Part shown: positions 1 through 64,000 of the stretch, one piece after another | Layout of the letters: each line of letters opens with the position of its first letter | Numbering within the stretch: the first letter of the stretch is position 1 | From: Shigella phage ESh25 | Direction: 5' to 3' (one strand) | Length of the DNA: 64,000 bases | Sequence record: ON528735 | The notes under the pieces: model-generated | The model's input: the letters and a program-made list of their open reading frames with translations, nothing else | Databases searched by the model: none | Told to the model about the DNA's origin: nothing | Position numbers and translations under genes: made by a program

Positions 1-1
1 G

Positions 2-598
2 ACTCCGGGTTCTAAAGCTGGTGTATTTGACTTCCAGGACCCAATCGATATTCGTGGTGCTCGCTGGGCAGGTGAATCCTTTAAAGCTCTGTTGTTCCAG
101 ATTGACAAAGAAGCAGTTGAAATTGCTCGTCAGACTGGTCGCGGCGAAGGTAACTTCATTATCGCTTCCCGTAACGTAGTTAACGTTCTGGCTTCAGTTG
201 ATACCGGCATTTCTTATGCTGCACAAGGTCTGGCTACTGGCTTTAACACTGATACTACCAAGTCAGTATTTGCTGGTGTTCTGGGTGGTAAATACCGTGT
301 ATATATCGACCAGTATGCTAAACAGGATTATTTCACCGTAGGTTATAAAGGTCCGAACGAAATGGATGCTGGTATTTACTATGCTCCATATGTAGCTCTG
401 ACTCCGCTGCGTGGTTCTGATCCGAAGAACTTCCAACCGGTAATGGGATTCAAAACTCGTTACGGTATCGGTATCAACCCATTTGCAGAATCCGCTGCTC
501 AGGCTCCGGCTTCTCGCATCCAGAGCGGTATGCCTTCTATTCTGAATAGCCTTGGTAAAAATGCTTACTTCCGCCGTGTATATGTTAAAGGTATCTAA
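2..598 (+). CDS. 23: Major capsid protein gp23, C-terminal portion (5' end outside window)
   Basis: Frame is open from the window edge to stop at 598; lies directly upstream of gene 24 and shares a YAPY-containing C-terminal region with the gp24 paralog; T-even synteny. Confidence 0.8.
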   Translation, partial: TPGSKAGVFDFQDPIDIRGARWAGESFKALLFQIDKEAVEIARQTGRGEGNFIIASRNVVNVLASVDTGISYAAQGLATGFNTDTTKSVFAGVLGGKYRVYIDQYAKQDYFTVGYKGPNEMDAGIYYAPYVALTPLRGSDPKNFQPVMGFKTRYGIGINPFAESAAQAPASRIQSGMPSILNSLGKNAYFRRVYVKGI

Positions 599-612
599 TC
601 TTTGACGATTTA

Positions 613-640
613 AGGGACCTTCGGGTCCCTTTAGTTGTTT
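613..640 (+). terminator. Rho-independent terminator after gene 23
   Basis: agggacc-ttcg-ggtccct hairpin (UUCG loop) followed by a T-rich tract; approximate coordinates. Confidence 0.65.
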
Positions 641-646
641 TTATGG

Positions 647-654
647 TATAAATA
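647..654 (+). promoter_or_regulatory. Late promoter (TATAAATA) for gene 24
   Basis: TATAAATA box about 30 nt upstream of the gene 24 ATG, after the gene 23 terminator; approximate coordinates. Confidence 0.6.
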
Positions 655-681
655 AATCATATAAACCAAAAGGAAAGCGCA

Positions 682-1965
682 ATGGCTAAAATCAACGAAC
701 TTCTGCGCGAATCAACCACAACGAATAGCAACTCAATCGGTCGCCCAAATCTCGTTGCTTTGACTCGCGCTACCACTAAATTAATATATTCTGACATTGT
801 AGCAACGCAAAGAACTAATCAACCTGTTGCTGCTTTTTATGGTATCAAATACCTTAACCCAGACAATGAATTTACATTTAAAACTGGTGCTACTTACGCT
901 GGCGAAGCTGGGTATGTAGACCGAGAACAAATCACAGAATTAACAGAAGAGTCTAAATTAACTCTCAATAAAGGCGATTTATTCAAATATAATAATATCG
1001 TTTATAAAGTATTAGAAGATACACCATTTGCTGATATTGAAGAAAGCGATTTAGAATTAGCTCTTCAGATTGCAATCGTTCTTTTAAAGGTTCGTCTATT
1101 TTCTGATGCTGCAGTAACAAGCAAATTTGAAAACTCTGATAGCGAAATTGCGGATGCTAGATTCCAGATTAATAAATGGCAAACCGCAGTTAAATCTCGT
1201 AAACTTAAAACTGGCATCACAGTTGAATTAGCACAAGATTTAGAAGCAAACGGATTCGATGCTCCTAATTTCTTGGAAGATTTGCTTGCAACTGAAATGG
1301 CGGATGAAATCAATAAAGATATTCTGCAGTCTTTGATTACAGTGTCAAAACGCTATAAAGTTACAGGAATTACTGATACTGGATTCATCGATTTGAGTTA
1401 TGCATCTGCTCCTGAAGCTGGTCGTTCATTATACCGAATGGTATGTGAAATGGTTTCGCATATCCAAAAAGAATCAACTTATACAGCAACGTTCTGTGTT
1501 GCTTCTGCTCGTGCCGCTGCGATTCTTGCTGCATCAGGTTGGTTAAAACATAAACCAGAAGATGACAAATATCTTTCACAAAATGCCTACGGGTTCTTAG
1601 CTAATGGTTTACCGCTTTATTGCGATACTAACAGCCCATTAGATTATGTAATCGTTGGCGTAGTAGAAAATATCGGTGAAAAAGAAATTGTTGGATCAAT
1701 TTTCTATGCTCCGTATACAGAAGGTCTTGACTTAGATGACCCTGAACATGTAGGTGCATTTAAAGTTGTTGTTGATCCAGAAAGCTTACAACCGTCTATC
1801 GGTTTATTAGTTAGATATGCTTTATCAGCAAATCCTTATACCGTAGCAAAAGATGAAAAAGAAGCAAGAATAATTGACGGTGGAGACATGGATAAAATGG
1901 CGGGTCGTTCAGATTTGTCTGTTTTATTAGGTGTTAAGCTACCAAAAATTATCATTGATGAATAA
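682..1965 (+). CDS. 24: Head vertex protein gp24
   Basis: 427 aa, same length as T4 gp24; paralog of gp23; preceded by TATAAATA late promoter and RBS. Confidence 0.9.
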   Translation: MAKINELLRESTTTNSNSIGRPNLVALTRATTKLIYSDIVATQRTNQPVAAFYGIKYLNPDNEFTFKTGATYAGEAGYVDREQITELTEESKLTLNKGDLFKYNNIVYKVLEDTPFADIEESDLELALQIAIVLLKVRLFSDAAVTSKFENSDSEIADARFQINKWQTAVKSRKLKTGITVELAQDLEANGFDAPNFLEDLLATEMADEINKDILQSLITVSKRYKVTGITDTGFIDLSYASAPEAGRSLYRMVCEMVSHIQKESTYTATFCVASARAAAILAASGWLKHKPEDDKYLSQNAYGFLANGLPLYCDTNSPLDYVIVGVVENIGEKEIVGSIFYAPYTEGLDLDDPEHVGAFKVVVDPESLQPSIGLLVRYALSANPYTVAKDEKEARIIDGGDMDKMAGRSDLSVLLGVKLPKIIIDE

Positions 1966-1969
1966 AATA

Positions 1970-1995
1970 AAGGGACCGAAAGGTCCCTTTTTATT
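1970..1995. terminator. Bidirectional terminator between gene 24 and rnlB
   Basis: agggacc-gaaa-ggtccct hairpin flanked by A-runs and T-runs between convergent genes. Confidence 0.65.
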
Positions 1996-2999
1996 TAGCT
2001 CACCAACTCAATCCAAGCTGGACGAAGTACATCTTGTACCATTTTAACTAATTCTTTTTTAATCAAAGAAGGATTATCTGCTTGAGTTAGAGTAATACCT
2101 TCACGAGAAGTTTCTTCCAAAATATCTTGAACAGTTAGCCCCATCACCTTTCCAAAATCCTTTGGACCAATTTCGCCAATTTTAGAAATAACGTTATTTA
2201 CCCGGTTCAGTGTAACGTAACAAGCTAAAATTCCCACCAATTTGTTATCAGCTTCTGATAGCTCAACTTTAGCTTTAATAGGCTTATCAGACTTTTTCTT
2301 TTCACTAAATTTGGAATTCTTGCATTTGATGGCTACACGATTGCGATTAGGCAGCCAAGAAGGATAACAAGGTTTCAATACATATCCTTCAGCGGTAAAT
2401 ACTTCGCCTTTTACTTCAGCATTCCAAACGCATTTATTTGCATCAACTAATCCAGCATGGTCTACCGTAAAATTATAATCCTGGACGACAGAATCTAAAT
2501 CATTTGGCAATTTAATAAGTTCTTCAAATTTACCGCGACCTAAAAGTGGAGCCATTTTAAATTTAAATGTATTGCAGAATGATTCCATCATATAATCATC
2601 GACATAAGTCACATCACCACTTTCTGTAGTAACAATAATGTCAAATACATAGAAATCTTTATCACCATAATCAACATTCTTCTGAATGCCAGGTCCAGCG
2701 AATTCGCCAAAAACTTGATAAGTCACAACAGCTGAAGTTTCCATAATATCTTGTACTGCTTTAATGGAATCAGCGTAATTCTTTAGAATAATTTCATACC
2801 CAAAGAAATCTTCAGCAGGAAGAATCGGTCCAGTACGTTTAGCGCAAGTTACTTTATCACGCTCAATAATCAATGAGAAATTTGTGCCGTGAATCTTTTC
2901 ACGAGCTACCCATTCGCCGCCAGTCAATCCCAAGCTATAAAGTTTTTCAATAAATTTAGAGTTGTAATGATTTTCAAGACTGCTATACTTTTTAAACAT
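1995..2999 (-). CDS. rnlB: RNA ligase 2
   Basis: 334 aa as T4 Rnl2; nucleotidyltransferase motif I EKIHGTN near N-terminus; position after gene 24. Confidence 0.9.
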
Positions 3000-3008
3000 A
3001 ATTAATCC

Positions 3009-3287
3009 TCAAAATGTAATTTCTAACCAATCACCATCACGCTGATCACTATTGACTTTAAAATTAAATCCTTCTTTTCTCAGCCAATCACCAATTTCTT
3101 CAGTAATCAATTTATCACGAGCAGTACAATAATAACTAAAATATGTTTTACCTTGTTCAGCTGCTTTATTAGCAAGTTCTGAAAAATCTTTAATAAAACA
3201 CTCTAGCTTAAACTGTTTACTTTTTAATGCTTTTTCACGTAATTGATTAGCAAAAGATTCATTTTCATAAAGATCATACTGTTCCAT
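3009..3287 (-). CDS. Hypothetical protein (24.2 position)
   Basis: 92 aa ORF, synteny with T4 24.2. Confidence 0.6.
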   Translation of the reverse strand: MEQYDLYENESFANQLREKALKSKQFKLECFIKDFSELANKAAEQGKTYFSYYCTARDKLITEEIGDWLRKEGFNFKVNSDQRDGDWLEITF

Positions 3288-3489
3288 TTTTCACCTTTTT
3301 ATTAATGTGTCTTTTTCTATAGACAACTTTTTCTCGAGTCTCAAATTTATTCTTTGCAGTCATAGCTCGAGCCCATAATACAGCCACTTCTTTCGCCTGT
3401 AAGTTTAATTCACGAGCAATTTCAATGAATGACTTTCCAGACTCATGAAGCGTAAACACCACAACTTCAGTTCTCATAATCAATCTCAT
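3274..3489 (-). CDS. Hypothetical small protein with HTH-like segment (24.3 position)
   Basis: 71 aa ORF; GKSFIEIARELNLQAKEV resembles a helix-turn-helix; overlaps 24.2 start. Confidence 0.55.
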   Translation of the reverse strand: MRLIMRTEVVVFTLHESGKSFIEIARELNLQAKEVAVLWARAMTAKNKFETREKVVYRKRHINKKVKNGTV

Positions 3490-3555
3490 GTTATCGAGTT
3501 GGTGCCATTATATACATCATTTTCTGATTGTGTTTTGTGTGCTTTCAAAATGAAA

Positions 3556-3578
3556 AAAGGGGCCGAAGCCCCTTATGA
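3556..3578 (-). terminator. Terminator downstream of hoc
   Basis: ggggc-cgaa-gcccc hairpin with a U-run on the minus strand. Confidence 0.55.
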
Positions 3579-3584
3579 TTATGA

Positions 3585-4721
3585 TTATGGATAAGTATAG
3601 ATGATACCAGTTTCTAAAGCAGTTTTATGGATGATGTATCCATTACGTGATTCTTGAACATCAACTTCTGGATAATCTTTCATCATCTTCTGAAGCGTAT
3701 AACGATGCAAGTAGTACTTACTATCTGGATCATCAGTTTTCCAATCTTTACCTTCTTCTGTCATTTTTTGGATTTCATCCATAACCCACCAACCGCACCA
3801 GATATAAGCTGAAGTACGATGTGGAAGAGGATGAACATAAGGCAATTCACCTTCTGGTTCCGGAGCAACTTTATCAGTTACCTGAACTTGACCTGTTGTT
3901 TTAACTGTTTTACTATCATAGTCGGTTGCTGTAACGACAGCAGTAACTTCAATAGTTTGACTTCCAATAGATGAGGTGTCAACGGTGTATACGTTAGTTG
4001 ACCCTTCTACAGGAGAAGAATCTTTCTTCCATGAATAAGTAATTTGTGCTGCTTCAGGTGCTCCAGTAACATTAGCCGTAAATGTAGCCGAAGCATCTTG
4101 CTGAACGTTAATAGAAGGAGGAGTCAATGTAACCTGTGGATTCATTGTCTTCTTATTAACTGTCAATGATACTTCATTAGAAGTAACTTCCTTTTCATTG
4201 TAATTTTCTGCAGTTACTTGCGCTACACATTTAATTCTTTTTACTCCACTTGTAGTTGGAGTATAGTTAAATGTAGAGTTAGTTTCTCCACCAATTTGAG
4301 AATCATCTACATACCACTTATATGTAGCAGACGCTCCATCAGGTTGAGAAGCTAAGGCAGCGGTAAATTGAACTGGAGTTCCAATTACTCCAGCTGAAGG
4401 ACTATTAGGAGTTACTGTTATTGTAGTAGTCTGTGTCTTATTTTGAACTGTGATAGTTGTCGTAGTTTCTGCTGTTTCAGGTTCAGCTTCAGATTCTGGA
4501 ACTGTATTTGTTGCAACTACTTTAATAGTCTTTTGACCTGCAGGTCCTTTTAGTACATAGCTAAAAGTTGCTTCAGCTCCATCCTGTGGAACATTATCTA
4601 CACTCCAAGCATAGGTAATAGTTCCACCTTCAGTTTGACCACTGGGTGCAGCAGTAAACTGCTTGGTTTCATCAATAACTCCTGTTGGGGTTTTAGGAGT
4701 TATATCAACTGTAAAAGTCAT
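3585..4721 (-). CDS. hoc: Hoc, highly immunogenic outer capsid protein
   Basis: 378 aa (T4 Hoc 376); three tandem Ig-like repeats (TYAWSVDN.., TYKWYVDD.., TYSWKKDS..) plus C-terminal capsid-binding region; synteny. Confidence 0.85.
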   Translation of the reverse strand: MTFTVDITPKTPTGVIDETKQFTAAPSGQTEGGTITYAWSVDNVPQDGAEATFSYVLKGPAGQKTIKVVATNTVPESEAEPETAETTTTITVQNKTQTTTITVTPNSPSAGVIGTPVQFTAALASQPDGASATYKWYVDDSQIGGETNSTFNYTPTTSGVKRIKCVAQVTAENYNEKEVTSNEVSLTVNKKTMNPQVTLTPPSINVQQDASATFTANVTGAPEAAQITYSWKKDSSPVEGSTNVYTVDTSSIGSQTIEVTAVVTATDYDSKTVKTTGQVQVTDKVAPEPEGELPYVHPLPHRTSAYIWCGWWVMDEIQKMTEEGKDWKTDDPDSKYYLHRYTLQKMMKDYPEVDVQESRNGYIIHKTALETGIIYTYP

Positions 4722-4730
4722 AAGTTATCC

Positions 4731-5411
4731 TTATTTTAATGTTACGAAAGAAGAATTGCGTGTTTCACGAATTAGAACTGATCCGTCACGATTAATGTAG
4801 TAAATTAAGCTAAACAAAGTTTGATGCGCAGACGCATGTTCAAAACTGGTTGGGCGAGATTTCCAATCTGGGGTTTCAGCAATCCATTGATAAATCCACC
4901 AAGGAACAGTGCAGAATCCTGGATTTTTTCCAATCAGCTGAAGATTCGGACTAAAGTTTTCCGGAAGAGTAAATACAGACGGCTTTTCAGATTCAATAAT
5001 CTCAGCTACAGCCTGTTCGAATTTTTCTTCAACAAAAGGAGTATCTTCAATTAAAACAGTGGTATTTTCAGGAATTTTATCCGTTTCTACTACTTCAATT
5101 TTAATGTCAGATTTAACCGGAGAATCAATCAGAAGTGCTGCCTCTGGATTGACTTCTTCATCGTCATATTTTAATCCGTCTGCAGCATCAGCAGCATCAA
5201 TTAAGTCTTTAATAGATAACCCATCAGTCTCTGGCATAGGTTCACTAGCGAGCTTCTGGAGAGCTTCTTCAATATCATTAACGATATTATCAAAAGATTT
5301 ATTCTTTTTGACCTTTATACCAAACTGTTCAGCATATTCAGCTAATTTAGCTTTAGCTTCTTTATTATCATCAAGAGCCTTCAGCTCTGCAATATAATCT
5401 TTATCTATCAT
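4731..5411 (-). CDS. inh: Inh, inhibitor of prohead protease
   Basis: 226 aa, acidic; position between hoc and uvsW as in T4. Confidence 0.75.
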   Translation of the reverse strand: MIDKDYIAELKALDDNKEAKAKLAEYAEQFGIKVKKNKSFDNIVNDIEEALQKLASEPMPETDGLSIKDLIDAADAADGLKYDDEEVNPEAALLIDSPVKSDIKIEVVETDKIPENTTVLIEDTPFVEEKFEQAVAEIIESEKPSVFTLPENFSPNLQLIGKNPGFCTVPWWIYQWIAETPDWKSRPTSFEHASAHQTLFSLIYYINRDGSVLIRETRNSSFVTLK

Positions 5412-5460
5412 AATATTTCCTCAGTATAAATATAGATATATTTATTACTCGGAAAATAGT

Positions 5461-6078
5461 ATGTACCACTTTGTATATGAAACAACAAATCTAATAAATG
5501 GTAAAAAGTATATAGGAAAACACTCTACTGATGACTTGAATGATGGTTACCTTGGTTCCGGTAAGGCAATTCAGCAGGCTATAAAGAAATATGGTGAAAA
5601 CAATTTCTCTAGAACAATACTAAAAGAGTTTAAAACTTCCGAAGAAGCGTACATGTATGAAGAAGAAATTATAACTCCTGAAATAATAAAAAGCAAAAAT
5701 TATTATAATATGAAACCCGGTGGAATTGGTGGAATTGTTATGACTACAGAGGTTATAGCAAAGATGAAAGAATCTTCCGCTAAGAGATTTGAAAACTCAC
5801 CGGGCACGGTATTAGGTACAACTTGTTACACTAATGGAACTAAAAATATTTTTATTAAACCTGGAGAACTTGTTCCAGAAGGATTTGTAAAAGGGATGGT
5901 TCATCCTAATAGAAAGTCCAGAAAAGGATGTAAAGTCAAACCGACTACCACAGGAACTTTTTGGGTCAATAATGGTGCAATAAATAAATTAATACAGCCA
6001 GACGGTATTATTCCCGACGGATTTATTAAAGGTCGTCTCATGAAAAGAGATTCTAAAGGCAAATTTAGTAAGGCATAA
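5461..6078 (+). CDS. GIY-YIG homing endonuclease, free-standing (Seg family; SegD/SegE position)
   Basis: 205 aa; N-terminal GIY-YIG-like module (KYIGKHS...YLGSGKAIQQAIKKYG); opposite strand to flanking genes; between inh and uvsW. Confidence 0.75.
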   Translation: MYHFVYETTNLINGKKYIGKHSTDDLNDGYLGSGKAIQQAIKKYGENNFSRTILKEFKTSEEAYMYEEEIITPEIIKSKNYYNMKPGGIGGIVMTTEVIAKMKESSAKRFENSPGTVLGTTCYTNGTKNIFIKPGELVPEGFVKGMVHPNRKSRKGCKVKPTTTGTFWVNNGAINKLIQPDGIIPDGFIKGRLMKRDSKGKFSKA

Positions 6079-6080
6079 TT

Positions 6081-7589
6081 ATGGATATTAAAGTACATTT
6101 TCACGACTTCAGTCATGTACGCATCGATTGTGAAGAGAGCACGTTCCACGAATTAAGAGATTTCTTTTCGTTTGAGGCCGATGGATATAGATTTAACCCT
6201 CGCTTCAGATATGGCAACTGGGATGGACGAATCCGTCTTTTAGATTATAATCGTCTTCTTCCGTTTGGTTTAGTCGGGCAAATTAAAAAGTTCTGTGATA
6301 ACTTTGGCTATAAAGCCTGGATTGACCCACAAATTAACGAAAAAGAAGAATTATCAAGAAAAGATTTTGATGAATGGCTTTCTAAATTAGAAATCTATTC
6401 AGGAAATAAAAGAATTGAACCACACTGGTATCAAAAAGATGCAGTGTTCGAAGGATTAGTTAATCGTCGTAGAATTCTTAATCTTCCAACATCCGCAGGT
6501 AAATCTTTAATTCAGGCTCTGCTCGCTCGGTATTATTTGGAAAATTACGAAGGTAAAATTCTTATCATTGTTCCAACAACTGCTCTAACAACTCAGATGG
6601 CTGATGACTTCGTTGACTATCGTTTATTCAGTCATGCAATGATAAAGAAAATTGGTGGCGGAGCATCAAAAGATGATAAATATAAAAATGATGCACCAGT
6701 CGTTGTTGGTACATGGCAAACTGTAGTTAAACAACCAAAAGAATGGTTCTCACAGTTTGGAATGATGATGAATGATGAATGTCATCTTGCTACAGGAAAA
6801 AGTATTTCATCTATCATATCAGGTTTAAATAACTGCATGTTCAAATTTGGTCTATCTGGTTCATTACGTGATGGCAAAGCCAATATCATGCAGTATGTTG
6901 GAATGTTTGGTGAAATATTTAAGCCAGTAACGACTTCTAAATTAATGGAAGATGGACAAGTAACTGAGCTAAAAATTAATAGTATTTTTCTTCGCTATCC
7001 CGATGAATTCACTACTAAATTAAAGGGAAAAACTTATCAAGAAGAAATAAAAATTATTACTGGGCTTAGTAAAAGAAATAAATGGATCGCTAAATTAGCT
7101 ATTAAGCTTGCGCAAAAAGATGAAAACGCTTTTGTCATGTTTAAACATGTATCACATGGTAAAGCTATTTTCGATTTAATTAAAAATGAATACGATAAAG
7201 TTTATTACGTATCAGGGGAAGTTGATACCGAAACCCGCAATATAATGAAAACCTTAGCTGAAAATGGTAAAGGAATAATTATAGTAGCTAGTTATGGTGT
7301 ATTTTCTACTGGTATTTCAGTTAAAAATCTGCATCACGTTGTTTTAGCGCACGGTGTTAAATCAAAAATCATTGTATTACAAACAATCGGTCGTGTATTA
7401 CGTAAGCATGGTTCTAAGACAATAGCAACAGTCTGGGACCTCATAGATGATTGTGGTGTTAAGCCAAAATCTGCTAATACGAAAAAGAAATATGTTCATT
7501 TGAACTATCTTTTAAAACACGGCATTGATCGTATTCAGCGCTACGCAGATGAAAAATTTAATTACGTAATGAAAACAGTTAATTTATAA
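6081..7589 (+). CDS. uvsW: UvsW recombination/repair helicase
   Basis: 502 aa; SF2 helicase motifs (LPTSAGKS, DECH); T4 synteny. Confidence 0.9.
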   Translation: MDIKVHFHDFSHVRIDCEESTFHELRDFFSFEADGYRFNPRFRYGNWDGRIRLLDYNRLLPFGLVGQIKKFCDNFGYKAWIDPQINEKEELSRKDFDEWLSKLEIYSGNKRIEPHWYQKDAVFEGLVNRRRILNLPTSAGKSLIQALLARYYLENYEGKILIIVPTTALTTQMADDFVDYRLFSHAMIKKIGGGASKDDKYKNDAPVVVGTWQTVVKQPKEWFSQFGMMMNDECHLATGKSISSIISGLNNCMFKFGLSGSLRDGKANIMQYVGMFGEIFKPVTTSKLMEDGQVTELKINSIFLRYPDEFTTKLKGKTYQEEIKIITGLSKRNKWIAKLAIKLAQKDENAFVMFKHVSHGKAIFDLIKNEYDKVYYVSGEVDTETRNIMKTLAENGKGIIIVASYGVFSTGISVKNLHHVVLAHGVKSKIIVLQTIGRVLRKHGSKTIATVWDLIDDCGVKPKSANTKKKYVHLNYLLKHGIDRIQRYADEKFNYVMKTVNL

Positions 7590-7614
7590 GGGCTTCGGCC
7601 CTTTGGAGAAAAAG

Positions 7615-7848
7615 ATGTTACTAGAATTTAAACAATTTCTTTATGAAGCTTCTATTGATGAATTTATGGGTAAAATTGCCTCTTGTCAAACATTAGAAGG
7701 TTTAGAAGAACTTGAAGCTTATTATAAGAAAAGAGTTAAAGAAACTGAATTAAAAGATACTGATGACATCTCTGTGAGAGATGCTTTGGCAGGAAAAAGA
7801 GCTGAATTAGAAGATTCAGACGATGATGAAGTAGAAGAAAGCTTTTAA
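7615..7848 (+). CDS. uvsW.1: UvsW.1 small acidic protein
   Basis: ATG with GGAG RBS just after uvsW; the track start at 7603 is a TTG, so the ATG at 7615 is preferred. Confidence 0.7.
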   Translation: MLLEFKQFLYEASIDEFMGKIASCQTLEGLEELEAYYKKRVKETELKDTDDISVRDALAGKRAELEDSDDDEVEESF

Positions 7849-7855
7849 ATTAAAA

Positions 7856-7882
7856 AAGGCCCAACCAAAAAGGAAGGGCCAA
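7856..7882 (-). terminator. Terminator downstream of the uvsY cluster
   Basis: ggccc...gggcc stem followed by TTTTTT on the minus strand. Confidence 0.45.
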
Positions 7883-7903
7883 AACTATAGACTAAAGGTC
7901 ACA

Positions 7904-8071
7904 CTATAGCAAAAGTTGTGTTTCATTTAGTTGTTCTTCCGAACTTTCTGAAACTGATAGTTCTTTAATGTAATTATAACAAGGCCCAGGATGTACAGGA
8001 CCTTTGTCTGTTTCAACAACCAATGCAGAATCGATTGGAGTTTTACAGACAACGCAAATCTTATCTGACAT
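7904..8071 (-). CDS. Small zinc-ribbon-like protein (uvsY.-2 position)
   Basis: About 55 aa, MSDKICVVCK...PGPCYNY, two Cys pairs; below ORF-track cutoff; hand-counted coordinates. Confidence 0.5.
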   Translation of the reverse strand: MSDKICVVCKTPIDSALVVETDKGPVHPGPCYNYIKELSVSESSEEQLNETQLLL

Positions 8072-8099
8072 GATTGTCTCCTCTAAATTATATATCTAT

Positions 8100-8324
8100 T
8101 TATATAACTCTCATATGCATATCAATGCCCATATCTTTGGAATAAAAATATTCATCAAGATATCCAGCAAATTTTCCTTTAACATAAAGTACATCTTCAC
8201 CGCATGGGTGGTCGGCCAGGATACGAATATCCTGACGCTTGAGATTATACTTTTTCATTAAGAATTGAATTTCCGTTTCGAATTCTTCTTCATAATTAAA
8301 AGCATCATCAATGCTATATTTCAT
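8100..8324 (-). CDS. Hypothetical protein (uvsY.-1 position)
   Basis: 74 aa ORF directly downstream of uvsY. Confidence 0.6.
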   Translation of the reverse strand: MKYSIDDAFNYEEEFETEIQFLMKKYNLKRQDIRILADHPCGEDVLYVKGKFAGYLDEYFYSKDMGIDMHMRVI

Positions 8325-8737
8325 TATTTTCCAGCCTCAAATGCTCGCATGTCTTGAATATGCTTAATAGCAAATCCGCGTGATTTAATAGCATCAAGAG
8401 CTCCGCTACAGAAATCCAATAAAATTCCCCAATATTGTAATGAAGTATCAACTTTTAAAACATCCTTATCAGCTGATAGAACTGTCTTCATTTCTGATTT
8501 CTCATAACGGTCCATACTAAATTCATCACCATCTCCTCGTCCCGAGTAGTAGTCTAATTTAGCTTTAAGAGCAACTTTTTTCTGTGCTTCAATTCTAAGC
8601 ATTTCCTTTTTAATACTTGAATGCTTATTGAGCCATTTACTATATAACATCACATTATTAGCTGCTTCATACTGCAATTTAGTCGAATCTATAAACACAT
8701 CTTTCTTCAATTCTTCTTGAAGATCTTCTAATCTCAT
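8324..8737 (-). CDS. uvsY: UvsY recombination mediator
   Basis: 137 aa as T4 UvsY; MotA-type middle promoter upstream. Confidence 0.9.
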   Translation of the reverse strand: MRLEDLQEELKKDVFIDSTKLQYEAANNVMLYSKWLNKHSSIKKEMLRIEAQKKVALKAKLDYYSGRGDGDEFSMDRYEKSEMKTVLSADKDVLKVDTSLQYWGILLDFCSGALDAIKSRGFAIKHIQDMRAFEAGK

Positions 8738-8777
8738 ATTGTTCTCTATTCAATTGTTATTGGATGGACTTAGATTC

Positions 8778-8803
8778 ATTATACCACGTATAAACGTGAA
8801 GCA
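8778..8803 (-). promoter_or_regulatory. MotA-dependent middle promoter for uvsY
   Basis: Minus strand reads aaTGCTTCA, 13 nt, TATAAT (MotA box plus -10) upstream of uvsY; approximate coordinates. Confidence 0.6.
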
Positions 8804-9202
8804 TTATACTCTATTACTGGAAGCCAGTTGTAGTTTTATCTGCTCAATATCATCAGGGTTATCGATGACTGAAAAGCGTATTTCTACTATCAAAGTATAA
8901 TCATCATAAACCGGTATTACATTAACTGCTAATTTATCAATACGTGGCTCATAGTTTCTTACTGCGCTTTCGATGTTACGCTCAACTGTGTCAGCAGTAA
9001 GAGGAGTCATATTTTCAAAAAGCTGGTCTGATAAATCACATCCAAATTCAGGGTCAAACGGTCTTGAACCTTTTCTTGTTGTAATAATTCCCAAAAGACT
9101 GTTTTTAATTGACCTTAATCCAAGCGATCTGGAAACGTCTTTGTCCCAGTCCATTTTCATTTCTGGGTCGATGTCAGAATAAAGCTTATTAATATTTGCC
9201 AT
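8804..9202 (-). CDS. 25: Baseplate wedge protein gp25
   Basis: 132 aa as T4 gp25; synteny. Confidence 0.9.
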   Translation of the reverse strand: MANINKLYSDIDPEMKMDWDKDVSRSLGLRSIKNSLLGIITTRKGSRPFDPEFGCDLSDQLFENMTPLTADTVERNIESAVRNYEPRIDKLAVNVIPVYDDYTLIVEIRFSVIDNPDDIEQIKLQLASSNRV

Positions 9203-9828
9203 TATAGTAACTCAAAGAACTCTTTGAGGCCTCTTATTACATGAGCATGGGTTTTTCCACACTCTGGACATTTAATTGGAACAGCCAAATAAACGGTAGG
9301 CTTTAAAAGCATATCTTTTATAGCTACAATATCTGACTCTGTGATGATAGAATATAAATCTTCTAGTTCCTTTTCATTTAAGTCTTCAACTGGAATGCTT
9401 TCCCCGTTAGCATGAATCGTTTCTATGCATGATACTATCATGTGGGCTATATTTTTATCATCAAAAATTTTAGGGTATCGGAATTTAATTTTAATGTCAC
9501 CCAGTGTATACCAGAGGTCTTCTGGTGCATCTATTTGTGTATGTAATAGATTTATATGGGTTGGTATTTCAGTTCCACAGGTGCACTTCCAGGAGTTTTC
9601 GTGATTAACTTCACCAAGAGAATGTGCCCATAAATGAATCAACAGTAGTTCTGATTCTTGGCGGTTTAAATCTTTTGCATTTGTGCAGTCTTTGATTAGC
9701 TTTTTAACAATTACTTCTACAGAACCATTATTTTTGGCAGTAATAAGTTCTAGATATTCTTTAAGCGTGAATGCGCGACAGTTGATTATTTTAGAACCAA
9801 CTCTCACATCAAATTTGTATTCATACAT
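9202..9828 (-). CDS. 26: Baseplate hub protein gp26
   Basis: 208 aa as T4 gp26; divergent from gene 51 across a bidirectional late promoter. Confidence 0.9.
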
Positions 9829-9850
9829 ATTTAGCTCCTTTATTTATCAT

Positions 9851-9861
9851 ATTTATAAATA
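9851..9861. promoter_or_regulatory. Bidirectional late promoter between genes 26 and 51
   Basis: TATTTATAAATA contains TATAAATA on both strands in the divergent 26/51 intergenic region; approximate coordinates. Confidence 0.55.
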
Positions 9862-9878
9862 GAATAAAAGGAGCATCT

Positions 9879-10631
9879 ATGGCAAACATTATTCGTTGTA
9901 AATTACCAGATGGTGTTCATCGTTTTAAACCATTTACGGTAGAAGATTATCGAGATTTTTTGTTAGTTCGAAACGATATAGAACATCGGTCACCACAAGA
10001 ACAAAAAGAAGTAATTGCTGATTTAATTGCTGATTATTTTGGAGACTATCCAAAGACTTGGCAACCATTTATATTTTTGCAGGTATTTGTAGGGTCAATA
10101 GGTAAAACTAAAGTACCAGTCACATTTGTATGTCCAAAATGTAAAAAAGAAAAGACAGTTCCATTTGAAATATACCAAAAAGAATTAAAGGAGCCTGTTT
10201 TTGATATAGCTAATGTTAAAATTAAATTAAAGTTTCCTTCTGAGTTTTATGAAAATAAAGCAAAGATGATTACTGAAAATATTCATTCTGTTCAAGTAGA
10301 TGAAATATGGTATGATTGGAAGGAAATTAGCGAATCAAGTCAAATAGAACTTGTTGATGCCATCGAGATAGAAACATTAGAAAAAATTCTCGATGCAATG
10401 AATCCTATTAATTTAACATTGCACATGTCGTGTTGTGATAAGTACATTAAAAAATACACTGATATAGTAGATGTGTTTAAGCTATTAGTTAATCCAGATG
10501 AGATATTTACTTTTTATCAAATTAATCACACACTCGTAAAAAGTAATTATAGCTTAAATTCAATAATGAAAATGATTCCTGCCGAGCGCGGATTCGTATT
10601 AAAACTGATTGAGAAGGATAAACAACAATGA
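9879..10631 (+). CDS. 51: Baseplate hub assembly protein gp51
   Basis: 250 aa; synteny; late promoter upstream. Confidence 0.9.
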
Positions 10632-11800
10632 GTATGTTGCAACGCCCCGGATATCCAAATCTCAGCGTTAAATTATTTGAGAGTTATGACGCTTGGAGTA
10701 ATAATAGATTTGTTGAATTAGCTGCTACTATTACCACATTAACTATGCGTGACTCTCTTTATGGTCGAAATGAAGGAATGCTACAATTTTATGATTCTAA
10801 AAACATTCATACAAAAATGGATGGAAATGAAATAATTCAGATTTCTGTAGCTAATGCAAACGATATTAATAATGTTAAAACACGAATTTATGGATGCAAG
10901 CATTTTTCCGTGTCAGTAGATTCAAAAGGCGATAACATCATTGCTATTGAATTGGGAACTATTCATTCTATAGAAAATCTTAAATTTGGTAGACCGTTTT
11001 TCCCTGATGCAGGTGAATCTATAAAAGAAATGCTTGGCGTCATTTATCAAGACCGTACATTATTAACTCCAGCTATAAATGCTATAAATGCTTATGTTCC
11101 TGATATTCCGTGGACTAGCACATTTGAAAACTATTTGTCATATGTAAGAGAAGTTGCTCTAGCTGTAGGAAGTGACAAATTTGTATTTGTGTGGCAAGAC
11201 ATCATGGGAGTTAACATGATGGACTATGATATGATGATAAATCAAGAACCATATCCAATGATTGTAGGTGAGCCAACTTTAATAGGTCAATTCATCCAAG
11301 AATTGAAATATCCATTAGCATATGATTTTGTTTGGTTGACTAAATCAAACCCGCATAAACGTGATCCAATGAAAAATGCTACTATCTATGCGCATTCGTT
11401 TTTGGATTCTTCATTGCCAATGATTACTACAGGAAAGGGTGAAAACTCTATTGTAGTGTCAAGGTCAGGTGCTTATTCTGAAATGACTTATAGGAATGGC
11501 TATGAAGAAGCTATTCGTCTTCAAACTATGGCGCAATATGATGGCTATGCTAAATGTTCTACTGTCGGTAATTTTAACTTGACTCCTGGTGTTAAAATTA
11601 TTTTTAATGATAGTAAAAACCAATTTAAAACAGAATTTTACGTTGATGAAGTTATCCATGAATTATCAAATAATAATTCAGTAACTCATCTATATATGTT
11701 CACTAATGCAACGAAACTGGAAACAATAGACCCAGTTAAGGTTAAAAATGAATTTAAATCTGATACTACCACTGAAGAAAGTAGTTCTTCCAATAAGTAA
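10628..11800 (+). CDS. 27: Baseplate hub protein gp27
   Basis: 390 aa (T4 391); start overlaps the gene 51 stop. Confidence 0.9.
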
Positions 11801-12281
11801 TAAAGAAGTTTCTATTCCTAAGATGGGTCTTAAACATTATAACATTTTAAAAGATGTTAAAGGTCCTGATGAAAATTTAAAACTTCTTATTGATTCTATT
11901 TGTCCGAATTTATCACCGGCAGAAGTTGATTTCGTTTCTATTCATTTATTGGAATTTAATGGAAAGATTAAATCTCGTAAAGAAATAGATGGTTATACTT
12001 ATGATATTAATGACGTTTATGTATGTCAAAGATTGGAATTTCAATACCAAGGAAATACATTTTATTTTAGACCTCCTGGAAAATTTGAACAATTTTTAAC
12101 TGTAAGCGATATGTTATCCAAATGCTTGCTTAAGGTCAATGATGAAGTTAAAGAAATTAATTTTCTTGAGATGCCAGCATTTGTTTTAAAATGGGCAAAT
12201 GATATTTCTACAACTTTAGCAATTCCTGGCCCTAATGGTCCAATAACCGGAATTGGCAATATTATTGGATTATTTGAATGA
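11748..12281 (+). CDS. 28: Baseplate hub distal subunit gp28
   Basis: 177 aa as T4 gp28; start lies 53 nt inside the gene 27 3' end in another frame. Confidence 0.85.
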
Positions 12282-14050
12282 AAAAGCCACAAGAAATGCA
12301 AACGATGCGTAGAAAAGTTATTTCAGATAATAAACCAACACAGGAAGCGGCTAAATCCGCTTCTAATACTTTATCTGGTCTTAATGACATTTCTACAAAA
12401 TTAGATGATGCTCAAGCTGCCTCTGAATTAATAGCTCAGACTGTTGAAGAAAAATCAAATGAAATAGTTGGAGCAATTGATAACGTTGAAAGCGCAGTAA
12501 GTGATACTACTGCCGGTTCTGAGTTAATTGCCGAGACTGTTGAAATTGGCAATAATATCAATAAAGAAATAGGCGAATCACTCGGAAGCAAATTAGATAA
12601 ATTAACGAGTTTATTAGAACAAAAAATTCAAACAGCTGGAATTCAACAGACTGGAACGAGTTTAGCAGTAGTCGAAAATGCTATTCCTGTTAAAGTCGTC
12701 GAGGATGATACAGCTGAATCTGTGGGTCCTTTATTACCGGCTCCTGAAGCAGTTAATAATGATCCTGATGCTGATTTTTTCCCTACTCCTAAGCCAATTG
12801 AACCAAAACAAGAGTCTCCAGAAGAGAAGCAAAAAAGAGACGCATTTAACTTAAAATTATCTCAAGCTTTAGATAAATTAACAAAGACAGTTGATTTCGG
12901 ATTTAAGAAATCTATTTCAATTACTGATAAAATATCTAGCATGCTATTTAAGTATACCGTCAGTGCTGCTATTGAAGCTGCTAAAATGGTTGCATTGATA
13001 ATGGCTGTTGTTATTGGAATAGACCTGCTGATGGTTCATTTTAAATACTGGTCAGATAAATTTTCAAAAGCCTGGGATTTATTTAGCACTGATTTTAAAA
13101 CTTTCTCAAGCGAAACAGGAACTTGGGGCCCTTTATTACAAAGCATCTTTGAATCTATTGATGAAATTAAAAAGTTCTGGGAAGCTGGAGATTGGGGCGG
13201 ATTAACAGTAGCTATTGTTGAAGGGCTTGGAAGTGTTCTTTATAATTTAGGAGAGCTTATTCAACTTGGAATGGCTAAATTATCTGCGGCAATTCTTCGA
13301 GTTATTCCTGGTATGAAGGATACTGCTGATGAAGTAGAAGGAAGAGCACTAGAAAATTTCCAAAATACTACAAATGCTTCTCTTAGCAAAGAAGACCAAG
13401 AAAAAGTTGCAAATTATCAATATAAAAGAATGAATGGCGATCTTGGTCCAATAGCAAAAGGGCTAGACAAAATTGCGAACTGGAAAACTCGTGCATCTAA
13501 CTGGATTCGTGGTGTTGATAATAAAGAAGCACTAACGACTGATGAAGAGAGAGCAGAGGAAGAAGAAAAATTAAAGCAACTTTCTCCGGAGGAAGCTAAA
13601 ATTGCTTTAATGAAAGCTAATGAAGCTCGTGCTGCTATGAATCGTTTTGATGAATACGCTAATTCAGCTGATATGAGTAAAGACTCAACGGTTAAATCAG
13701 TTGAATCTGCCTATGAAGACCTTAAAAAACGGATGGATGACCCGGATTTAAATAATTCACCGGCAGTTAAAAAAGAACTTGCTTCTAGATTTGCTAAAAT
13801 TGATGCTACTTATCAAGAGCTCAAGAAAAATCAGCCTAATGCCAAACCTGAAACTTCTGCTAAATCACCAGAAGCGAAACAGGTCCAGGTTATTGAAAAG
13901 AACAAAGCACAGCAAGCTCCTGTTCAACAAGCATCTCCTTCGATCAATAATACTAATAATGTTATTAAGAAAAATACTGTCGTTCATAATATGACACCCG
14001 TAACGAGCACGACTGCTCCTGGTGTATTTGATGCGACTGGAGTTAATTAA
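12278..14050 (+). CDS. 29: Tail tape-measure / baseplate hub protein gp29
   Basis: 590 aa as T4 gp29; coiled-coil rich. Confidence 0.9.
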   Translation: MKKPQEMQTMRRKVISDNKPTQEAAKSASNTLSGLNDISTKLDDAQAASELIAQTVEEKSNEIVGAIDNVESAVSDTTAGSELIAETVEIGNNINKEIGESLGSKLDKLTSLLEQKIQTAGIQQTGTSLAVVENAIPVKVVEDDTAESVGPLLPAPEAVNNDPDADFFPTPKPIEPKQESPEEKQKRDAFNLKLSQALDKLTKTVDFGFKKSISITDKISSMLFKYTVSAAIEAAKMVALIMAVVIGIDLLMVHFKYWSDKFSKAWDLFSTDFKTFSSETGTWGPLLQSIFESIDEIKKFWEAGDWGGLTVAIVEGLGSVLYNLGELIQLGMAKLSAAILRVIPGMKDTADEVEGRALENFQNTTNASLSKEDQEKVANYQYKRMNGDLGPIAKGLDKIANWKTRASNWIRGVDNKEALTTDEERAEEEEKLKQLSPEEAKIALMKANEARAAMNRFDEYANSADMSKDSTVKSVESAYEDLKKRMDDPDLNNSPAVKKELASRFAKIDATYQELKKNQPNAKPETSAKSPEAKQVQVIEKNKAQQAPVQQASPSINNTNNVIKKNTVVHNMTPVTSTTAPGVFDATGVN

Positions 14051-14058
14051 GGAATAAT

Positions 14059-15153
14059 ATGGCAATTGTTAAAGAAATAACTGCTGATTTAATTAAAAAG
14101 TCCGGTGAGAAAATTTCAGCCGGACAGAGTACTAAATCAGAAGTAGGAACTAAAACATACACAGCCCAGTTTCCAACTGGGCGTGCTAGTGGTAATGACA
14201 CTACAGGGGACTTCCAGGTAACAGATCTATATAAGAATGGATTATTATTTACTGCATACAATATGTCATCTAGGGATTCTGGAAGTCTTAGAACGATGAG
14301 ATCTAACTACTCTTCTTCATCTTCGAGTATTTTACGTACAGCCAGAAACACTATCAGTAATACAGTATCAAAACTATCAAATGGACTAATATCAGATAAT
14401 AATTCAGGAACAATAAGTAAAGTTCCTGTTGCAAATATTCTTTTACCTAGATCTAAATCTGACGTCGATACGTCATCACATAGATTTAATGATGTTCAAG
14501 ATAGTCTTATTACAAAAGGTGGAGGTACTGCTACTGGCGTGTTAAGCAATATGGCTTCAACTGCAGTATTTGGAGCACTGGAAAGTATAACACAAGGTAT
14601 AATGGCTGATAATAATGAACAGATTTATACGACAGCCAGAAGTATGTATGGTGGTGCTGAGAATAGAACTAAAGTGTTCACTTGGGATTTGACTCCGCGT
14701 TCCACAGAAGATTTAATGGCTATTATTAATATCTATCAATATTTTAACTATTTTTCTTATGGTGAAACGGGTAAATCTCAATATGCTGCTGAAATAAAAG
14801 GATATCTAGATGAGTGGTATCGCTCTACTTTTATTGAGCCATTAACTCCAGAAGATGCAGTTAAAAATAAGACGTTATTTGAGAAAATGACATCGAGTTT
14901 AACTAACGTTCTTGTAGTTTCAAACCCGACAATTTGGATGGTGAAAAACTTTGGTGCAACATCTAAGTTTGATGGAAAAACGGAAATATTCGGTCCATGT
15001 CAAATCCAGAGTATCAGATTTGATAAAACACCTAATGGTAACTTTAACGGATTAGCTATTGCTCCAAATCTCCCTAGTACATTTACTCTCGAGATTACTA
15101 TGAGAGAAATTATCACGTTAAACCGTGCTTCTTTATATGCGGGGACTTTTTAA
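14059..15153 (+). CDS. 48: Baseplate tail-tube junction protein gp48
   Basis: 364 aa as T4 gp48. Confidence 0.9.
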   Translation: MAIVKEITADLIKKSGEKISAGQSTKSEVGTKTYTAQFPTGRASGNDTTGDFQVTDLYKNGLLFTAYNMSSRDSGSLRTMRSNYSSSSSSILRTARNTISNTVSKLSNGLISDNNSGTISKVPVANILLPRSKSDVDTSSHRFNDVQDSLITKGGGTATGVLSNMASTAVFGALESITQGIMADNNEQIYTTARSMYGGAENRTKVFTWDLTPRSTEDLMAIINIYQYFNYFSYGETGKSQYAAEIKGYLDEWYRSTFIEPLTPEDAVKNKTLFEKMTSSLTNVLVVSNPTIWMVKNFGATSKFDGKTEIFGPCQIQSIRFDKTPNGNFNGLAIAPNLPSTFTLEITMREIITLNRASLYAGTF

Positions 15154-16118
15154 TGTATTCTTTAGAGGAATTTAATAATCAAGCAATAAACGCAGATTTC
15201 CAACGTAATAATATGTTCAGCTGTGTTTTTGCTACAACTCCATCAACTAAAAGCTCTTCGTTGATAAGTTCAATTAGCAACTTTTCTTATAATAACTTGG
15301 GCCTAAATTCAGATTGGTTAGGATTAACTCAAGGCGATATTAATCAGGGAATTACTACGCTAATTACAGCTGGCACACAAAAACTGATAAGAAAATCAGG
15401 GGTTAGTAAATATCTTATTGGTGCCATGAGTCAACGTACAGTTCAAAGTTTATTAGGCTCATTTACAGTTGGTACATATTTAATTGACTTCTTTAACATG
15501 GCATATAACTCATCTGGATTGATGATATACTCTGTAAAAATGCCAGAGAATAGATTATCCTATGAAACTGACTGGAACTATAATTCTCCTAATATTCGTA
15601 TAACTGGGAGAGAATTAGATCCTTTGGTTATTTCATTTAGAATGGATTCAGAAGCTTGTAACTATCGTGCAATGCAAGACTGGGTTAACGCTGTTCAAGA
15701 CCCAGTAACTGGATTGCGTGCTTTGCCGCAAGATGTCGAGGCAGATATTCAGGTTAATCTTCATTCTCGCAATGGATTACCACATACTGCGGTGATGTTC
15801 ACTGGATGCATTCCAGTGTCCGTAAGCGCTCCTGAGTTATCATATGATGGAGATAACCAAATAACTACATTTGATGTTACTTTTGCGTATAGAGTGATGC
15901 AGGCTGGAGCAGTTGATAGACAAGCTGCCCTTGAATGGCTTGAATCTGCTACTATAAATGGTATTCAAAGCGTTCTCGGAAATAGTGGAGGTGTTACTGG
16001 ACTATCTAATTCGCTTTCACGACTTAGTAGATTAGGGGGAACTGCAGGAAGCATTTCAAATATTAATACTATGACAGGAATTGTCAATTCGCAAAGTAAA
16101 ATATTAGGAGCAATATAA
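15153..16118 (+). CDS. 54: Baseplate tail-tube initiator gp54
   Basis: 321 aa; start overlaps the gene 48 stop. Confidence 0.9.
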   Translation: MYSLEEFNNQAINADFQRNNMFSCVFATTPSTKSSSLISSISNFSYNNLGLNSDWLGLTQGDINQGITTLITAGTQKLIRKSGVSKYLIGAMSQRTVQSLLGSFTVGTYLIDFFNMAYNSSGLMIYSVKMPENRLSYETDWNYNSPNIRITGRELDPLVISFRMDSEACNYRAMQDWVNAVQDPVTGLRALPQDVEADIQVNLHSRNGLPHTAVMFTGCIPVSVSAPELSYDGDNQITTFDVTFAYRVMQAGAVDRQAALEWLESATINGIQSVLGNSGGVTGLSNSLSRLSRLGGTAGSISNINTMTGIVNSQSKILGAI

Positions 16119-16121
16119 CAA

Positions 16122-16146
16122 TGGGGACCTTTCGGTCCCCATATTT
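16122..16146. terminator. Terminator between gene 54 and alt.-3 (convergent)
   Basis: ggggacc-tttc-ggtcccc hairpin then T-rich tract. Confidence 0.65.
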
Positions 16147-16437
16147 TTATTTACGGAATGAAATAAAAGCAGCAACTGAAGCAACAGAGGTTTCTTCAAT
16201 ATAAACCTCAATTTTTACCGGAGCTTCTGACTCAAATTTACCTGTTACTACACCTTGGAAAATACTTTCAGTCTGTTCTGGCTTTGAAAAATTTTCAGAA
16301 GGAAAAATTCCGAACTTTTTATCGGTTCCGAAAATTTTAATAAATTCATCATAAACTGCTTCATTGAAAGCGTTATCAGCAGGAATAACGCCTTCAACTA
16401 CAAGTTCTTGACCTAAAAAGCGTAAAGAAGATTTCAT
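16147..16437 (-). CDS. Hypothetical protein (alt.-3 position)
   Basis: 96 aa; preceded by early promoter cassette and RBS. Confidence 0.6.
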   Translation of the reverse strand: MKSSLRFLGQELVVEGVIPADNAFNEAVYDEFIKIFGTDKKFGIFPSENFSKPEQTESIFQGVVTGKFESEAPVKIEVYIEETSVASVAAFISFRK

Positions 16438-16445
16438 TTTGTGTT

Positions 16446-16498
16446 CCTCATGTTATGTCAGTAAGATTACTATAACACAACACGAGGGACTTGTAAAC
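16446..16498 (-). repeat. 53-bp dispersed repeat, copy 1 (promoter-leader cassette)
   Basis: cctcatgttatgtcagtaaga(t)tactataacacaacacgagggacttgtaaac; second copy at 31770-31822 differs at one base. Confidence 0.7.
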
Positions 16499-16500
16499 TA
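16465..16500 (-). promoter_or_regulatory. Early promoter cassette upstream of alt.-3
   Basis: Minus strand GTTTAC, 18 nt, TATAGT, then leader and GAGGAA RBS; part of a 53-bp repeat. Confidence 0.6.
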
Positions 16501-18555
16501 CATTTTGAACTTTTTAGACATTCCGTTGATGTTAACCAAAGAAGCTAAGATTTGAGAAACTTCGCTTTCCTCTTCTTTTGATTCTTCTACAAGGAATTGA
16601 TTAAATCCAGCCATTGGACGAAATTCACCAGTTTCCATTAGATGGTCGCCATCATATACTGATTCTTCTAATTGTTCAGAAGGAGGAACGATTGTACCTT
16701 CGATTAGATACTTATTATAAGCAGTTTCTTTCATAAAGTAAGTACTTACTTTATTAATCTTCAGTAAAATTCCACGTGGTAGAATAACTTCAGCTTCTGA
16801 TGGAAATCCTGACAAATGACCTGGAACGATAACTTTAACTCGTTCAGCTCCTTTAATTACCATACCCACGCTAGTTTCTGCATCTTCATTAGCATATGTA
16901 GAATGACTACCCATATGCATCAAATCTTCTGCATCAACGGAACCTTCTCCTTCACCAGAAAATACTGCGCCGGAATCATCTAGAGCCATATAGTTTTTAC
17001 CATGCTCACCGAAGATATTTGGTTTAAGCGATGTGGATACGAAGTTCTTGAAATAGAACATTTTGTTTTCAATGTTATGACGCAAAGTTTTAAATGTAAC
17101 TTCTTGTCCACGGTAAAGTGTAGTTCCTGGAGGAAGAACTGAACCTTTAGCGAATGCAGAATCAAGCGTCTCGATGTGCTTAATAGCACGTTCCATATAT
17201 TCTTCACGGGTAGAATCCGGTTTACCTAAAAGGAACGAGTTCATTTCAACATATGAATCTGCGCAATAATCTTCAATTACATCAGACTCAGCCTGAGTCA
17301 ATCCTTTTGGAGTTACTTCAGTGCTTGCATATTCATACGCCTGAGCAGCGGATTCATCAATTAATTTATAAATTCCATTCATTACAAATTGAATAATAGC
17401 TGTCTTTTCATCTGGCGTAGCTTTAGAACCTTTAACTAAATCATTGATAATTTTCTTAATAACATCAAAACTATTAGAAATATTAATATCAGCAAGATCG
17501 CTTAAAATTTTATCAGTTTTATAATCAAAGAATTCTTTATTCTTTAAATATTCTTGAGAACCTTGATATGTTATATCGCTCTGCAACTTGATAGATGGAT
17601 CACGTAAACGTGCATGGGCTAATGCAATATGATTTCGGAAGCTTTCTAGTTCATAATCGTTAGATTTAAAACGAGAAGCACTTCTCATACCACCGATAGC
17701 TCCTTTGCTGAAGTTTGAACCAATCTGAATAACGCCAGAGTTCATTGGTCCTTCTGCTTTATATACCGGAACTTTAGATTCAAACTCTTGATATTTCTTA
17801 GCAGCGAAGCTATCACCCTGAAGTGAAGCATCAACAGTAGAATATTGAGCTTGTGCTGCTAATCGACGACTAATTTTAGTTTTCTGAATAACAGCTTGAT
17901 CCGTACGCTTATCATTTTCTAAAGCAATAGAAGCAGCAACTGCGACAGCTTTAGGAACAGCATTACCTGTTTTAACGTCTACATAAACATCACCGACTTT
18001 CGATTCAACTTTTGTGAATAACTCAGTTGAAATAGGAGGTACACCTGGAATGTCTTCTAAATTGGCATTTTTACGGTAAACCATAATATATGCATATTTC
18101 TTATCATAGTCCCAGATTTCCTTTAAAAGAACATATCGACCTGCTCCTTTAGTACGTACTAAACGGTCAGCAATAACTTGCATTTGACGAGCAGCGCCGT
18201 TTGTTTTACTTTTTAGTACGCGGAATAGGCATGCATCAATTTTATACTGTTTCATTGTTTGAAGAGCAGTATCAAAAACCGCATTAATGACACCAATTGG
18301 ATTTCCACCCAAGTTTTTAAGCTTAACTAACGATAATTTCTCGTTGACGCCTATCATTACGATATGCATCATTTTGTCGCCTGGCTTAACGTTTTTATTC
18401 GTATCACCGCCAGAGGTGTATGTACAAAATCGAAATCCAGGAAGAACGCTTTCTTCACCGGCTTGAATAGCAAAAATTTGAGGTATTTTATGCTTAGGAT
18501 TTAAGTTAACAACCGGCGCCGAAGCGCCGTCAAATAATTCTGTAATAAGTTCCAT
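16498..18555 (-). CDS. Alt-like ADP-ribosyltransferase, second full-length paralog
   Basis: 685 aa; N-terminus almost identical to Alt; ART triad elements LYRGQ, FVSTSL, AEVILPRG. Confidence 0.85.
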   Translation of the reverse strand: MELITELFDGASAPVVNLNPKHKIPQIFAIQAGEESVLPGFRFCTYTSGGDTNKNVKPGDKMMHIVMIGVNEKLSLVKLKNLGGNPIGVINAVFDTALQTMKQYKIDACLFRVLKSKTNGAARQMQVIADRLVRTKGAGRYVLLKEIWDYDKKYAYIMVYRKNANLEDIPGVPPISTELFTKVESKVGDVYVDVKTGNAVPKAVAVAASIALENDKRTDQAVIQKTKISRRLAAQAQYSTVDASLQGDSFAAKKYQEFESKVPVYKAEGPMNSGVIQIGSNFSKGAIGGMRSASRFKSNDYELESFRNHIALAHARLRDPSIKLQSDITYQGSQEYLKNKEFFDYKTDKILSDLADINISNSFDVIKKIINDLVKGSKATPDEKTAIIQFVMNGIYKLIDESAAQAYEYASTEVTPKGLTQAESDVIEDYCADSYVEMNSFLLGKPDSTREEYMERAIKHIETLDSAFAKGSVLPPGTTLYRGQEVTFKTLRHNIENKMFYFKNFVSTSLKPNIFGEHGKNYMALDDSGAVFSGEGEGSVDAEDLMHMGSHSTYANEDAETSVGMVIKGAERVKVIVPGHLSGFPSEAEVILPRGILLKINKVSTYFMKETAYNKYLIEGTIVPPSEQLEESVYDGDHLMETGEFRPMAGFNQFLVEESKEEESEVSQILASLVNINGMSKKFKM

Positions 18556-18558
18556 GAT

Positions 18559-20655
18559 TTATCCTTGAACGAACTTGTAAGGCATGTTTGTAATATCTAT
18601 GCAAGACGCAATAATTCCAAGAGATGATTCTACTTTCTGTTTAACGTTTGATGAAACAAATGATGCAAAGTCAACTCTGTCTTCTATTTCAATATCACCT
18701 GTCATTGCAACTACTTCACCGGTTTCCATTAAATGGTCTCCGTCATAGATTACCGATTCGGTGAGCTCTTCCGTGGTCATAACTTCAGCTTGAATGAGTT
18801 TTGTATTATTAGATGTTGTTCCGTCATTATTAGAAGCATCAGTTATTTTATTAACTTTGACCATCAATCCACGCGGTAGAATAACTTCAGCTTCTGTTGC
18901 TATTCCGAGACTTCCTGGATATACAACATTAACTTTATGAGCTCCATCAATTGCCCATCCTATTTGAACTTTAACGTATTCAGGATTTTCTTTATACGCT
19001 CTTATTTCGTTTGGATTAATAGTTATTCCTTCTTCATTTTTATCAACTGTTAATTCATTGCGAGCTTCTGGTTCTAAAAGACCAATACCAGCATGTGTGA
19101 TTCCAAAACGTCCAAAAATGATAGGAGTTAAAGAAGTAGATACAAAATTTCTGAAGTAGAACACTTTATTTTTAACTAACGCTTCATATATAGGAGCAGT
19201 CATACTTTGAGCACGATAAACTGTAATGCCTTCTGGTATACGGTCACCATTTTCAAAAGCTGAATCTAAGTTATTTATAGCAGATTCAATTTCTTTTTCA
19301 CTCATTACATCATATCGTTCTGGATTGTAGCGGCCTAAAAGAAGATTATTGATGTCAGTATATCCTGAACCGCAATATTCTCTAATGCCACGCTTTTGCG
19401 ATGGAGTATATTTAGAACCATCACGGGCAATAGTAATATCAATCATTGGACCTGCACCAATTCCGGAAAAGCTATAAATCATTCGTTTGAGGAATTTAGT
19501 TTTTGCTGCGTTCCAAGAATTTTTAGTTATTTCTTCCCAGACTTCATCTGGCTGCCCTTTACGAGTTTTATTATGTTTATCAAGCCAATTATCTTTATAT
19601 TCTTCAAAGAATTGATTAACAGCTGCTGCGTATTTCTCTAAACATTTTATTGAAGTAGTTGGTTCATTTTTAATCGCATTAAGAATTACATCTTTAATTT
19701 TTTCAGAAACTTCATTAACCTCACTTTTTGAAAAGAATTTATAGTCATAGTGAAGTTCATCTGCAGTTCCTTCGGCAATAATTTTTGCTGCCTTAGTTTT
19801 AGAAGCTAATGAATTAATTCCAAGCTTCATTTCTTCTGCTTCGGGAATTAAAGGAGCGGTAGCAGGTTTATTAAAATTAGCTGCTGTAGATTCATACTTC
19901 TGGAATAATTCACTTTCAAATCTAGAAGATTCCAATGATTGACTTTGCGCAATTGCTCTACGGGAAATTTTAACTTTAACGATTACAGCTTGGTCAGAAC
20001 GTTTATCATTTTCTTGTGCAATAGATGCTGCAATTGCCTCATTTTTAGTTACTTGAGCTCCAGTATCTTTATTGATATAAACATCACCAACCTTCGATTC
20101 AACTTTAGTAAAGAGCTCGGTACTAATTTCAGGAACTCCTGGAATGTCTTCTAATGATACGTTTTTGCGATGTATAAGAATATATGCATACTTTTTATCG
20201 TAATCCCAGAGTTCCTTAAGAAGGACGTATCTGCCACCTGAACGACTACGGATAAGTCTATCAGCAATAACTTGAATTTGTCGAGCTTGGCCAGCAGTTT
20301 TAGACTTAAGAATACGAAGCATACAAGCATCAATTTTATATTGACGCATTGTTTGCATTGCAACAGTAAAAACTGAATTGATATAATTAATTGGGCTTGG
20401 ACCAAGACCTTTTAATTTAGCAATTGAACCTTTAGCAGTTAATGTAAAAGGAACAATATGCATCATTTTATCGCCCATCTTTAAATCACGATTAGTATCA
20501 CCTCCAGATGTATAGGTACATAAACGAAAGCCTGGTTGTTCAATTGCATCATCAACATGAACTGAAAAAATTTGCGGTATTTTCTTCTTTGGATTTAAGT
20601 TTGTAATCGGAAGAGTAGTATCTTCGTCAAATAATTCTGTAATAAGTTCCATCAT
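18559..20655 (-). CDS. alt: Alt ADP-ribosyltransferase (injected internal head protein)
   Basis: 698 aa; ART R-S-E elements VYRAQ, FVSTSL, AEVILPRG; position next to gene 30 as in T4. Confidence 0.85.
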   Translation of the reverse strand: MMELITELFDEDTTLPITNLNPKKKIPQIFSVHVDDAIEQPGFRLCTYTSGGDTNRDLKMGDKMMHIVPFTLTAKGSIAKLKGLGPSPINYINSVFTVAMQTMRQYKIDACMLRILKSKTAGQARQIQVIADRLIRSRSGGRYVLLKELWDYDKKYAYILIHRKNVSLEDIPGVPEISTELFTKVESKVGDVYINKDTGAQVTKNEAIAASIAQENDKRSDQAVIVKVKISRRAIAQSQSLESSRFESELFQKYESTAANFNKPATAPLIPEAEEMKLGINSLASKTKAAKIIAEGTADELHYDYKFFSKSEVNEVSEKIKDVILNAIKNEPTTSIKCLEKYAAAVNQFFEEYKDNWLDKHNKTRKGQPDEVWEEITKNSWNAAKTKFLKRMIYSFSGIGAGPMIDITIARDGSKYTPSQKRGIREYCGSGYTDINNLLLGRYNPERYDVMSEKEIESAINNLDSAFENGDRIPEGITVYRAQSMTAPIYEALVKNKVFYFRNFVSTSLTPIIFGRFGITHAGIGLLEPEARNELTVDKNEEGITINPNEIRAYKENPEYVKVQIGWAIDGAHKVNVVYPGSLGIATEAEVILPRGLMVKVNKITDASNNDGTTSNNTKLIQAEVMTTEELTESVIYDGDHLMETGEVVAMTGDIEIEDRVDFASFVSSNVKQKVESSLGIIASCIDITNMPYKFVQG

Positions 20656-20683
20656 AGCCTCTCTAGTGTTTATTCTATTTATA

Positions 20684-20706
20684 AAATTAAAGGCCCGAAG
20701 GCCTTT
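20684..20706 (-). terminator. Hairpin/terminator upstream of alt
   Basis: aaggcc-cgaa-ggcctt hairpin with T-rich flank on the minus strand. Confidence 0.45.
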
Positions 20707-20893
20707 AGTAATCTAGTGGTAAGAGAGTACGATATATTTCAAACTTTGGTCCTTTTTCATAGGCATCAAATGTTTCTGTAAATTTATTATAAGCGTATGC
20801 ATCTACAAATTCGAGAATGACTTGTGATACAGAAGTAGAAACATCTCCACCTTCTTTTTGAGCAATGACAATTGTTTCTAAGTAAGCTTTCAT
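20705..20893 (-). CDS. Hypothetical small protein
   Basis: 62 aa ORF; start overlaps the ligase stop. Confidence 0.5.
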   Translation of the reverse strand: MKAYLETIVIAQKEGGDVSTSVSQVILEFVDAYAYNKFTETFDAYEKGPKFEIYRTLLPLDY

Positions 20894-22353
20894 AAACCAG
20901 TTACCTCATGAAAATCACCAAATACATCCTCGAATGTATTAGCTTTAGTTTTATCTTCACGTAAACGAATCGCAATCGGAAGAAATAATTTAACGTAATC
21001 AGTGCGGCCATCAGATTTTAACCAACCGTTGCATTCGCACTCTAGAATTTTTCCAATATAATAATTTTGGTTTTCCATAATGCGAGTACGGTCAAGTTCA
21101 TGTGATTTTACGCCGGCTTTGTCTTTTAAGCCTGAACCAGCATTTACCTTAATTTTTCCACACTCTGACTCAAGAATAAATCCACCCGCTTTAGTAGGGT
21201 CTTTACGGTGAGGATAAATTCCTACAATTTTTAAATCAACATCAATTACTTCTTTAAATTTATAAAGATTTTTTGAACGAGCATTTTCCCATAATCCATC
21301 GATATTTTTGAGAATAATACCTTCAAGACCTTGGTCAATATACTTTTTATAAATTACCTTAGCTTCATCTAGGTTATTTACTACCTGGTTTTCAATTAAA
21401 ATTACTTTATCATAACCTGATGTCATTTGTTCTAGTTTAGAAAAACGTACATCATATTTCAAACGAAATGCAGGAAGACCGTATATTTCTACCAACGGGA
21501 CATAATCCCAAACCTGAAACTTCATGCATTGAGCTTCTTTTTCAGAAATGGTTCCTTTTAAGGATTTATTGGCGATTCCATTAGAAGTAGTACGAGATTC
21601 CGCTACTTCGGCGAATTCTTTAGCTTTACTAATTTCAGGATAAGCATTAAAAAGAAAATCTAGGCCTTCTGGTTCCTTTTTAACTTGCTCATGGTATACC
21701 AATTCGCCATCAATTAACACACCTTCTGGATGAATCTGGCGGGCTTCAGCAGTCATTTTGATTAACTCTTCCTTAAGAAGATCTAATCCTAGATATTCAT
21801 TACCAGCTCGTGATAAAAGACGAACATCATCTAATTCATCGCCTCGGACTTCAGCAAAACACCGGGCTCCATCTGCTTTTAACTGCGCAAAGGCTGGAAA
21901 CTTGATATTCTTACTAATGCCCTTTTCATCATAAGAACTTGCCAGCATTTGAGGTTGTTCAGGAATTAAACCTGGCCAAACTTTGTTTGCAATAGATACT
22001 GAAGCACCGCATTCAAGGTCTCGCATCATCACTCGACGCAAAACTTCAACATCATCCTTTTTACCATCAGTGATATATCCAGTTAATTCCTCAATTGCAG
22101 CATTTCCAGTCAATTTCCGAGTAGCTAACGTGAATTCAATGAAATCAAGCATATCGGTAATGGTCAGCATTCCAAAACTCTGGGTAGCAATACCAGGTTT
22201 AGGCCATTTCTTGATATAATACTGTAACCCACGAGAATAAGTCAGACGATATACTCGTTTAAGCAATTCATTATCTTTATTCTTTTCAAGAATTGCTTGC
22301 TTCTGCTTAGTTGATCCAATAGATGCTATTTCATTCAGAATTTTAAGAATCAT
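20890..22353 (-). CDS. 30: ATP-dependent DNA ligase gp30
   Basis: 487 aa as T4 ligase; adenylation motif AQLKADGARC. Confidence 0.95.
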   Translation of the reverse strand: MILKILNEIASIGSTKQKQAILEKNKDNELLKRVYRLTYSRGLQYYIKKWPKPGIATQSFGMLTITDMLDFIEFTLATRKLTGNAAIEELTGYITDGKKDDVEVLRRVMMRDLECGASVSIANKVWPGLIPEQPQMLASSYDEKGISKNIKFPAFAQLKADGARCFAEVRGDELDDVRLLSRAGNEYLGLDLLKEELIKMTAEARQIHPEGVLIDGELVYHEQVKKEPEGLDFLFNAYPEISKAKEFAEVAESRTTSNGIANKSLKGTISEKEAQCMKFQVWDYVPLVEIYGLPAFRLKYDVRFSKLEQMTSGYDKVILIENQVVNNLDEAKVIYKKYIDQGLEGIILKNIDGLWENARSKNLYKFKEVIDVDLKIVGIYPHRKDPTKAGGFILESECGKIKVNAGSGLKDKAGVKSHELDRTRIMENQNYYIGKILECECNGWLKSDGRTDYVKLFLPIAIRLREDKTKANTFEDVFGDFHEVTGL

Positions 22354-22619
22354 TGTTCATCCTTCAGAGTTTGATTTACAGCTCTATTATAAATCAATTC
22401 ATCATTAAGCTCAGTTAAAGACCTATGATATGTAGTTCTAACTTTATTTCCTTGCATCCAGTGCTTGATATAAATGAAACCTTGCTCTACACATTTTTTA
22501 AAAATTCGTTCGTCTTTTTGAGCTCGGAATTCTGGATTGCATCTAAAGAATTGATTTACGTGACCGTAATCACGCGTAGTATTACCTTCATTTTCATAAA
22601 TAGTGTGAACGACAAACAT
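22350..22619 (-). CDS. Hypothetical protein (30.1 position)
   Basis: 89 aa; overlaps the gene 30 start. Confidence 0.6.
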   Translation of the reverse strand: MFVVHTIYENEGNTTRDYGHVNQFFRCNPEFRAQKDERIFKKCVEQGFIYIKHWMQGNKVRTTYHRSLTELNDELIYNRAVNQTLKDEQ

Positions 22620-23458
22620 TAGAATGCTCCTTGGAAAATATTATCACCACAAGTAGGTCTATTATACAAATACTCTATGCCACCAGGTTTAATATAGTTC
22701 CATGTCTGAAACGGATGTGTCTGATATGGATGATATAGATGATTATAAGGATTAAACCCAGGAGTTCTCCAGGTAGTGTTCCAAGGAAAAGAATCATTTT
22801 TAATCATCTTTTCAATTACATCTTTTATAGCTTTTTCACTATCAAAACTTTCTTTATTTTCCTTCGGTGAAAAAAGTTTATTTTCTACATCATTCCATGT
22901 ATAAACTCGCTGCGCAGTTTTTGGAATATTGTCACGCTCTCCTCGAGCCATCCAATAAACAGGAACATTTAATATTTCACTCGCATGATCGCAATGATGC
23001 GCGAGATCGTCAATATAACAAATTACGTTATATTTCTCTTTTGCCTTTTTGAACAACTCTTCTTTTGAAGAATCATGACCACACATCAATACTTCTGAGA
23101 AGGCACCAGGAAAAAGAGCATTCAAATTAAATTGACGATTTAGCAGAGCGTCAATAGAATCACCCAATGCTGTAACAGCTACAAAATTATAATCTTCTTT
23201 TAATTTGTTAATTACACACAGGGCATCTTTATACGGAGACAAATAGCGAATAAAATCTGAACGATTATACTTTTCGATTAATTTAACACCAAGTTCTTCA
23301 TCGCAATTAAAGAGCTTACCAGGAGAAATAAATTTTTCGTCCTGAATCATTTTTAAAATATGTTCCAACGGAAGATTATATTTTTGGGCAAAATAAGGAA
23401 GACCTGATTGCCAGCTTAAACATACACCATCAATATCAGTCAAAATAGTAGGCTTCAT
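22619..23458 (-). CDS. HAD-superfamily-like putative phosphatase/nucleotidase (30.2 position)
   Basis: 279 aa; N-terminal LTDIDGV matches HAD motif I (DxDGx). Confidence 0.65.
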   Translation of the reverse strand: MKPTILTDIDGVCLSWQSGLPYFAQKYNLPLEHILKMIQDEKFISPGKLFNCDEELGVKLIEKYNRSDFIRYLSPYKDALCVINKLKEDYNFVAVTALGDSIDALLNRQFNLNALFPGAFSEVLMCGHDSSKEELFKKAKEKYNVICYIDDLAHHCDHASEILNVPVYWMARGERDNIPKTAQRVYTWNDVENKLFSPKENKESFDSEKAIKDVIEKMIKNDSFPWNTTWRTPGFNPYNHLYHPYQTHPFQTWNYIKPGGIEYLYNRPTCGDNIFQGAF

Positions 23459-23919
23459 AGAGAGTCTCTTAATAGGTTTAACACATCAATAAATTCAGCT
23501 TCGGTTAGTATTGTATCATCTTTTGTTAGACTACTAGCCATGCTGTGCTTCAAAACTTTTCCTTTCGAGGCTTGTAATGCATCACGAAAGCCCTTGTTTT
23601 GAATCGCTGCCTCAAAATACGCATTTGTGTATAATTCTTTCCACGCTGTAGAGTATCTTGAAAACGGAACTCCGAGCCAGAAGAGGGTCCCACGGTCCTG
23701 AGCTCTAGCATAAGACCTTCCAGCTTGTTGGGCGGCAAGCCCGGATAACCCAAATACACGACGCTGCTGTTCAACATTTTTCACCTTACATCCTTGGAGG
23801 AATCCTTCGAGACCTCCAAATTGGATACCATCCATAACAAAAGGCCATTGGGCGAAATTACTTAATGCGCATGATGGCCATTTAAAATTGCTTCTAATCT
23901 CTAACTCAGACATTTTCAA
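23455..23919 (-). CDS. NADAR/YbiA-like domain protein (30.3 position)
   Basis: 154 aa; SNFAQWPF resembles the conserved NADAR (DUF1768) segment of E. coli YbiA. Confidence 0.7.
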   Translation of the reverse strand: MKMSELEIRSNFKWPSCALSNFAQWPFVMDGIQFGGLEGFLQGCKVKNVEQQRRVFGLSGLAAQQAGRSYARAQDRGTLFWLGVPFSRYSTAWKELYTNAYFEAAIQNKGFRDALQASKGKVLKHSMASSLTKDDTILTEAEFIDVLNLLRDSL

Positions 23920-24112
23920 TACTTATAATTTCAACATCAGCCCAATGACCATAGCAAGGAAGACGAAATTCAACTGGCCAGTTAGGGTCCTTTTCTAATA
24001 TAATAGACTGAACTTGTGGCTCTTCATATTCATCGGTATACGGACCTTTATACGTTACTTTATATGTGACCTTAATATACTGAATTCCAAAAATCTTATT
24101 AATTATATTCAT
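23906..24112 (-). CDS. Hypothetical protein (30.4 position)
   Basis: 68 aa ORF in the co-directional cluster. Confidence 0.55.
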   Translation of the reverse strand: MNIINKIFGIQYIKVTYKVTYKGPYTDEYEEPQVQSIILEKDPNWPVEFRLPCYGHWADVEIISIENV

Positions 24113-24306
24113 ACTAATTCCTTTAATCCGTAAATAGGAGATAATTCATCGCCCATACGAAGGTCTTCATTTCCATCTACCCAGGAAACAATATAAGCCT
24201 CTTTTATTTGAATACCACTCCATTTAAATGGAGGTAGAACCTTAGAAATTAATCCAGGTATACCAACTCCCTTTAATTCAACAGTTTGACCTAAAAAGAA
24301 TTTCAT
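24109..24306 (-). CDS. Hypothetical protein (30.5 position)
   Basis: 65 aa ORF, overlapping neighbours. Confidence 0.55.
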   Translation of the reverse strand: MKFFLGQTVELKGVGIPGLISKVLPPFKWSGIQIKEAYIVSWVDGNEDLRMGDELSPIYGLKELV

Positions 24307-24644
24307 TAGAACCTCATCTGAAAACCGTGCGATTTAACATTACCGCCACCAATATCAGAGATATTAATTTCGCGCGCAATTGAAGGGTCAATGTCAATTT
24401 CACGATTGAGTTTAGTGATAGCTAAAGTATCGCGCCCATTTACAGTACGGAACTCTAAAGGGCAGACTACATTAACGTAGTTTTTAATCGATTCACTGGT
24501 AGGTTGCAAATGAGCAGGAAGGTCTTTAGGCGCCTTTGAGAAAACAACTTCACAGAAATTTTTGCGGGTATCAAAATAAGTAGTCATAAACATAATATTT
24601 TCCTCAGTAAGGGGCCGAAGCCCCTGTTTTATTTTAAATATCAA
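24306..24644 (-). CDS. Hypothetical protein (30.6 position)
   Basis: Track ORF is 112 aa; true start is probably the internal Met near 24593, after a GAGGAA RBS and an intergenic hairpin. Confidence 0.55.
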   Translation of the reverse strand: MIFKIKQGLRPLTEENIMFMTTYFDTRKNFCEVVFSKAPKDLPAHLQPTSESIKNYVNVVCPLEFRTVNGRDTLAITKLNREIDIDPSIAREINISDIGGGNVKSHGFQMRF

Positions 24645-24999
24645 ATTCGTTAAGAACTACATCAAAGATTGCTTCAAGATGCTCAGGTTTAGCTCTGTTA
24701 CTCAGAATATGACGAATCCAAGTTTTAACCAAAAGCTTGCGATTATCACCATTCCAGCAAGGATGAGTCCCTAAATCGCGTTGACGAAAATCATCATCCA
24801 GAGCGATTTTGAAGTTTGAACCTTCCATTGTGATTGAAACCGTGATGCCATTTTCAAATCGCATATAAACGTAGTTAGGAGTCATATACTGTTCAATTTC
24901 GCATACTGATCCATTTTGATGTTTCCAAAGGCAGATAGTATCAATAGAACCTGCAATACCATTAGAAACATATTTACGTTCAAAGTTGATGTAGTTCAT
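24634..24999 (-). CDS. Hypothetical protein (30.7 position)
   Basis: 121 aa; early promoter immediately upstream. Confidence 0.6.
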   Translation of the reverse strand: MNYINFERKYVSNGIAGSIDTICLWKHQNGSVCEIEQYMTPNYVYMRFENGITVSITMEGSNFKIALDDDFRQRDLGTHPCWNGDNRKLLVKTWIRHILSNRAKPEHLEAIFDVVLNEFDI

Positions 25000-25029
25000 T
25001 TTTATTCTCCGAGATGTTTAATTGCGGTA

Positions 25030-25068
25030 CAGGTATATAATATCATATCCTGTACCAAAGTAAACAAT
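25030..25068 (-). promoter_or_regulatory. Early promoter upstream of the 30.7-position gene
   Basis: Minus strand GTTTAC, spacer, GATATTAT; 8-bp inverted repeat ggtacagg/cctgtacc brackets the -10. Confidence 0.5.
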
Positions 25069-25400
25069 TATTTTACTACTTTCCAGTGCTTCATGTCAAG
25101 TTTACCAACTTTTTTCATCTTCTCAATTAAGCGTTCGGCACGTTGGCGAGCTGTAACATAATACCATTCGCCTAATTCATTTTGTTCAATTTTTCCAACG
25201 ATTACTGTATTCAATTCATAAATCCAACCAGTAAAGAAATTATGAACTTGAATTGTAAAGGTGAAATCTGTTCCCATACCTTCTGTTGTTTCTACTTCAA
25301 TAATATCACCTTCAACTGCCATTAAGAACCACATAGTTTCATCATATTTACCATTGAAGCATTTAGTTTTAACTGTAGCGTTCAGATTAATCGTTTTCAT
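25068..25400 (-). CDS. Hypothetical protein (30.8 position)
   Basis: 110 aa; early promoter immediately upstream. Confidence 0.6.
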   Translation of the reverse strand: MKTINLNATVKTKCFNGKYDETMWFLMAVEGDIIEVETTEGMGTDFTFTIQVHNFFTGWIYELNTVIVGKIEQNELGEWYYVTARQRAERLIEKMKKVGKLDMKHWKVVK

Positions 25401-25419
25401 TTTATTCTCCTTTGTTTGT

Positions 25420-25460
25420 GTAAGATAATACTATCACAAAGGAACCATACTGTAAACAAC
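25420..25460 (-). promoter_or_regulatory. Early promoter upstream of the 30.8-position gene
   Basis: Minus strand GTTTAC, spacer, GATAGTAT. Confidence 0.5.
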
Positions 25461-25485
25461 TTTATGCAATCTTTGGAAAATAAAA

Positions 25486-25508
25486 AAGGACTCCCGAAGG
25501 AGTCCTCA
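25486..25508 (-). terminator. Terminator after the 30.9-position gene
   Basis: ggactcc-cgaa-ggagtcc hairpin followed by a U-run on the minus strand. Confidence 0.6.
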
Positions 25509-25510
25509 AC

Positions 25511-25687
25511 TTATGCTTTCTGCTTACCAAAACGAGAAGCATCATCTCGAAGAACCGCACGTGCTCGGCGCATGATCTTCTCAACAGTTTGATTGATACG
25601 AGAGTTCGACCCACGCTTGTAGCCAGCGCGTTTAGAATCACCAACTTTCTTTTCAACTGCTTTCTTTGCTTTAGCTTGTTTTGCCAT
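25511..25687 (-). CDS. Small highly basic protein (30.9 position)
   Basis: About 58 aa from internal ATG (MAKQAKAKKAVEKK...), Lys/Arg rich; followed by a terminator hairpin. Confidence 0.5.
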   Translation of the reverse strand: MAKQAKAKKAVEKKVGDSKRAGYKRGSNSRINQTVEKIMRRARAVLRDDASRFGKQKA

Positions 25688-25977
25688 TATAAATTCTCTT
25701 TTAAATGAAAATGCAGGACTTATTGGCATTGCCTGCGCAAGCCCTCAAGGGGAACATAGGTTTTTGGATATTTAACGACCAGGATAACCATAAACCTCGT
25801 CAACATACCACCAAGACTTACACAGATAACACTTTTCTGACGCATGATAGTAACATTCAAGAGGTACACCGTAAAACTGCCGGGGTCTTAAAACTATAAT
25901 GATTCGCAAATCATTAATCAGACAGTTCGACGGCTCCTCGATTTTAGCTCACACTAAGGCAGTGAATCTCCAATAAA

Positions 25978-26226
25978 TTACTTCAGTGTTACCACAAAGT
26001 GACGAACTGCTTTTCGTGCAGCAGAAGCCAGAGGCTTAGCATACTTAAGTTCATCTTTTTCCTGAAGCTCAGCAGCTAATGCAGTTTGAGCAGGATTCAG
26101 ATGTTTGAAATAACGCAGAATTTCAAGAGCTTCGGCTTCAACATCAATAGATGCGCCATAGTTTTCGTGACCATTATTCCATGCGTTTCGTTGCAGTTCA
26201 AGAGCGTGTTGTAATTGTTTAATCAT
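25978..26226 (-). CDS. rIII: rIII lysis-inhibition accessory protein
   Basis: 82 aa as T4 rIII; position upstream of gene 31. Confidence 0.85.
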   Translation of the reverse strand: MIKQLQHALELQRNAWNNGHENYGASIDVEAEALEILRYFKHLNPAQTALAAELQEKDELKYAKPLASAARKAVRHFVVTLK

Positions 26227-26373
26227 TTAAAAATTCTCGTTAGAGATTAAAACTCGGTAGTCACGTTCTTCTGAATTTCATCTTCTTTCGACAGATCTCT
26301 CAGTTGTAGACTACCACATAGAATTGTTCGGTTAACTTATTATTCCGACACCCAATTCATATTATTATTTATA

Positions 26374-26709
26374 TCACTTATAAAGACACGGAATAGCTTT
26401 ATAGTGACAGGTAACGAATTTTTGTTTAATTTCTTTTGGCTGCTTAAGACCCAGAGCTACAAAAGGATGCGGAACATTTCGAATTTGACCAACTGGAAGA
26501 GAAGTCAAATCACCAACTTCGCAGAAACCTTCAGGAACATCAGGACCGACAGAGTGAACTACACACAGTTCAGGAACTTCACCTTGAACACGTTTACCGA
26601 TAATAAGTCCTGATTCTGTAACTTCTTCATCACCGGCTTGTGCGGGTTCAGAAACTAAAATAACATATTCACCGACAGCACGAATTGGTAGCTGTTGTAC
26701 TTCAGACAT
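26374..26709 (-). CDS. 31: gp31 co-chaperonin (GroES analogue)
   Basis: 111 aa as T4 gp31; synteny. Confidence 0.9.
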
Positions 26710-26765
26710 CGTTTTTCCTTTTTGTTAACAGATGAATTAATAATAACAAATAATTCTTAAAGCAT

Positions 26766-27074
26766 TTATTTACCAATAAATTGGAGTAAATGCTCAACTT
26801 TCATACCATTAACAGAAATCAATTTGTTAATAGAAAAACCTCGCCACTCGCCAAGCTCAACATCAAATACTGGAATCATATCAGTAGATTCTTTCCGAGT
26901 AGATTCAGTCAATTTACCGGTTTGCATTGTTGGCATAAAGTCTGCATCACGAGTACCTTTCATGGTACGAATAGTACCATCAGACTTTTCAAAAACCACG
27001 TTTGAAATACCCATGGACAATTTAGTTTTCAAAATTTCACGAATTGCTACTTTCTGCTCAGTTGTCAGTTTCAT
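26766..27074 (-). CDS. Hypothetical protein (31.1 position)
   Basis: 102 aa ORF. Confidence 0.6.
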   Translation of the reverse strand: MKLTTEQKVAIREILKTKLSMGISNVVFEKSDGTIRTMKGTRDADFMPTMQTGKLTESTRKESTDMIPVFDVELGEWRGFSINKLISVNGMKVEHLLQFIGK

Positions 27075-27311
27075 TTATTTACCTATTACAGTTTTAATAT
27101 GGGTTGTTCCACGTTCTTTAAGAGTGGAAAGCAATTTTTGGCATTTTTCTAAATCAGATTTCCAACTATATGGTCTATCAATACTAGTCCAATCAGTTTT
27201 ATAATACTGTTTCCATTTAGAGAAAAAATATTTCTTATACTCTACAGCAAACGAGATGTTCTCATTAGAATAAGAACTAATTGCTGTGAGTTGTACCAAA
27301 CGAAATTTCAT
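27075..27311 (-). CDS. Hypothetical protein (31.2 position)
   Basis: 78 aa ORF abutting cd. Confidence 0.6.
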   Translation of the reverse strand: MKFRLVQLTAISSYSNENISFAVEYKKYFFSKWKQYYKTDWTSIDRPYSWKSDLEKCQKLLSTLKERGTTHIKTVIGK

Positions 27312-27892
27312 TATTCACCACAGAATTCGTTGATATTTTCCCAGTTTAACTTATTCAAGTTTTTCTTAGGAACATTAAACACTTCAATACCTGCATTTCG
27401 CAGAATATCATCCCAGCCAGGTTTATTTTTATCATATGTTTCGCAATAAACCAGCTTTTTAATACCAGATTGAGCTATCGCTTTTGCACAATCTGGACAA
27501 GGAGAAAGTGTTACATACATAGTAGCACCTTCAATAGAAGAGCCATTTCGTGCAGCAAACAAAATCGCATTTAGTTCAGCATGAATTTCATTTTTAGACG
27601 ACCATTCAGAGTGAGCGCTCCGGTGTTCTTTTGCCAAGACAAAGCGATCAGTTGAACCAAATGATACGCATTCAGGCTTATGGCCTTGAATGATAGTATG
27701 TTTAGGCTTATTCAACAACCAACCTTGCTCAGCAGCATAATCACAACAGTTCACACCACCAGCAGGTGAACCATTATATCCGGTAGAAATAATACGTCCA
27801 TTCTTTTCAATTACTGCTCCTACCTTCCAGGAGCAACATTTTGATTCCTGGGATACTAAATATGCAATTTGAAGTACTGTACTCGCTTTCAT
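27311..27892 (-). CDS. cd: dCMP deaminase
   Basis: 193 aa as T4 Cd; zinc-binding HAELNA and PCPDCA motifs. Confidence 0.95.
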   Translation of the reverse strand: MKASTVLQIAYLVSQESKCCSWKVGAVIEKNGRIISTGYNGSPAGGVNCCDYAAEQGWLLNKPKHTIIQGHKPECVSFGSTDRFVLAKEHRSAHSEWSSKNEIHAELNAILFAARNGSSIEGATMYVTLSPCPDCAKAIAQSGIKKLVYCETYDKNKPGWDDILRNAGIEVFNVPKKNLNKLNWENINEFCGE

Positions 27893-28227
27893 TTCATAAT
27901 CACCAGATAAGCAGATTTAGCAGTTTCAACACGATAAATTTCGTGACGAAGTTTAGTTATACTTTTAATAACAGAACTAATTATATTCTGCCCATCTTTA
28001 AAGCGGTTTTTCTTATCAATAAAAATTGCACCAGCCATCTTTTTGTGAAGCTCAACTGGATACTTCGTCACAATAATAGCATCATACACAGAAGGATGAA
28101 TACTATTTACTAGAGTGTCATTCATTAAAGTTATTCTAATGAACTGTGCTGTTTCAGAGTCAAGCGCTCTATGATCGCCAGTATCATTTTCAAGACAATT
28201 ATCAATTATATCAGTTAAATTCATCAT
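27889..28227 (-). CDS. Hypothetical protein (cd.1 position)
   Basis: 112 aa; overlaps the cd start. Confidence 0.6.
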   Translation of the reverse strand: MMNLTDIIDNCLENDTGDHRALDSETAQFIRITLMNDTLVNSIHPSVYDAIIVTKYPVELHKKMAGAIFIDKKNRFKDGQNIISSVIKSITKLRHEIYRVETAKSAYLVIMK

Positions 28228-28463
28228 AGTACGCCATACACCCTTTGTGCTTCAACTAATCCATCAAAATCCAGTTTAAGATGCGATATTTGATCGCCAT
28301 CACCTGGATTCACAATTACTAATACTGAACGAGGAGTTTCGGTAATAACACGAACCGATGTTTCAGGAAATCGTTCAGAAACCTTATTTACCAATTCCTG
28401 TGCAAATAGCTTAACTTTTTCTTGGAATTCTTTAACAGTAATCGGTTTTTCACTTAGCAGCAT
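28224..28463 (-). CDS. Hypothetical protein (cd.2 position)
   Basis: 79 aa; early promoter upstream. Confidence 0.6.
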   Translation of the reverse strand: MLLSEKPITVKEFQEKVKLFAQELVNKVSERFPETSVRVITETPRSVLVIVNPGDGDQISHLKLDFDGLVEAQRVYGVL

Positions 28464-28487
28464 TTTGTTTTCCTCATTTGTTTGGTA

Positions 28488-28525
28488 GAGCTATAATATC
28501 ACAACTCTACCGTAAAGTAAACTAT
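28488..28525 (-). promoter_or_regulatory. Early promoter upstream of cd.2
   Basis: Minus strand GTTTAC, spacer, GATATTAT; inverted repeat ggtagag/ctctacc brackets the -10. Confidence 0.5.
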
Positions 28526-28830
28526 TAAATTGCTTTGAATTCTGCTGTCTGCGATTCAAAGCGAATGTCGCCTTTGATAACTAACTCAGCATCAAGACCG
28601 AATACGACAATGATATGCGCGGAACCTGGATACAGCGTAATGGCAACAGAATCCACTTGGTCTGGAAGCAAAGTGTTCAATACATGAGTCACTTGAGCAT
28701 GGATTCGAAGTTCGGCTGCGTTATCAAGCTTTTCAAACATGTTATTAGCGATAATTTGACTAAACACTACTTCTACGATTTTAGAATAAGTCGGAAACAT
28801 ATTTACCTCACATAATTTTCTTCGAGCCAA
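28525..28830 (-). CDS. Hypothetical protein (cd.3 position)
   Basis: 101 aa ORF. Confidence 0.55.
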   Translation of the reverse strand: MARRKLCEVNMFPTYSKIVEVVFSQIIANNMFEKLDNAAELRIHAQVTHVLNTLLPDQVDSVAITLYPGSAHIIVVFGLDAELVIKGDIRFESQTAEFKAI

Positions 28831-29003
28831 TCAATAACATCCAACGCATTATCAAAAGTTGAACCATCTACTTTGTCTTCTGTTTCATAATCAAGAACAT
28901 CTAAACCTACTCTTCCATCAACAATAGGCCATAAACAAAATAGATATTTCTTTTCTTTTTCAATTTTATCACAAAGACGATAAATCTTTTCTATGTTATT
29001 CAT
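28803..29003 (-). CDS. Hypothetical acidic protein (cd.4 position)
   Basis: 66 aa ORF. Confidence 0.55.
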   Translation of the reverse strand: MNNIEKIYRLCDKIEKEKKYLFCLWPIVDGRVGLDVLDYETEDKVDGSTFDNALDVIDWLEENYVR

Positions 29004-29189
29004 AAGTTTTCCATGGTAAAGGCAGTTTAGTTTTCTTTACTGTTAGTTCAACATCAGGATTCTTTTCTCTTAATTTAAGGCATTCCTCCCAAGCTCTGAT
29101 TTCACTAGTGAATACACAAAATTGCCCATTACTAGTACCGACTAAACCACTATTTACAATAATAGCCCAAGTTTCATGATGCCATGCCA

Positions 29190-29190
<1 letters not shown>
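28996..29190 (-). CDS. Hypothetical protein (cd.5 position)
   Basis: 64 aa ORF. Confidence 0.55.
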
Positions 29191-30390
<1,200 letters not shown>

Positions 30391-30394
<4 letters not shown>

Positions 30395-30621
30395 TTATTT
30401 TTCTCAACTAATGATTGAATATAATCATGCAGGTCTTTAGATGCTTTACCCCACTTATTTTGATATTCATTTTTGAGATTAGCACGGGATTGAGCTAATA
30501 AAACATCATTAGTTGGAGGTAAAGATTCTAACCGCTGAATCTGGCGTCCATAAATCATTGCAGCCATCTCGGATTCATAAATCAATCCTTTGAGATGTTC
30601 AAATTGATGCCATGAAATCAT
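30391..30621 (-). CDS. Hypothetical protein
   Basis: 76 aa ORF overlapping neighbours. Confidence 0.55.
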
Positions 30622-30917
30622 TTACATTTATCCTCTTTTAACTCTTGACGATAATAACATATCATAGTTTTTTGGTCATGTACATATCGTTTTACATCAT
30701 TAAGCCAAATACGAAATTCCTGGGAATCTTCAAATGGCATACCGACCCAAGCTTTACCATCAATAACTTTAACTTGCCAAGATAGTTTAGCTTCATCATA
30801 TGACTTTATCTGTACAGGCCAATTAGGATGAACTGTTTCTTTCTTTACTTCTAGAGGCTTTGTCGAACAACCAGCTAGAAGACCGATAGATAATATTACT
30901 GCTGATAGTCTAATCAT
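30618..30917 (-). CDS. Outer-membrane spanin (lipoprotein, Rz1-like)
   Basis: 99 aa; signal peptide with lipobox LLAGC; directly downstream of the i-spanin-like gene. Confidence 0.7.
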   Translation of the reverse strand: MIRLSAVILSIGLLAGCSTKPLEVKKETVHPNWPVQIKSYDEAKLSWQVKVIDGKAWVGMPFEDSQEFRIWLNDVKRYVHDQKTMICYYRQELKEDKCK

Positions 30918-31267
30918 TTAGAAAGGTCCTGGATGTCTTCTGCGAACTTGTTGAAGGAGTTGTTGATTTGTTTTTCAACCAATCCTGGCTTACGAGCCAC
31001 CACATCCGCCTTCTTTGCATCTTTGCGCAGTTTTTCATTTTCACGCTCAATATCAGCAATCGCCTCACGATTTTTATTATTCATCGCATCAATATAATTA
31101 TACTGAATTCGCAAATTATTTAATGCTAAGGCGTTTTCATTGGCCGTTTTTGTAATTTCTACAACAGACGTTTCTAATCTTTCTACCTTATTTTTTAAAA
31201 TAATAGATGTTCCGCCAAATGCTATTACAAGTAATAGCAATCCAGCTGTAAAATTACTTACATGCAT
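30914..31267 (-). CDS. Inner-membrane spanin (Rz-like)
   Basis: 117 aa; N-terminal TM helix then coiled-coil; overlaps the o-spanin start. Confidence 0.7.
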   Translation of the reverse strand: MHVSNFTAGLLLLVIAFGGTSIILKNKVERLETSVVEITKTANENALALNNLRIQYNYIDAMNNKNREAIADIERENEKLRKDAKKADVVARKPGLVEKQINNSFNKFAEDIQDLSK

Positions 31268-31764
31268 AAAGTTTTAATAACCTCTATAATATCGTCTTGA
31301 GAAAGACCGTTAATTAAAATATGATGTTCAGCCGGAGATTTAGAAATTTTAAAGCACGCCGCAACATCTTCTGCCATATCCGATGCGCTACGATTTGGAT
31401 TACTAATTCCAAGACGATGCTTTCCTGTCAAAGGATTAACGATGATATAGCATTTGCAGCTATTGATATGAACATTAGGTTGAGTCTGATTAATAAACAC
31501 TTCACAATCATACTTAGCGAGTTGATTTTCTAAAAAGACTTTCATCTCCTCAACCGCATCAGGAAGCATATCACGGGCTTGCTCAAGATGACGATTTCGA
31601 TATTCTTTAATGGTCGTTTTCCGCTTGACTTGCTTAGCTAAATCTTTCTTAAGATCGGTGATATATCCAACTCGACGATTTCCTTTGAATACAGAAATCC
31701 CATCTGTAGTATCACCGTATGCTTCAACGACCATTTCAGTAGTAATAAGCTGCAAATCCATCAT
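31258..31764 (-). CDS. alc: Alc, host transcription termination/unfolding protein
   Basis: 168 aa (T4 Alc 167); synteny between the pseT block and rnlA. Confidence 0.85.
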   Translation of the reverse strand: MMDLQLITTEMVVEAYGDTTDGISVFKGNRRVGYITDLKKDLAKQVKRKTTIKEYRNRHLEQARDMLPDAVEEMKVFLENQLAKYDCEVFINQTQPNVHINSCKCYIIVNPLTGKHRLGISNPNRSASDMAEDVAACFKISKSPAEHHILINGLSQDDIIEVIKTLCM

Positions 31765-31769
31765 AAAGT

Positions 31770-31822
31770 CCTCATGTTATGTCAGTAAGACTACTATAAC
31801 ACAACACGAGGGACTTGTAAAC
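31770..31822 (-). repeat. 53-bp dispersed repeat, copy 2 (promoter-leader cassette)
   Basis: Same sequence with c in place of t at one position; flanks are unrelated. Confidence 0.7.
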
Positions 31823-31825
31823 AGC
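31788..31825 (-). promoter_or_regulatory. Early promoter cassette upstream of alc
   Basis: Same 53-bp sequence as at 16446-16498 with one mismatch. Confidence 0.6.
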
Positions 31826-33413
<1,588 letters not shown>

Positions 33414-33440
33414 AATAAAATGGGCCTTGCGGCCCACTCC

Positions 33441-34619
33441 TTAAAAATATTTTTTAAAACTCATCATAACTTTATCATCAACATCATTATCAATCTGTGC
33501 AACAAGATAAGATGACAGTTCTACTTCTTGCGGCGCGGATTGAACATTATCAGAATTAAGGTATTCACGAATCCAAGGATATGGATGTTTAACCGGAGCA
33601 TCGGTAATCGGGCATGGAAGACCACACTGTTTCATACGAGATACAGTTAAGTAATCAATAAAGCTCCACATGCTATTTGTATTTAATCCAGGAACATCGC
33701 CATCTTTAAATAAATGAACTGCCCAATCTTTTTCTTGGCGGTTAACTTCCATGAAAATATCAACTGCTTCTTGTTCACACTCTTTGGCAATTTTAACCCA
33801 TTCATCACCATCAGTACCGGATTGAAGTTGACGAATAATATATTGTGTACCTTTAAGATGAAGCTGCTCATCACGTGCAATAAATTTCATAATCTTCGCA
33901 TTACCTTCCATGATTTCCATGTTCTTATGGAAGTTGAAAGTACATGCAAAGGATACATAAAAACGAATAGCTTCCAGAGCATTGATAACGTGCAGACAGA
34001 GATAAAGCGACTTCATCAGGTCTCGTTTACATTCTTCCAAATGAGTGAGACTGTTTGAATATGCTTCTAAATCATATTCATTTTCAGCAAAATAACTAAA
34101 GTTTTCTTTGGCGTTTTCCCAAATACGTGTCTTGTCCAGAACATCATCATAATAACGACCAATAGATTCAGCACGTTTCATGATAGCTTTATCTAATACA
34201 ATCTCATCAAATACCTTTGACGGATCAGTATAAAGATTTCGCATAATATGAGTGTATGAACGACTGTGAATGGTTTCACTAAAAGTCCATGTAGCAACCC
34301 ATGTATCAAGGCTTGGGTCTGAAATCAATGACATAAGTACAGCAGACGGTGCACGACCCTGAATGCTATCTAGAAGTGATTGATACTTCAGATTATTAGT
34401 AAAAATATTCTGCTGATATTGAGGAAGCTTATTAAACTGTGCAGCATCCATCATTAAGTTTACTTCTTCAGGACGCCAGAAAAATGACAACTGCTTTTCG
34501 GTTAAATCTTCAAAAACTTTATGACGTTGAATATCATAACGCGCAATACCAAGACCTGAACCAAAAAACATAGGTTCTTTTAAAACATCAACTGGATTTG
34601 TATTAAAAACTGTGCTCAT
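33441..34619 (-). CDS. nrdB: Ribonucleotide reductase small subunit, uninterrupted
   Basis: 392 aa continuous ORF; no intron. Confidence 0.95.
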   Translation of the reverse strand: MSTVFNTNPVDVLKEPMFFGSGLGIARYDIQRHKVFEDLTEKQLSFFWRPEEVNLMMDAAQFNKLPQYQQNIFTNNLKYQSLLDSIQGRAPSAVLMSLISDPSLDTWVATWTFSETIHSRSYTHIMRNLYTDPSKVFDEIVLDKAIMKRAESIGRYYDDVLDKTRIWENAKENFSYFAENEYDLEAYSNSLTHLEECKRDLMKSLYLCLHVINALEAIRFYVSFACTFNFHKNMEIMEGNAKIMKFIARDEQLHLKGTQYIIRQLQSGTDGDEWVKIAKECEQEAVDIFMEVNRQEKDWAVHLFKDGDVPGLNTNSMWSFIDYLTVSRMKQCGLPCPITDAPVKHPYPWIREYLNSDNVQSAPQEVELSSYLVAQIDNDVDDKVMMSFKKYF

Positions 34620-34670
34620 AAATTTTCCACTTAGTTAATAGTTGGTGACTCGTCCGTGAGTCAAATTATA

Positions 34671-36935
34671 TCATAATTTACAGGATGAACAATCTTCAGC
34701 TTTTGGAGTTTCTATTTCATAATCATCAGTACCAGAACCATCACGGGTATTATGATAATAGAAATTTTTTCCGCCAAAATACCAAAAATACAAAAGGTCA
34801 TCAATCATTATTGACATTGGAACCTTTCCTTTTGGAAAAATCTGCGGGTCATAATATGTATTCGCTGAAGCTGATTGACATACCCATTTCAGCATAATAG
34901 CTACCTGCGTAAGATAAGGTTTATTACCTTTCTTAGCTAATTTCCATGTATAATCATATAGGTCTATGTTATGTTCAATATTGGGCACGACTTGATTAAA
35001 GGAACCCTCTTTTGATTCTTTAACAGAGACTGGTCCACGTGGAGGCTCGATACCGTTTGTACTGTTAGAAACTTGGGAAGATGACTCACATGGCATAAGT
35101 GCTGATAATGTGCTATTACGGATGCCAAAGAGCTTAAGGTCTTCCCGCAGCGACGACCAGTCACAAACGTATTTTGGAGCTGCGATTTGGTCAATCTTTT
35201 TATTGTACCAGTCGATAGGTAATTCGCCTCGAGACCAACGAGTGTCTGAATAATATTCACAAGGTCCTTTTTCTTTGGCGAGTTTAATGGATGCTTTAAT
35301 GAGTCCATACTGTAATCTCTCAAATAGTTCATGTGTTAAATCGTTAGCATCTTCATAAGAAGCAAAGTTACTTGCCAACCAAGCTGCATAGTTAGTAACA
35401 CCTACACCGAGGTTACGACGCTTTTTAGCTTTTTCTGCTTCAGGAACTGGATATCCTTGGTAATCCAAAAGATTATCAAGAGCACGAACCTGGACTTCTG
35501 CCAATTCATTAATTTTATCTTGGTCTTGCCAGTCAAAATTATCCAGTACGAATGCAGAGAGAGTACACAATCCAATTTCAGCATCAGGACTATTCACATC
35601 ATTTGTTGGAATAGCAATTTCACAGCACAAGTTACTCTGACGAATAGGTGCCTTTTCACGAATAAACGGAGTATAGTTATTCGTATTATCAATGAACTGT
35701 ACATAAATCCTTGCTGTTCCTGAGCGTTCAGTCATGAGCAATTCAAATAGTTCACGGGCTTTAATACGCTTTTTACGAATATTAGGGTCTTTTTCTGCTG
35801 CTTCGTATAATTCACGGAAACGGTCTTGGTCTTTAAAATAAGAATAATAAAGCTCTCCGCCCATTTCATGGGGACTGAACAAAGTAATGTAATCGTTCTT
35901 TCCAAAACGTTCCATCATCAAATCATTCAGTTGAACACCATAATCCATATGACGAATGCGGTTTTCTTCTACGCCTTTGTTATTTTTCAAAACAAGAAGA
36001 TTTTCAACTTCCAAATGCCAAATAGGATAATAAGCAGTAGCAGCGCCGCCACGAATTCCACCCTGTGAGCATGATTTAACAGCAGTCTGAAAATGTTTCC
36101 AAAAAGGAATAACACCAGTATGGCGTACTTCACCCATGCCAATCTTAGAACCTTCAGCACGAATCATACCAACGTTAATACCAATTCCAGCGCGTTTAGA
36201 GATATATTCAACAATTGAAGCGGAAGCCTTATTGATAGACTTTAATGAATCACCTGCCTCAATAACAACGCATGAACTAAACTGCCGGGTTGGAGTACGG
36301 CAACCAGCCATAATAGGAGTTGGCAATGAAATCTGTCGAGTAGATACTGCTTCATAAAAACGAATAACGTGTTTTAATCTATCAACAGGTTCATCTTGAT
36401 GCAGTGCCATTCCAATAGTCATAAATGCAAACTGCGGAGTTTCATAAATTTGACCAGTGGTTTTATCTTTAACTAGATATTTTTCTTTTAATTGCATCGC
36501 CCCGGAATAAGTAAATTCCATATCCCGCTCGTGCTTAATTTTTGATTCTAAAAATGTAATTTCTTCTGCTGAATATTTTGACAATAATTCAGGGTCATAT
36601 TTACCTTCATTTACACAGTAAGAAATATGGTCAATAAATGAACGCGGTTCATACTGCCCATAAACATGCTTACGAAGAGCAAACATTAAACAACGTGCAG
36701 CTACATATTGATAATCAGGCTCTTCAACCGAAATAGAATTCGCAGCAGCCTTAATGACAATAGTCTGAATATCATCAGTTGTCATTCCATCACGGAGATA
36801 AGATTTAATATTTTCATATAATTCATAAGGATCTACTGATGTTCCTTCAGCTGCCCAAGATAAAACTTTAATAATTTTTTGTGGGTCAAAGCTCTGAGAA
36901 ACACCACTACTTTTGATAACATTAATTAATTGCAT
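34671..36935 (-). CDS. nrdA: Ribonucleotide reductase large subunit
   Basis: 754 aa as T4 NrdA. Confidence 0.95.
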   Translation of the reverse strand: MQLINVIKSSGVSQSFDPQKIIKVLSWAAEGTSVDPYELYENIKSYLRDGMTTDDIQTIVIKAAANSISVEEPDYQYVAARCLMFALRKHVYGQYEPRSFIDHISYCVNEGKYDPELLSKYSAEEITFLESKIKHERDMEFTYSGAMQLKEKYLVKDKTTGQIYETPQFAFMTIGMALHQDEPVDRLKHVIRFYEAVSTRQISLPTPIMAGCRTPTRQFSSCVVIEAGDSLKSINKASASIVEYISKRAGIGINVGMIRAEGSKIGMGEVRHTGVIPFWKHFQTAVKSCSQGGIRGGAATAYYPIWHLEVENLLVLKNNKGVEENRIRHMDYGVQLNDLMMERFGKNDYITLFSPHEMGGELYYSYFKDQDRFRELYEAAEKDPNIRKKRIKARELFELLMTERSGTARIYVQFIDNTNNYTPFIREKAPIRQSNLCCEIAIPTNDVNSPDAEIGLCTLSAFVLDNFDWQDQDKINELAEVQVRALDNLLDYQGYPVPEAEKAKKRRNLGVGVTNYAAWLASNFASYEDANDLTHELFERLQYGLIKASIKLAKEKGPCEYYSDTRWSRGELPIDWYNKKIDQIAAPKYVCDWSSLREDLKLFGIRNSTLSALMPCESSSQVSNSTNGIEPPRGPVSVKESKEGSFNQVVPNIEHNIDLYDYTWKLAKKGNKPYLTQVAIMLKWVCQSASANTYYDPQIFPKGKVPMSIMIDDLLYFWYFGGKNFYYHNTRDGSGTDDYEIETPKAEDCSSCKL

Positions 36936-37252
36936 AAGTCCTCAACTTGAAAATCGTCTTTAAACAATCGGTTAACTATATGAGCTATTATATCACCATG
37001 ACACGGCTTTGGTTTACATGTGCATCCTAGCCTCATTCCACGTAAAGGCTCTAAATGTGCTTTAGTTATTTCTCCGGATTTAATTCGACGTATAAAATCT
37101 TTTTTGAATAATTCAATGGCAGCCTCCCGGCTGCCAGCATCTTTACCGACGTAATTTCCCCAAAATGTACCACGGTGAATATTAACATCAAAGTCGGATT
37201 TATATTTATTCACTACCTGGCATAGACGGCCCGCGCGGTGATAATTCGTCAT
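36926..37252 (-). CDS. Hypothetical Cys/His-motif protein (nrdA.1 position)
   Basis: 108 aa; C-terminal [13 protein letters not shown] cluster suggests metal binding. Confidence 0.6.
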
Positions 37253-37481
37253 ATTGTTTTTCCGTTAAAACAGTAATATCATAGTAACAATCTGAAGAAG
37301 TTTTAACTGTAGAAATTTTATTATCAAAATACTCACGAGTCATTTTATGAGTATAATATTTTTTGCCATAAATGATAATAGGCTGATTTGGTCCTGGAAC
37401 TTCTAACTCGCTTGGATTAGGAAGTGTAAAAAGAACTACACCAGAAGTATCTTTAAATCGTAAAATCATATATCCTCGCAA
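37206..37481 (-). CDS. Hypothetical protein (nrdA.2 position)
   Basis: 91 aa ORF. Confidence 0.55.
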
Positions 37482-37492
37482 TTAAATTAAAA

Positions 37493-38353
37493 TTATACCG
37501 CCATTTTTCCTTTCAAGACACCGTGGGACTGATAATCTTTGAGAACGAAATCTTTAGGCCTGAGTTTAAGAACATATTCCAATTGTTCTTTAGTAGAAAG
37601 ATAGCGGAATTTATAAGGCAATCCGCCTATTACCAGTTCACAAAGCTCTTTAGGTTCACGACGCAAAATTTCTTTACATTGTTCTACGTGATTCATATAG
37701 ATATGAGTATTACCGCCAGAAAATATCAAATCTCCAGGAATAAGATTACACATCTTAGCTACAATATGAACTAACGCAGCATATGATGCAATATTAAATG
37801 GAAGACCAAGAAAAACATCTACTGATCGTTGATACCACTGCAAATCCAAATAGCCATTACGCACATTAAACTGATAGAACATATGACAAGGCGGTAATGC
37901 CATATATTTAAGTTCAGCTGGATTCCACGCAGAAACAATTTGTCGCCTATCATTCGGCAGTTTTTTAATACGATCAATAACTTCTACAATTTGGTCTACA
38001 CCGCCAAAATCACGCCATTGTTTTCCATAAATTGGACCAAGTTCACCGCTATGGTATCCTAAATCTTTTGCTTGATTTTCGTAATTTTCATCCCAGACTG
38101 TTTTGCCTTGAATTAATGAATCATGCTGAATTAATCGTAAATCATTGACATTTATGCTTCCTGATAAAAACCAAAGTAGCTCAGCAATGCAAGCTTTCCA
38201 GGCGAGCTTTTTAGTTGTTACTGCAGGAAAACCTTTACTTAAATCCCAGCGTAATTTAGTACCGAACAAAGCAATTGTTCCTGTGCCTGTTCGATCATCG
38301 GTTTCATAGCCATTTTCAAAAATGTCTTTAATTAAATCTTGGTATTGTTTCAT
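37493..38353 (-). CDS. td: Thymidylate synthase, uninterrupted
   Basis: 286 aa continuous ORF; active-site PPCH motif; no intron. Confidence 0.95.
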   Translation of the reverse strand: MKQYQDLIKDIFENGYETDDRTGTGTIALFGTKLRWDLSKGFPAVTTKKLAWKACIAELLWFLSGSINVNDLRLIQHDSLIQGKTVWDENYENQAKDLGYHSGELGPIYGKQWRDFGGVDQIVEVIDRIKKLPNDRRQIVSAWNPAELKYMALPPCHMFYQFNVRNGYLDLQWYQRSVDVFLGLPFNIASYAALVHIVAKMCNLIPGDLIFSGGNTHIYMNHVEQCKEILRREPKELCELVIGGLPYKFRYLSTKEQLEYVLKLRPKDFVLKDYQSHGVLKGKMAV

Positions 38354-38398
38354 TTAGTACCTTATATAAATTATAATACATTTTATGAAGCTAAATAA

Positions 38399-38746
38399 TC
38401 AATACGGTTTAGCATCAAATTTTCTTTCGATTTCAGGAGTGAAATATAATTCTTTACCGCGTTTAGAAAAGCGACCAATAATATGATAATTATTCTCATC
38501 AAACGTGATATTACCAATATCCATAGCTTTCAACCAAATATCGATATTTCTATCCAGCTTTATGTCAAAATTCCAATACGGAGAACTATTACCGAAAATA
38601 CTGCAAGCGGATTCAGTAAAACAACTACTATAAATCTTATCTTTAGGAACTACTAATTGATAGACACCTTTAATAAACTGAGGACCCTGCCACTTTGGCT
38701 GTTTCGCGTCTTTTTCTAATAGAATAGGATAATAATTAAAGTTCAT
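38399..38746 (-). CDS. Hypothetical protein inserted between frd and td
   Basis: 115 aa ORF with no recognisable motifs, filling a junction that I recall as contiguous in T4. Confidence 0.6.
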   Translation of the reverse strand: MNFNYYPILLEKDAKQPKWQGPQFIKGVYQLVVPKDKIYSSCFTESACSIFGNSSPYWNFDIKLDRNIDIWLKAMDIGNITFDENNYHIIGRFSKRGKELYFTPEIERKFDAKPY

Positions 38747-38765
38747 ATTTTCCGCCAGTGTTATT

Positions 38766-39577
<812 letters not shown>

Positions 39578-39586
39578 TATATTTCC

Positions 39587-39829
39587 TCAAACAGACTTTT
39601 TCACAATTTTCCAATCAGCTTTAAACTGTTCAACATCAGAATGGTAAATCCAAAACCCTGCGCTTTCTCCATCCTCATAAAGAGGGCATCCATCACATTC
39701 ATCTTCCCATCCCATATCACGCAAAAGACGTTCAGCTTTTTCAACAAGTTCAGAATTTTTACCGATGATATTAAAATACCATTTACCTCTAACTTCTGAA
39801 TCTTTGATGCTCTGGCGTTGTAATCTCAT
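39587..39829 (-). CDS. Hypothetical protein (frd.2 position)
   Basis: Internal Met MRLQRQ... preferred because an early promoter lies inside the longer track ORF (39587..39919). Confidence 0.5.
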   Translation of the reverse strand: MRLQRQSIKDSEVRGKWYFNIIGKNSELVEKAERLLRDMGWEDECDGCPLYEDGESAGFWIYHSDVEQFKADWKIVKKSV

Positions 39830-39851
39830 TTTATTCTCCTCAAGTTGATAG

Positions 39852-39888
39852 GGTAATAGTATCACACTACTACCCTGTTGTAAACAAT
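39852..39888 (-). promoter_or_regulatory. Early promoter upstream of the frd.2-position gene
   Basis: Minus strand GTTTAC, spacer, TACTAT; inverted repeat agggta/taccct brackets the -10. Confidence 0.5.
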
Positions 39889-40211
39889 TATTTTTGAATT
39901 TTATCGAGCCACTTACCAAGCTTAATCATTTCTTTAGTAGCCTTTTCCATACTTCTGAACTTAACCAATAGAGGATAGGTATCGACACCCATAACTAAAC
40001 TGGTTACAAGACTGTGTTCACCCACAAGCCATAACGAATACGTTTGAATATCGAGTCCGTAATTTCTGTCTTTATGGACCCGTACACCCATCACTTCAAA
40101 TTTCTCACTAGCTTTTTCTACCGCATCCAGGAAATCATCTTTAGTCATATTAGGCCTTAAAAGTTTTTCGCAAAAGTTCAATGATTTCATCTGCATTGTT
40201 TTCGTCAACAA
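39888..40211 (-). CDS. Hypothetical protein (frd.3 position)
   Basis: 107 aa ORF. Confidence 0.55.
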   Translation of the reverse strand: MLTKTMQMKSLNFCEKLLRPNMTKDDFLDAVEKASEKFEVMGVRVHKDRNYGLDIQTYSLWLVGEHSLVTSLVMGVDTYPLLVKFRSMEKATKEMIKLGKWLDKIQK

Positions 40212-40536
40212 TGCAGTGAATTTTTGTTACGCCAGAAACTATACCTTCATTAGCGGATTGAGGCTTTTCTAAAGTTACCTCAGTAAAGTATTTGAATTCT
40301 TCAGAGTAAATCTCAAAATACGTCTCAAGTGGGCCACCCGCCATGTATTCAGTACCATCTTCCATAGTTACACGTACCACACATTCACCAGCACAATCAT
40401 CACTTTCCATTTCATCTACAACAAAACTAGGTCCGTGCTTCTCTATTAAATTTAGCATCATTACATTGCAACGGCACTCGTTAGCAAAGTCATTTTTAAA
40501 TAAAGGGTTAATGATATAAGTTTTTCCAACTTCCAC
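40150..40536 (-). CDS. Hypothetical protein
   Basis: 128 aa ORF, acidic, several Cys. Confidence 0.55.
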   Translation of the reverse strand: MEVGKTYIINPLFKNDFANECRCNVMMLNLIEKHGPSFVVDEMESDDCAGECVVRVTMEDGTEYMAGGPLETYFEIYSEEFKYFTEVTLEKPQSANEGIVSGVTKIHCIVDENNADEIIELLRKTFKA

Positions 40537-40582
40537 TTTGATTTCCTCATTTTAACGGGGCTATCAAATAGCCCCTTGATAA

Positions 40583-40813
40583 TTATTGTTCAATCAGTCC
40601 CATGTAAAATTCTGCGTCTTCAGAATCCATGCCATCGCAATATTCATTAGCCATAAAGCGGGTAAGGTCTTCAAGAGGACCTTCAATGACAATAGAAAAA
40701 TTGCAATAATTGGGATCATCATGAATACTTGTGATACTAAGTTCAGGATAACGATTACGAATAATCTCTTCAATATATTCAAAATCAACGATGTCAATAT
40801 CAACTTTAGCCAT
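40583..40813 (-). CDS. Hypothetical acidic protein
   Basis: Internal Met MAKVDIDIV... after a GAGGAA RBS; the longer track ORF would include the upstream promoter. Confidence 0.5.
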
Positions 40814-40851
40814 ATTATTTTCCTCTTTGATCATCAGCAGTATTGCCGATA

Positions 40852-40890
40852 GTTGTATAGTACCATGGAAGGACAAGGATGTAAACAGTT
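40852..40890 (-). promoter_or_regulatory. Early promoter downstream of the gene 32 terminator
   Basis: Minus strand GTTTAC, spacer, TACTATACAACTATC; A/T-rich upstream tract shared with the promoter at about 57541. Confidence 0.5.
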
Positions 40891-40904
40891 TTGTGAAAAA
40901 ATTT

Positions 40905-40940
40905 TTGAAATAAAAAAGGGGACCTCTAGGGTCCCCAATT
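40905..40940 (-). terminator. Terminator after gene 32
   Basis: ggggacc-tctag-ggtcccc hairpin followed by TTTTTATTT on the minus strand. Confidence 0.65.
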
Positions 40941-40958
40941 AATTAGTAATATAATCTA

Positions 40959-41864
40959 TTAAAGGTCATTCAAAAGGTCATCTAGGTCCGTGTCATCAGC
41001 ACTAGATGAACTGCCAGAGCTTGAGCTCATAAAATCATCTTCAGTTTTTGTATTGAAGTCATCAACATTGAATGCATCCAAATCATCAGCAACTTTATCA
41101 GCTTTCTTAGCAGCAGTTGCAGCGGCACCGCCCATCACAGCAGTTCCCATAACTTGACCGAATTTAGTGCTCAGTTCTTCAAACGATTTGAATTTATCTT
41201 TAGAAGTCATTTCAGAAAGGTCAACCATTTGTTCGAACAGTTCTTTCTGGAAAGATTCATCGTCAATGTTTGGAATCGCAGATTGATTCAGGAATTTAGA
41301 TTCGTCGTAGTTACTAAATCCAGAAACCTGTTTAACTTTCAGTACAAAGTTAGCACCTTCCCACGGACAAGTTACATCAACCGGAGTTTCACCCATTTCA
41401 ACATCAACCGCAATCATTGCATTGATTTTATCCCAGATTTTCTTACCGAAACGGTATTTAAATACTTTACCTTCATTTTCTGGAGCAGCTGGGTCTTTTA
41501 CAACAAGAATGTTAGCCCAGTAAGAAGTTTTGCGTTTAACAAGACTGTACTCTTTATTGTCAGTGTTGTACAGATCATTTTTACTGATGTACTGACATAC
41601 TGGGCAAGAATCGTAATCACCGTGGGTAGATGAACAGTTTTCAATATACCATTTACCATTTTTCTTGAAACCGTGATTTACAAGAATTGCGAATGGTGCT
41701 TGTTCATCATTTTTAGACGGAAGAAAACGAATTACTGCTTGACCGTTACCCGCATTGTCGAGTTTCAGTTTCCACTCGCCTTTATCTTCAGAAGAAAAAC
41801 CTTTATTGCCATTCAGTTTAGCCATTTGTGCAGCGAGTTCAGCAGTAGATTTACGTTTAAACAT
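40959..41864 (-). CDS. 32: Single-stranded DNA-binding protein gp32
   Basis: 301 aa as T4 gp32; acidic C-terminal tail; translational operator upstream. Confidence 0.95.
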
Positions 41865-41935
41865 TTTTATTTCCTTTTTAATTTAATTAACAGTTGGTGC
41901 TATGACGATGTATGACCTCATAGCTGGTCAGTGAG
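41865..41935 (-). promoter_or_regulatory. Gene 32 autoregulatory translational operator (pseudoknot plus A/U-rich tract)
   Basis: 5' UTR reads ...GACCAGCUAUGAGGUCAUACAUCGUCAUAGCAC...UUAAUUAAAUUAAAAAGGAAAUAAAAAUG, matching the known T4 gene 32 operator architecture. Confidence 0.7.
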
Positions 41936-41938
41936 ATA

Positions 41939-41963
41939 ATTATAATCTATTTATAATAAGCAA
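41939..41963 (-). promoter_or_regulatory. Gene 32 middle promoter with overlapping late TATAAATA
   Basis: Minus strand reads TTGCTTA, 12 nt, TATAAT, with TATAAATA inside the spacer; approximate coordinates. Confidence 0.55.
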
Positions 41964-42617
41964 TTAATACTTACAAGATTTCACAGTTTCAATGAAAACA
42001 CTTTTAGCTTTCTGTGAATCAATATTTAAAATTTTTCTATAAGCCTTTAATTTTATAGAATAATTATTCCAGACTAAATTATCAGTCTGTTCATCATGTT
42101 TATCAATTATATTTAAAAACGAATCAAGCAAGATAAACGTCTCAAACGAAATTATATTTGATTGAAGTAGTTTAAAAATATAACTTGATTGAACTTTTGG
42201 ATTATACTCAAAAATTTCTTTAAAAGCAGAAACTTCAACTTTTTTACTAAAATAATAAATGTTGCGAATATCTTCTTCAAACTTAAATTTAATTTGCTTT
42301 AAACGTCCGATATATTCACGATAAAACACAAGTGCATCAGCGTCAGAGATGTCACCAATCCAAGCATCTTGGTTGGCAACCAAATTGCTTATAAAGATTA
42401 AAGCAAGTTCCTTTAATTTATATTTTTCTGATAACTTCTGGAAAAAATACTTATCCCTTCGCTTTTGATAAGCGGCATCAGACACCCGCATGCACCAATT
42501 ATACTTAATAACATCATACTTTCCATTCATATGTTGTTTTATCATTAAGTATAATTTATAAACTGATTTACCATCAATGTATCTTTCACCACCAGCAGGC
42601 ATGCGGAGTTTAATCAT
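41964..42617 (-). CDS. 59: Helicase loader gp59
   Basis: 217 aa as T4 gp59. Confidence 0.9.
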   Translation of the reverse strand: MIKLRMPAGGERYIDGKSVYKLYLMIKQHMNGKYDVIKYNWCMRVSDAAYQKRRDKYFFQKLSEKYKLKELALIFISNLVANQDAWIGDISDADALVFYREYIGRLKQIKFKFEEDIRNIYYFSKKVEVSAFKEIFEYNPKVQSSYIFKLLQSNIISFETFILLDSFLNIIDKHDEQTDNLVWNNYSIKLKAYRKILNIDSQKAKSVFIETVKSCKY

Positions 42618-42952
42618 AGTAGAAAATCTAATGTATTAGTTTTTTCACAACGAACAACAGAAGGACGTAAAAGATTTTCGTCAATAGCTTCTGACTGAAT
42701 TTTTTCAATTATACCCAAAGGAATAAATTTAGCAAATTGAGTTTCAGGAATAGAATTTTCTTCTAAGAATGCTGTTGTAGCTTCGAGATAACTCATTCCA
42801 AACTCTTCTACCATTTTTTCAATAATAAATCCATTTTCTTGGCGGTCAAGAAGCTTTGCTATTTCATCCTTTTCTTTCTTAATTGAAAGTTCTTTTTCTG
42901 AAAGACCGGTCTCATCGACCGGACGAATATCATTTAGAGAAAACTGTGTCAT
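42614..42952 (-). CDS. 33: Late transcription co-activator gp33
   Basis: 112 aa from the Met MTQFSLND; synteny. Confidence 0.8.
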   Translation of the reverse strand: MTQFSLNDIRPVDETGLSEKELSIKKEKDEIAKLLDRQENGFIIEKMVEEFGMSYLEATTAFLEENSIPETQFAKFIPLGIIEKIQSEAIDENLLRPSVVRCEKTNTLDFLL

Positions 42953-43199
42953 AAAGTTCAACTACCTCTTCAGTTTCAGCTTCAAACACATCACGGTTAT
43001 CTTTATGATACAAAGCTAATAGACGATTAAACATCTTACCATCAACGCCAAGTTCATCTTTGGCACGAATTCGAATATCTTTAATCAGTTCATTATAACC
43101 GGAAATTTTCAGTTTATGGTCAGATGCTTCTTTAATAAATTTAGCCAAGTCTTCGCCATGGATAGCTTCATCAAATTCAACCATTTCTTTTTTAGCCAT
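42930..43199 (-). CDS. dsbA: DsbA, dsDNA-binding late transcription protein
   Basis: 89 aa as T4 DsbA. Confidence 0.85.
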   Translation of the reverse strand: MAKKEMVEFDEAIHGEDLAKFIKEASDHKLKISGYNELIKDIRIRAKDELGVDGKMFNRLLALYHKDNRDVFEAETEEVVELYDTVFSK

Positions 43200-43207
43200 T
43201 ATTCACC

Positions 43208-44125
43208 TCAAAATTCATTAATGCTATTAGTTAATTTAGAAAGACCTGCTTTTACAAAATATGAATAAATTTTGCCACGCGGTGGTAATTTATATGAATT
43301 ATAGTAATTCACAATGTTTGAAGCAATATTATCAGGAATATAATCAAAATCAATTAGAACTAAATTTTCTTTATAACGATTATATTCAGATTCTGTGAGA
43401 AGCACCTTAGCTTGCTCACGGTCATTAGCAATAGCTTCAACGATTGAAGTTTTCATTGAAGGAGTCCGTTCACCTTCAACTCTGGTAAACCAAAAGTCAG
43501 AACGTACTTTAACTGAAGCAACGTTATCCTTTTTGTCACCCTTAAGAATTTTAGTCATACAATCAATTTCAGCAGAACCGCTTTTAATTTTAACCCATTT
43601 CTTGTGCATCGGTGACCATTGCTTAACATTTGGATATTTGTGAAGTTGAGTAAAGTCACCATCCGACGAAATGATTAAAATCTTATGTCCTTCTAAAGAG
43701 AACTTTTTAACAAGAACAGCGATATGATCATCTGCTTCATACTTATCAATATCCATAACGATGTATGGCATATAAGCTTTCAATTCATCTATAACTTTAT
43801 GACTGGATTCAAAATAACCTTCCCAGTCCCAAGTAGATTCTTCTCGTGCTTTTCCACGGTTTTTCTTATAATAATAAGCGAAATCACGACGCCAGTATCC
43901 AGATTTCGCGTTATCAATACACAGTACAATTTTAGTGTATCCAAGCGTTTTTGCTTTTTTGACATTAAACTTAATTGAGTTCAATATCAAATGACGAACC
44001 ATTGATAAATTAATTTTTTCTTTATCTGGGAAGTTTACCAGAGCAGTTGAAAGAGCAATTTGACTAAAGTCAATAAAGCAAATTCCTTCTTTGTAATCTT
44101 CATCCAGCATCATTTCTAAATCCAT
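43208..44125 (-). CDS. rnh: RNase H (5'-3' exonuclease/flap endonuclease)
   Basis: 305 aa from the Met MDLEMML, as in T4 RNase H. Confidence 0.9.
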   Translation of the reverse strand: MDLEMMLDEDYKEGICFIDFSQIALSTALVNFPDKEKINLSMVRHLILNSIKFNVKKAKTLGYTKIVLCIDNAKSGYWRRDFAYYYKKNRGKAREESTWDWEGYFESSHKVIDELKAYMPYIVMDIDKYEADDHIAVLVKKFSLEGHKILIISSDGDFTQLHKYPNVKQWSPMHKKWVKIKSGSAEIDCMTKILKGDKKDNVASVKVRSDFWFTRVEGERTPSMKTSIVEAIANDREQAKVLLTESEYNRYKENLVLIDFDYIPDNIASNIVNYYNSYKLPPRGKIYSYFVKAGLSKLTNSINEF

Positions 44126-44187
44126 ATGAACCTCGTTCAATTAGTGAGATTTCTATTATATACTATCTAAATCTTAAAGTAAACAGG

Positions 44188-44195
44188 TATAAATA
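44188..44195 (+). promoter_or_regulatory. Late promoter for gene 34
   Basis: TATAAATA about 35 nt upstream of the gene 34 ATG; approximate coordinates. Confidence 0.6.
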
Positions 44196-44229
44196 CTTAT
44201 TATTGAAAACACAATAGGAGCCCGGGAGA

Positions 44230-47200
44230 ATGGCCGAGATTAAAAGAAAGTTCAGAGCAGAAGATGGTCTGGACGCAGGTGGCGATAAAATAATCAACGT
44301 AGCTTTAGCTGATCGTGCCGTAGGAACTGACGGTGTTAACGTTGATTACTTAATTCAAGAAAACACAGTTCAACAATACGATCCAACTCGTGGATATTTA
44401 AAAGATTTTGTAATCATTTATAATAATCGTTTTTGGGCAGCAACGGATAATATTCCAAAACCTGCTGGAAATTTTAATAGAATTCGTTGGAAAGCATTAC
44501 GTACTGATGCCGTATATACAACTGTATCATCTGGACCATATCAATTAAAATCCGGAGAAGCAATTTCAGTAGATACATCAGTTGGTAATGACATTGAGTT
44601 TACTTTACCACCTTCTCCGCTCGATGGAGAAACAGTAATAATTCAAGATATCGGTGGAAAACCTGGTATAAATCAGGTTAAAATAAGTTCTTCAAATCAG
44701 AGCATTGTTAATTTTAGAGGTGAACAAGTACGTTCAGTTTTAATGACTCATCCAAAGTCACAGATGATATTCATTTTTAATAATCGTTTGTGGCAAATGT
44801 ATGTTGCTGATTATAGCAGAGAAGCTGCAATTGTTACTCCATCGACTGCATATCAAGCACAATCTAATGATTTTATCGTGCGTAGATTTACTTCCGCAGC
44901 GCCGATTAATATTAAACTTCCGAGATTTGCTAATCATGGCGATATTATTAATTTCGTTGATTTAGATAAATTAAATCCACTTTATCATACAATTGTCACG
45001 ACATATGATGAAACAACTTCAGTACAAGAAGTTGGAACTCATTCCATTGAAGGCCGTACATCGATTGACGGTTTCTTGATGTTTGATGATAGTGAAAAAT
45101 TATGGAGATTGTTTGACGGGGATAGTAAAGCACGTTTACACATTATAACGACTAATTCAAACATTCGTCCAAATGAAGAAGTTATGGTATTTGGTGCGAA
45201 TAATGGAACAACTCAAACGATTGAACTTCAGCTTCCAACTAATATTTCTGTTGGTGATACTGTTAAAATTTCCATGAATTACATGAGAAAAGGACAAACA
45301 GTTAAAATCAAAGCTGCCGGTGAAGATAAAATTGCTTCTTCAGTTCAATTGCTGCAATTCCCAAAACGCTCAGAATATCCACCTGAAGCTGAATGGGTGA
45401 CTGTTCAAGAATTAGTTTTTAACGGTGAAACTAATTATGTTCCAGTTTTACAGCTTGCTTATATTGAAGATTCTGACGGAAAATACTGGGTAGTACAACA
45501 AAACGTTCCAACAGTTGAAAGAGTCGATTCTTTAAATAATTCTACTAGAGCAAGATTAGGCGTAATTGCTTTAGCTACACAAGCCCAAGCTAACGTCGAT
45601 TTAGAAAATTCTCCACAAAAAGAATTAGCAATTACTCCAGAAACATTAGCTAACCGTACTGCTACAGAAACTCGTAGAGGTATCGCAAGAATAGCAACTA
45701 CTGCTCAAGTAAATCAGAACACTACATTCTCTTTTGCTGATGACCTTATCATCACTCCTAAAAAGCTGAATGAAAGAACTGCTACAGAAACTCGTAGAGG
45801 TGTTGCTGAAATTGCTACGCAGCAGGAAACTAATACAGGTATCGATGATACTACAATCATCACTCCTAAAAAGCTTCAAGCTCGTCAAGGTTCTGAATCA
45901 TTATCAGGTATTGTAACTTTTGTATCTACCGCAGGAGCTACCCCAGCTTCTAGTCGTGAATTAAATGGTACAAATGTTTACAATAAAAACACTAATAATT
46001 TAGTTGTTTCGCCTAAAGCACTGGATCAGTATAAAGCTACTCCAACACAGCAAGGTGCAGTAATTTTAGCAGTTGAAAGTGAAGTAATTGCTGGACAAAG
46101 CCAAGAAGGATGGGCAAATGCGGTTGTAACGCCAGAAACGTTACATAAAAAGACATCAACTGATGGAAGAATTGGTTTAATTGAAATTGCTACGCAAAGT
46201 GAAGTTAATACAGGAACTGATTATACTCGCGCAGTCACTCCTAAAACTTTAAATGACCGTAGAGCAACTGAAAGTTTAAGTGGTATAGCTGAAATTGCTA
46301 CACAAGTTGAATTCGACGCAGGCGTCGACGATACTCGTATCTCTACACCATTAAAAATTAAAACTAGATTTAATAGTACTGATCGTACTTCTGTTGTTGC
46401 TCTATCTGGATTAGTTGAATCAGGAACTCTCTGGGACCATTATACCCTTAATATTCTTGAAGCAAATGAGACACAACGTGGTACACTTCGTGTAGCTACA
46501 CAAGTTGAAGCTGCTGCAGGAAAATTAGATAATGTTTTAATAACTCCTAAAAAGCTTTTAGGTACTAAATCTACCGAATCGCAAGAAGGTGTTATTAAAG
46601 TTGCAACTCAGTCTGAAACCGTGACTGGAACGTCAGCAAATACTGCTGTATCTCCAAAAAATTTAAAATGGATTGTGCAGAGTGAACCTACTTGGGCAGC
46701 TACTACTGCGATAAGAGGTTTTGTTAAAACCTCATCTGGTTCAATTACGTTCGTTGGTAATGATACAGCTGGTTCTACGCAGGACTTAGAACTATATGAG
46801 AAAAATGGTTATGCAGTATCACCATATGAATTAAACCGTGTATTAGCAAATTATTTGCCGTTAAAAGCAAAAGCTGCTGACGCAAATTTATTAGATGGTC
46901 TAGATTCATCTCAGTTCATTCGTAGGGATATTGCCCAGACAGTTAATGGTTCACTAACCTTAACCAAACAAACGAACCTGAGTGCCCCTCTTGTATCATC
47001 TAGTACTGCTACGTTTGGTGGATCAGTTTCAGCAAATAGTACACTAACTATTTCTAATACTGGAACGGCAACTCGTCTGATTTTTGAAAAAGGACCTCAA
47101 ACTGGGACGAACCCAGCTCAAACGATGACAGTCAGAGTGTGGGGAAATCAATTTAGCGGGGAATCAGACACAACACGTTCTACCGTATTTGAAGTTAGTG

Positions 47201-48099
47201 ATGAAACGTCTAGTCATTTTTATTCTCAGCGTAATAAAGCTGGAAATATAACATTTAATATCAACGGCACAGTAACACCGATAAATGTTAATGCTTCAGG
47301 AACATTGAATGCAAATGGTGTAGCAACATTTGGTAATTCAGTCACTGCAACTGGTGAAATTATTTCTCGAAGCGCAAATGCTTTCCGTGCTATTAACGGA
47401 AATTATGGTTTCATTGTTCGCAATGATGGATCAGTAACGAATTTTATGCTTACTGCATCGGGTGATCAGACTGGCGGATTTAATGGATTGCGTCCTTTAG
47501 CTATTAATAATGCATCTGGCCAAGTAACGATTGGTGAAAGCTTAATCATTGCAAAAGGTGCTACTATAAGTTCAGGCGGTTTAACTGTTAACTCGAGAAT
47601 TCGCTCTCAAGGTACTAAAACTTCTGATTTATACACTCGCGCACCAACATCTGATACAGTAGGATTCTGGTCAATTGATATTAACGATTCAGCCACTTAT
47701 AATCAATTCCCTGGTTATTTTAAAATGGTTGAAAAAACTAATGAAGTGACTGGACTTCCATACTTAGAACGTGGTGAAGAAGTTAAATCTCCTGGTACAT
47801 TGACTCAGTTTGGTAACACACTTGATTCACTTTACCAAGATTGGATTACTTATCCAACGACCCCAGAAGCACGTACCACTCGCTGGACACGTACATGGCA
47901 GAAAACTAAAAATTCTTGGTCAAGTTTTGTTCAGGTATTTGACGGAGGTAACCCTCCTCAACCTTCAGATATAGGAGCGATCCCATCTGATAATGGAATA
48001 ATAGGTAATCTTACTATTCGCGATTTCTTGCGAATTGGTAATGTTCGCATTATTCCTGACCCAGTGAATAAAACTGTTAAATTTGAGTGGATTGAATAA
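44230..48099 (+). CDS. 34: Long tail fibre proximal subunit gp34
   Basis: 1289 aa as T4 gp34; internal repeated motifs; late promoter upstream. Confidence 0.95.
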   Translation: MAEIKRKFRAEDGLDAGGDKIINVALADRAVGTDGVNVDYLIQENTVQQYDPTRGYLKDFVIIYNNRFWAATDNIPKPAGNFNRIRWKALRTDAVYTTVSSGPYQLKSGEAISVDTSVGNDIEFTLPPSPLDGETVIIQDIGGKPGINQVKISSSNQSIVNFRGEQVRSVLMTHPKSQMIFIFNNRLWQMYVADYSREAAIVTPSTAYQAQSNDFIVRRFTSAAPINIKLPRFANHGDIINFVDLDKLNPLYHTIVTTYDETTSVQEVGTHSIEGRTSIDGFLMFDDSEKLWRLFDGDSKARLHIITTNSNIRPNEEVMVFGANNGTTQTIELQLPTNISVGDTVKISMNYMRKGQTVKIKAAGEDKIASSVQLLQFPKRSEYPPEAEWVTVQELVFNGETNYVPVLQLAYIEDSDGKYWVVQQNVPTVERVDSLNNSTRARLGVIALATQAQANVDLENSPQKELAITPETLANRTATETRRGIARIATTAQVNQNTTFSFADDLIITPKKLNERTATETRRGVAEIATQQETNTGIDDTTIITPKKLQARQGSESLSGIVTFVSTAGATPASSRELNGTNVYNKNTNNLVVSPKALDQYKATPTQQGAVILAVESEVIAGQSQEGWANAVVTPETLHKKTSTDGRIGLIEIATQSEVNTGTDYTRAVTPKTLNDRRATESLSGIAEIATQVEFDAGVDDTRISTPLKIKTRFNSTDRTSVVALSGLVESGTLWDHYTLNILEANETQRGTLRVATQVEAAAGKLDNVLITPKKLLGTKSTESQEGVIKVATQSETVTGTSANTAVSPKNLKWIVQSEPTWAATTAIRGFVKTSSGSITFVGNDTAGSTQDLELYEKNGYAVSPYELNRVLANYLPLKAKAADANLLDGLDSSQFIRRDIAQTVNGSLTLTKQTNLSAPLVSSSTATFGGSVSANSTLTISNTGTATRLIFEKGPQTGTNPAQTMTVRVWGNQFSGESDTTRSTVFEVSDETSSHFYSQRNKAGNITFNINGTVTPINVNASGTLNANGVATFGNSVTATGEIISRSANAFRAINGNYGFIVRNDGSVTNFMLTASGDQTGGFNGLRPLAINNASGQVTIGESLIIAKGATISSGGLTVNSRIRSQGTKTSDLYTRAPTSDTVGFWSIDINDSATYNQFPGYFKMVEKTNEVTGLPYLERGEEVKSPGTLTQFGNTLDSLYQDWITYPTTPEARTTRWTRTWQKTKNSWSSFVQVFDGGNPPQPSDIGAIPSDNGIIGNLTIRDFLRIGNVRIIPDPVNKTVKFEWIE

Positions 48100-48107
48100 G
48101 AGGTATT

Positions 48108-49223
48108 ATGGAAAAATTTATGGCAGAGTTTGGACAAGGATATGTCCAAACGCCATTTTTATCGGAAAGCAATTCAGTAAGATATAAAATAAGCATAGCG
48201 GGTTCTTGCCCGCTTTCTACTGCGGGACCATATGTTAAATTTCAGGATAATCCCGTTGGAAATCAAACATTTAGTGCAGGTCTTCATTTAAGAGTTTTTG
48301 ACCCTTCTACGGGAGCATTAGTTGATAGCAAGTCATATGCTTTTTCTGCTTCAAACAATACAACATCTGCCGCTTTTGTCAGTTTCATGAATTCTTTGTC
48401 AAACAATAGACTTGTTGCTATATTAACTAGCGGAAAGGTTAATTTTCCTCCTGAAGTGGTATCTTGGTTAAGGGGAGCAGGAACTTCAGTTTTTCCATCA
48501 GATTCAGTATTGTCAAGATTTGACGTGTCATATGCTGCTTTTTACACTTCTTCTAAAAGAGCTATCGCATTAGAGCATGTTAAACTAAGTAATAGAAAAA
48601 GCACAGATGACTATCAAACTATGTTAGATGTTGTATTTGATAGTTTAGAAGACGTCGGAGCTACAGGATTTCCTAAAAGAACATACGAAAGCGTTGAGCA
48701 ATTTATGTCTGCGGTTGGAGGAACTAATAATGAAATTGCGCGATTGCCAACTTCAGCTGCTATAAGTAAACTTTCTGACTACAATTTAATTCCTGGTGAT
48801 GTTCTTTATCTTAAAGCACAACTATATGCTGATGCTGATTTACTTGATCTTGGAACTACAAATATATCTATTCGTTTTTATGATGCATCAAATGGATATA
48901 TTTCCTCGACCCAAGCTGAGTTTACTGGGCAAGCTGGGTCTTGGGAATTAAAAGAAGATTATGTAGTTGTTCCTGAAAATGCAGTAGGATTTACGATATA
49001 TGCACAAAGAACTGCCCAAGCAGGTCAAGGCGGCATGAGAAATTTAAGCTTTTCTGAAGTATCAAGAAATGGCGGCATTTCAAAACCTGCCGAATTTGGC
49101 GTCAACGGTATTCGCGTTAATTATGTCTGCGAATCGGCTTCACCTCCAGATATAATGGTACTTCCTACACAAGCCTCTTCTAAAACTGGCAAAGTGTTTG
49201 GGCAAGAATTTAGAGAAGTTTAA
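48108..49223 (+). CDS. 35: Long tail fibre hinge protein gp35
   Basis: 371 aa; synteny. Confidence 0.9.
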   Translation: MEKFMAEFGQGYVQTPFLSESNSVRYKISIAGSCPLSTAGPYVKFQDNPVGNQTFSAGLHLRVFDPSTGALVDSKSYAFSASNNTTSAAFVSFMNSLSNNRLVAILTSGKVNFPPEVVSWLRGAGTSVFPSDSVLSRFDVSYAAFYTSSKRAIALEHVKLSNRKSTDDYQTMLDVVFDSLEDVGATGFPKRTYESVEQFMSAVGGTNNEIARLPTSAAISKLSDYNLIPGDVLYLKAQLYADADLLDLGTTNISIRFYDASNGYISSTQAEFTGQAGSWELKEDYVVVPENAVGFTIYAQRTAQAGQGGMRNLSFSEVSRNGGISKPAEFGVNGIRVNYVCESASPPDIMVLPTQASSKTGKVFGQEFREV

Positions 49224-49228
49224 ACTGA

Positions 49229-49252
49229 GGGAGCCTTCGGGTTCCCTTTTTC
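49229..49252 (+). terminator. Terminator after gene 35
   Basis: gggagcc-ttcg-ggttccc hairpin then TTTTTCTTT. Confidence 0.6.
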
Positions 49253-49254
49253 TT

Positions 49255-49262
49255 TATAAATA
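49255..49262 (+). promoter_or_regulatory. Late promoter for gene 36
   Basis: TATAAATA between the gene 35 terminator hairpin and gene 36; approximate coordinates. Confidence 0.6.
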
Positions 49263-49285
49263 ATATTAAAATAAAGGGGCATATA

Positions 49286-49936
49286 ATGGCTGATTTAAAA
49301 GTAGGTTCAACTGTAGGTGGATCTGTCATTTGGCATCAAGGAAATTTTCCATTGAATTCAGCCGGTGACGATGTACTCTACAAATCATTTAAAATATATT
49401 CAGAATATAATAAACCGCAGGCAGCTGATAACGATTTCGTTTCTAAAGCTAATGGTGGTACTTACACCGGTCCAATTACTATTAATTACGGGGTAAATAG
49501 TTATCTTCAATTAAGTAATAATGAAACCCCCATTCGAATTCGTTCTGGTGGCGGTACCGGTAATACTCTTGTAGTTGGTGGCTCTTCCGGCGGTATTAGT
49601 TTTAGACCTGCAGGTAGTGAAATCACTACTGGACAAATTACTATTACACCAGAAGGTTTGACAACATTTACCAGGGCTGTAACGGCTCCATCTGTAACTG
49701 TTACATCTACTCCTTCCGCAGCATCTGATGTTACTCGTAAAGATTATGTTGATGGAGCAATAAATACTGTTACAACAAATGCAAACTCTAGGGTATTACG
49801 CTCTGGAGACACTATGACAGGAAATTTAACTGCGCCAAACCTTTTTTCACAGAATCCTGCATCTCAACCTTCACACGTTCCACGATTTGACCAAATCGTA
49901 ATTAAGGATTCTGTTCAAGATTTCGGCTATTATTAA
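49286..49936 (+). CDS. 36: Long tail fibre distal connector gp36
   Basis: 216 aa; late promoter upstream. Confidence 0.9.
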
Positions 49937-49944
49937 GAGGACTT

Positions 49945-52911
49945 ATGGCTACTTTAAAACAAATACAATTTAAAAGAAGCAAAACTGCAGGTCAACGTCC
50001 TGCTGCTTCAGTATTAGCCGAAGGTGAATTGGCTATAAACTTAAAAGATAAAACAATTTTCACAAAAGATGACTCAGGTAGTGTTATAGAATTAGGTTTA
50101 AAATATGGAGGAACAATTGATGGTTCTTTAACTGTTAATGGAAATATAATTGGAAATTTAACAGGTAACGCTGCAACTGCAACGAAATTAAAAACAGCAC
50201 GAAAAATTAATGGTATATCCTTTGATGGGTCAAAGGATATCACGCTAACTCCATCTGACATAAATGTCAATAGCACAACATTTATAAAAAATAATGGCGA
50301 ATTACCTGTTGATGCTAATTTAGATGAGTATGGGCCTGTTGAAGAATATCTTGGTGTTTGGTCGAAAGCAACTTCAACCAACGCTCAACCAGCAAATAAA
50401 TTTCCAGAAGAAAATGCTGTAGGTGTGCTAGAAGTATTTGTGGCCGGTCAATTTGCTGGTACTCAGAGATATACAACTAGATACGGAAATGTTTATATTC
50501 GTTCCTTGACTGCTACATGGAACGGAGTAAATGGTCCGTGGAGTGTGTGGCGAAATATTCAATCCGGTACTCGTCCACTGTCAACAACAATTGATCTTAA
50601 TGATCTAGGAGGCGCTGAACACTTTGGTTTGTGGCGAAATAGTTCAAATTCTATTGCTACCTTTGACAGAAATTTCCCAGAAGAGGGGTCGTCAGCTCAA
50701 GGACTTTTAGAAGTATATGAAGGTGGAAACTATTCTCGCACACAGAGATATACGACCAGATTTGGTGTTGTTTATACTCGCTGTCTTGCTGCTGCGTGGG
50801 ATGCTTCTGCGCCTAAATGGGGACCGTGGCAACAAGTCGGTAATGTCACACCAGCGACTTTTTATGATGGAGATCTGAATGATTTTAAAACTCCTGGGTT
50901 ATATAATATTTTAGGCACTGATGCCGTTATTAACTGTCCTACCGGTGAAGGTTTGCCGACTGTTATTGTTGGTTTGCTGGAAGTTAAACAGCGTGCTTCT
51001 GGCGGTGCTATTTTCCAAAAATTTACTACTGCCGGAACGGGTGCAACTACCCGCGATCGTATTTTTGAGCGCGCATATACCGGCGGTGTTTGGGGTGCAT
51101 GGAACGAAGTATATACATCTTATTCTCTGCCAATTACTTTGGGTATGGGTGGTATTAAAGCTCAATTAGCGGAGTTAGATTGGCAAACCTTTGATTTTGT
51201 CCCTGGTAGTATGTTTAGCGTTCCTTTGAATAAAATAAAGAACATGCCAGCAAATATGGATTGGGGGACGATTGATGGAAACTTGGTTATGTTTTCTGTC
51301 GGTCCTAGCGAACATACTAGCACAGGGCGCACTGTTCAGGTTTGGCGCGGTACTGTATCCCAGACAAACTACCGTTATTTTGTCGTTCGTGTATTCGGTA
51401 ATTCAGGAAATAGAACTTGCACAGTTCGTCGTGTTGTTCTTGAAGATGGTCGCCACAAATGGACAGCGCAGCAAGATTTTAATGGCGCAGTTAACTTCGG
51501 TGCTGCAACCACGTTTAAATCAACTACAACTTTTAATACAGAAGTTAAATTTCGCGCATTGAATGCGTTCCGCCTGTATGGCGGAAAATTTGGTACATTT
51601 TTCCGTAATGATGGAGAGAGTCTTTATATTCTTTCCACCGACGAAGATGATCAAGATGGAAACTTTAATACAAATAGACCTTTCCGTTATGAATTGAGAA
51701 CTGGTGATGTTACTTTAGGTGGTACTAGTGGTGCTAACGTTTTAAAATTAAAACGTGATTCTCTCACCGCATTTTTTGGTGGTGATATTAATATAAAAGG
51801 CTTGATGACTTTTGACGCCGGACGTTTAGGATCACGAGATTATTTTAAATTTAACCATTGGGGTGATAGTAATAATGCGCGTGATAACATTATTCAGTTA
51901 GAAGACAGCAAAGGAGTTCATTTTTCTACTGAACGTACTTTAGCGACTGGTGCAATTAAAACTAAATTCTTTGGTGAAGTTGAATCCGATGGTAGATTGA
52001 TTATTAAACGTCCGGGTGATTCTATTGTATTATCAGCACCTGCTAGTAATTCTTTGCATATTCGTGGTGACGTAGACGGTACTAATAACTGGTATATTGG
52101 TAAGGGTGGTGATGATAATGGATTAGCGTTCTATAGTTATGCTACTAATGCTGGTGTATACATTACAAACGCAGGGGATATCACGCTAAGTCCAAAAGGC
52201 GTCGAAATGGCTCATGTTAATAACGTTCGATTATATGTTCATGGTGAACGTTGGACCGCTAGTCAACCAGGTGATTGGGGCAACCAATGGCGAGTAGAAG
52301 CGCCAATATTCGTCGATCATGGTTATGTTGGATCAGATAGCTATTATCCAATTATTAAAGGAAGAAGTGTAGTCACCAATCAAGGGTTTGTAACTGCCGT
52401 CGATCTTGGTATTCGTCGTATCCCTAATAATTGGGGACAAGCAATTATTCGTGTTGGATCTGCGGAGGCTTCTCCTGATGCTGGTCATCCTAACGCGATA
52501 TTCGAGTTCCACTATGATGGGTTCTTTTACGCACCAGGAAATGGAAATTTTAATGATGTGTATATTCGTTCCGATGGTCGTCTTAAGATTAATAAAAAAG
52601 AGCTAGAAAACGGAGCGGTTGAAAAAGTTTGCCGACTGAAAGTTTATACTTACGATAAAGTTAAGTCTATTAAAGACCGTAGTGTTATTAAACATGAAGT
52701 TGGTATTATTGCGCAGGATCTTGAAAAGGAATTGCCGGAAGCTGTATCTAAAGTTGAAGTTGATGGATCTGATGTTTTGACAATTTCTAACTCTGCTGTG
52801 AATGCTCTTTTAATTAAGGCCATTCAGGAAATGAGCGAAGAAATTAAAGAATTGAAAACACCTTTCTTCACTAAAATTGCTCGTAAAATTAGCAATTATT
52901 TTAAATTCTAA
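49945..52911 (+). CDS. 37: Long tail fibre distal subunit gp37
   Basis: 988 aa; synteny; C-terminal segment resembles a chaperone-type tail. Confidence 0.9.
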
Positions 52912-52931
52912 CAACAAGGGGCTTTGCCCCT

Positions 52932-53744
52932 TTGGAGAAAATTATGGCAGTAGTTGGTGTTCCTGGTTGGATTGGAAGTTCATCCGTAAATGAAACAGGA
53001 CAACGATGGATGAGTCAAGCGGCTGGTCAATTAAGATTGGGTATTCCTTGCTGGATGAGTCAATTTGCAGGTCGCTCAAGAGAAATTATTCACACGCTTG
53101 GAGCAGACCATAACTTCAATGGTCAATGGTTCCGAGATAGATGTTTTGAGGCAGGTAGTGCACCTATAGTGTTTAATATCACAGGAAATTTGGTATCATA
53201 TTCTAGAGATGTTCCTTTATTCTTCATGTATGGAGATACACCAAATGAATATGTTCAGTTGAATATTAGCGGTGGAGCTCATATGTGGGGCAGAGGTGGA
53301 CAAGGTGGATGGACTCATTCTGGTGGAGATGGTAATGGTCAACAGGGTGGACATTGTATTCAAAATGACATTGGTGGTCGGTTAAGAATTAATAATGGTG
53401 GAGTAATTTGTGGCGGAGGAGGCGGTGGCGGCGGTATCGCTTATCGTCCTCACTCTGGTGCAAACTGGCAAGATATTGGTGGCGGTGGAGGAAGACCGTT
53501 TGGCCCAGGAGGTGGCGGTGGTTATTCAGGAGGTGCTGCTTCTTATGATGGCCCAGGAGGTGGTTATAATTATGGTATTGCTCACTCTGGTCAAGGTGGC
53601 GATGCTGGAGGAAATGGACAAAATGCCTGGCATGATGGTGGTAAAGTTCTAAAAGTTGGCGCTGGCGGGGCGGCAGGTTATGCTGTAATAGGGTCTGCTC
53701 CAACATGGCAAAATGTTGGAATAATATATGGTCCAAGAGTATAA
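52932..53744 (+). CDS. 38: gp38 tail fibre adhesin, T2/T6 type with glycine-rich motifs
   Basis: 270 aa with poly-Gly islands ([19 protein letters not shown]); longer than the T4 gp38 chaperone. Confidence 0.8.
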
Positions 53745-53775
53745 TTTTGAATAAATACCCTTAAAAGGAGGGTCT

Positions 53776-54432
53776 ATGACAGCACCTAGAATATCATTTT
53801 CGCCCTCTGGTATTCTGTTTGGTGTTCTAGATCGCTTGTTCAAAGATAACGCTACCGGGAAGGTTCTTGCTTCCCGGGTAGCTGTCGTAATTCTTTTGTT
53901 TATAATGGCGATTGTTTGGTATAGGGGAGATAGTTTCTTTGAGTACTATAAGCAATCAAAGTATGAAACATACAGTGAAATTATTGAAAAGGAAAGAAAT
54001 GCACGCTTTGAATCTGTCGCCCTGGAACAACTCCAGATAGTTCATATATCATCTGAGGCAGACTTTAGTGCGGTGTATTCTTTCCGCCCTAAAAACTTAA
54101 ACTATTTTGTTGATATTATAGCATATGAAGGAAAATTACCTTCAACAATAAGTGAAAAATCACTTGGAGGATATCCTGTTGATAAAACTATGGATGAATA
54201 TGCAGTTCATTTAAATGGACGTCATTATTATTCAAACTCAAAATTTGCTTTTTTACCAACTAAAAAGCCTACTCCCGAAATAAATTACATGTACAGTTGT
54301 CCATATTTTAATTTGGATAATATCTATGCTGGAACAATAACCATGTACTGGTATAGAAATGATCATATAAGTAATGACCGCCTTGAATCAATATGTGCTC
54401 AGGCGGCCAGAATATTAGGAAGGGCTAAATAA
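53776..54432 (+). CDS. t: Holin T
   Basis: 218 aa as T4 holin; single N-terminal TM segment VAVVILLFIMAIVWY. Confidence 0.9.
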   Translation: MTAPRISFSPSGILFGVLDRLFKDNATGKVLASRVAVVILLFIMAIVWYRGDSFFEYYKQSKYETYSEIIEKERNARFESVALEQLQIVHISSEADFSAVYSFRPKNLNYFVDIIAYEGKLPSTISEKSLGGYPVDKTMDEYAVHLNGRHYYSNSKFAFLPTKKPTPEINYMYSCPYFNLDNIYAGTITMYWYRNDHISNDRLESICAQAARILGRAK

Positions 54433-54705
54433 TTATTTGTTTGTATACATCTCTAGATATCGATATACACCCTCAAAACCCTCGTTGAATTCGTCGATGA
54501 GGGTTTTCTTATCTTCTTGAGTTAATTCAGAAACAATTTTACGGAATGAATTCTGATTTAACTTTCTACCTTCATGCGTTACTCCAATCTCATTCAGAAA
54601 TGCAATAAAATTAGCACGATTCTCAACAATATCTTCTCTGGAAAATTTAATCAAAATAGACGCAACAGTAATAATTTCACGAACTGTATCAATATTTTTA
54701 TTCAT
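54433..54705 (-). CDS. asiA: AsiA anti-sigma70 factor
   Basis: 90 aa; sequence matches T4 AsiA as I recall it (MNKNIDTVREIITVASILIKFSRED...). Confidence 0.95.
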   Translation of the reverse strand: MNKNIDTVREIITVASILIKFSREDIVENRANFIAFLNEIGVTHEGRKLNQNSFRKIVSELTQEDKKTLIDEFNEGFEGVYRYLEMYTNK

Positions 54706-54717
54706 TAACTATACCAC

Positions 54718-54870
54718 TCAATTAGTTGACTTTGCTATAATATCATCAGACGTTTGATTTGTAAACTGGTCTGTGGTATTTTCTTCAAAAATTTTTTCTA
54801 CGAATTCCTTGAACGACTTACGTTCCTGAGCTACATTATGCTCGATTACTTTTTCAAGATTATGACTCAT
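54718..54870 (-). CDS. Small hypothetical ORF (asiA.1 position)
   Basis: About 50 aa; ATG overlaps the arn stop (ATGA); hand-counted coordinates. Confidence 0.4.
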   Translation of the reverse strand: MSHNLEKVIEHNVAQERKSFKEFVEKIFEENTTDQFTNQTSDDIIAKSTN

Positions 54871-55145
54871 TCGAAATAATCTTCAATTTCATAATCAAGG
54901 ACATAAATCATTATAGTTTTTAATACATCATCAATACTTTTTCCTGGAGCTGGAATTACGTAAAAATATCCTGCTTTTGAGTTATCTTTATAAGTTCCAA
55001 TCAAGAAATCATTATTCCCAAGATGTAGTTCTTCAACTAATTCATTAACAATTGAGTGATATAAATTTGGTAGAAACTTGTATAGCTTTTCTAGAATATC
55101 AATTTTGATTGTGTATTGAACCACAGATTGAGAATCAATAATCAT
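54867..55145 (-). CDS. arn: Arn anti-restriction nuclease (McrBC inhibitor)
   Basis: 92 aa, acidic; sequence matches T4 Arn as I recall it (MIIDSQSVVQYTIKID...). Confidence 0.9.
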   Translation of the reverse strand: MIIDSQSVVQYTIKIDILEKLYKFLPNLYHSIVNELVEELHLGNNDFLIGTYKDNSKAGYFYVIPAPGKSIDDVLKTIMIYVLDYEIEDYFE

Positions 55146-55228
55146 AGACCTTCCCCTTATGTTTCTGTTTGCGATTAGATTCTTTAAACGCTTTCTTCTT
55201 ATCCTTATGGACAGAAGCTTTATTAAAA

Positions 55229-55447
55229 TTATGTTTTGCGACTAAATTGTTCATAGTGCTGAATTACCTCTCTTAAACAATTGCATGTGAATGAAAACTT
55301 TTTAGCTACACCACATTCAAATATATGTTCTCTTAAATCACGTGTGTCAGTATATCCCATCTCAACGATAAAATGTCTTATTAAATTTTTATCTTTATCA
55401 TTAAGAGAATTAAAATAATCAGATTTTGAATTAATTTCCCTGGCCAA
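55229..55447 (-). CDS. Hypothetical protein (arn.1 region)
   Basis: 72 aa ORF. Confidence 0.55.
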   Translation of the reverse strand: MAREINSKSDYFNSLNDKDKNLIRHFIVEMGYTDTRDLREHIFECGVAKKFSFTCNCLREVIQHYEQFSRKT

Positions 55448-55727
55448 ATTGAATCACCTTCAGTTGACGTTTTAATTCTTTTATCATTTCTTCGTTCATC
55501 GCAATATAAAGATCGCGTAAAGCAGGTTTTAACATTCCATTTACTGGAGAACTAAATGGACACACATAATCTTTTCCTACGAGCTTTTTGGCGAATTCCA
55601 TATTACAGAACTTAAATCCCGGCTCATTGGTATAAATTCCCCAATTAGTTGACATCATTTTATTAGCATATTCCAGTGCCTGGATTTGATTCATAATTCC
55701 ATCGATTTGAAACTTTTTAATATTCAT
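55431..55727 (-). CDS. Hypothetical protein (arn.2 region)
   Basis: 98 aa ORF. Confidence 0.55.
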   Translation of the reverse strand: MNIKKFQIDGIMNQIQALEYANKMMSTNWGIYTNEPGFKFCNMEFAKKLVGKDYVCPFSSPVNGMLKPALRDLYIAMNEEMIKELKRQLKVIQFGQGN

Positions 55728-56188
55728 TAGTAAAGGTCCTCAGAGTAAAGTTCTTTTTCACTACCACCACGTTCAATACGTACTTGTCCAGCGTAAGTTG
55801 CAATAATCATTGCTTCTTCGCGAGTCCAATAATTACTATATTGGTCAATAAACCCTTGGTCATCATCACAAACTTGTTGAGTAACTAATTGAGGTTTAAC
55901 TACATCTAAAACTTCTGCCATATCTTTAGAATAATGACGAGCACCTGGAATAATAAGAGTTCGTCCATCTTTTAATTTAAAACGGTTGGCTGCACAGACA
56001 ATTCGTCGTTGATACTTTTGGTTTTCATCCCAATATGCAGTCTGCCAACAGATTTCAGGAACTTCATCTAAAACATTTTGTTCTGTATATTCACCACCAT
56101 AAGAAGCTAATTTAGCAGCCAGACTTTCCGGAGTCTCACGAGATAAAGCTTTATCTAACAGAGCTAAACGTTCTTTAAAAGTTTTCAT
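55727..56188 (-). CDS. Hypothetical protein (arn.3 region)
   Basis: 153 aa ORF. Confidence 0.6.
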
Positions 56189-56514
56189 TTAAACCATCCT
56201 TTAATACGCTGCCACAAAGTTTTCTGTTGAGCTTTGTTAACACCAATTGAACGAATAACCGGTTGAGATTCCTGGAATTCTTTATAATCGGCAAGGTAAA
56301 TTTCGTAAGCTGCATCTGTAAAGGAACTTATCGCTGCCATAAAATTATTGCGAATACCTACTGGAGCATCTTTACTTTCACGAATAATCATGTATTTACC
56401 AGTCTTAATCTTTACAATAGTTCCAAGATAAGCTCCATGGTACCAAATATCCCAACCCTCTTGAGTAGGTTCTGCACAACGACGAAGTTCATTGACAATT
56501 TCTAACTTGTTCAT
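56185..56514 (-). CDS. Hypothetical protein (arn.4/motA.1 region)
   Basis: 109 aa ORF. Confidence 0.6.
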
Positions 56515-56524
56515 TATTTATTCC

Positions 56525-57160
56525 TCACAGTTCAGATGCTACAGTGATTACAGCTTCAATGATTTCTGCCGAGCGTTTAATGTCAAGATACACATTACCG
56601 TTTTTAGCGATTTTACATGACATTCCGATATCAGTAAATTTCTGAATATGATGTTCCATCATTTTGTATCCAAAAATTCGCATATTTCCATTGTTGTTAA
56701 TTTCAAAATTGCGAATTCCATGTGTACGTTTTTCTAAAATGGCAAGATAATTACTACGATAAGTTTCAACCTTTTTAAGAACAAATCCATTTTCATCTAG
56801 CAGTTTTAACATGAGATCTTTATCTTCTTCCATATCGGAAGTAATCTCGCGAGCTTTACGAGTAGCACGTTTTTTCAGAAGTTCTGGAGCATTTTCTTGC
56901 GCATATAAAGTTGCTGCGTTTGAAATAATATCTTGCGCTTCGCCTGTGATGATTAATCCATCACCTGATTTCTCCACCAGGCCTTTTTTAATCAATACCC
57001 CAATATTACTATTAACTACTGCGTTACCTAAATCTGGATTCACCTCACGAACTTCTGCAGCTGTAATGAAATCTTTCTTAGCAATAGTAATTAAAATCGC
57101 AGCAGTTTTTTCATTCAGAACATCGTTAGAAGCTTTGATGATGTAAGTTACTTTAGACAT
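56525..57160 (-). CDS. motA: MotA middle-transcription activator
   Basis: 211 aa as T4 MotA; early promoter upstream. Confidence 0.95.
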   Translation of the reverse strand: MSKVTYIIKASNDVLNEKTAAILITIAKKDFITAAEVREVNPDLGNAVVNSNIGVLIKKGLVEKSGDGLIITGEAQDIISNAATLYAQENAPELLKKRATRKAREITSDMEEDKDLMLKLLDENGFVLKKVETYRSNYLAILEKRTHGIRNFEINNNGNMRIFGYKMMEHHIQKFTDIGMSCKIAKNGNVYLDIKRSAEIIEAVITVASEL

Positions 57161-57191
57161 TTTAATCTCCGTTTCAGTTCATTTATTTGAT

Positions 57192-57230
57192 AGGTCTATA
57201 GTATCATGTTTAAAGCAGAAGTAAACACTT
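57192..57230 (-). promoter_or_regulatory. Early promoter for motA
   Basis: Minus strand GTTTAC, spacer, TACTATAGAC; leader shares a 23-bp repeat with the next promoter. Confidence 0.55.
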
Positions 57231-57265
57231 TTTTGCACTCTTTTTCAAGAGCTCTAATAAAGTAC

Positions 57266-57493
57266 TTACTTAATGTTCAGATTACGAACTTCGATTTCGT
57301 CTTCATGGGCAAAATCAAACTGTTTGAATTCTGTGTCACCTTTAAATTTAAAAATCATTGTGAAGAAAGTCAGAACACCAGGTTTTTCTTCACGAACTCC
57401 ACAGATATTATATTCAATACCATCTACAACCAGTTTGTTAGCAGTCAGAGCATTTTTAGCTTTAACGATTTCGTTTTCGATTTTAAATTTCAT
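57266..57493 (-). CDS. Hypothetical protein
   Basis: 75 aa; own early promoter; leader shares a 23-bp repeat with the motA leader. Confidence 0.55.
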   Translation of the reverse strand: MKFKIENEIVKAKNALTANKLVVDGIEYNICGVREEKPGVLTFFTMIFKFKGDTEFKQFDFAHEDEIEVRNLNIK

Positions 57494-57535
57494 TTTTTGT
57501 ATCTCCGGGTTGTTTGTTTCAGTTCATTTATTTGA

Positions 57536-57575
57536 TAGTTGTATAGTACCACAGTATGCTTTGGTTGTAAACCGT
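57536..57575 (-). promoter_or_regulatory. Early promoter for the 57266-57493 gene
   Basis: Minus strand GTTTAC, spacer, TACTATACAACTATC. Confidence 0.5.
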
Positions 57576-57597
57576 TTTGTGAAAAAATTTTTGAAAT

Positions 57598-57628
57598 AAA
57601 AAAGGGAGAGCCGAGGCTCTCCCTAAAA
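57598..57628 (-). terminator. Terminator after the gene 52 / small membrane ORF unit
   Basis: gggagagcc-gag-gctctccc hairpin followed by TTTTTTATTT on the minus strand. Confidence 0.65.
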
Positions 57629-57778
57629 TTACTGCATGACTGTGATAACCGTCATGATAACACGTTGAATTCCGAACGCAAGAAGACCTCCTGCTACGGC
57701 AGGAACAACACCTAAACCCGCCAGTAAAATGCCACCAGATACTAATGCAGCGCTTGTGATACCAATGAATGGACTCAT
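57629..57778 (-). CDS. Small Gly-rich membrane peptide coupled to gene 52
   Basis: About 49 aa (MSPFIGITSAALVSGGILLAGLGVV...); ATG overlaps the gene 52 stop; terminator hairpin follows; hand-counted. Confidence 0.45.
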   Translation of the reverse strand: MSPFIGITSAALVSGGILLAGLGVVPAVAGGLLAFGIQRVIMTVITVMQ

Positions 57779-59103
57779 TTGATTTCCTCTAAATCTTTGG
57801 TGTATTCTGTAACTACATCAGTAGTTTTCCAATATTCGTTTTCTTCTTTTTTGGCTTTAGCTTCTTCAGCAAGTTTCTTTGCTTCGTCGGAAGTCATATG
57901 AAAAATATTCATTCCGACTAGTTTATCAACATAAGAAGAATACATCTCAATTTTAGAAAGTTCTTCGGTCAGTTCTTTACGAGTTTTACCCTGCACAACA
58001 ATTTCACCTGAAATTACTTTCTTAATGAAATGTGCCTTGGCAAAAGCTAAACGAAATGCTAATTCAGTTTCTTTGATTTTGTTATCAATTCGTTTTTGGA
58101 CATAAGTTTTACGAACTTCAACGAAGTCTTTGATTAAATCAACTACATTATCGTAAACTTGTAGTTTTCCTTTCTCATTAATAACCGTAATATTCTGAGA
58201 ACGACGCTCAATCAACCCGAAGTCTTTCATAATTTTTGCATGGCGTTCTTCTTCGTTATCGCTCAAAGAGTATTCTTTGCGGAATTTAACTTTGAAGCCA
58301 AAGCCATGCTCACCACAAGCATCATCCCATGTAATGAAGCCTTTATCTTCAAGCGGGTCTAAGATTTTACTCACATAAGTTTCACGATCATACTTATATG
58401 GAATCTCAGTGATATGCATTTGAGTTCGTGAAGTAAACTTATATGTTCCACGAATTTCATATTGCCCATCAATTTCAACGACTTCACCACGAAATTCTGG
58501 GAATTCTACCTTCGGTTTAGTTACTTTCTTTCCTTGAAGAGCTTGCAGTACAGCTTTCTTGACAGAAGAAACACTATGAGGAAGAATGTAAGTTGCATAA
58601 CCAGTTGCAATACCGGAAACGCCATTAAGAAGAACAGTAGGAATAATAGGCAAATAGAAAGCAGGCGGAATGTGTTCTTTATCTTGATGTACCGGAGCAT
58701 ATTCAGTATCTTTATATACGTTATAGAAATTTTTACTTACACGAGCAAAAATATAACGACTTGCTGCTGCCTTTTGGACAGTACGAGAACCAAAGTTTCC
58801 TTGACCGTCTAACAGAGGAAAGTTATTATTCCAAGTGTTAGCCATCAAAGCACCTGCGTCTTGTGCAGAGTTTTCGCCATGGTGATATCCAAGGTCCGCT
58901 ACACCACCTGCAATAGAAGCGAGTTTGTGAAACTTATCTTTATTTCCTCGTGCCAAATCAAGAGCTCGAGCAATAACAAATCGTTGAACTGGCTTAAATC
59001 CATCAATCATATTTGGGATAGCACGATTTTCAACCGTGTACATAGCATAAGCCAATGCTTCATTATCAATGATACTTTTTAAATCGCGATTATTCAGTTG
59101 CAT
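57775..59103 (-). CDS. 52: DNA topoisomerase II medium subunit gp52
   Basis: 442 aa as T4 gp52. Confidence 0.95.
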   Translation of the reverse strand: MQLNNRDLKSIIDNEALAYAMYTVENRAIPNMIDGFKPVQRFVIARALDLARGNKDKFHKLASIAGGVADLGYHHGENSAQDAGALMANTWNNNFPLLDGQGNFGSRTVQKAAASRYIFARVSKNFYNVYKDTEYAPVHQDKEHIPPAFYLPIIPTVLLNGVSGIATGYATYILPHSVSSVKKAVLQALQGKKVTKPKVEFPEFRGEVVEIDGQYEIRGTYKFTSRTQMHITEIPYKYDRETYVSKILDPLEDKGFITWDDACGEHGFGFKVKFRKEYSLSDNEEERHAKIMKDFGLIERRSQNITVINEKGKLQVYDNVVDLIKDFVEVRKTYVQKRIDNKIKETELAFRLAFAKAHFIKKVISGEIVVQGKTRKELTEELSKIEMYSSYVDKLVGMNIFHMTSDEAKKLAEEAKAKKEENEYWKTTDVVTEYTKDLEEIK

Positions 59104-59267
59104 AAATTTACCATACTAGTGAATGTAGTGCCATAATAACATCAGAAATGAAAAGCACGACTTGAATTAATCCGAACATTATTCCGTAATATAACGCTAT
59201 CAATAAAATAGCAAGGGCTAATGAATAGCCCAAGATTTTCTTAATCATTAGATAACAACACAAATGT

Positions 59268-59396
59268 TAAATATGCACACATACCTTGGGCTAAAGCCTG
59301 CGAAAACACACTGCTGGCATCGATACAGATAGTTAAAACACATGCTACTATCCAACAAATAAATGAAATAACTCCTAATAATTTTGCGATATTCAT
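59268..59396 (-). CDS. Small membrane peptide (ac-like position)
   Basis: About 42 aa hydrophobic ORF (MNIAKLLGVISFICWIVACVL...) between gene 52 and stp, where T4 has ac; a second hydrophobic mini-ORF lies at about 59108-59249. Confidence 0.4.
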
Positions 59397-59403
59397 ATTT
59401 TCC

Positions 59404-59484
59404 TCACTGGCGTCCGAAGACGCCTTTAGTTTTAAGATTATTACGATAGAACTGCATCACGTGTTCGTTGTGGAAATTACTCAT
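59404..59484 (-). CDS. stp: Stp peptide (activator of host PrrC anticodon nuclease)
   Basis: 26-codon [29 protein letters not shown], matching T4 Stp as I recall it; start overlaps the ndd stop (TAATG). Confidence 0.85.
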
Positions 59485-59942
59485 TAATATGCCTGCAAAA
59501 CGAATTTAAAATTATCAGCCAACATACGGTTCATTTCTTCAAGTGTTTGATACTCAGAATGATGATTACGAGTAAACGCTAAAGCTAACTGTCCTTTTCC
59601 AAATCCCGTCGTCAGAGGTTTCATCTTAGAAGCAGGCAGATAAAATACTGTGTATGGAACATTGTTATTTGCAATAGTACGTGCAAGCTGAGACCGACGT
59701 TGACGAATATGACTTAGAACTGCACTGAATCCTTGCTTAGAACGCTGATTACCTACATAAAATCGTGCAGACACACATGGATTACTAAATGGACGACCAT
59801 CTAATTTACTTACTAAAAAGTAAAATCCAGGTTTAGATAAAATGTCTTTATGCGGAGTTCCCAAAAACCATTCACCGCCCTTGATTGTGCCAATAACAGT
59901 AGCGCCTGCATTATTCAGATCAGTAACAGTCATGTATTTCAT
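59484..59942 (-). CDS. ndd: Ndd nucleoid disruption protein
   Basis: 151 aa from the internal Met [13 protein letters not shown]...; the track ORF extends 16 codons upstream. Confidence 0.85.
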
Positions 59943-60002
59943 ATTAATTTCCTCTAAATTATTTTCTACTCCAAGGCCGCATGAATACACACGGCCATTA
60001 AA

Positions 60003-60218
60003 TTACTCGTCGCAGTCGACGCTCAATTCCCAGAATTCTTCTACGGTATAAGTTTCAGTATCATTTTCAATACAGAAACGTTCATTACTGTTATTTGCTA
60101 AAGTAGCGTTAACTGTCATTTTCTCGCTGGTGCTCTTAAGAGGTGAAATACGAATTAACTGATCACCACTATTCAAGCAAAAAATTTCGCCAACTTTTAC
60201 ATCTTTAAAAATTTTCAT
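60003..60218 (-). CDS. Hypothetical protein (ndd.1 region)
   Basis: 71 aa ORF. Confidence 0.55.
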   Translation of the reverse strand: MKIFKDVKVGEIFCLNSGDQLIRISPLKSTSEKMTVNATLANNSNERFCIENDTETYTVEEFWELSVDCDE

Positions 60219-60333
60219 AATTCACCTCAGGGAGTATAAAACCCAAATGCAGTTGTTGACCATCCCATCCAATATGGAAAATTTGCACCAATGTAAAACA
60301 TAAGAATATAAAACCAACCGCTCAGCAAATTCA

Positions 60334-60552
60334 TCATTTTACACCATTCCAAATTGTTTCAACTACGGATTTTAAACCATTTTGATGAATGTCCATTCCG
60401 ACTACCGCCATCAAATAGATTCCAACTACAACTGAACCTAAGGCAAAAATCAGCATGAAAATGAATAAAGCCGGAAAAATATTATCGAAAAACCATTCAA
60501 TAAATGTAAAAGCACTGCGTTTACGCTTCATATTTTCCTCACATAAATCCAA
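60334..60552 (-). CDS. Small membrane protein
   Basis: 72 aa; hydrophobic helix FPALFIFMLIFALGSVVVGIYLMAVVG. Confidence 0.5.
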   Translation of the reverse strand: MDLCEENMKRKRSAFTFIEWFFDNIFPALFIFMLIFALGSVVVGIYLMAVVGMDIHQNGLKSVVETIWNGVK

Positions 60553-60652
60553 AATAAACGTTTAATACATCAATCATTAAAACGATTGGGAATATACTCA
60601 AAACTATTAGTATTATAACTACATTCCATATAGCTTTAATAATCTTTTTCAT
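60539..60652 (-). CDS. Small membrane peptide
   Basis: About 37 aa from the internal Met (MKKIIKAIWNVVIILIVLSIFPIVL...), downstream of an early promoter. Confidence 0.4.
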   Translation of the reverse strand: MKKIIKAIWNVVIILIVLSIFPIVLMIDVLNVYFGFM

Positions 60653-60674
60653 TTTCTGTTCCTCCGTAGTTGAT

Positions 60675-60712
60675 AGGGTAATAGTACCACGGAGGAACAG
60701 TCTTGTAAACCA
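60675..60712 (-). promoter_or_regulatory. Early promoter in the ndd.x cluster
   Basis: Minus strand GTTTAC, spacer, TACTATTACCCTATC. Confidence 0.45.
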
Positions 60713-60894
60713 CTTTTTAAAAATATTCGTAATAAATGTGAATACCAACTACTACCGCTGAAACTTGCGCAACCCACCACGCACAAGCAATAAGTACAGA
60801 ATTCAAAATTTTCATAATAACCTCATTACAAAAGTAAATGTTAAACAAATTACTGGAATACTAATTAACCAAACAAAACACCACCACAGTGAAC

Positions 60895-61158
60895 TCATAG
60901 TTCAATCTCAGCGATTTTCATTTCATTACTATTAATAGCCGCTTTAAGACTATCTGAAAGAATTACATTCCAGTGGTCATTCATATGACCATTAACTAAG
61001 CGTGTAATTTCTTCAGGAGTTGAAAAATAAGGCTGATCAGACTCCCAGTGCGATAATCCTAAGCGAGTATAAATCATGCCTTCATCATCGCTAGAATATT
61101 CAACTGACACAAACTCATCAGTTATTTTATGTTTAGCGTAATAAAATTTAAATTTCAT
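60895..61158 (-). CDS. Hypothetical protein
   Basis: About 87 aa from the internal Met MKFKFYYAKH after a GGAG RBS; the longer track ORF would contain the upstream promoter. Confidence 0.5.
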   Translation of the reverse strand: MKFKFYYAKHKITDEFVSVEYSSDDEGMIYTRLGLSHWESDQPYFSTPEEITRLVNGHMNDHWNVILSDSLKAAINSNEMKIAEIEL

Positions 61159-61181
61159 TTTATTCTCCAAATCCGTATCAG

Positions 61182-61218
61182 TTGATAGTTGTATAGTACC
61201 ACGGTCCTTGTGGTATGT
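61182..61218 (-). promoter_or_regulatory. Early promoter downstream of denB
   Basis: Minus strand GTTTAC, spacer, TACTATACAACTATC; taccac/gtggta inverted repeat in the spacer. Confidence 0.45.
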
Positions 61219-61238
61219 AAACTGTTTTGTGAAATTTT

Positions 61239-61796
61239 TTAAATGGAAAGATACCATCCGTTGTAGTTGCTTTTTCTTACAACCTTACGAAGGTCTTCTC
61301 TGTCACCGATGAACTTCGGAGTGTACTGGATGACACCTGGATGAATTTCTTTAGTGTTGAATATAATTATACAGTCAGCGACTTGATGATTTAGAATGGG
61401 CCCTAGATTTATTCCAGAACCGTATGGATACTCTCCGCTGCATCCTGTTGTTACAGAAATCCAACGTGAGTCAGTTTGGTGTGTCTTAACTTCTACACGG
61501 AGCCCACAGTATTTTGGATGTGCCAAAACATCCCATGCATATGTGTACGGATCATCGACATCTTCTTGGCCTTTATTGACATATCCGCTTAGCCAATCTG
61601 CCACAAAAAACTCTGCGTACACAGCGATACGGCATCTTTCGATAACTTCTGCCTTATCCTGATTTGGATTTTGTTTTAAAGAGTATCTTGCAGTATCAGC
61701 AATTTTGGCCTTCATTTCACTAGTCAAGTCACTGTTAGATAGGGTAAATGACGGAATCTGAAATAGTCTCTGCAAACCCGGATTCGTTTTCTGCAT
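61239..61796 (-). CDS. denB: Endonuclease IV
   Basis: 185 aa as T4 DenB; synteny next to rIIB. Confidence 0.85.
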   Translation of the reverse strand: MQKTNPGLQRLFQIPSFTLSNSDLTSEMKAKIADTARYSLKQNPNQDKAEVIERCRIAVYAEFFVADWLSGYVNKGQEDVDDPYTYAWDVLAHPKYCGLRVEVKTHQTDSRWISVTTGCSGEYPYGSGINLGPILNHQVADCIIIFNTKEIHPGVIQYTPKFIGDREDLRKVVRKSNYNGWYLSI

Positions 61797-61835
61797 TTAA
61801 ACTTTCCTTTATGTCGGAATCATAATTTCTCTTAA

Positions 61836-61858
61836 AACAAAAGGGCCGAAGCCCTTAT
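61836..61858 (-). terminator. Terminator after denB.1
   Basis: aagggcc-gaag-cccttt hairpin followed by TTTTGTTTT on the minus strand; the same hairpin recurs at about 62068. Confidence 0.55.
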
Positions 61859-62053
61859 TTATTTGAATTGTGCAATTCTTTTCTCTAAACATTCAGCATA
61901 AGATTTCATTGAGATGAACTGTGAAAGTAGCAGTTCTTGCTCAACTGCACTAACTGTTAGAAACTTTGCGCTTTCTAAAAATTTACTCAGTGCATTAATT
62001 TTGAGCATTAATTGATCGTATTCTTCTTTTACTCGTGCTTGATAACCTAACAT
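61859..62053 (-). CDS. Hypothetical coiled-coil protein (denB.1 position)
   Basis: 64 aa ORF flanked by GC hairpins. Confidence 0.55.
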   Translation of the reverse strand: MLGYQARVKEEYDQLMLKINALSKFLESAKFLTVSAVEQELLLSQFISMKSYAECLEKRIAQFK

Positions 62054-62081
62054 AATTTTCCTTAGTTAAGGGCCGAAGCCC

Positions 62082-63020
62082 TTATTTAAATTGTTCAGTA
62101 ACGTCTTCAATTACTTCGTATTGGCAGGTACGCATTTTAGCGTCGTTGTAATCAATCGGAATTGATACTACATCACGAGGATGAACTTTAACTTTTACAA
62201 CTCGACTAGTTGAACCACCGAAGTGACGAATATAAGATTTAGAACACACATGCAGACCACGAGAACAAGTTTGTGTATCATCGTCATTCACACGAGTACG
62301 CGGCATTTTAACTACTTTACCCGGGCTGTTATCAAAGGTGTTTGAATGACAGTCAAAGTAATTACTACGAACTACTTTCCAAGCATAGAAGTAACCATCT
62401 TCTGTAATTTCAATATCATTTGCTACCAAGAAATCAAAGAGTCGAGATACCGCTTTTTGGCTTGGGTTTTCCAGCAGATTTTCCAAGAACGGAAAATAAA
62501 ATTCAAAGTTTTCGCCTTTTTCCATCGAATCAAGAATACGATCAACCAAACCAGACCGCAATTCAATATTTTGATAGAATAAGCTTCCACCTTCAATTCG
62601 AACATCGCCGGAAATATATTTTTCAACAGCGCGACGAACATTAATTTTTTGTGCCGCTTCTTCTAACTTATCTGCTACGAGCAGATTAAGAATTTCCTGG
62701 AAGTTTGAATGTGTATTAGGAGTTGCGTTATAAGTTACACCGTCAACAGTAATTGAAATGAATTTTTTAGATGCATTCCAAATAATGTCAGATTTAGCAA
62801 CTGGAGCAATAACTGCATCGCTATTAACTTTAACTGTAATATCACCGCTAATAGTAACTTTAGGGCGTTTAGCTTCTTCAGCATTTTTCAAAACACGACG
62901 AATTGTGTCAACCGATACACCTTGCCAATCAGCCAATTCCTGTTGGGTGTAATTACCACTTGAATACAGCTTAACAATTTCAGCTTGTTCGTTTTTGGTC
63001 AGGCATTTAATATTGTACAT
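62082..63020 (-). CDS. rIIB: rIIB
   Basis: 312 aa as T4 rIIB; directly downstream of rIIA. Confidence 0.95.
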   Translation of the reverse strand: MYNIKCLTKNEQAEIVKLYSSGNYTQQELADWQGVSVDTIRRVLKNAEEAKRPKVTISGDITVKVNSDAVIAPVAKSDIIWNASKKFISITVDGVTYNATPNTHSNFQEILNLLVADKLEEAAQKINVRRAVEKYISGDVRIEGGSLFYQNIELRSGLVDRILDSMEKGENFEFYFPFLENLLENPSQKAVSRLFDFLVANDIEITEDGYFYAWKVVRSNYFDCHSNTFDNSPGKVVKMPRTRVNDDDTQTCSRGLHVCSKSYIRHFGGSTSRVVKVKVHPRDVVSIPIDYNDAKMRTCQYEVIEDVTEQFK

Positions 63021-63031
63021 AATTTTCCTTA

Positions 63032-64000
63032 TTAGGCCGCAAGGGCCTTCATAGTTTTAGCGATTTGGGAAACTTCATCATCACTTAAAGAGTTGCGATA
63101 ACCGATGAAGTCGGAAACAATACGGAATTTCTTGGTAAACTCAGCAACCATTTTATCACTGTTTTTTGAAGCATTATTTGATAATTCATCAAAGAGATTA
63201 GTTACTGTCCAGATATCATGACCGATGGTATCTTTTCCACCATTGAAATATACACCGCGCAATGAACTAACTATATTAGCGAGTCGTGTATATTCTTCAG
63301 AAACTTCATCTGTACTGAAGTACTTCATCATAAAATCTAGCTCAGGATACTTGATAATTTTATCAATATATCGTTGAGCTGAACTTGAATAACCTACATA
63401 CTTATCATAATCTACATCATCAAAAGCATCTACATATAAATCACGCAAAGCTTCAAAAATACATTGGCACTGACTGAGTTCTTTTACCTTTTTCTGTAAA
63501 AGCGGACGAATAACATAAAATTCATTAATGCCAATAAGATTAGCCATACGAATCAAAATATTCATAGATGGATGACAAAGTGATGTAGTACCATCCATAG
63601 AGAAAATATCAGAACGATGCATATACGCTACATAACCAGTAATTTCATCTGCTTCTGATGTGAGCGTAAATAATTCCTCTTTTTCCCAGCGCCCATCTTT
63701 AATTTCAAATTTAAATGCTGTAGCAGCTTTAGGACGAGGAGCTTTACTTTTAACTACCTTTGGAATATAGCTTTTAACTAAAGTTTCAATTTCTGACAGA
63801 TAATGAATGTTAACTTCATCACTTTCAAACATTGCCATAATATCAGGTAGTAAATCAATCTGCGATTCTACTTCCGGATTAATAAACAGAAGACGCTCAT
63901 TGTGATGAATATTCAAAGTGTTATTAAATTCACTATCATCTAGCGCATGTGCTAATCCACGGACAATATTAACACGATTTTTAATATTATCAATAACGAT
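63032..64000 (-). CDS. rIIA: rIIA, C-terminal portion (5' end outside window)
   Basis: Frame is open to the window edge; position upstream of rIIB. Confidence 0.85.

Follow-up and report, generated by a model that had tools for sequence, protein, structure and literature searches.

Two full-length Alt-family ADP-ribosyltransferase genes in tandem in Shigella phage ESh25

Two adjacent genes, named altA and altB here, are found on the minus strand of a 64,000-nucleotide stretch of the genome of Shigella phage ESh25 (ON528735; the window). As judged from their sequences, both encode full-length Alt-family ADP-ribosyltransferases (ARTs) of the C3/VIP2/Vis type with complete catalytic motifs. Both are under purifying selection. 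We consider it probable that the two paralogs are late products which are packaged, undergo gp21 trimming and, after injection, act as arginine ARTs with differing substrate ranges. The tandem arrangement is not new; the window adds a further instance of it. An earlier reading of the sequence without database searches (the sequence-only reading) had singled out the arrangement. It is not special to this phage: the two-gene state is the majority state in Tequatrovirus, already annotated in relatives, and T4 is the derived exception.

The altA–altB locus and its family membership

Both open reading frames described in the sequence-only reading are present, at 18559..20655 (698 aa from the first ATG) and 16498..18555 (685 aa). 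The altA gene begins with ATGATG, so that its start is either at 20655 (698 aa) or at 20652 (697 aa). The second ATG, which matches the annotated starts of T4, RB51 and T2 Alt and the published ITE-6 cleavage site, is taken as the start. Only 3 nt lie between the two genes (junction TAA-atc-ATG). The pair is flanked by DNA ligase/alt.1 and alt.-3/gene 54, the same as in T4, and the gene order is syntenic with T4 29-48-54-alt.-3-...-alt-alt.1-30. This position between gene 30/alt.1 and alt.-3/gene 54 is that of the Alt family. All features are collected in Table 1.

Table 1. Features of the altA–altB locus (window coordinates; a slash within a motif marks the predicted gp21 site)
Feature	Position	Strand	Basis or remark
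Terminator-like hairpin after alt.1, 8 bp stem, T-rich tail	20688..20707	-	
T4-type late promoter motif TATAAATA, perfect, 24 nt upstream of altA start	20676..20683	-	T4 late-promoter consensus
altA, positional ortholog of T4 alt, 697 aa from second ATG	18559..20652	-	ORF list
AltA N-terminal Alt-specific domain, aa 1-238, basic (pI 9.5), begins MELITE/LF	19939..20652	-	
altA central cassette, divergent from T4 alt, 'T2-type' allele, aa ~240-598	18860..19935	-	DNA identity
AltA catalytic Arg motif YRAQ 479-482 (R480)	19207..19218	-	
AltA FVSTSL 503-508 (S-T-S 505-507)	19129..19146	-	
AltA EAEVILPRG 587-595 (E-x-E 587/589)	18868..18894	-	
AltA LTE/SV, aligned to T4 Alt C-terminal gp21 site LTE-619	18751..18765	-	cleavage site PMC5694885
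altB, full-length Alt paralog, 685 aa	16498..18555	-	ORF list
AltB N-terminal Alt-specific domain, aa 1-238, with MELITE/LF	17842..18555	-	
CTAAAAAGT 9-bp direct repeat, upstream copy	18208..18216	-	left end of deletion that made T4 alt.-2
AltB helical middle domain, aa 239-415	17311..17841	-	model all-helical
AltB ART catalytic domain, aa 416-631	16663..17310	-	
AltB YRGQ 481-484 (R482)	17104-17115	-	
AltB FVSTSL 505-510 (S507-T-S509)	17026-17043	-	
AltB divergent insert, aa 524-572			inside ART domain
AltB EAEVILPRG 587-595 (E587-x-E589)	16771-16797	-	
AltB LEE/SV, C-site motif	16657-16671	-	
AltB predicted C-terminal propeptide, aa 632-685	16501..16662	-	disordered in model
CTAAAAAGT 9-bp direct repeat, downstream copy	16509..16517	-	right end of 1,699-bp T4 deletion
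alt.-3 own early-type promoter-like site	16469-16497		
alt.-3 (DUF5498), neighbour downstream of altB	16147..16437	-	
alt.-3 terminator	16121-16142		

The Pfam family PF03496 (ADPrib_exo_Tox) is matched by AltA with 129 bits and by AltB with 71.2 bits (gathering cut-off 23.4). The catalytic R, S-T-S and E-x-E motifs are found in proper order in both proteins and the ART fold is present, as in the R-S-ExE group. PHROG 802 covers both end to end (AltA 1-696, E=4e-273; AltB 1-685, E=9e-256), and PHROGs 23015 and 15247 fit AltB better than AltA. Among 60 family representatives, clustered at 50% identity, the R is kept in 57, the S-T-S serines in 57-58 and the E-x-E glutamates in 57-58; the catalytic Arg is invariant in a 61-sequence alignment. 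No match for the pair is found in NCBIfam or PADLOC. Sequence searches against solved structures give none for AltB and only weak CdtA/iota-toxin matches for AltA (E ~4e-4), and the PDB copy searched holds no Alt structure.

Compared with the C3/VIP2/iota/Vis-type R-S-ExE toxins (PF03496), the Alt proteins have an extra 415-aa N-terminal extension (the Alt-specific and helical domains), an insert between S-T-S and E-x-E longer by roughly 40 residues, and a cleavable C-terminal propeptide, which is predicted for AltB. The toxins are secreted, whereas Alt is delivered in the phage head; for AltB this delivery is likewise a prediction. T4 ModA and ModB are also phage-encoded ARTs and belong to the R-S-E clade (PMC5512222), but they are early proteins of 200 and 207 aa without the Alt N-domain. 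BLASTP of ModA and ModB against AltA and AltB gives nothing significant (E>1), and no ModA/ModB homolog is found in the window. An assignment of AltA and AltB to the ModA/ModB type (~200 aa, single domain, early) was rejected on this lack of BLASTP similarity and on the different architecture.

Shared and divergent regions

Overall, AltB has 44% identity with AltA and 42% with T4 Alt. The N-terminal regions of the two window proteins had been called near-identical. Their homology is clear, but the identity is 68% over 238 aa (161/237). The middle segments (aa 239-415) are unrelated at the sequence level, as the sequence-only reading had it, because they share 21% identity with an hhalign profile-profile probability of only 15%; both, however, are predicted to be all-helical. 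A hidden homology between them was considered and rejected at this probability, with only the last ~38 columns, next to the ART domain, being aligned. To the middle domain of T4 Alt that of AltB is 9% identical, and it has no detectable homology to either counterpart. Architecture, motifs and processing sites are common to AltB and T4 Alt. The further claim that parts of the catalytic domain are unrelated applies only to the insert of ~50 aa from S-T-S to E-x-E (13% identity). The rest is homologous: identity is 44% in the neighbourhood of the Arg and S-T-S motifs and 40% in that of E-x-E. The Y-R-x-Q, FVSTSL and AEVILPRG elements quoted earlier are all found in both proteins.

T4 Alt (gpAlt, NP_049811) is an injected internal head protein and an NAD+:arginine mono-ADP-ribosyltransferase. 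AltA, with an overall identity of 72% to it, is a mosaic. The N-domain (99.6% identity) and the C-terminal propeptide (95%) are nearly those of T4, while the middle domain (33%) and the S-T-S to E-x-E insert (40%) are not. At the DNA level, identity to T4 is at least 95% outside the central cassette and 28-78% within it. This cassette takes in the helical middle domain together with the greater part of the ART domain, and the AltA middle domain is 95.9% identical in amino acids to that of T2. Thus T4 Alt has the same locus, motifs and gp21 sites as altA with a different central cassette. The AF2 model of AltA has a pLDDT of 83.8 and a pTM of 0.76, with low pLDDT in the predicted propeptide (aa 633-697). 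For AltB the pLDDT is 74 and falls below 50 at residues 629-685.

T4 Alt is unlike both window proteins in its middle domain and in the insert. In C3-like enzymes the region ahead of E-x-E sets specificity, and by analogy the insert and the middle domain may have a part in substrate choice in Alt. The divergent middle domains and inserts of AltA and AltB are compatible with different substrates, and different, perhaps overlapping, substrate sets are therefore most likely. It is reasonable to hypothesize different host targets, possibly including defence proteins; PADLOC, fold searches and literature searches returned nothing on targets. ADP-ribosylation of RNA polymerase alpha at Arg265 is known for T4 Alt only (PMC2988021), and the T4 Alt target list was obtained with the T4-type cassette, which is present in neither window protein. 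AltA probably corresponds, at least closely, to the enzyme behind the 'alteration' of RNA polymerase alpha.

Late expression, packaging and processing

Both genes would be transcribed late from the TATAAATA promoter. TATAAATA occurs in the window no more often than expected by chance, and the late-promoter assignment therefore rests on position and T4 precedent. The hairpin after alt.1 is predicted to separate the ligase/alt.1 transcript from the alt genes. Translation of altB, 3 nt past the altA stop, would start from its own AAGGA Shine-Dalgarno sequence.

In T4 Alt, gp21 cuts off propeptides of 6 residues at the N terminus (ITE-6) and 63 residues at the C terminus (LTE-619) (PMC5694885), and about 40 copies are present per head (PMC5694885, PMC9026906). 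The gp21 motif [LI]xE, considered as a motif only, is found at the T4-aligned positions in the window proteins, namely ITE-6 in both, LTE-632 in AltA and LEE-631 in AltB. The N-site Glu and the C-site Glu (E631 in AltB) are each kept in 57 of the 60 family representatives. These conserved motifs support packaging and processing of AltB and say nothing specific on the N-domain. The N-terminal domain (~240 aa) had been proposed as a capsid-targeting element; no evidence for this is found, and what is documented for T4 Alt is propeptide removal. Fold searches with the N-domains of AltA and AltB return only generic alpha/beta matches. In a set of 1.8 billion proteins, the Alt N-domain falls into no more than 69 clusters at 50% identity; 60 of these are long, and PF03496 is present in 58 of the 60. 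The idea that the N-domain is a general capsid-delivery module, joined to other effectors as well, was rejected on these counts.

Following T4 Alt, the two proteins would enter the prohead core and be trimmed to about 70 kDa (AltA) and 69 kDa (AltB). The trimmed enzymes would be injected with the DNA and, with NAD+ as donor, would attach single ADP-ribose groups to arginines of host proteins. AltB could instead be a late protein that acts in the producing cell, or a mainly structural core component of the prohead. Packaging is demonstrated for T4 Alt only, the altA ortholog, and the basic N-domain (pI 9.5) with its generic fold matches leaves room for another role. We regard this alternative as quite improbable, because both gp21 motifs stand at the exact T4 Alt cleavage positions and are conserved family-wide, altB is co-oriented 3 nt behind altA downstream of the putative late promoter, and the catalytic residues are intact. 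The searchable literature yielded no virion proteomics or biochemistry of AltB, no virion proteomics of two-Alt phages, nothing on T2 Alt and no experimental study of any second Alt-like gene of its group; a paper on RADAR was discarded as AltB literature, its text matching only through words such as 'although'. If AltB proves to be packaged and to have substrates of its own, two ready-made enzymes that modify the host would be delivered by wild T-even phages as their DNA enters. Such delivery, if shown, would matter for the way the host is taken over and perhaps for counter-defence, and also for the choice of T4 as reference when T4-like phages are used in therapy.

Conservation of altB and its remnant in T4

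Some 400 deposited phage genomes, T2 and RB51 included, contain altB with an identity of at least 90%. For its middle domain, identity reaches 90% or more in 401 phage records and lies at 95-99% in 397. The two-Alt arrangement is observed in T2, RB51, RB14, RB68 and wV7, and RefSeq annotates both genes as Alt-like ('Alt-like ... (x2)'). In this group the second Alt-like gene shows no substantive difference from altB, which is the ortholog of 'alt.-2' of RB51 and RB14 and of T2 CDS0266, with the same length (685 aa) and position in RB51 and T2. The 'altb' of JS10 is a 46% identical relative. As a sequence feature, the tandem pair is thus already in the databases hundreds of times.

In comparison with RB51, dN/dS is 0.09 for altA and 0.07 for altB (34 synonymous and 9 non-synonymous differences), with 0.14 in the altB middle segment. 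Therefore altB is not a pseudogene. The sequence-only reading had named a dead downstream paralog as the outcome that would overturn it, and this is contradicted by the intact motifs, the low dN/dS and the conserved middle region. A decaying or catalytically dead duplicate is hardly credible for altB. A frameshifted, deleted remnant is indeed carried by T4 and about 90 other records, but the gene here is full-length with R482, S507/S509 and E587/E589 intact, the Pfam score is well over the gathering threshold, and an intact altB is kept in about 400 genomes.

AltB might also be a redundant dosage copy, packaged and active, which would boost or safeguard the injected ART dose. Its targets would then be those of AltA, namely Arg265 of RNA polymerase alpha and the rest of one common promiscuous set. 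The N-domains are 68% identical, the S-T-S and E-x-E contexts are identical, the processing motifs are shared, and T4 loses little without altB. T4 Alt is described as a modifier of many proteins (PMC2988021), so its specificity may be loose. This explanation is unlikely, as the middle domains lack detectable homology and yet each is strongly conserved in its own lineage. The conservation of the altB middle in the 401 records and its dN/dS are unexpected without a distinct role, and homogenisation or more frequent loss would be expected for a dosage copy.

Beyond the differing substrate ranges that we favour, a more specific proposal is possible but doubtful. AltB would be injected as a second effector, and its private helical domain would steer the ADP-ribosylation onto a host protein untouched by T4-type Alt, for example a toxin or immune sensor. 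T4 Alt is itself said to inactivate the MazF toxin, in work of Alawneh et al. from 2016. If the proposal is true, the common T4 laboratory strain would lack a counter-defence injected by most wild T-even phages, and the dimorphism of altA between T4-type and T2-type would be a second axis of target switching.

The statement in the sequence-only reading that T4 has one intact alt together with alt.-1 and alt.-2 fragments is borne out by the T4 record. In alignment with the AltB N-domain, these fragments correspond to the first ~117 codons of altB with nearly identical sequence. Two lesions are found in the T4 gene: a 1-nt deletion in an A-run, by which the ORF is broken in two, and a deletion of 1,699 bp between 9-bp CTAAAAAGT repeats, which took away the remainder of the gene. 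By this comparison altB is the ancestral second copy, wrecked in T4 by frameshift and deletion. The same deletion junction is present in 91 records besides T4; the function of altB is thus dispensable, at least on laboratory hosts. Nearly all knowledge of 'Alt' comes from T4, which is atypical in having lost the second transferase and in a central cassette of the remaining Alt unlike that of this phage and of T2, and it should be read with this caution. To be noted, the T4 record describes alt.-1/alt.-2 as a 'duplication of the first part of alt', while here they appear as the wreck of a full-length paralog.

Gene layout and intactness of the tandem alt pair

The source phage is T4-like (genus Tequatrovirus), and 12278-24000 is collinear with T4 genes 29, 48, 54, alt.-3, (alt.-2/alt.-1), alt, alt.1, 30 (DNA ligase), 30.1 and onward. 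The ORF list contains, as the sequence-only reading had described, two minus-strand ORFs of 698 and 685 aa, here called altA (upstream) and altB (its downstream paralog). altA opens with two in-frame start codons. The second agrees with the annotated starts in T4, RB51 and T2, gives the N terminus MELITE and is better spaced than the first from the GAGAGG Shine-Dalgarno sequence. The junction between the genes is TAA-atc-ATG, and altB has an AAGGA Shine-Dalgarno sequence of its own.

The observation of two intact Alt-type enzymes with divergent regions is confirmed and the interpretation placed on it is supported in part. They are not special to ESh25: the tandem pair is an already known feature, annotated in hundreds of genomes. 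A megablast search with 16000-21000 matches 548 phage records, and for 356 of these the match lies in one place and spans 80% or more of the 5 kb. The closest is Phage NBEco003 (98.0% identity). Many of the matching records carry the annotation 'Alt-like RNA polymerase ADP-ribosyltransferase (x2)'.

That the downstream paralog might be a dead pseudogene is ruled out by its dN/dS and its conservation. altB differs from RB51 by 34 synonymous and 9 non-synonymous changes (dN/dS 0.07; 0.09 for altA). Identity to the AltB middle domain reaches 90% or more in 401 phage records, and 95% or more in 397 of these. A further 44 records hold middle-domain relatives below 60% identity, for example 'altb' of phage JS10 (46%). 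AltB is 99% identical to the representative of a 90%-identity cluster in a large protein collection, and that cluster has 772 members.

Features of the alt locus and its neighbours
Feature	Position	Strand	Basis or detail
Bidirectional terminator, common to alt.-3 and gene 54 (opposite strand)	16121-16142		
alt.-3 (DUF5498)	16147-16437	minus	homology
Predicted sigma-70 / T4-early-like promoter	16469-16497	minus	sequence; TTTACA, 17-nt spacer, TG-extended TATAGT
altB ORF	16498..18555	minus	ORF list
CTAAAAAGT, two copies bounding the T4 deletion	18208-18216 and 16509-16517	minus	DNA comparison with T4
T4 deletion junction	T4 locus ~5105-5113		DNA comparison
altA ORF	18559..20655	minus	ORF list; 697 aa from second ATG at 20652
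Second perfect TATAAATA	19272-19279	minus	inside altA coding sequence
altA double start ATGATG	20650-20655	minus	sequence
Putative late promoter, perfect T4 motif TATAAATA	20676-20683	minus	sequence match; after hairpin, upstream of altA
Terminator-like hairpin	20688-20707	minus	sequence; directly upstream of altA
alt.1 homolog, 62 aa	20705-20893	minus	PF24647 'Phage blade protein', E=2e-29

Conserved framework and divergent centres of AltA and AltB

Both proteins match PF03496 (ADP-ribosyltransferase exoenzyme) well over the Pfam threshold and PHROG 802 (Alt family) over their full length. The ADP-ribosyltransferase (ART) elements are retained in both, as had been noticed: the catalytic Arg motif is YRAQ in AltA and YRGQ in AltB, and S-T-S (FVSTSL) and E-x-E (EAEVILPRG) are intact. 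In a family set clustered at 50% identity, 57-58 of the 60 representatives keep the catalytic residues. BLASTP shows no resemblance of either protein to ModA or ModB, a comparison that had been suggested.

AltA and AltB can be aligned over their full length (41% identity, E=1e-159, BLASTP). In a three-way MAFFT alignment, identity between them is 68% in the N-terminal domain (aa 1-238), 21% in the middle (aa 239-415), 44% in the ART part bearing the Arg and S-T-S motifs, 13% in the insert between S-T-S and E-x-E, 40% in the E-x-E region and 42% in the C-terminal tail. When the two middle-domain families are compared profile to profile, the probability is only 15% and the match is limited to the last ~38 columns. 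These values bear out the earlier description of a shared N-terminal region followed by a divergent middle and partly divergent catalytic domain, except that 'near-identical' is too strong for 68%. Across 61 Alt representatives the middle domain (alignment columns between KISRR and the ART domain) is hypervariable and falls into 39 BLAST-unlinked groups, with the N-domain and catalytic motifs conserved.

AlphaFold models of AltA (pLDDT 83.8, pTM 0.76) and AltB (pLDDT 74) agree in layout: the N-domain (about aa 12-195) is alpha/beta, the middle is entirely helical, the ART core is C3-like, and the C-terminal tail is disordered. No solved Alt structure was found in the structure database. Predicted pI is 9.5 (basic) for the N-domain and 5.0 (acidic) for the ART domain. 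The N-domain is virtually confined to Alt proteins. A search of 1.8 billion representative proteins finds it in 69 clusters, and 58 of the 60 long ones have an ART domain. The analysis found no evidence for the proposal that this N-domain is itself the capsid-targeting element.

In the precomputed Pfam column, full-length or nearly full-length Alt homologs list PF26846 beside PF03496, and PF03496 alone is given for two N-terminally truncated clusters; the local Pfam copy yields only PF03496. Presumably PF26846 is a more recent model that covers the N-terminal region of Alt.

Predicted processing and expression, and possible targets

The T4 head contains about 40 copies of Alt as an internal protein (PMC9026906). 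The prohead protease gp21 cuts it after ITE-6 and LTE-619, with the loss of 63 C-terminal residues (PMC5694885). Motifs of gp21 type lie at the exact aligned positions in AltA (ITE-6, LTE-632) and AltB (ITE-6, LEE-631), with 70.1 and 69.1 kDa predicted for the mature proteins. Of 60 diverse members of the family, 57 retain the P1 Glu of the N site and 57 that of the C site; Leu or Ile occupies P3 in 53 and 49, respectively. Between altA and altB there is no terminator- or late-promoter-like signal comparable to those upstream of altA. Taken together, the cleavage motifs, the hairpin, the late-promoter motif and this uninterrupted junction argue that AltB would be co-expressed late with AltA, enter the prohead and be processed.

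A second perfect TATAAATA lies 717 nt upstream of altB; it could be a chance occurrence or an internal late start. The count of this motif across the window is not above expectation. Further downstream, the promoter-like site that overlaps the altB stop just upstream of alt.-3, together with the terminator after alt.-3, suggests that alt.-3 is expressed apart from the alt genes.

In the best-supported reading of the mechanism, AltA and AltB would be two arginine mono-ADP-ribosyltransferases, made late, packaged in the head, trimmed by gp21 and injected. Delivery and processing would rest on a shared framework, and the difference would lie in their presumed substrate-recognition parts. T4 Alt modifies Arg265 of RNA polymerase alpha and other proteins (PMC2988021). 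AltA is its ortholog but has a different central cassette, and the T4 targets may not be those of AltA. A role against host defences is possible. Alawneh et al. (2016) reportedly found that the toxin MazF is ADP-ribosylated by T4 Alt. A PADLOC defence-system search gave no match, and no work on the second, AltB-type Alt turned up in the literature searched.

The T4 remnant and the altA mosaic

The sequence-only reading gave T4 one intact alt plus fragmentary alt.-1/alt.-2, and this is correct. The alt.-1 and alt.-2 peptides are almost identical to AltB residues 1-54 and 62-116, and the PHROGs of these fragments match AltB much better than AltA. Compared with the window, T4 has a 1-nt deletion in an A-run, which shifts the frame near codon 55 of altB, and a 1,699-bp deletion bounded by the two copies of CTAAAAAGT. 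Given both deletions, the annotation 'duplication of the first part of alt' in the T4 record understates the loss. With a probe across the T4 junction, the deleted form is found in 91 records and the split form, i.e. intact altB, in about 400. T2 (2094 and 2058 nt) and RB51 have the same two-gene arrangement, and alt duplications among T4-like phages have been on record since 2006 (PMC1524935). From these observations the two-gene state is the common one and evidently ancestral, and T4 is the derived exception. The finding is useful as a caution that Alt biology in T4 is not typical.

Compared with T4 alt, altA itself is a recombinational mosaic, with ends that match at 95-100% in DNA and a ~1.1 kb centre (18860-19935, minus strand) that matches at only 28-78%. 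By bins, identity is at least 95% from 20655 to about 19935, 28-78% from there to about 18800, and mostly at least 93% from about 18800 to 18559 (one bin 83%). The helical middle domain, where amino-acid identity to T4 is 33%, and most of the ART domain fall in the divergent block. In 319 phage records an altA middle domain of this T2 type matches that of ESh25 at 90% or more (T2 at 95.9%), and the T4-type allele is about 31% identical to it in amino acids. Judging from these records, the middle and catalytic cassette of altA is dimorphic within one genus. AltB is found alongside either allele, with T4-type altA in vB_EcoM_G4498 and with T2-type altA in Kha5h.

Follow-up and report, generated by a model that had tools for sequence, protein, structure and literature searches.

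An early-promoter cassette with a spacer complementary to its own Shine-Dalgarno leader, repeated before alc and alt.-3 in a T4-like Shigella phage

The repeated cassette and its surroundings

The DNA analyzed here, referred to as the window, is a 64,000-nt stretch of Shigella phage ESh25 (ON528735). It is a segment of Tequatrovirus (T4-like coliphage) type, and its best matches are 98-99% identical. A repeat search of the window identified a 54-nt direct repeat on the minus strand, located at 16445-16498 and 31769-31822. The copies are 98% identical, with a single A/G mismatch on the minus strand just past the -10 element, and their flanks are unrelated to each other. Exactly two sites are found by a pattern search allowing three mismatches, where none is expected (100 shuffles). 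An earlier note on this DNA had described a near-identical 53-bp repeat with copies 15 kb apart. Self-comparison confirms the pair, the one mismatch, and the unrelated flanks, and sets the length at 54 nt.

The copy at 16445-16498 precedes alt.-3 (16147-16437, minus strand), which encodes a conserved hypothetical protein of 96 aa. The minus-strand gene order here is alt, a full-length Alt paralog, and alt.-3, followed by gene 54 on the opposite strand. The Alt paralog (685 aa, 16498-18555) abuts alt (18559-20655), and its stop codon overlaps the first G of the cassette. At the position of the paralog, T4 has the decayed alt.-1/alt.-2. In T4, alt is a late gene and alt.-1/alt.-2 RNA is middle (PMC9697503).

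The copy at 31769-31822 fills the intergenic gap between rnlA (gene 63, 31826-32950, minus strand) and alc (31258-31764, minus strand), an inhibitor of host transcription. The gene order is rnlA, alc, and pseT.3, and the rnlA stop codon lies 3 nt upstream of the cassette. The cassettes had been said to adjoin small accessory ORFs, which does not hold for alc. Two plus-strand ORFs, 16439-16555 and 31610-31921, run antisense across the repeat and share a peptide because both read the repeated DNA; they were rejected as genes.

Both copies are also present in T4, each with its own single change. Megablast with the 54-mer returned 740 places in 448 phage records, all with Tequatrovirus-type organism names. 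In phiD1 and RB51, where megablast reported one place, the second copy is present with a G-to-A change. Within every genome examined, the two copies differ at 0-4 positions.

Read on the minus strand, the cassette runs from GTTTACA through a 17-nt spacer, whose last bases are TGt, to TATAGT; the predicted +1 comes about 7 nt further on, ahead of a leader and GAGGA. Between GAGGA and the ATG are 4 nt for alc and 7 nt for alt.-3. The -35 element GTTTACA, with the hexamer TTTACA, is at 31816-31822 for alc and 16492-16498 for alt.-3, and the extended -10 element TGtTATAGT is at 31793-31801 and 16469-16477, all on the minus strand. An independent consensus scan also reports TTTACA/17/TATAGT with TG at both sites. 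The earlier reading of GTTTAC, 18 nt, TATAGT is the same geometry counted from GTTTAC. Transcription is predicted from the usual spacing to begin at an A at 31786 (alc) and 16462 (alt.-3), and the corresponding predicted starts in T4 are near 136300 and 123057.

Both copies have the -35 element, 17-bp spacer, TGn, and TAnnnT -10 of T4 early promoters (Pe), for which the consensus is given in PMC2988021 and PMC4122927. They share GTTTACA, the 17-bp spacer, TGn, TAnnnT, and an AT-rich upstream region with the 'uber' UP/-35/TGn/-10 class. At the promoter level there is no difference from this class, and the downstream genes are early in both. T4, which carries the same cassettes, has alc and alt.-3 in the early class for both RNA and protein (PMC9697503 supplement). 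Together with the anatomy, this bears out the earlier description of a complete early promoter-leader-RBS cassette, and the element is almost certainly a promoter.

Each cassette lies downstream of genes with predicted promoters of a later type. An intrinsic terminator (20688-20707) is followed by a late promoter, TATAAATA (20676-20683), upstream of alt on the minus strand (20676-20707 together). A candidate MotA-type middle promoter for rnlA, recognized from its sequence by TGCTT at about -30 followed by TACTAT, is at 32977-33002 on the minus strand (consensus in PMC2988021). In T4, rnlA RNA is early and its protein is late (PMC9697503). A scan of the window found no terminator between rnlA and the alc cassette, or between the Alt paralog and the alt.-3 cassette. 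A bidirectional terminator hairpin between alt.-3 and gene 54 (16121-16142) ends the alt/alt.-3 transcription unit. With the late promoter upstream of alt, the MotA-like promoter upstream of rnlA, and no terminators in the path, later transcripts should cross both cassettes. The proposed sources of this read-through RNA are rnlA for the alc cassette and the Alt paralog for the alt.-3 cassette.

The hairpin and its conservation at alc

The sense strand of the cassette folds into a 14-bp helix, a 2-nt bulge, and a further 4 bp (18 bp), with the sequence CCUCGUGUUGUGUU-AU-AGUA(AUCU)UACU-GACAUAACAUGAGG. In the alc copy, the stem is extended by AAGUCC/GGACUU to about 22 bp, bulges included. The 5' arm, CCUCGUGUUGUGUU, lies in the promoter spacer (31798-31811 for alc, 16474-16487 for alt.-3) and holds the anti-Shine-Dalgarno (anti-SD) sequence CCUC. 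The 3' arm, GACAUAACAUGAGG, belongs to the transcribed leader (31770-31783 and 16446-16459), and within it is the Shine-Dalgarno (SD) sequence GAGG (31770-31773 and 16446-16449). All of these are on the minus strand. The upper stem and loop contain the -10 element, and transcription is predicted to start between the arms, at the first base of the 3' arm. Unlike the short inverted repeats that the earlier note described around the -10 of other cassettes, the one in this element is a 14 + 4 bp hairpin that includes the SD.

Folded over 96 nt, the alt.-3 copy reaches -23.3 kcal/mol (z = -3.9) and the alc copy -31 kcal/mol (z = -4.3), a stability matched by none of 200 shuffles. The sense strand is far more stable than the antisense strand (-24.4 vs -15.4 kcal/mol) because of three G.U pairs. 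No Rfam family matches the window or the cassette loci.

Thermodynamic prediction gives the alc SD a probability of being unpaired of 0.62 in promoter-started RNA vs 0.008 in read-through RNA. For alt.-3 the predicted values are 0.13 and 0.001, the former being low because of a weak local fold (-4.5 kcal/mol).

BLAST assigned the 13 GTTTAC-type early promoters of the window, which are all on the minus strand, to T4 genes. In four of them the spacer is complementary to the 18 nt before the promoter's own AUG: alc (z = -6.7), alt.-3 (-3.9), ndd.4 (-7.9), and 30.8 (-4.1), values reached by 0-3 of 1000 shuffles. In the other nine, spacer-SD complementarity is indistinguishable from that of shuffles. 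Spacer-leader complementarity is thus an addition to the T4 Pe class, present at 4 of 13 such promoters in the window. In the cassette before ndd.4 (60652-60710, minus strand), the spacer CUGUUCCUCCGUGGU pairs with the SD-containing ACUACGGAGGAACAG (0 of 1000 shuffles). Before gene 30.8 (25400-25457, minus strand), UUCCUUUGUG pairs with CACAAACAAAGGAG (1 of 1000). The design arises independently at these two loci. RB69, EcS1, and a Dhakavirus also have, at 30.8, an anti-SD TCTCC immediately downstream of the -35 element, with weak helices and long loops.

Conservation was examined by comparing the rnlA-alc spacers of 10 annotated phages of other genera and 42 IMG/VR loci. Single-protein queries of IMG/VR returned close relatives only, and the wider loci came from an alignment query. 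The same hairpin geometry, built from different stems, is present at alc in at least ten Tevenvirinae lineages. The lineages with this design are Tequatro-, Karam-, Kagamiyama-, Gelderland-, Jiaoda-, Braga-, Dhaka-, Kanagawa-, and Winklervirus, and the IMG/VR loci L062 and L064. In each, the anti-SD arm is directly after GTTTACA, the -10 element is in the loop, and the SD is in the 3' arm. Examples of paired arms from other genera are TCTCCATTTGG/CCAAATGGAGA, TCCTCATCAG/CTGATGAGGA, ACCTCTCATTT/AAATGAGAGGT, and CCCCGTTTTGT/ACAAAATGGGG, and the stems in these genera are 11-17 bp long. The early-promoter hairpin design is ancestral at alc across Tevenvirinae.

Three measures were used: a position-anchored pair table, pair counts, and a chimera test. 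These replaced a covariance model built from the Tequatrovirus copies, which was set aside for its messy alignment and its antisense and spurious matches. The pair counts used stem arms excised in the register in which each sequence folds, and GC anchors added artificially kept the MAFFT alignment free of gaps. Over 11 basal pairs, 96% of cells pair vs 62.9% in shuffles (a level that 0 of 500 attain), a count that leans towards structure because each arm was extracted in its own folded register. Both sides have changed in 10 of the 11 basal pairs, the covariation score is 0.896 vs 0.243, and slid registers pair at 40-50%. The chimera test is independent of alignment. Cognate spacer-leader duplexes have a mean energy of -20.5 kcal/mol vs -10.7 kcal/mol for non-cognate ones, and the cognate partner ranks first in 10 of 11 rows and in all 11 columns. 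The arms of different genera are out of register, and RNAalifold run on a MAFFT alignment of the raw upstream regions accordingly found no consensus structure.

Variants within the genus mostly keep the pairing. A G.U pair has become A-U in RB51, phiD1, and locus L007, and locus L011 has a C-G to U.G change together with a G.U to A-U change. The alt.-3 copy of locus L010 has two disruptive changes. In class A alc lineages, predicted SD accessibility (the probability of being unpaired) is mostly 0.00-0.03 for read-through RNA, compared with 0.3-0.8 for promoter-started RNA. The hairpin is very probably under selection. The stem-loop that sequesters the SD and covaries across genera was overlooked in the earlier note.

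SD occlusion is not universal at alc, since some hairpins miss the SD. In loci L049, L066, and L058, the stem brackets the -10 element and stops before the SD, and in L054 (Mosigvirus-like), L068, and L070, a small hairpin is confined to the spacer. At the alc locus of Gaprivervirus there is an additional ORF, together with a GGGG..CCCC hairpin that resembles a terminator.

These comparisons bear on three other explanations of the element. The first is that only a promoter was duplicated, with the complementarity functionless and the identity of the copies due to recent duplication. The copies do differ at just 0-4 positions per genome examined. This account is nevertheless very hard to credit, as complementarity at alc is kept in at least ten lineages with different sequences and shuffled spacers almost never pair as well.

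The second is that the inverted repeat acts in DNA, either as the operator of a dimeric regulator over the -10 element, with half-sites that change together, or as a cruciform that tunes the promoter. The repeat is centered on the -10 element and start site, and in most genera it is a near-perfect palindrome with equal stability on both strands; the strand of the structure is not assignable there because the inverted repeat is so nearly perfect. Against a single DNA-binding protein, arm spacing ranges from about 12 to 21 nt between genera, and arm sequences differ between alc, ndd.4, and 30.8 within one genome. The three G.U(T) pairs of Tequatrovirus are mismatches on the other strand, and one arm is always the SD. 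A role in DNA is therefore very improbable.

The third explanation is an RNA processing or stability element, such as an RNase III or RNase E site between the rnlA and alc messages or a protective 3' stem. The alc helix of about 22 bp is of RNase III substrate size, and covariation shows selection for pairing and not the purpose of the pairing. The stems of 11-17 bp in other genera are too short for RNase III, however, and processing gives no reason for the SD as the paired partner. RNase III processing at these sites is not described in the post-transcriptional review. A processing or stability role is accordingly improbable.

Origin of the alt.-3 copy and comparison with PeSL cassettes

Homologues of alt.-3 were examined in Gapriver-, Dhaka-, Mosig-, Marfa-, Kanagawa-, and Kagamiyamavirus, where the alt / alt.-3 / gene 54 synteny is kept and the spacer is about 60 nt. 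The alt.-3 promoter in these six genera is early, with a different core and no anti-SD arm. That core has a small hairpin wholly within the spacer (CCACAAGGATGTGG, GCACAAGGAAGTGC, or CACATGGATGTG). In alignment, the flanks of the window alt.-3 copy match these orthologues, with TCAAAATGTAGTTTACAA upstream and ACATGAGGAA.ACAAAATGAAATC downstream. Between these flanks, approximately 37 nt match the window alc cassette exactly. The Tequatrovirus alc cassette is in turn homologous to the alc cassettes of other genera, and the T4-type CCTCGTGTTGTGTTATAGTAGTCTTAC aligns with the Dhakavirus CCTCATGATGTGTTAGTATAGACTTAC.

At alt.-3, the flanks are the same as in other genera and the core differs, whereas the alc core is homologous across genera. 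This makes alc the donor and alt.-3 the recipient, and the copying is likely to have run in that direction. The alc copy would be the ancestral, resident one, and the alt.-3 copy a derived one with an alc-type core and alt.-3-type flanks. Judged from the alignments, the alt.-3 copy appears to be a Tequatrovirus-specific patch conversion from alc. In a Tequatrovirus ancestor, the core of the alc cassette would have replaced the resident alt.-3 promoter core, generating the 54-nt repeat. The exchange may have occurred as a patch of homologous recombination with its junctions in the shared -35 and SD motifs, GTTTACAA and ACATGAGGA. It predates the Tequatrovirus radiation. The consensus of both copies is the same 54-mer, and copy differences are private to single lineages; with these two properties, ongoing concerted evolution of the copies is an unneeded assumption and was rejected. 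The transfer from alc to alt.-3 illustrates cleanly how, in nature, recombination at promoter and SD motifs common to two genes can move a regulatory cassette from one to the other.

Movement of such cassettes has been proposed before under the name PeSL (promoter-early stem-loop; Arbiol et al. 2010; Comeau et al. 2014). In these papers (PMC2839356, PMC4122927), a PeSL combines an AT-rich stretch with an early promoter, which in T4/PST reads TTTACW-N17-TAYWAT; a stem-loop, which can overlap the -10 element, and an SD with ATG complete it. The stem-loops are described there as terminators or attenuators, and the cassettes are linked to the shuffling of ORFans in hyperplastic regions. The earlier note had matched the repeat to this idea of modular shuffling. 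The intergenic composite anatomy agrees with the PeSL definition (PMC2839356, PMC4122927), the copies are alike across loci, and one cassette has moved between them. The modular shuffling of genes is not borne out for the alc/alt.-3 pair.

On the published interpretation, the element would be a terminator or attenuator stem-loop and a recombination site that shuffles genes through excision and insertion of mini-circles. In its favor, one RB49 PeSL stem-loop terminated well in a reporter (PMC2839356), the alt.-3 copy records a cassette core recombined between loci, and promoter cores and leaders are common to other loci of the window (repeat families D1, D5, and D7). Recombination between PeSL copies is thus matched here by a past exchange at alt.-3, not by gene shuffling or mini-circles.

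The neighboring genes tell against shuffling. The earlier note had suggested checking the presence or absence of the flanked genes across related phages, and the neighbors are invariant at both loci. The alc search matched 1136 phage records, and in nearly all genera sampled from them alc comes after rnlA. For alt.-3, 836 records matched, and every locus fetched has the gene between alt and gene 54. Unlike the hyperplastic ORFan setting of PeSLs, the flanked genes hold their positions in the sampled genera, and the gene-shuffling reading does not fit because they do not vary. Recombination between the two repeats would delete 15.3 kb, including the essential genes 30 (DNA ligase) and 31.

Sequence also tells against termination. 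Intrinsic terminators and the cassette have a stable intergenic stem-loop in common, but the cassette stem is AU-rich, has the promoter inside its loop, and lacks a U tract. The stems are AU-rich, and no U tract follows the stem in any lineage examined at alc. The genuine terminators of the window (e.g., 16121-16142, 20688-20707, and 25486-25507) look quite different, with a GC-rich stem and then a T run (T6). Intrinsic termination by the cassette hairpin is improbable on these sequence grounds, and the terminator reading was set aside for the missing U tract. The PeSL interpretation also leaves the SD as the 3' arm and the covariation of the arms unexplained, and the SD as the 3' arm is a feature that the available text of PMC2839356 and PMC4122927 does not mention for PeSLs. 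As published, this interpretation is unlikely to explain the alc and alt.-3 cassettes.

Proposed translational gating and related cassettes

The reading best supported by the structure and its conservation is promoter-dependent translational gating, towards which the balance tilts slightly. The cassette would be a T4-type early promoter of the sigma-70 kind whose 17-nt spacer is complementary to its own leader and SD. RNA started at this promoter would begin at the first base of the 3' arm, so it would lack the 5' arm and its SD would be free. Read-through RNA, from rnlA middle transcripts at alc and alt late transcripts at alt.-3, would carry both arms and fold into the 18-22 bp hairpin that buries the SD. 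With the SD buried in read-through RNA only, translation of alc and alt.-3 would be tied to their own early promoter and so confined to the first minutes of infection. The hairpin could serve as a translational insulator at sites where the space between genes is too short for a terminator. Gating of the SD is somewhat better than an even bet as the function of the hairpin, and both the processing or stability role and the DNA operator role are less likely. At alt.-3 the copied hairpin may be neutral, since alt.-3 in other genera lacks SD occlusion despite the upstream alt.

A similar arrangement is known for the T4 genes e, soc, 49, and I-TevI, and for mobE of Aeh1, where a promoter lies inside a hairpin and the 3' arm holds the SD and/or the AUG (PMC3014915). 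In this group, translation is limited to transcripts from the internal promoter, which lack the 5' arm; the long transcripts that come from upstream fold and stay untranslated (PMC3014915). The alc and alt.-3 cassettes resemble this group in that the SD is paired in a stable helix of the long transcript (here predicted) and the promoter is inside the hairpin, with its own transcript lacking the 5' arm (here from a putative start site). The structure is likewise conserved in relatives, with compensatory changes in at least ten lineages. The two groups differ in their promoters. The known genes have the late promoter TATAAATA, whereas the alc and alt.-3 cassettes have a sigma-70 early promoter, no TATAAATA, and an anti-SD arm that is the -35/-10 spacer itself. 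The direction of control would also be opposite, as the known hairpins silence late or toxic genes on early RNA and the cassettes are proposed to keep early genes silent on later read-through RNA.

RBS occlusion by a promoter-containing hairpin is already published, as are T4 early promoters and PeSLs. The early-promoter version, its conservation at alc, and the transplant from alc to alt.-3 were not found in the literature searched, and a prior mention, for instance in the main T4 genome review or older promoter papers, is possible. No later paper testing or reinterpreting PeSLs was found in the same literature.

If translational gating is correct, the early-to-middle switch of T4-type phages would gain a further level of control, after transcription. 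Early shut-off in these phages is incompletely explained, and AsiA does not account for it (Hinton's review, PMC2988021). One stretch of DNA would also meet three constraints at once, as promoter spacer, RNA helix, and ribosome site. It is further predicted that a cloned fragment would yield no expression of alc or alt.-3 from an upstream promoter as long as the 5' arm is present.

Extension of this reading to other PeSLs is more tentative. PeSLs may be mainly RNA-level insulators, with a subclass (alc, alt.-3, ndd.4, and 30.8) in which the spacer doubles as an anti-SD. Immediate-early proteins would then be made solely from transcripts of their own promoters, and their synthesis would stop at early-promoter shut-off despite persisting read-through RNA. 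This subclass would be the mirror image of the e/soc/49/I-TevI group, conserved in Tevenvirinae and patch-recombined between loci. The odds are somewhat against the proposal as a whole. If true, the PeSL class, proposed as terminators and recombination sites, would be reinterpreted. A broader role for promoter-overlapping stems is possible, as the stems of frd.1, cd.2, and 30.7 bracket the -10 element without touching the SD. Classical terminators precede frd.3, orf75, and 30.8.

The wider family of early-promoter cassettes listed in the earlier note is likewise real, as are the inverted repeats it placed around the -10 element near 25030, 28495, and 39855. The family takes in the 13 GTTTAC-type promoters, and the related repeats cited in the note fall into three sets. 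D7 pairs 57171-57206 with 57516-57551 at 92% identity, D5 pairs 40848-40945 with 57534-57631 at 78% identity, and D1 is a six-member promoter family that includes 57530 and 61180.

Spacer and -10 stems at other early promoters

Two other early promoters on the minus strand have a spacer that is complementary to their own Shine-Dalgarno sequence. These are the promoters of ndd.4 (60652-60710), where the stem is a perfect 15 bp, and 30.8 (25400-25457). The two stems are unrelated in sequence, and the spacer-SD complementarity is independent at each. The early promoters of frd.1 (39829-39885), cd.2 (28463-28522), and 30.7 (24999-25065), also on the minus strand, possess stems of 7-12 bp that bracket the -10 and do not include the SD. 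An upstream terminator is absent at all three (0/3).

Promoter parts common to several loci

A segment made up of a terminator, an AT-rich UP region, and a promoter is common to frd.3 and a 75-aa ORF; its two copies, at 40848-40945 and 57534-57631, are 78% identical. The 75-aa ORF has no T4 match within the T4 segment compared (112-169 kb), and its leader, CTATCAAATAAATGAACTGAAAC, is near-identical to that of motA (57171-57206 and 57516-57551). The spacer hairpin motif CCACAAGGA..GTGG is located in a promoter of the ndd.6 region (61158-61222, minus strand) and recurs in other genera at the alt.-3 promoter, upstream of position 301 in the comparison loci L024, L026, and L028. This recurrence is a further sign of promoter cores common to unrelated loci. 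In the genome of phage G28 (NC_054916.1), the 54-mer cassette is present at three places, one of which was located as the alt.-3 copy (comparison locus L074, 5001-5054). The third of these would represent an additional transplant of the cassette.

Reading frames at the cassette and the alc start

Antisense ORFs on the plus strand run across the two cassette copies (16439-16555 and 31610-31921) and have the peptide SSCYVSK(I/T)TITQHEGLVN in common. The common peptide results only from reading repeated DNA, and these ORFs are not genes. In the Mosigvirus Shf125875 (L017, 241-304), the annotated alc start is the stop of rnlA. This start is probably too far upstream, since the related locus L054 from IMG/VR carries an SD, preceded by a spacer hairpin within a normal promoter, 60 nt further on.

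Tandem alt genes, introns, and gene 34

Two full-length alt genes lie in tandem at 16498-20655 (minus strand), and the direct-repeat families D2, D4, and D8 are found within this pair at a spacing of ~2094 nt. T4 encodes alt and the decayed alt.-1/alt.-2 at this place. The two-copy arrangement also occurs in phage G28. The interval from alc to frd.1 is ~1.7 kb shorter in the window than in T4, which would fit td and nrdB genes without introns or homing endonucleases. In the Rfam search of the whole window, zero families reached threshold, and there are thus no group I intron hits. Gene 34, the proximal tail fibre gene, contains internal direct repeats of families D3 and D10 (45631-46556, plus strand) that are 29-68 nt long with 66-79% identity.

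Follow-up and report, generated by a model that had tools for sequence, protein, structure and literature searches.

Shigella phage ESh25 (sequence record ON528735) carries two adjacent genes, 30.3 and 30.2, whose products an earlier note took for a NADAR-like ADP-ribose hydrolase and a HAD-like protein. This raises the question of what the two proteins do, on which substrate, and whether they act together with each other or with the Alt ADP-ribosyltransferases encoded nearby. We addressed this question computationally in a window of 64,000 nucleotides, the whole stretch of DNA that was analysed. The three open reading frames that the earlier note had listed here, of 154, 279 and 75 aa, are all present on the minus strand. 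Positions of the genes, of the residues discussed below and of two regulatory motifs are collected in Table 1.

Table 1. Features of the 30.4-alt region in the window and their positions
Feature	Position	Strand	Remark
Two Alt ADP-ribosyltransferase paralogues	18559-20655 and 16498-18555	minus	
Terminator-like hairpin	20688..20707	minus	directly after alt.1; consensus match only
alt.1	20705-20893	minus	
DNA ligase gene 30	20890-22353	minus	
Gene 30.1	22350-22619	minus	
Gene 30.2, 279 aa	22619..23458	minus	ATG overlaps the 30.3 stop (ATGA, 4 nt)
HAD motif I of gp30.2, D8-I-D10-G-V12	23423..23437	minus	alignment of 26 homologues
Gene 30.3 (adfN), 152 aa	23455..23913	minus	predicted NADAR-fold DNA ADP-ribosylglycohydrolase; ATG start at 23913
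Last 15 residues of 30.3 (138-152), C-terminal helix	23458..23502	minus	intact; full-length T4 alignment and model
His123 codon, CAC	23545..23547	minus	last beta-strand; H125 in 154-aa numbering
ORF 30.3', 75 aa	23550..23777	minus	+1 frame within 30.3; annotated in T4; PF11097
Lys43 codon, AAG	23785..23787	minus	putatively catalytic, role from PMC11825919; K45 in 154-aa numbering
Glu36 codon, GAA	23806..23808	minus	putatively catalytic, role from PMC11825919; E38 in 154-aa numbering
Gene 30.4	23906-24112	minus	
Candidate sigma-70-like promoter	25070..25099	minus	11/12 positions, consensus match only

Gene order in the window is that of the T4 reference record (30.4, 30.3, 30.3', 30.2, 30.1, 30, alt.1, alt), and the wider arrangement is likewise that of T4 (cd...30.9-30.1-30-alt). 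Over a 1.9-kb region, DNA identity amounts to 97.6% with Shigella phage Sf24 and to 97% with RB51, RB68 and RB14; judged by its sequence, the window is that of a Tequatrovirus. Because transcription runs from right to left, the ligase and alt genes follow genes 30.3 and 30.2, which are thus upstream, not downstream as the earlier note had placed them. Genes 30.4, 30.3, 30.2, 30.1 and 30 form a tightly packed string that is probably co-translated, and between the 30.x-ligase string and the alt genes lies a terminator-like hairpin. The best promoter match upstream of 30.7 is a candidate start for a transcript covering 30.7 to 30.3, 30.2, 30.1 and 30; as the scan for sigma-70-like promoters performed at chance level (22 sites found vs 20.2 expected), it supports no firm transcript map.

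The 30.3 protein had been described as 154 aa long. An ORF of this length, opening with TTG, does exist (23455..23919), but the TTG at 23919 is merely the first possible start, and translation likely begins at the ATG at 23913, yielding a protein of 152 aa (MSELEI...), because this start agrees with the T4 annotation and with an ungapped 152/152 alignment to the T4 protein. The ATG overlaps the stop codon of 30.4 as ATGTCTGA. Alignment with T4 gp30.3 extends without gaps through L152, with 147 of 152 residues identical (97%), and the C-terminus is complete (...LNLLRDSL). The present allele differs from T4 gp30.3/AdfN by five substitutions (R11K, I53V, P89T, I125M and G128S), whereas the two have in common their neighbours (30.4, 30.2, 30.1 and ligase), residues E36, K43 and H123, and the C-terminal helix. 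Pfam family PF08010 (Phage_30_3) matches the protein along the entire profile (hmmscan, E 2.5e-69, profile positions 1-138/138). The protein is thus very probably an orthologue of T4 gp30.3/AdfN. Homologues of 30.3 and of 30.2 are each found in about 1,450-1,510 phage records, and conservation marks both as real conserved genes rather than chance ORFs. Among 30 rows sampled from the 1,510 public records of phages carrying a homologue, the annotation reads "hypothetical protein" or "GP30.3".

Membership of 30.3 in the NADAR proteins had been proposed from the string SNFAQWPF, which resembles SNFAAWP in YbiA. Both strings are present, and E. coli YbiA displays FSNFAAWP at the aligned position (HMMER, PDB 2b3w). 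A Pfam search against PF08719 had further been suggested as a check. This search returned no PF08719 match for 30.3 at E<=1 and PF08010 as the sole match (hmmscan), so that the sequence test put forward by the earlier note would have counted against a correct idea. Scans for NADAR or DarG models in NCBIfam and PADLOC gave no match either, and a first word-indexed homologue search retrieved PF08010 proteins only. Since 30.3 has no PF08719, NCBIfam or PADLOC match, the case for NADAR membership by direct sequence match alone is weak, and with PF08010 as the only family returned by direct profile scans, structure was needed to establish membership.

Membership rests on the predicted fold, the putative catalytic residues and bridging relatives. 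The structure model (AF2; pLDDT 84.5, pTM 0.83) places His123 within a predicted strand at 122-125 and contains a predicted C-terminal helix at 140-153 (154-aa numbering, pLDDT ~90). When a ten-member family profile of 30.3 was compared with the PDB, the best match was YbiA (E 0.057), over the pattern SNFA.WP...E..Q..K, and Glu36 aligns with the Glu in the stretch SEHYFQAQK of YbiA. Glu36, Lys43 and His123 are invariant in the family alignment, across relatives down to ~35% identity, and a second alignment of 56 distant relatives finds Glu36 and Lys43 invariant there as well. Longer relatives were drawn from an exhaustive profile search (1,451 representative clusters) and then scanned separately against Pfam; 10 of 56 match both PF08010 and PF08719 (best E 1.2e-6), and a fusion protein at locus L024 matches both families too. 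The 30.3 protein combines a PF08010 match with a His in the last strand, the marks of the phage gp30.3-type NADAR subgroup, and like AdfN it is full length, including the C-terminal helix that is absent from the frameshift allele of RB69. In all likelihood, the protein is a small N-glycohydrolase consisting of a single NADAR domain (YbiA fold).

That this NADAR has an anti-DarTG role, as the earlier note had suspected, is correct but already published, the 97% identical T4 AdfN having been shown to act in this way (PMC11125620, PMC11825919), with assay and knockout experiments of the kind the note had proposed (PMC11125620, PMC11825919). DarTG1 resistance of T2 and T4 was mapped to gene 30.3, and T4 gp30.3 was renamed adfN (PMC11825919). 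Deletion of adfN in T4-GT7 results in a DarTG1-sensitive phage, and purified AdfN strips ADP-ribose from DarT1-modified DNA, whereas DarT1 itself is not bound by AdfN (PMC11825919). In vitro, the T4 enzyme accepts guanosine-ADPr for hydrolysis, whereas thymidine-ADPr is left intact (PMC11125620). RB69 is DarTG1-sensitive, its own allele being truncated by a frameshift and devoid of the C-terminal helix, and its plaquing on DarTG1 hosts is restored by ectopic AdfN (PMC11825919). E36A, K43A and truncated AdfN variants rescue only partially, and the C-terminal helix is required (PMC11825919). Proteins of the gp30.3 type were named "phage NADARs" and have a distinguishing His in their last strand, at the position taken by Glu in the YbiA family and by Asp in the DarT1-linked family (PMC11125620); the phage clade is most closely related to DarG1-like NADARs (PMC11825919). 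T4 AdfN is unable to detoxify DarT1 in uninfected E. coli and hardly rescues non-T-even phages, for which DNA hydroxymethylation or glucosylation is no explanation, and the authors suggest that AdfN needs an additional T-even protein (PMC11125620, PMC11825919). Given the lack of detoxification in uninfected cells and the weak rescue of non-T-even phages, the simple picture of a free-standing antitoxin is therefore incomplete.

Transferred to ESh25, the mechanism would run as follows. DarT1 of the host would ADP-ribosylate guanine in the phage DNA, thereby blocking replication, and AdfN would cut the ribose-guanine bond, so that ADP-ribose is freed, normal DNA is regained and the phage plates on DarTG1 hosts. 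In this way, AdfN would serve the phage as an "orphan antitoxin" in imitation of DarG1. Contacts with the ADP-ribose would come from Glu36 and Lys43, the last-strand His123 may stand in for the Asp or Glu of cellular NADARs, and the C-terminal helix would be needed for full activity. This mechanism has been demonstrated for the T4 protein; that the allele of the present phage works in the same way is highly probable, given 97% identity.

The resemblance to cellular NADARs has clear bounds. DarG1-type NADAR antitoxins (Geobacter lovleyi NADAR, PDB 8bat; E. coli C7 DarG1) share ~12% identity with 30.3, carry Asp in the last strand where 30.3 has His, and are encoded in an operon with DarT1; furthermore, DarT1 toxicity in uninfected cells is relieved by DarG1 but not by AdfN. 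E. coli YbiA (PDB 2b3w, PF08719) has a Glu in the last strand, lies within a LexA-controlled host operon and is also an N-glycosidase of riboflavin intermediates, whereas the 30.3 protein obtains no PF08719 score at all.

An alternative-frame ORF inside 30.3, likewise pointed out in the earlier note, corresponds to the annotated T4 ORF 30.3' (PF11097). A Shine-Dalgarno-like sequence, AAGGTG, precedes its ATG by 5 nt. As a selected overlapping gene, 30.3' was rejected on conservation and substitution patterns. Its identity to T4 is 89% vs 97% for 30.3, and in comparisons where 30.3 is 80-86% identical, 30.3' reaches only 53-57%. The start of 30.3' is lost in L002, and an internal stop interrupts it in L012. 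Within the overlap, 30.3 shows as much synonymous divergence (0.366) as outside it (0.362). Moreover, when the 30.3 protein was recoded with local codon usage in 5,000 simulations, an equally long alternative-frame ORF appeared in 16% (ATG-started) to 28% (stop-free) of them. With its lower identity, its lost start and gained stop, the unreduced synonymous change and a length expected by chance, 30.3' is most plausibly an incidental consequence of the protein sequence that 30.3 encodes; it may still be translated in T4.

The neighbouring gene product, gp30.2, belongs to the HAD superfamily, and this assignment is solid. The string LTDIDGV, which the earlier note had recognised as HAD motif I, occupies residues 6-12, and all four HAD motifs were found. 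Among 26 homologues, down to 35% identity, D8, D10, G11, K132 (motif III) and D150-D151 (motif IV) do not vary, and T96 (motif II) hardly does. A phosphatase-like domain of HAD fold, bearing a C1 cap, spans residues 1 to ~195 and provides the Rossmannoid core and cap domain that characterise HAD proteins, whereas residues ~200-279 are of low confidence or predicted to be disordered, and the length of this tail varies across the family. Near the C-terminal end of many homologues, a short motif recurs (G-I-E-Y-x-x-x-(Q/R)-P-T). The HAD family profile match by which the earlier note wished to confirm the assignment was not obtained, gp30.2 itself being without Pfam or NCBIfam match; its homologues yield weak matches to PF00702 (7/26) and PF06941 NT5C (3/26). 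Gene 30.2 matches phrog_420 (E 3.8e-93) and, weakly, a polynucleotide-kinase PHROG. A single-sequence search of gp30.2 against the PDB returned no match, whereas the family profile gave 5'(3')-deoxyribonucleotidase 2jao as its best PDB match (E 0.018). We tentatively place gp30.2 nearest to the 5'(3')-deoxyribonucleotidase/NT5C branch. From the members of this branch (PF06941; PDB 2jao, 3bwv, 6g2n), it differs in lacking a Pfam match and in adding a disordered tail of ~80 residues. The protein is a predicted HAD phosphatase that looks catalytically competent. A literature search on gp30.2 found nothing relevant.

Against this background, the substrate of the 30.3 enzyme in infection can be weighed. 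The earlier note had combined 30.3 and the Alt proteins into a writer/eraser set and had considered 30.3 as a reverser of self-modification by the phage. Alt is an arginine-specific protein ADP-ribosyltransferase, and two full-length alt genes reside 2.7-7 kb away on the same strand. However, it is extremely unlikely that 30.3 serves to erase the ADP-ribose groups that the phage itself places on host or phage proteins through Alt (or ModA/ModB). Activity of the T4 NADAR was measured on guanine-ADPr in DNA, with none on thymidine-ADPr (PMC11125620), protein de-ADP-ribosylation is unreported in the published AdfN/NADAR work, and DarTG1 fully accounts for the genetic phenotype of adfN. Four genes (30.2, 30.1, ligase and alt.1) and the terminator-like hairpin separate 30.3 from alt, and in the T4-like Acinetobacter phage L028 the ART gene is located on the opposite strand. 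Neither the writer/eraser set nor the reversal of self-modification thus found support, and the proximity of 30.3 and alt is conserved T4 synteny; the closeness of NADAR and ART genes in T4-like phages had already been remarked on by Iyer et al. 2022. From genomic context, the same authors argued for soluble ADPr derivatives as the main targets of phage NADARs, and 30.3 might accordingly degrade soluble ADPr-derived molecules (immune signals or by-products of RNA repair) or, as YbiA does, riboflavin intermediates, its role on DNA being a side activity. Fusion of a gp30.3-type NADAR to KptA/Tpt1 and NT5C, a neighbourhood comprising an ADP-ribosylglycohydrolase and a DSP phosphatase (L024), and the failure of AdfN as an antitoxin in uninfected cells all speak for such soluble targets. 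We nevertheless consider this very unlikely in view of the direct genetic and biochemical tie to DarT1-modified DNA in T-even infection and of the DarG1-like NADARs being closest to the phage clade (PMC11825919).

Removal of ADP-ribose from DarT1-modified phage DNA thus remains the preferred role of AdfN, and the question is whether gp30.2 takes part in it. The two proteins could form a two-step module, in which the NADAR frees ADPr or a phosphorylated derivative and the HAD protein processes this product or prepares the substrate, gp30.2 being the additional T-even protein of AdfN; as a whole, this is unlikely. Decidedly unlikely is its more specific form, in which gp30.2 partners AdfN as the split equivalent of NADAR-NT5C (and KptA-NADAR-NT5C) fusions and the pair removes and disposes of ADPr adducts. 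In favour of a partnership, the 30.3 stop and the 30.2 start overlap by 4 nt (ATGA), and the two genes are adjacent in all T4-like loci sampled, even where the NADARs are only 43-46% identical (L017 and the Acinetobacter phage L028), while L021 has a 30.2-like gene two genes away. Two distant viral contigs (L023 and L024) encode single polypeptides that join a gp30.3-type NADAR to an NT5C-type HAD domain. Both domains occur in 120/120 clusters among the matches listed (of 1,831), some of which add an N- or C-terminal KptA/Tpt1. The nearest HAD relatives of gp30.2 are NT5C-like, and gp30.2 aligns with the fused HAD domain at E 6.5e-5 (hhalign), yet with a probability of only 64% and over 66 columns. 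AdfN reportedly depends on a context specific to T-even phages, and host systems couple HAD 5'-nucleotidases to ADPr-releasing ARG enzymes (PMC9503650). On the other hand, the genes are separable, 30.2 adjoining the ligase gene in the absence of a 30.3-type NADAR in L030 and L031, and 30.3 abutting the ligase gene in the absence of 30.2 in L018. No HAD gene was found within 4 kb at six further NADAR loci, NT5C fusions account for just 2/56 multi-domain representatives, and de-ADP-ribosylation of guanine chemically needs no phosphatase. Rescue of RB69 by ectopic AdfN alone does not discriminate, because RB69 has its own 30.2. The host distributions of 30.2 and 30.3 are nearly identical over the phage records counted above, which fits a functional link and fits equally well both genes being common in Straboviridae. 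A partnership of gp30.2 and AdfN is hence a testable lead with a small chance of holding, and no finding.

Some further observations concern the same genes. NADAR-HAD fusions occur in other viral and gut-bacterial contigs, and the L024 fusion is flanked by genes for a DSP-type phosphatase and an ADP-ribosylglycohydrolase. The ORFs beside 30.2 in L030 and L031 were considered as cryptic NADARs and rejected (hhalign probability <1%).

With regard to 30.3, our analysis is a rediscovery of the published AdfN, whose practical value lies in the annotation of phage records. Two questions follow from the locus: why AdfN works only in T-even infection, and what role its conserved neighbour, the HAD protein gp30.2, plays. 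The NADAR-HAD fusions offer modest and testable grounds for asking whether gp30.2 is the missing partner of AdfN, a weakly supported lead that is absent from the published AdfN/NADAR papers. An answer on the role of gp30.2 could also answer the T-even dependence of AdfN.

The genes 30.3 (NADAR family), 30.2 (HAD-fold phosphatase-like) and DNA ligase form one block, from which either small gene can be absent. In the locus L018 (3908-5756), the ligase is directly adjoined by the NADAR gene without a HAD gene; the converse arrangement, a HAD gene adjacent to or near the ligase without NADAR, is found in L031 (3001-5084) and L030 (922-3591). A gp30.3-type NADAR gene also lies ~1.6 kb downstream of the ligase gene in a distant phage contig (L020:426-2402), whose ligase is NAD-dependent (LigA-type), in contrast to the ATP-dependent enzyme of T4-like phages. 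Homologues of 30.3 are encoded by 1,510 of the 50,697 records in the phage collection. In 30 sampled rows (H26-H55) they are labelled "hypothetical protein" or "GP30.3", and the annotations AdfN or NADAR appear in none of the 30.

Natural disruptions of 30.3 were identified in L014:4001-4345 and in the database proteins P0007, P0012, P0013, P0014 and P0016. The L014 allele lacks the first ~38 residues including the catalytic Glu36, and several database entries are either shortened or represent 30.3/30.3' frameshift chimeras matching both PF08010 and PF11097. These alleles agree with the published frameshift allele of RB69, and sequencing errors could lie behind some of them. The AAGGTG preceding the start codon of the internal ORF 30.3' arises from Cys-Lys-Val-Lys codons of 30.3, and its presence is probably why 30.3' is annotated in T4 as an internal translation product. 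The C-terminal tail of gp30.2 varies in length among homologues, many of which lack it; within it a short motif, G-I-E-Y-x-x-x-(Q/R)-P-T, recurs that may be a docking peptide.

The ligase-proximal Alt copy shares 70% identity with T4 Alt, whereas the second copy is only 41% identical to T4 Alt and to the ligase-proximal copy alike. At the place of this second full-length copy, T4 harbors merely the short remnants alt.-1 and alt.-2.

Coordinates of features in the window and in two viral contigs
Feature	Location	Strand	Remarks
Alt paralogue, full-length	window 16498-18555	-	
Alt paralogue, full-length	window 18559-20655	-	
gp30.2 C-terminal ~80 residues	window 22619-22860		aromatic/Pro-rich, low predicted confidence
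AAGGTG	window 23778-23790	-	5 nt upstream of 30.3' ATG (23777)
NADAR-NT5C fusion	L023:3914-4969		viral contig IMGVR_UViG_3300045988_124782
NADAR-NT5C fusion	L024:3478-4440		viral contig 3300028591_008352
Flank genes of L024 fusion	L024:1533-2903 and L024:4437-5501		456-aa protein with DSP-PTPase "Swiss army knife" phosphatase domain; 354-aa ADP-ribosylglycohydrolase (PF03747, E 3e-67)

In L023 and L024, a gp30.3-type NADAR domain and a C-terminal NT5C/HAD 5'-nucleotidase domain are joined in one protein. This architecture is common to all 120 database clusters among the matches listed (P0123-P0242), several of these fusion proteins originating from Bacteroidaceae or Prevotellaceae MAGs, and a subset of ~503-508 aa additionally carries a KptA/Tpt1 RNA 2'-phosphotransferase domain. 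Together with the DSP-PTPase protein and the ADP-ribosylglycohydrolase, the L024 fusion constitutes a small ADP-ribose-processing gene cluster.

Follow-up and report, generated by a model that had tools for sequence, protein, structure and literature searches.

In the reference annotation of phage T4 (NC_000866), the gene for dihydrofolate reductase, frd (145109-145690), runs directly into that for thymidylate synthase, td, whose coordinates end at 145112, and the stop and start codons of the two genes overlap by 4 nt (ATGA). The T4 annotation has no gene at this junction, and T4 td is itself split by an intron with I-TevI. The original prediction for the DNA studied here had described the T4 overlap correctly, and had proposed that an extra 115-aa ORF (hereafter ORF115) was inserted between the two genes at a landing site for mobile or accessory genes. 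The closest described relatives of ORF115 are the other members of PHROG 1928, among them the T2 and RB-phage proteins named 'RB32ORF229c' and hypothetical proteins of T6, RB3, RB14, RB51, PST and PM2, which together form a family with neither an assigned function nor a solved structure. The T2 and RB copies occupy the same frd-td position as ORF115. The gene is in this sense already known, and hundreds of records list it under 'RB32ORF229c' or simply as a 'hypothetical protein'; a literature search found no paper that mentions ORF115 or PHROG 1928.

Mobile genes and cassettes of T-even phages offer further points of comparison. The T-even homing endonuclease genes I-TevI, SegG and MobE, which are found at gene junctions of the same region, are likewise variable among T-even phages and likewise lie in the nucleotide-metabolism cluster, but ORF115 differs from them in having no nuclease domain, in its predicted fold, and in its conserved position across genera. 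The PeSL cassettes and other indels of T4-like genomes (Arbiol 2010; Comeau 2014, PMC4122927) also involve a small ORF that may be present, absent or swapped for an unrelated one. However, in PeSL cassettes it is the variable ORF that is flanked by promoter plus stem-loop elements (the motif is defined in PMC4122927 as an early promoter plus a stem-loop), whereas the frd-td junction has one promoter-like element beside ORF115. Assignment of the gene to this class was rejected, as there is a single weak sigma-70-like match downstream of ORF115 and neither of its spacers folds better than shuffled sequence. The boundary of the ORF115 segment is a 9-bp direct repeat, which fits the recombination between short chance homologies that Comeau et al. 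(PMC4122927) also name as a non-cassette route for indels.

The window, by which we mean the whole analysed stretch of 64,000 nucleotides from Shigella phage ESh25 (ON528735), carries ORF115 closely packed among frd, td and nrdA, all of them reading in one direction (Table 1). The original prediction's description of the locus, a 348-bp ORF and short spacers lying between frd and an unbroken td, is borne out by the ORF list and by the sequence, and the gap from the td start to the frd stop (38354-38765) measures 412 bp. The shorter spacer contains a weak Shine-Dalgarno-like GGCGGA and a mini-frame, ATG-AAA-TAA, that overlaps the frd stop. The longer spacer contains an AAGG ribosome-binding site for td, together with a sigma-70-like match (TTGATT-N18-TATTAT, 38402 to 38373, 9/12 positions in a consensus scan) whose first hexamer overlaps the ORF115 stop and which we regard as a putative promoter. 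RNA folding compared with shuffled sequence gave z=-1.15 for the 45-nt spacer and z=+1.8 for the 19-nt spacer, indicating no significant structure in either, and Rfam returned no credible match for a non-coding RNA. The Frd protein of the window has 85.6% amino acid identity to that of T4 and T2, versus 96-97% to the IME537 and ZN18 alleles. No further copy of the PHROG 1928 family was found within the 64-kb window.

Table 1. Features of the frd-td junction, with positions counted from the first nucleotide of the window
Feature	Position	Strand	Description
td (thymidylate synthase)	37493-38353	minus	286 aa; single unbroken ORF, intron-less (ORF list and sequence)
9-bp direct repeat TAAATGAAA, downstream copy	38348-38356	minus	Covers the td start codon
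ORF115-td spacer	38354-38398	minus	45 nt, from ORF115 stop to td start
ORF115	38399-38746	minus	115 aa, ATG start, 348 bp with stop; PHROG 1928; orthologue of T2 'RB32ORF229c'
frd-ORF115 spacer	38747-38765	minus	19 nt, AATAACACTGGCGGAAAAT, from frd stop to ORF115 start (read from the sequence)
9-bp direct repeat TAAATGAAA, upstream copy	38764-38772	minus	Covers the final codon of frd and its stop
frd (dihydrofolate reductase)	38766-39350	minus	194 aa

Across the phage records compared, the frd-td junction is polymorphic, with ORF115 as the majority state and the T4 arrangement as a minority state. A tblastn search of the phage collection identified ORF115 homologues in 588 records, 362 of them at 90% amino acid identity or more and 226 at less than 60%. 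The high-identity carriers include T2, T6, RB3, RB5, RB6, RB7, RB9, RB10, RB14, RB18, RB27, RB51, PST, AR1 and wV7, and the more distant matches are mainly in T4-like phages of Klebsiella, Enterobacter, Citrobacter, Serratia, Erwinia and Salmonella. The empty, T4-type junction was detected with a 44-nt T4 junction probe in just 32 records, about half of which are T4 itself or near-identical stocks such as T4T, RB55 and RB59. A third allele is an unrelated 68-aa ORF (PHROG 9550), found in about 135 records at 90% identity or more, whose start overlaps the frd stop and whose stop overlaps the td start. When the junctions of T2, T4, T6 and the RB phages are compared, T2, T6 and the RB phages named above as carriers have ORF115, whereas T4, like RB55 and RB59, has the empty site. 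The tblastn match counts suggest that T4 has no copy elsewhere in its genome either.

These counts bear directly on the idea of an extra gene at a mobile-gene landing site, which is not supported: ORF115 is the majority state by 362 records to 32, the same slot is filled in other genera, and the locus has neither a nuclease or recombinase signature nor a stem-loop cassette. The proposal of variable cargo survives in its first word, since three alleles occupy the T-even junction, and fails in its second, ORF115 being the usual resident of the site and not an unusual passenger. Conversely, the expectation opposed to it, that T4 and most of its relatives would share the ORF, is wrong for T4 and right for most of the relatives. 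T4 should not be taken as the model for this junction, where the occupied slot is the common and the old state.

Homologues are found in the frd-td slot of at least seven further genera, as well as on metagenomic contigs of T4-like phages. The synteny set comprised five named genera, each with a homologue after frd (Jiaodavirus JIPh_Kp122, Mosugukvirus PM2, Gelderlandvirus Melville, Kanagawavirus ZX14 and Marfavirus VAC36), ten IMG/VR contigs (L015-L024) and a number of metagenome contigs. In all the non-Tequatrovirus phage loci inspected that had both flanks visible, frd is followed by one or more family members and then by td. The homologue of ORF115 (copy A) lies directly after frd, usually overlapping the frd stop, and in most of these loci it is followed by a second ORF of about 115-150 aa (copy B) before td is reached. 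Copy B is a paralogue of copy A (hhalign probability 98%) and also belongs to PHROG 1928. A homologue of the 68-aa gene (gene C) forms a third member of the array in L015, L016, VAC36 and contig L036; most often the genes run frd, copy A, paralogue B, in some cases gene C, and then td. Contig L036 is the closest non-Tequatrovirus relative in which the whole array is visible: its copy A is 63% identical to ORF115, and the array also includes a B paralogue and a C gene with 82% identity to the 68-aa ORF of Tequatrovirus. The genes of these other genera overlap, whereas ORF115 in Tequatrovirus has spacers of its own. In one exception, P0024 (locus L028), the family member sits away from frd and td, beside RlaP and regB-type genes, and the position of the family is thus not obligatory.

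The explanation that we favour overall, with a probability of about 60%, is that ORF115 is an old-resident accessory gene of the frd-td slot and that T4 lost it by deletion; a binding role for its product is proposed with lower confidence. Because homologues occupy the slot across genera, the slot is old and the T4 overlap is most likely derived; the comparison shows ORF115 to be a long-standing resident and not a recent or self-mobile insertion. The older layout would have been a tightly overlapping series of frd, A, B, an optional 68-aa C, and td. From such a layout Tequatrovirus would have inherited reduced arrays, retaining A only (the window, T2 and T6, and the majority of phages), C only, or none (T4 and a few others). 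Since contig L036 carries both A and C, the Tequatrovirus alleles look like alternative reductions of one array.

Within Tequatrovirus, ORF115 is highly constrained. It is identical to the T2 copy at the amino acid level (100%), and the two genes differ by 12 synonymous and 0 non-synonymous substitutions. Among Tequatrovirus pairs divergent enough to measure, its pN/pS is 0-0.06; for the same genome pairs the values are mostly 0.10-0.27 for frd and 0.04-0.22 for td, both above that of ORF115. Judged by these substitution patterns, ORF115 is a genuine gene under strong purifying selection, better conserved than its enzyme neighbours. It is also a typical PHROG 1928 protein (hmmscan E=8.4e-36, with residues 4-111 aligned to positions 2-125 of the 126-position profile), with the family motifs LLExDxxQ(K/P)KW, (H/K)G(I/V)Y and GN(I/V)xF...IIGRFxKxGxxxxFxP all present, and nothing sets the window copy apart from other members.

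T4 has no ORF115 at the junction, so the gene is dispensable in the laboratory and probably confers a conditional advantage. One possible form of that advantage, which we rate as plausible but short of probable, is that of a host-takeover or counter-defence factor that neutralises a host protein or a defence system, and that some phages retain and others lose depending on the hosts they meet. Many small prereplicative genes of T-even phages bind and neutralise host proteins, and ORF115 would be at home among them: it is small, phage-restricted, dispensable, present in some phages and absent from others, and replaced in some by an unrelated small ORF, and tandem paralogues exist. Variable accessory genes of phages are, moreover, often anti-defence genes (bioRxiv 10.1101/2023.04.06.535777); however, ORF115 is absent from the text and supplements of that accessory-gene screen. 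The position of ORF115 is also fixed and not scattered across a variable island. Arms-race genes are usually fast-evolving, and the near-invariance of ORF115 within Tequatrovirus argues against such a role.

T4 is the outlier at this junction, most likely because 416 bp were deleted between the two TAAATGAAA repeats, leaving the textbook frd/td overlap. The repeat copies lie exactly 416 bp apart, and in silico loss of one copy together with the intervening DNA (416 bp) yields the exact 44-nt T4 junction; the reconstructed junction is the 44-nt probe, which matches T4 at 100%, and the repeats were also located by aligning the window with T2, T4 and IME537 across the junction. Short direct repeats are classical sites of deletion. 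This strand of the window has 8 copies of the nonamer, versus about 1.4 estimated from base composition. It is a common stop/start motif, and much of the repeat is dictated by the coding sequence for the end of Frd and the beginning of Td. Taken alone, the repeat would be equally compatible with an insertion.

An insertion would reverse the polarity of events: the T4-type overlap would be ancestral, and a 416-bp ORF115 cassette would have entered it recently and then spread by recombination. The 9-bp repeats bounding the segment could be the scar of such an event, three alleles are present at the site, and ORF115 comes with its own spacers and a promoter-like element where other genera have overlapping genes. 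Such indels are, furthermore, documented in T4-like genomes (PMC4122927). Patterns of divergence also lend the idea some support. ORF115 is 99-100% identical among Tequatrovirus phages whose frd alleles are about 85% and td alleles 84-97% identical, with frd and td differing by 8-11% per non-synonymous site (14-16% of residues). Between divergent Tequatrovirus lineages, its synonymous divergence is below that of its flanks (pS 0.14-0.24, versus up to 0.60 for td and up to 0.36 for frd). Outgroup homologues are 26-66% identical to ORF115, and over 21 loci these values do not follow the corresponding frd identities (Spearman -0.78); correlations bearing on vertical co-divergence of ORF115 with frd and td were inconsistent. 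Together with the gene's own spacers, the low pS and the untracked outgroup identity leave room for re-introduction or recombinational spread, and this scenario, of a cassette that re-entered Tequatrovirus or spread across it, is what survives of the original prediction, as a minority view. Against an ancestral overlap stand the homologues in the same slot of at least seven other genera and of metagenomic T4-like phages, as well as the rarity of the empty junction (32 records versus 362). The segment has no mobility gene or nuclease motif, its flanks have no stem-loop cassette signature, and the repeat is largely imposed by frd and td coding. We therefore consider recent insertion unlikely and retain deletion from an occupied slot as the preferred history.

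The protein itself has few relatives that inform on function. The original prediction saw no recognisable motifs in ORF115, and searches concur: there was no match in Pfam or in the PADLOC defence models at E<=10, none in NCBIfam, and none among PDB sequences better than E=0.56, leaving PHROG 1928, annotated as of 'unknown function', as the sole match. Searches of Pfam and PDB sequences with family profiles were likewise empty. HMMER against 1.84 billion representative proteins recovered 20 genuine clusters, all of them single-domain phage proteins of 95-116 aa; two longer matches, P0021 and P0023, were discarded as repeat artefacts. A profile search with the A and B copies added longer variants of 142-148 aa and no domain fusions. 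Every homologue context examined was a T4-like phage and none was seen in a cellular genome, which shows the family to be restricted to T4-like phages.

Structure prediction by AlphaFold2 reached pLDDT 61 with a 4-sequence alignment and pLDDT 92 (pTM 0.84) with a 23-sequence family alignment. The latter model begins with strands at residues 6-12 and 27-34 and three short strands, which are followed by a helix at 68-76 and by strands at 80-82, 86-96 and 99-104, predicting a single domain of about 13 kDa that is mostly beta with one helix. The modelled order of strands and helix resembles that of an OB fold. The best Foldseek match in the PDB has E=0.48 and none is significant, and the predicted fold thus appears to have no relative among solved structures; the weak structural matches are dominated by OB folds (HIN, Teb1, Cdc13, S1, SSB, RPA and RuvA domain I), and matches in BFVD are confined to uncharacterised proteins of T4-like phages, including phages of Serratia, Erwinia and Aeromonas. 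Residues Q16, W19, G27, G91, K95 and G97 are invariant in both the 23- and 33-sequence alignments, and Y29, F93 and F102 are nearly so. In the AlphaFold2 model, Q16 and W19 fall between the first two strands and G91-G97 in or around the last beta hairpin; the conserved residues as a group gather in the loop joining strands one and two, in strand two itself and in the final hairpin. The pI of most family members is mildly basic, at about 8-9.

Our tentative best guess, held at rather less than even odds, is that ORF115 encodes a small protein, expressed early in infection, that acts by binding and is not an enzyme. The gene would be transcribed in a prereplicative unit, early, alongside the enzymes of nucleotide-precursor synthesis, and in other genera the homologues would be translationally coupled to frd and td. 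With no catalytic motif in the protein, binding is the most likely mode of action. OB folds bind single-stranded nucleic acid or other ligands at the loop and hairpin positions described above. The order of elements in the ORF115 model (strands, one helix and a terminal beta hairpin) resembles that of OB-fold binders of single-stranded nucleic acid (SSB, RPA, S1 and HIN domains), and a further point of likeness is that its conserved aromatic and basic residues fall within the loop after the first strand and the final hairpin. Because these residues lie at OB-like ligand positions, a single-stranded nucleic acid or a nucleotide-like ligand would be the likeliest target, the main alternative being a protein partner. 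The positive charge of the family is only mild, an observation that weighs against the proposed binding mechanism.

The neighbouring enzymes are candidates for such a partner. ORF115 could bind Frd, Td or both, or their mRNA, and act as adaptor or regulator, either in the synthesis of dTMP or in the complex of enzymes that make dNTPs. The near-universal adjacency of the family to the genes for dihydrofolate reductase and thymidylate synthase points in this direction, as do the start/stop overlaps seen in many genera, which imply co-transcription and translational coupling. However, T4 and the phages with the 68-aa allele have functional Frd and Td with no ORF115 at the junction. Additionally, ORF115 remains constant while frd and td alleles vary by 8-16%, with no sign of co-adaptation, and one family member resides beside RlaP/regB-type genes instead. 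Gene order is broadly inherited in T4-like phages, and adjacency is on that account weak evidence. On balance a functional partnership with Frd and Td seems improbable, if far from negligible. A more specific version, which we regard as doubtful, holds that PHROG 1928 is an unrecognised, distantly OB-like fold family working with the dihydrofolate reductase-thymidylate synthase pair, e.g., as an adaptor that is an A/B heterodimer (a homodimer in phages of the T2 type) or as an RNA-binding regulator of thymidylate synthesis, and that it went unstudied because T4 deleted it.

A small or degenerate homing endonuclease is very improbable. The idea derives from the record of phage FriedrichMiescher (Bas39), which labels an identical copy 'putative homing endonuclease', the one GenBank record to do so; ORF115 is, moreover, close to td, a known homing site, and the HGIY family motif bears a superficial likeness to the GIY of GIY-YIG enzymes. 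Yet no GIY-YIG, HNH, LAGLIDADG or other nuclease match was found in Pfam, either for ORF115 at E<=10 or for 23 family members at E<=1, and hhalign against I-TevI gave a probability of 0.9%, with a chance 11-column alignment of HGIY and GIY. The predicted fold, mostly beta with one helix, is also not the alpha/beta fold of GIY-YIG enzymes, and synteny is stable. A link between ORF115 and the td intron was considered and rejected: ORF115 is found with the intron (L011) and without it (the window), and T4 has the intron without ORF115. A spurious ORF in a non-coding spacer, as the interval left unannotated in the early T2 record (AY310907) might suggest, is refuted by the substitution pattern, in which 12/12 differences from T2 are synonymous; in addition, the family is conserved across genera and its structure is predicted with confidence.

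ORF115 is one of many conserved T-even genes that have gone unstudied because T4 lacks them. The finding is an ordinary one and implies no new kind of system; its points of some value are the probably derived T4 junction, the old A-B-C array, a degree of conservation above that of the enzyme neighbours, and an unmatched predicted fold. By virtue of its conservation, its fixed position, the tandem paralogues present in most genera and a predicted fold with no solved relative, the gene is a reasonable, though not an urgent, target for study. As to the genome that carries it here, the window is that of a mosaic Tequatrovirus, to which no record in the phage collection is identical. Salmonella phage Jbel is identical to it (100%) across 751 bp around ORF115 and 96.6% identical across 22 kb, and the nrdB-nrdA junction differs between the two.

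The frd-ORF115-td locus of the window is a recombination mosaic. Its dihydrofolate reductase gene, frd, is 85.6% identical at the amino acid level to T4/T2 frd and 96-97% identical to frd of IME537 and ZN18, while the adjoining 115-aa gene, ORF115, is 100% identical to its T2 counterpart, and the thymidylate synthase gene, td, shows approximately 97% identity to T2/T4 and 84% to Bas39 (phage FriedrichMiescher).

The frd/td junction also varies in gene content. In approximately 135 records, the position of ORF115 is taken by an unrelated 68-aa ORF belonging to PHROG 9550, a family annotated as of unknown function; in some other genera, this gene is the third (C) in a frd-A-B-C-td array, in which A is the ORF115 homologue and B a paralogue. 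Small early ORFs of Phapecoctavirus (phAPEC8) also include homologues of the 68-aa ORF (43% identity), there without frd or td in the vicinity. In one metagenomic contig (L027), the corresponding interval carries ORFs of 148, 106, 95 and 76 aa, of which at least the 148-aa and 95-aa ORFs match PHROG 1928, the ORF115 family; the array is thus capable of expansion as well as shrinkage. Presence of ORF115 is independent of that of the td intron, since one compared locus (L011) has both and T4 has the intron alone. In phage Shinka, only ~314 nt separate the two td exons, so td there may contain an intron devoid of the I-TevI ORF.

The spacer between ORF115 and td holds a sigma-70-like match with a MotA box-like AGCTTCA close by. 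Judged by its sequence, this candidate element could provide a separate td promoter in phages that carry ORF115, unlike in T4, where td is coupled to frd.

Coordinates of features in the window and in compared loci
Feature	Locus	Position	Strand	Remarks
nrdB	window	33441-34619	-	392 aa, uninterrupted
nrdA	window	34671-36935	-
nrdA.1 homologue	window	36926-37252	-	DUF4326, E=1e-21
nrdA.2 homologue	window	37206-37469	-	DUF5496, E=2e-59
td	window	37493-38353	-	intron-less
TTGATT-N18-TATTAT	window	38373-38402	-	consensus match, ORF115-td spacer
ORF115	window	38399-38746	-	PHROG 1928
frd	window	38766-39350
76-aa ORF	window	39347-39577	-	PHROG 4308 (unknown function), between frd and frd.1
68-aa ORF	L009 (IME537)	1654-1860		frd/td junction
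68-aa ORF	L008 (Shinka)	1654-1860		frd/td junction
td	L008 (Shinka)	474-1666
68-aa ORF relative	L036	4670-4879
68-aa ORF relative	L025	2365-2571
68-aa ORF relative	L039	2992-3225
Four small ORFs	L027	3245-4518		DHFR-to-thymidylate synthase interval, metagenomic T4-like contig

The nrdB-nrdA junction is a further variable site within the same cluster: the two genes lie 51 nt apart in the window, with neither the nrdB.1 and mobE of T4 nor the 243-aa hypothetical ORF of Salmonella phage Jbel between them. The nrdA.1 and nrdA.2 homologues, which match domain-of-unknown-function (DUF) families, are conserved small genes on the flank of td opposite ORF115. With the 76-aa ORF overlapping the start of frd, the cluster differs from that of T4 by another small gene besides ORF115; T4 has no equivalent gene, whereas the equivalent position in T2 is annotated RB32ORF231c.
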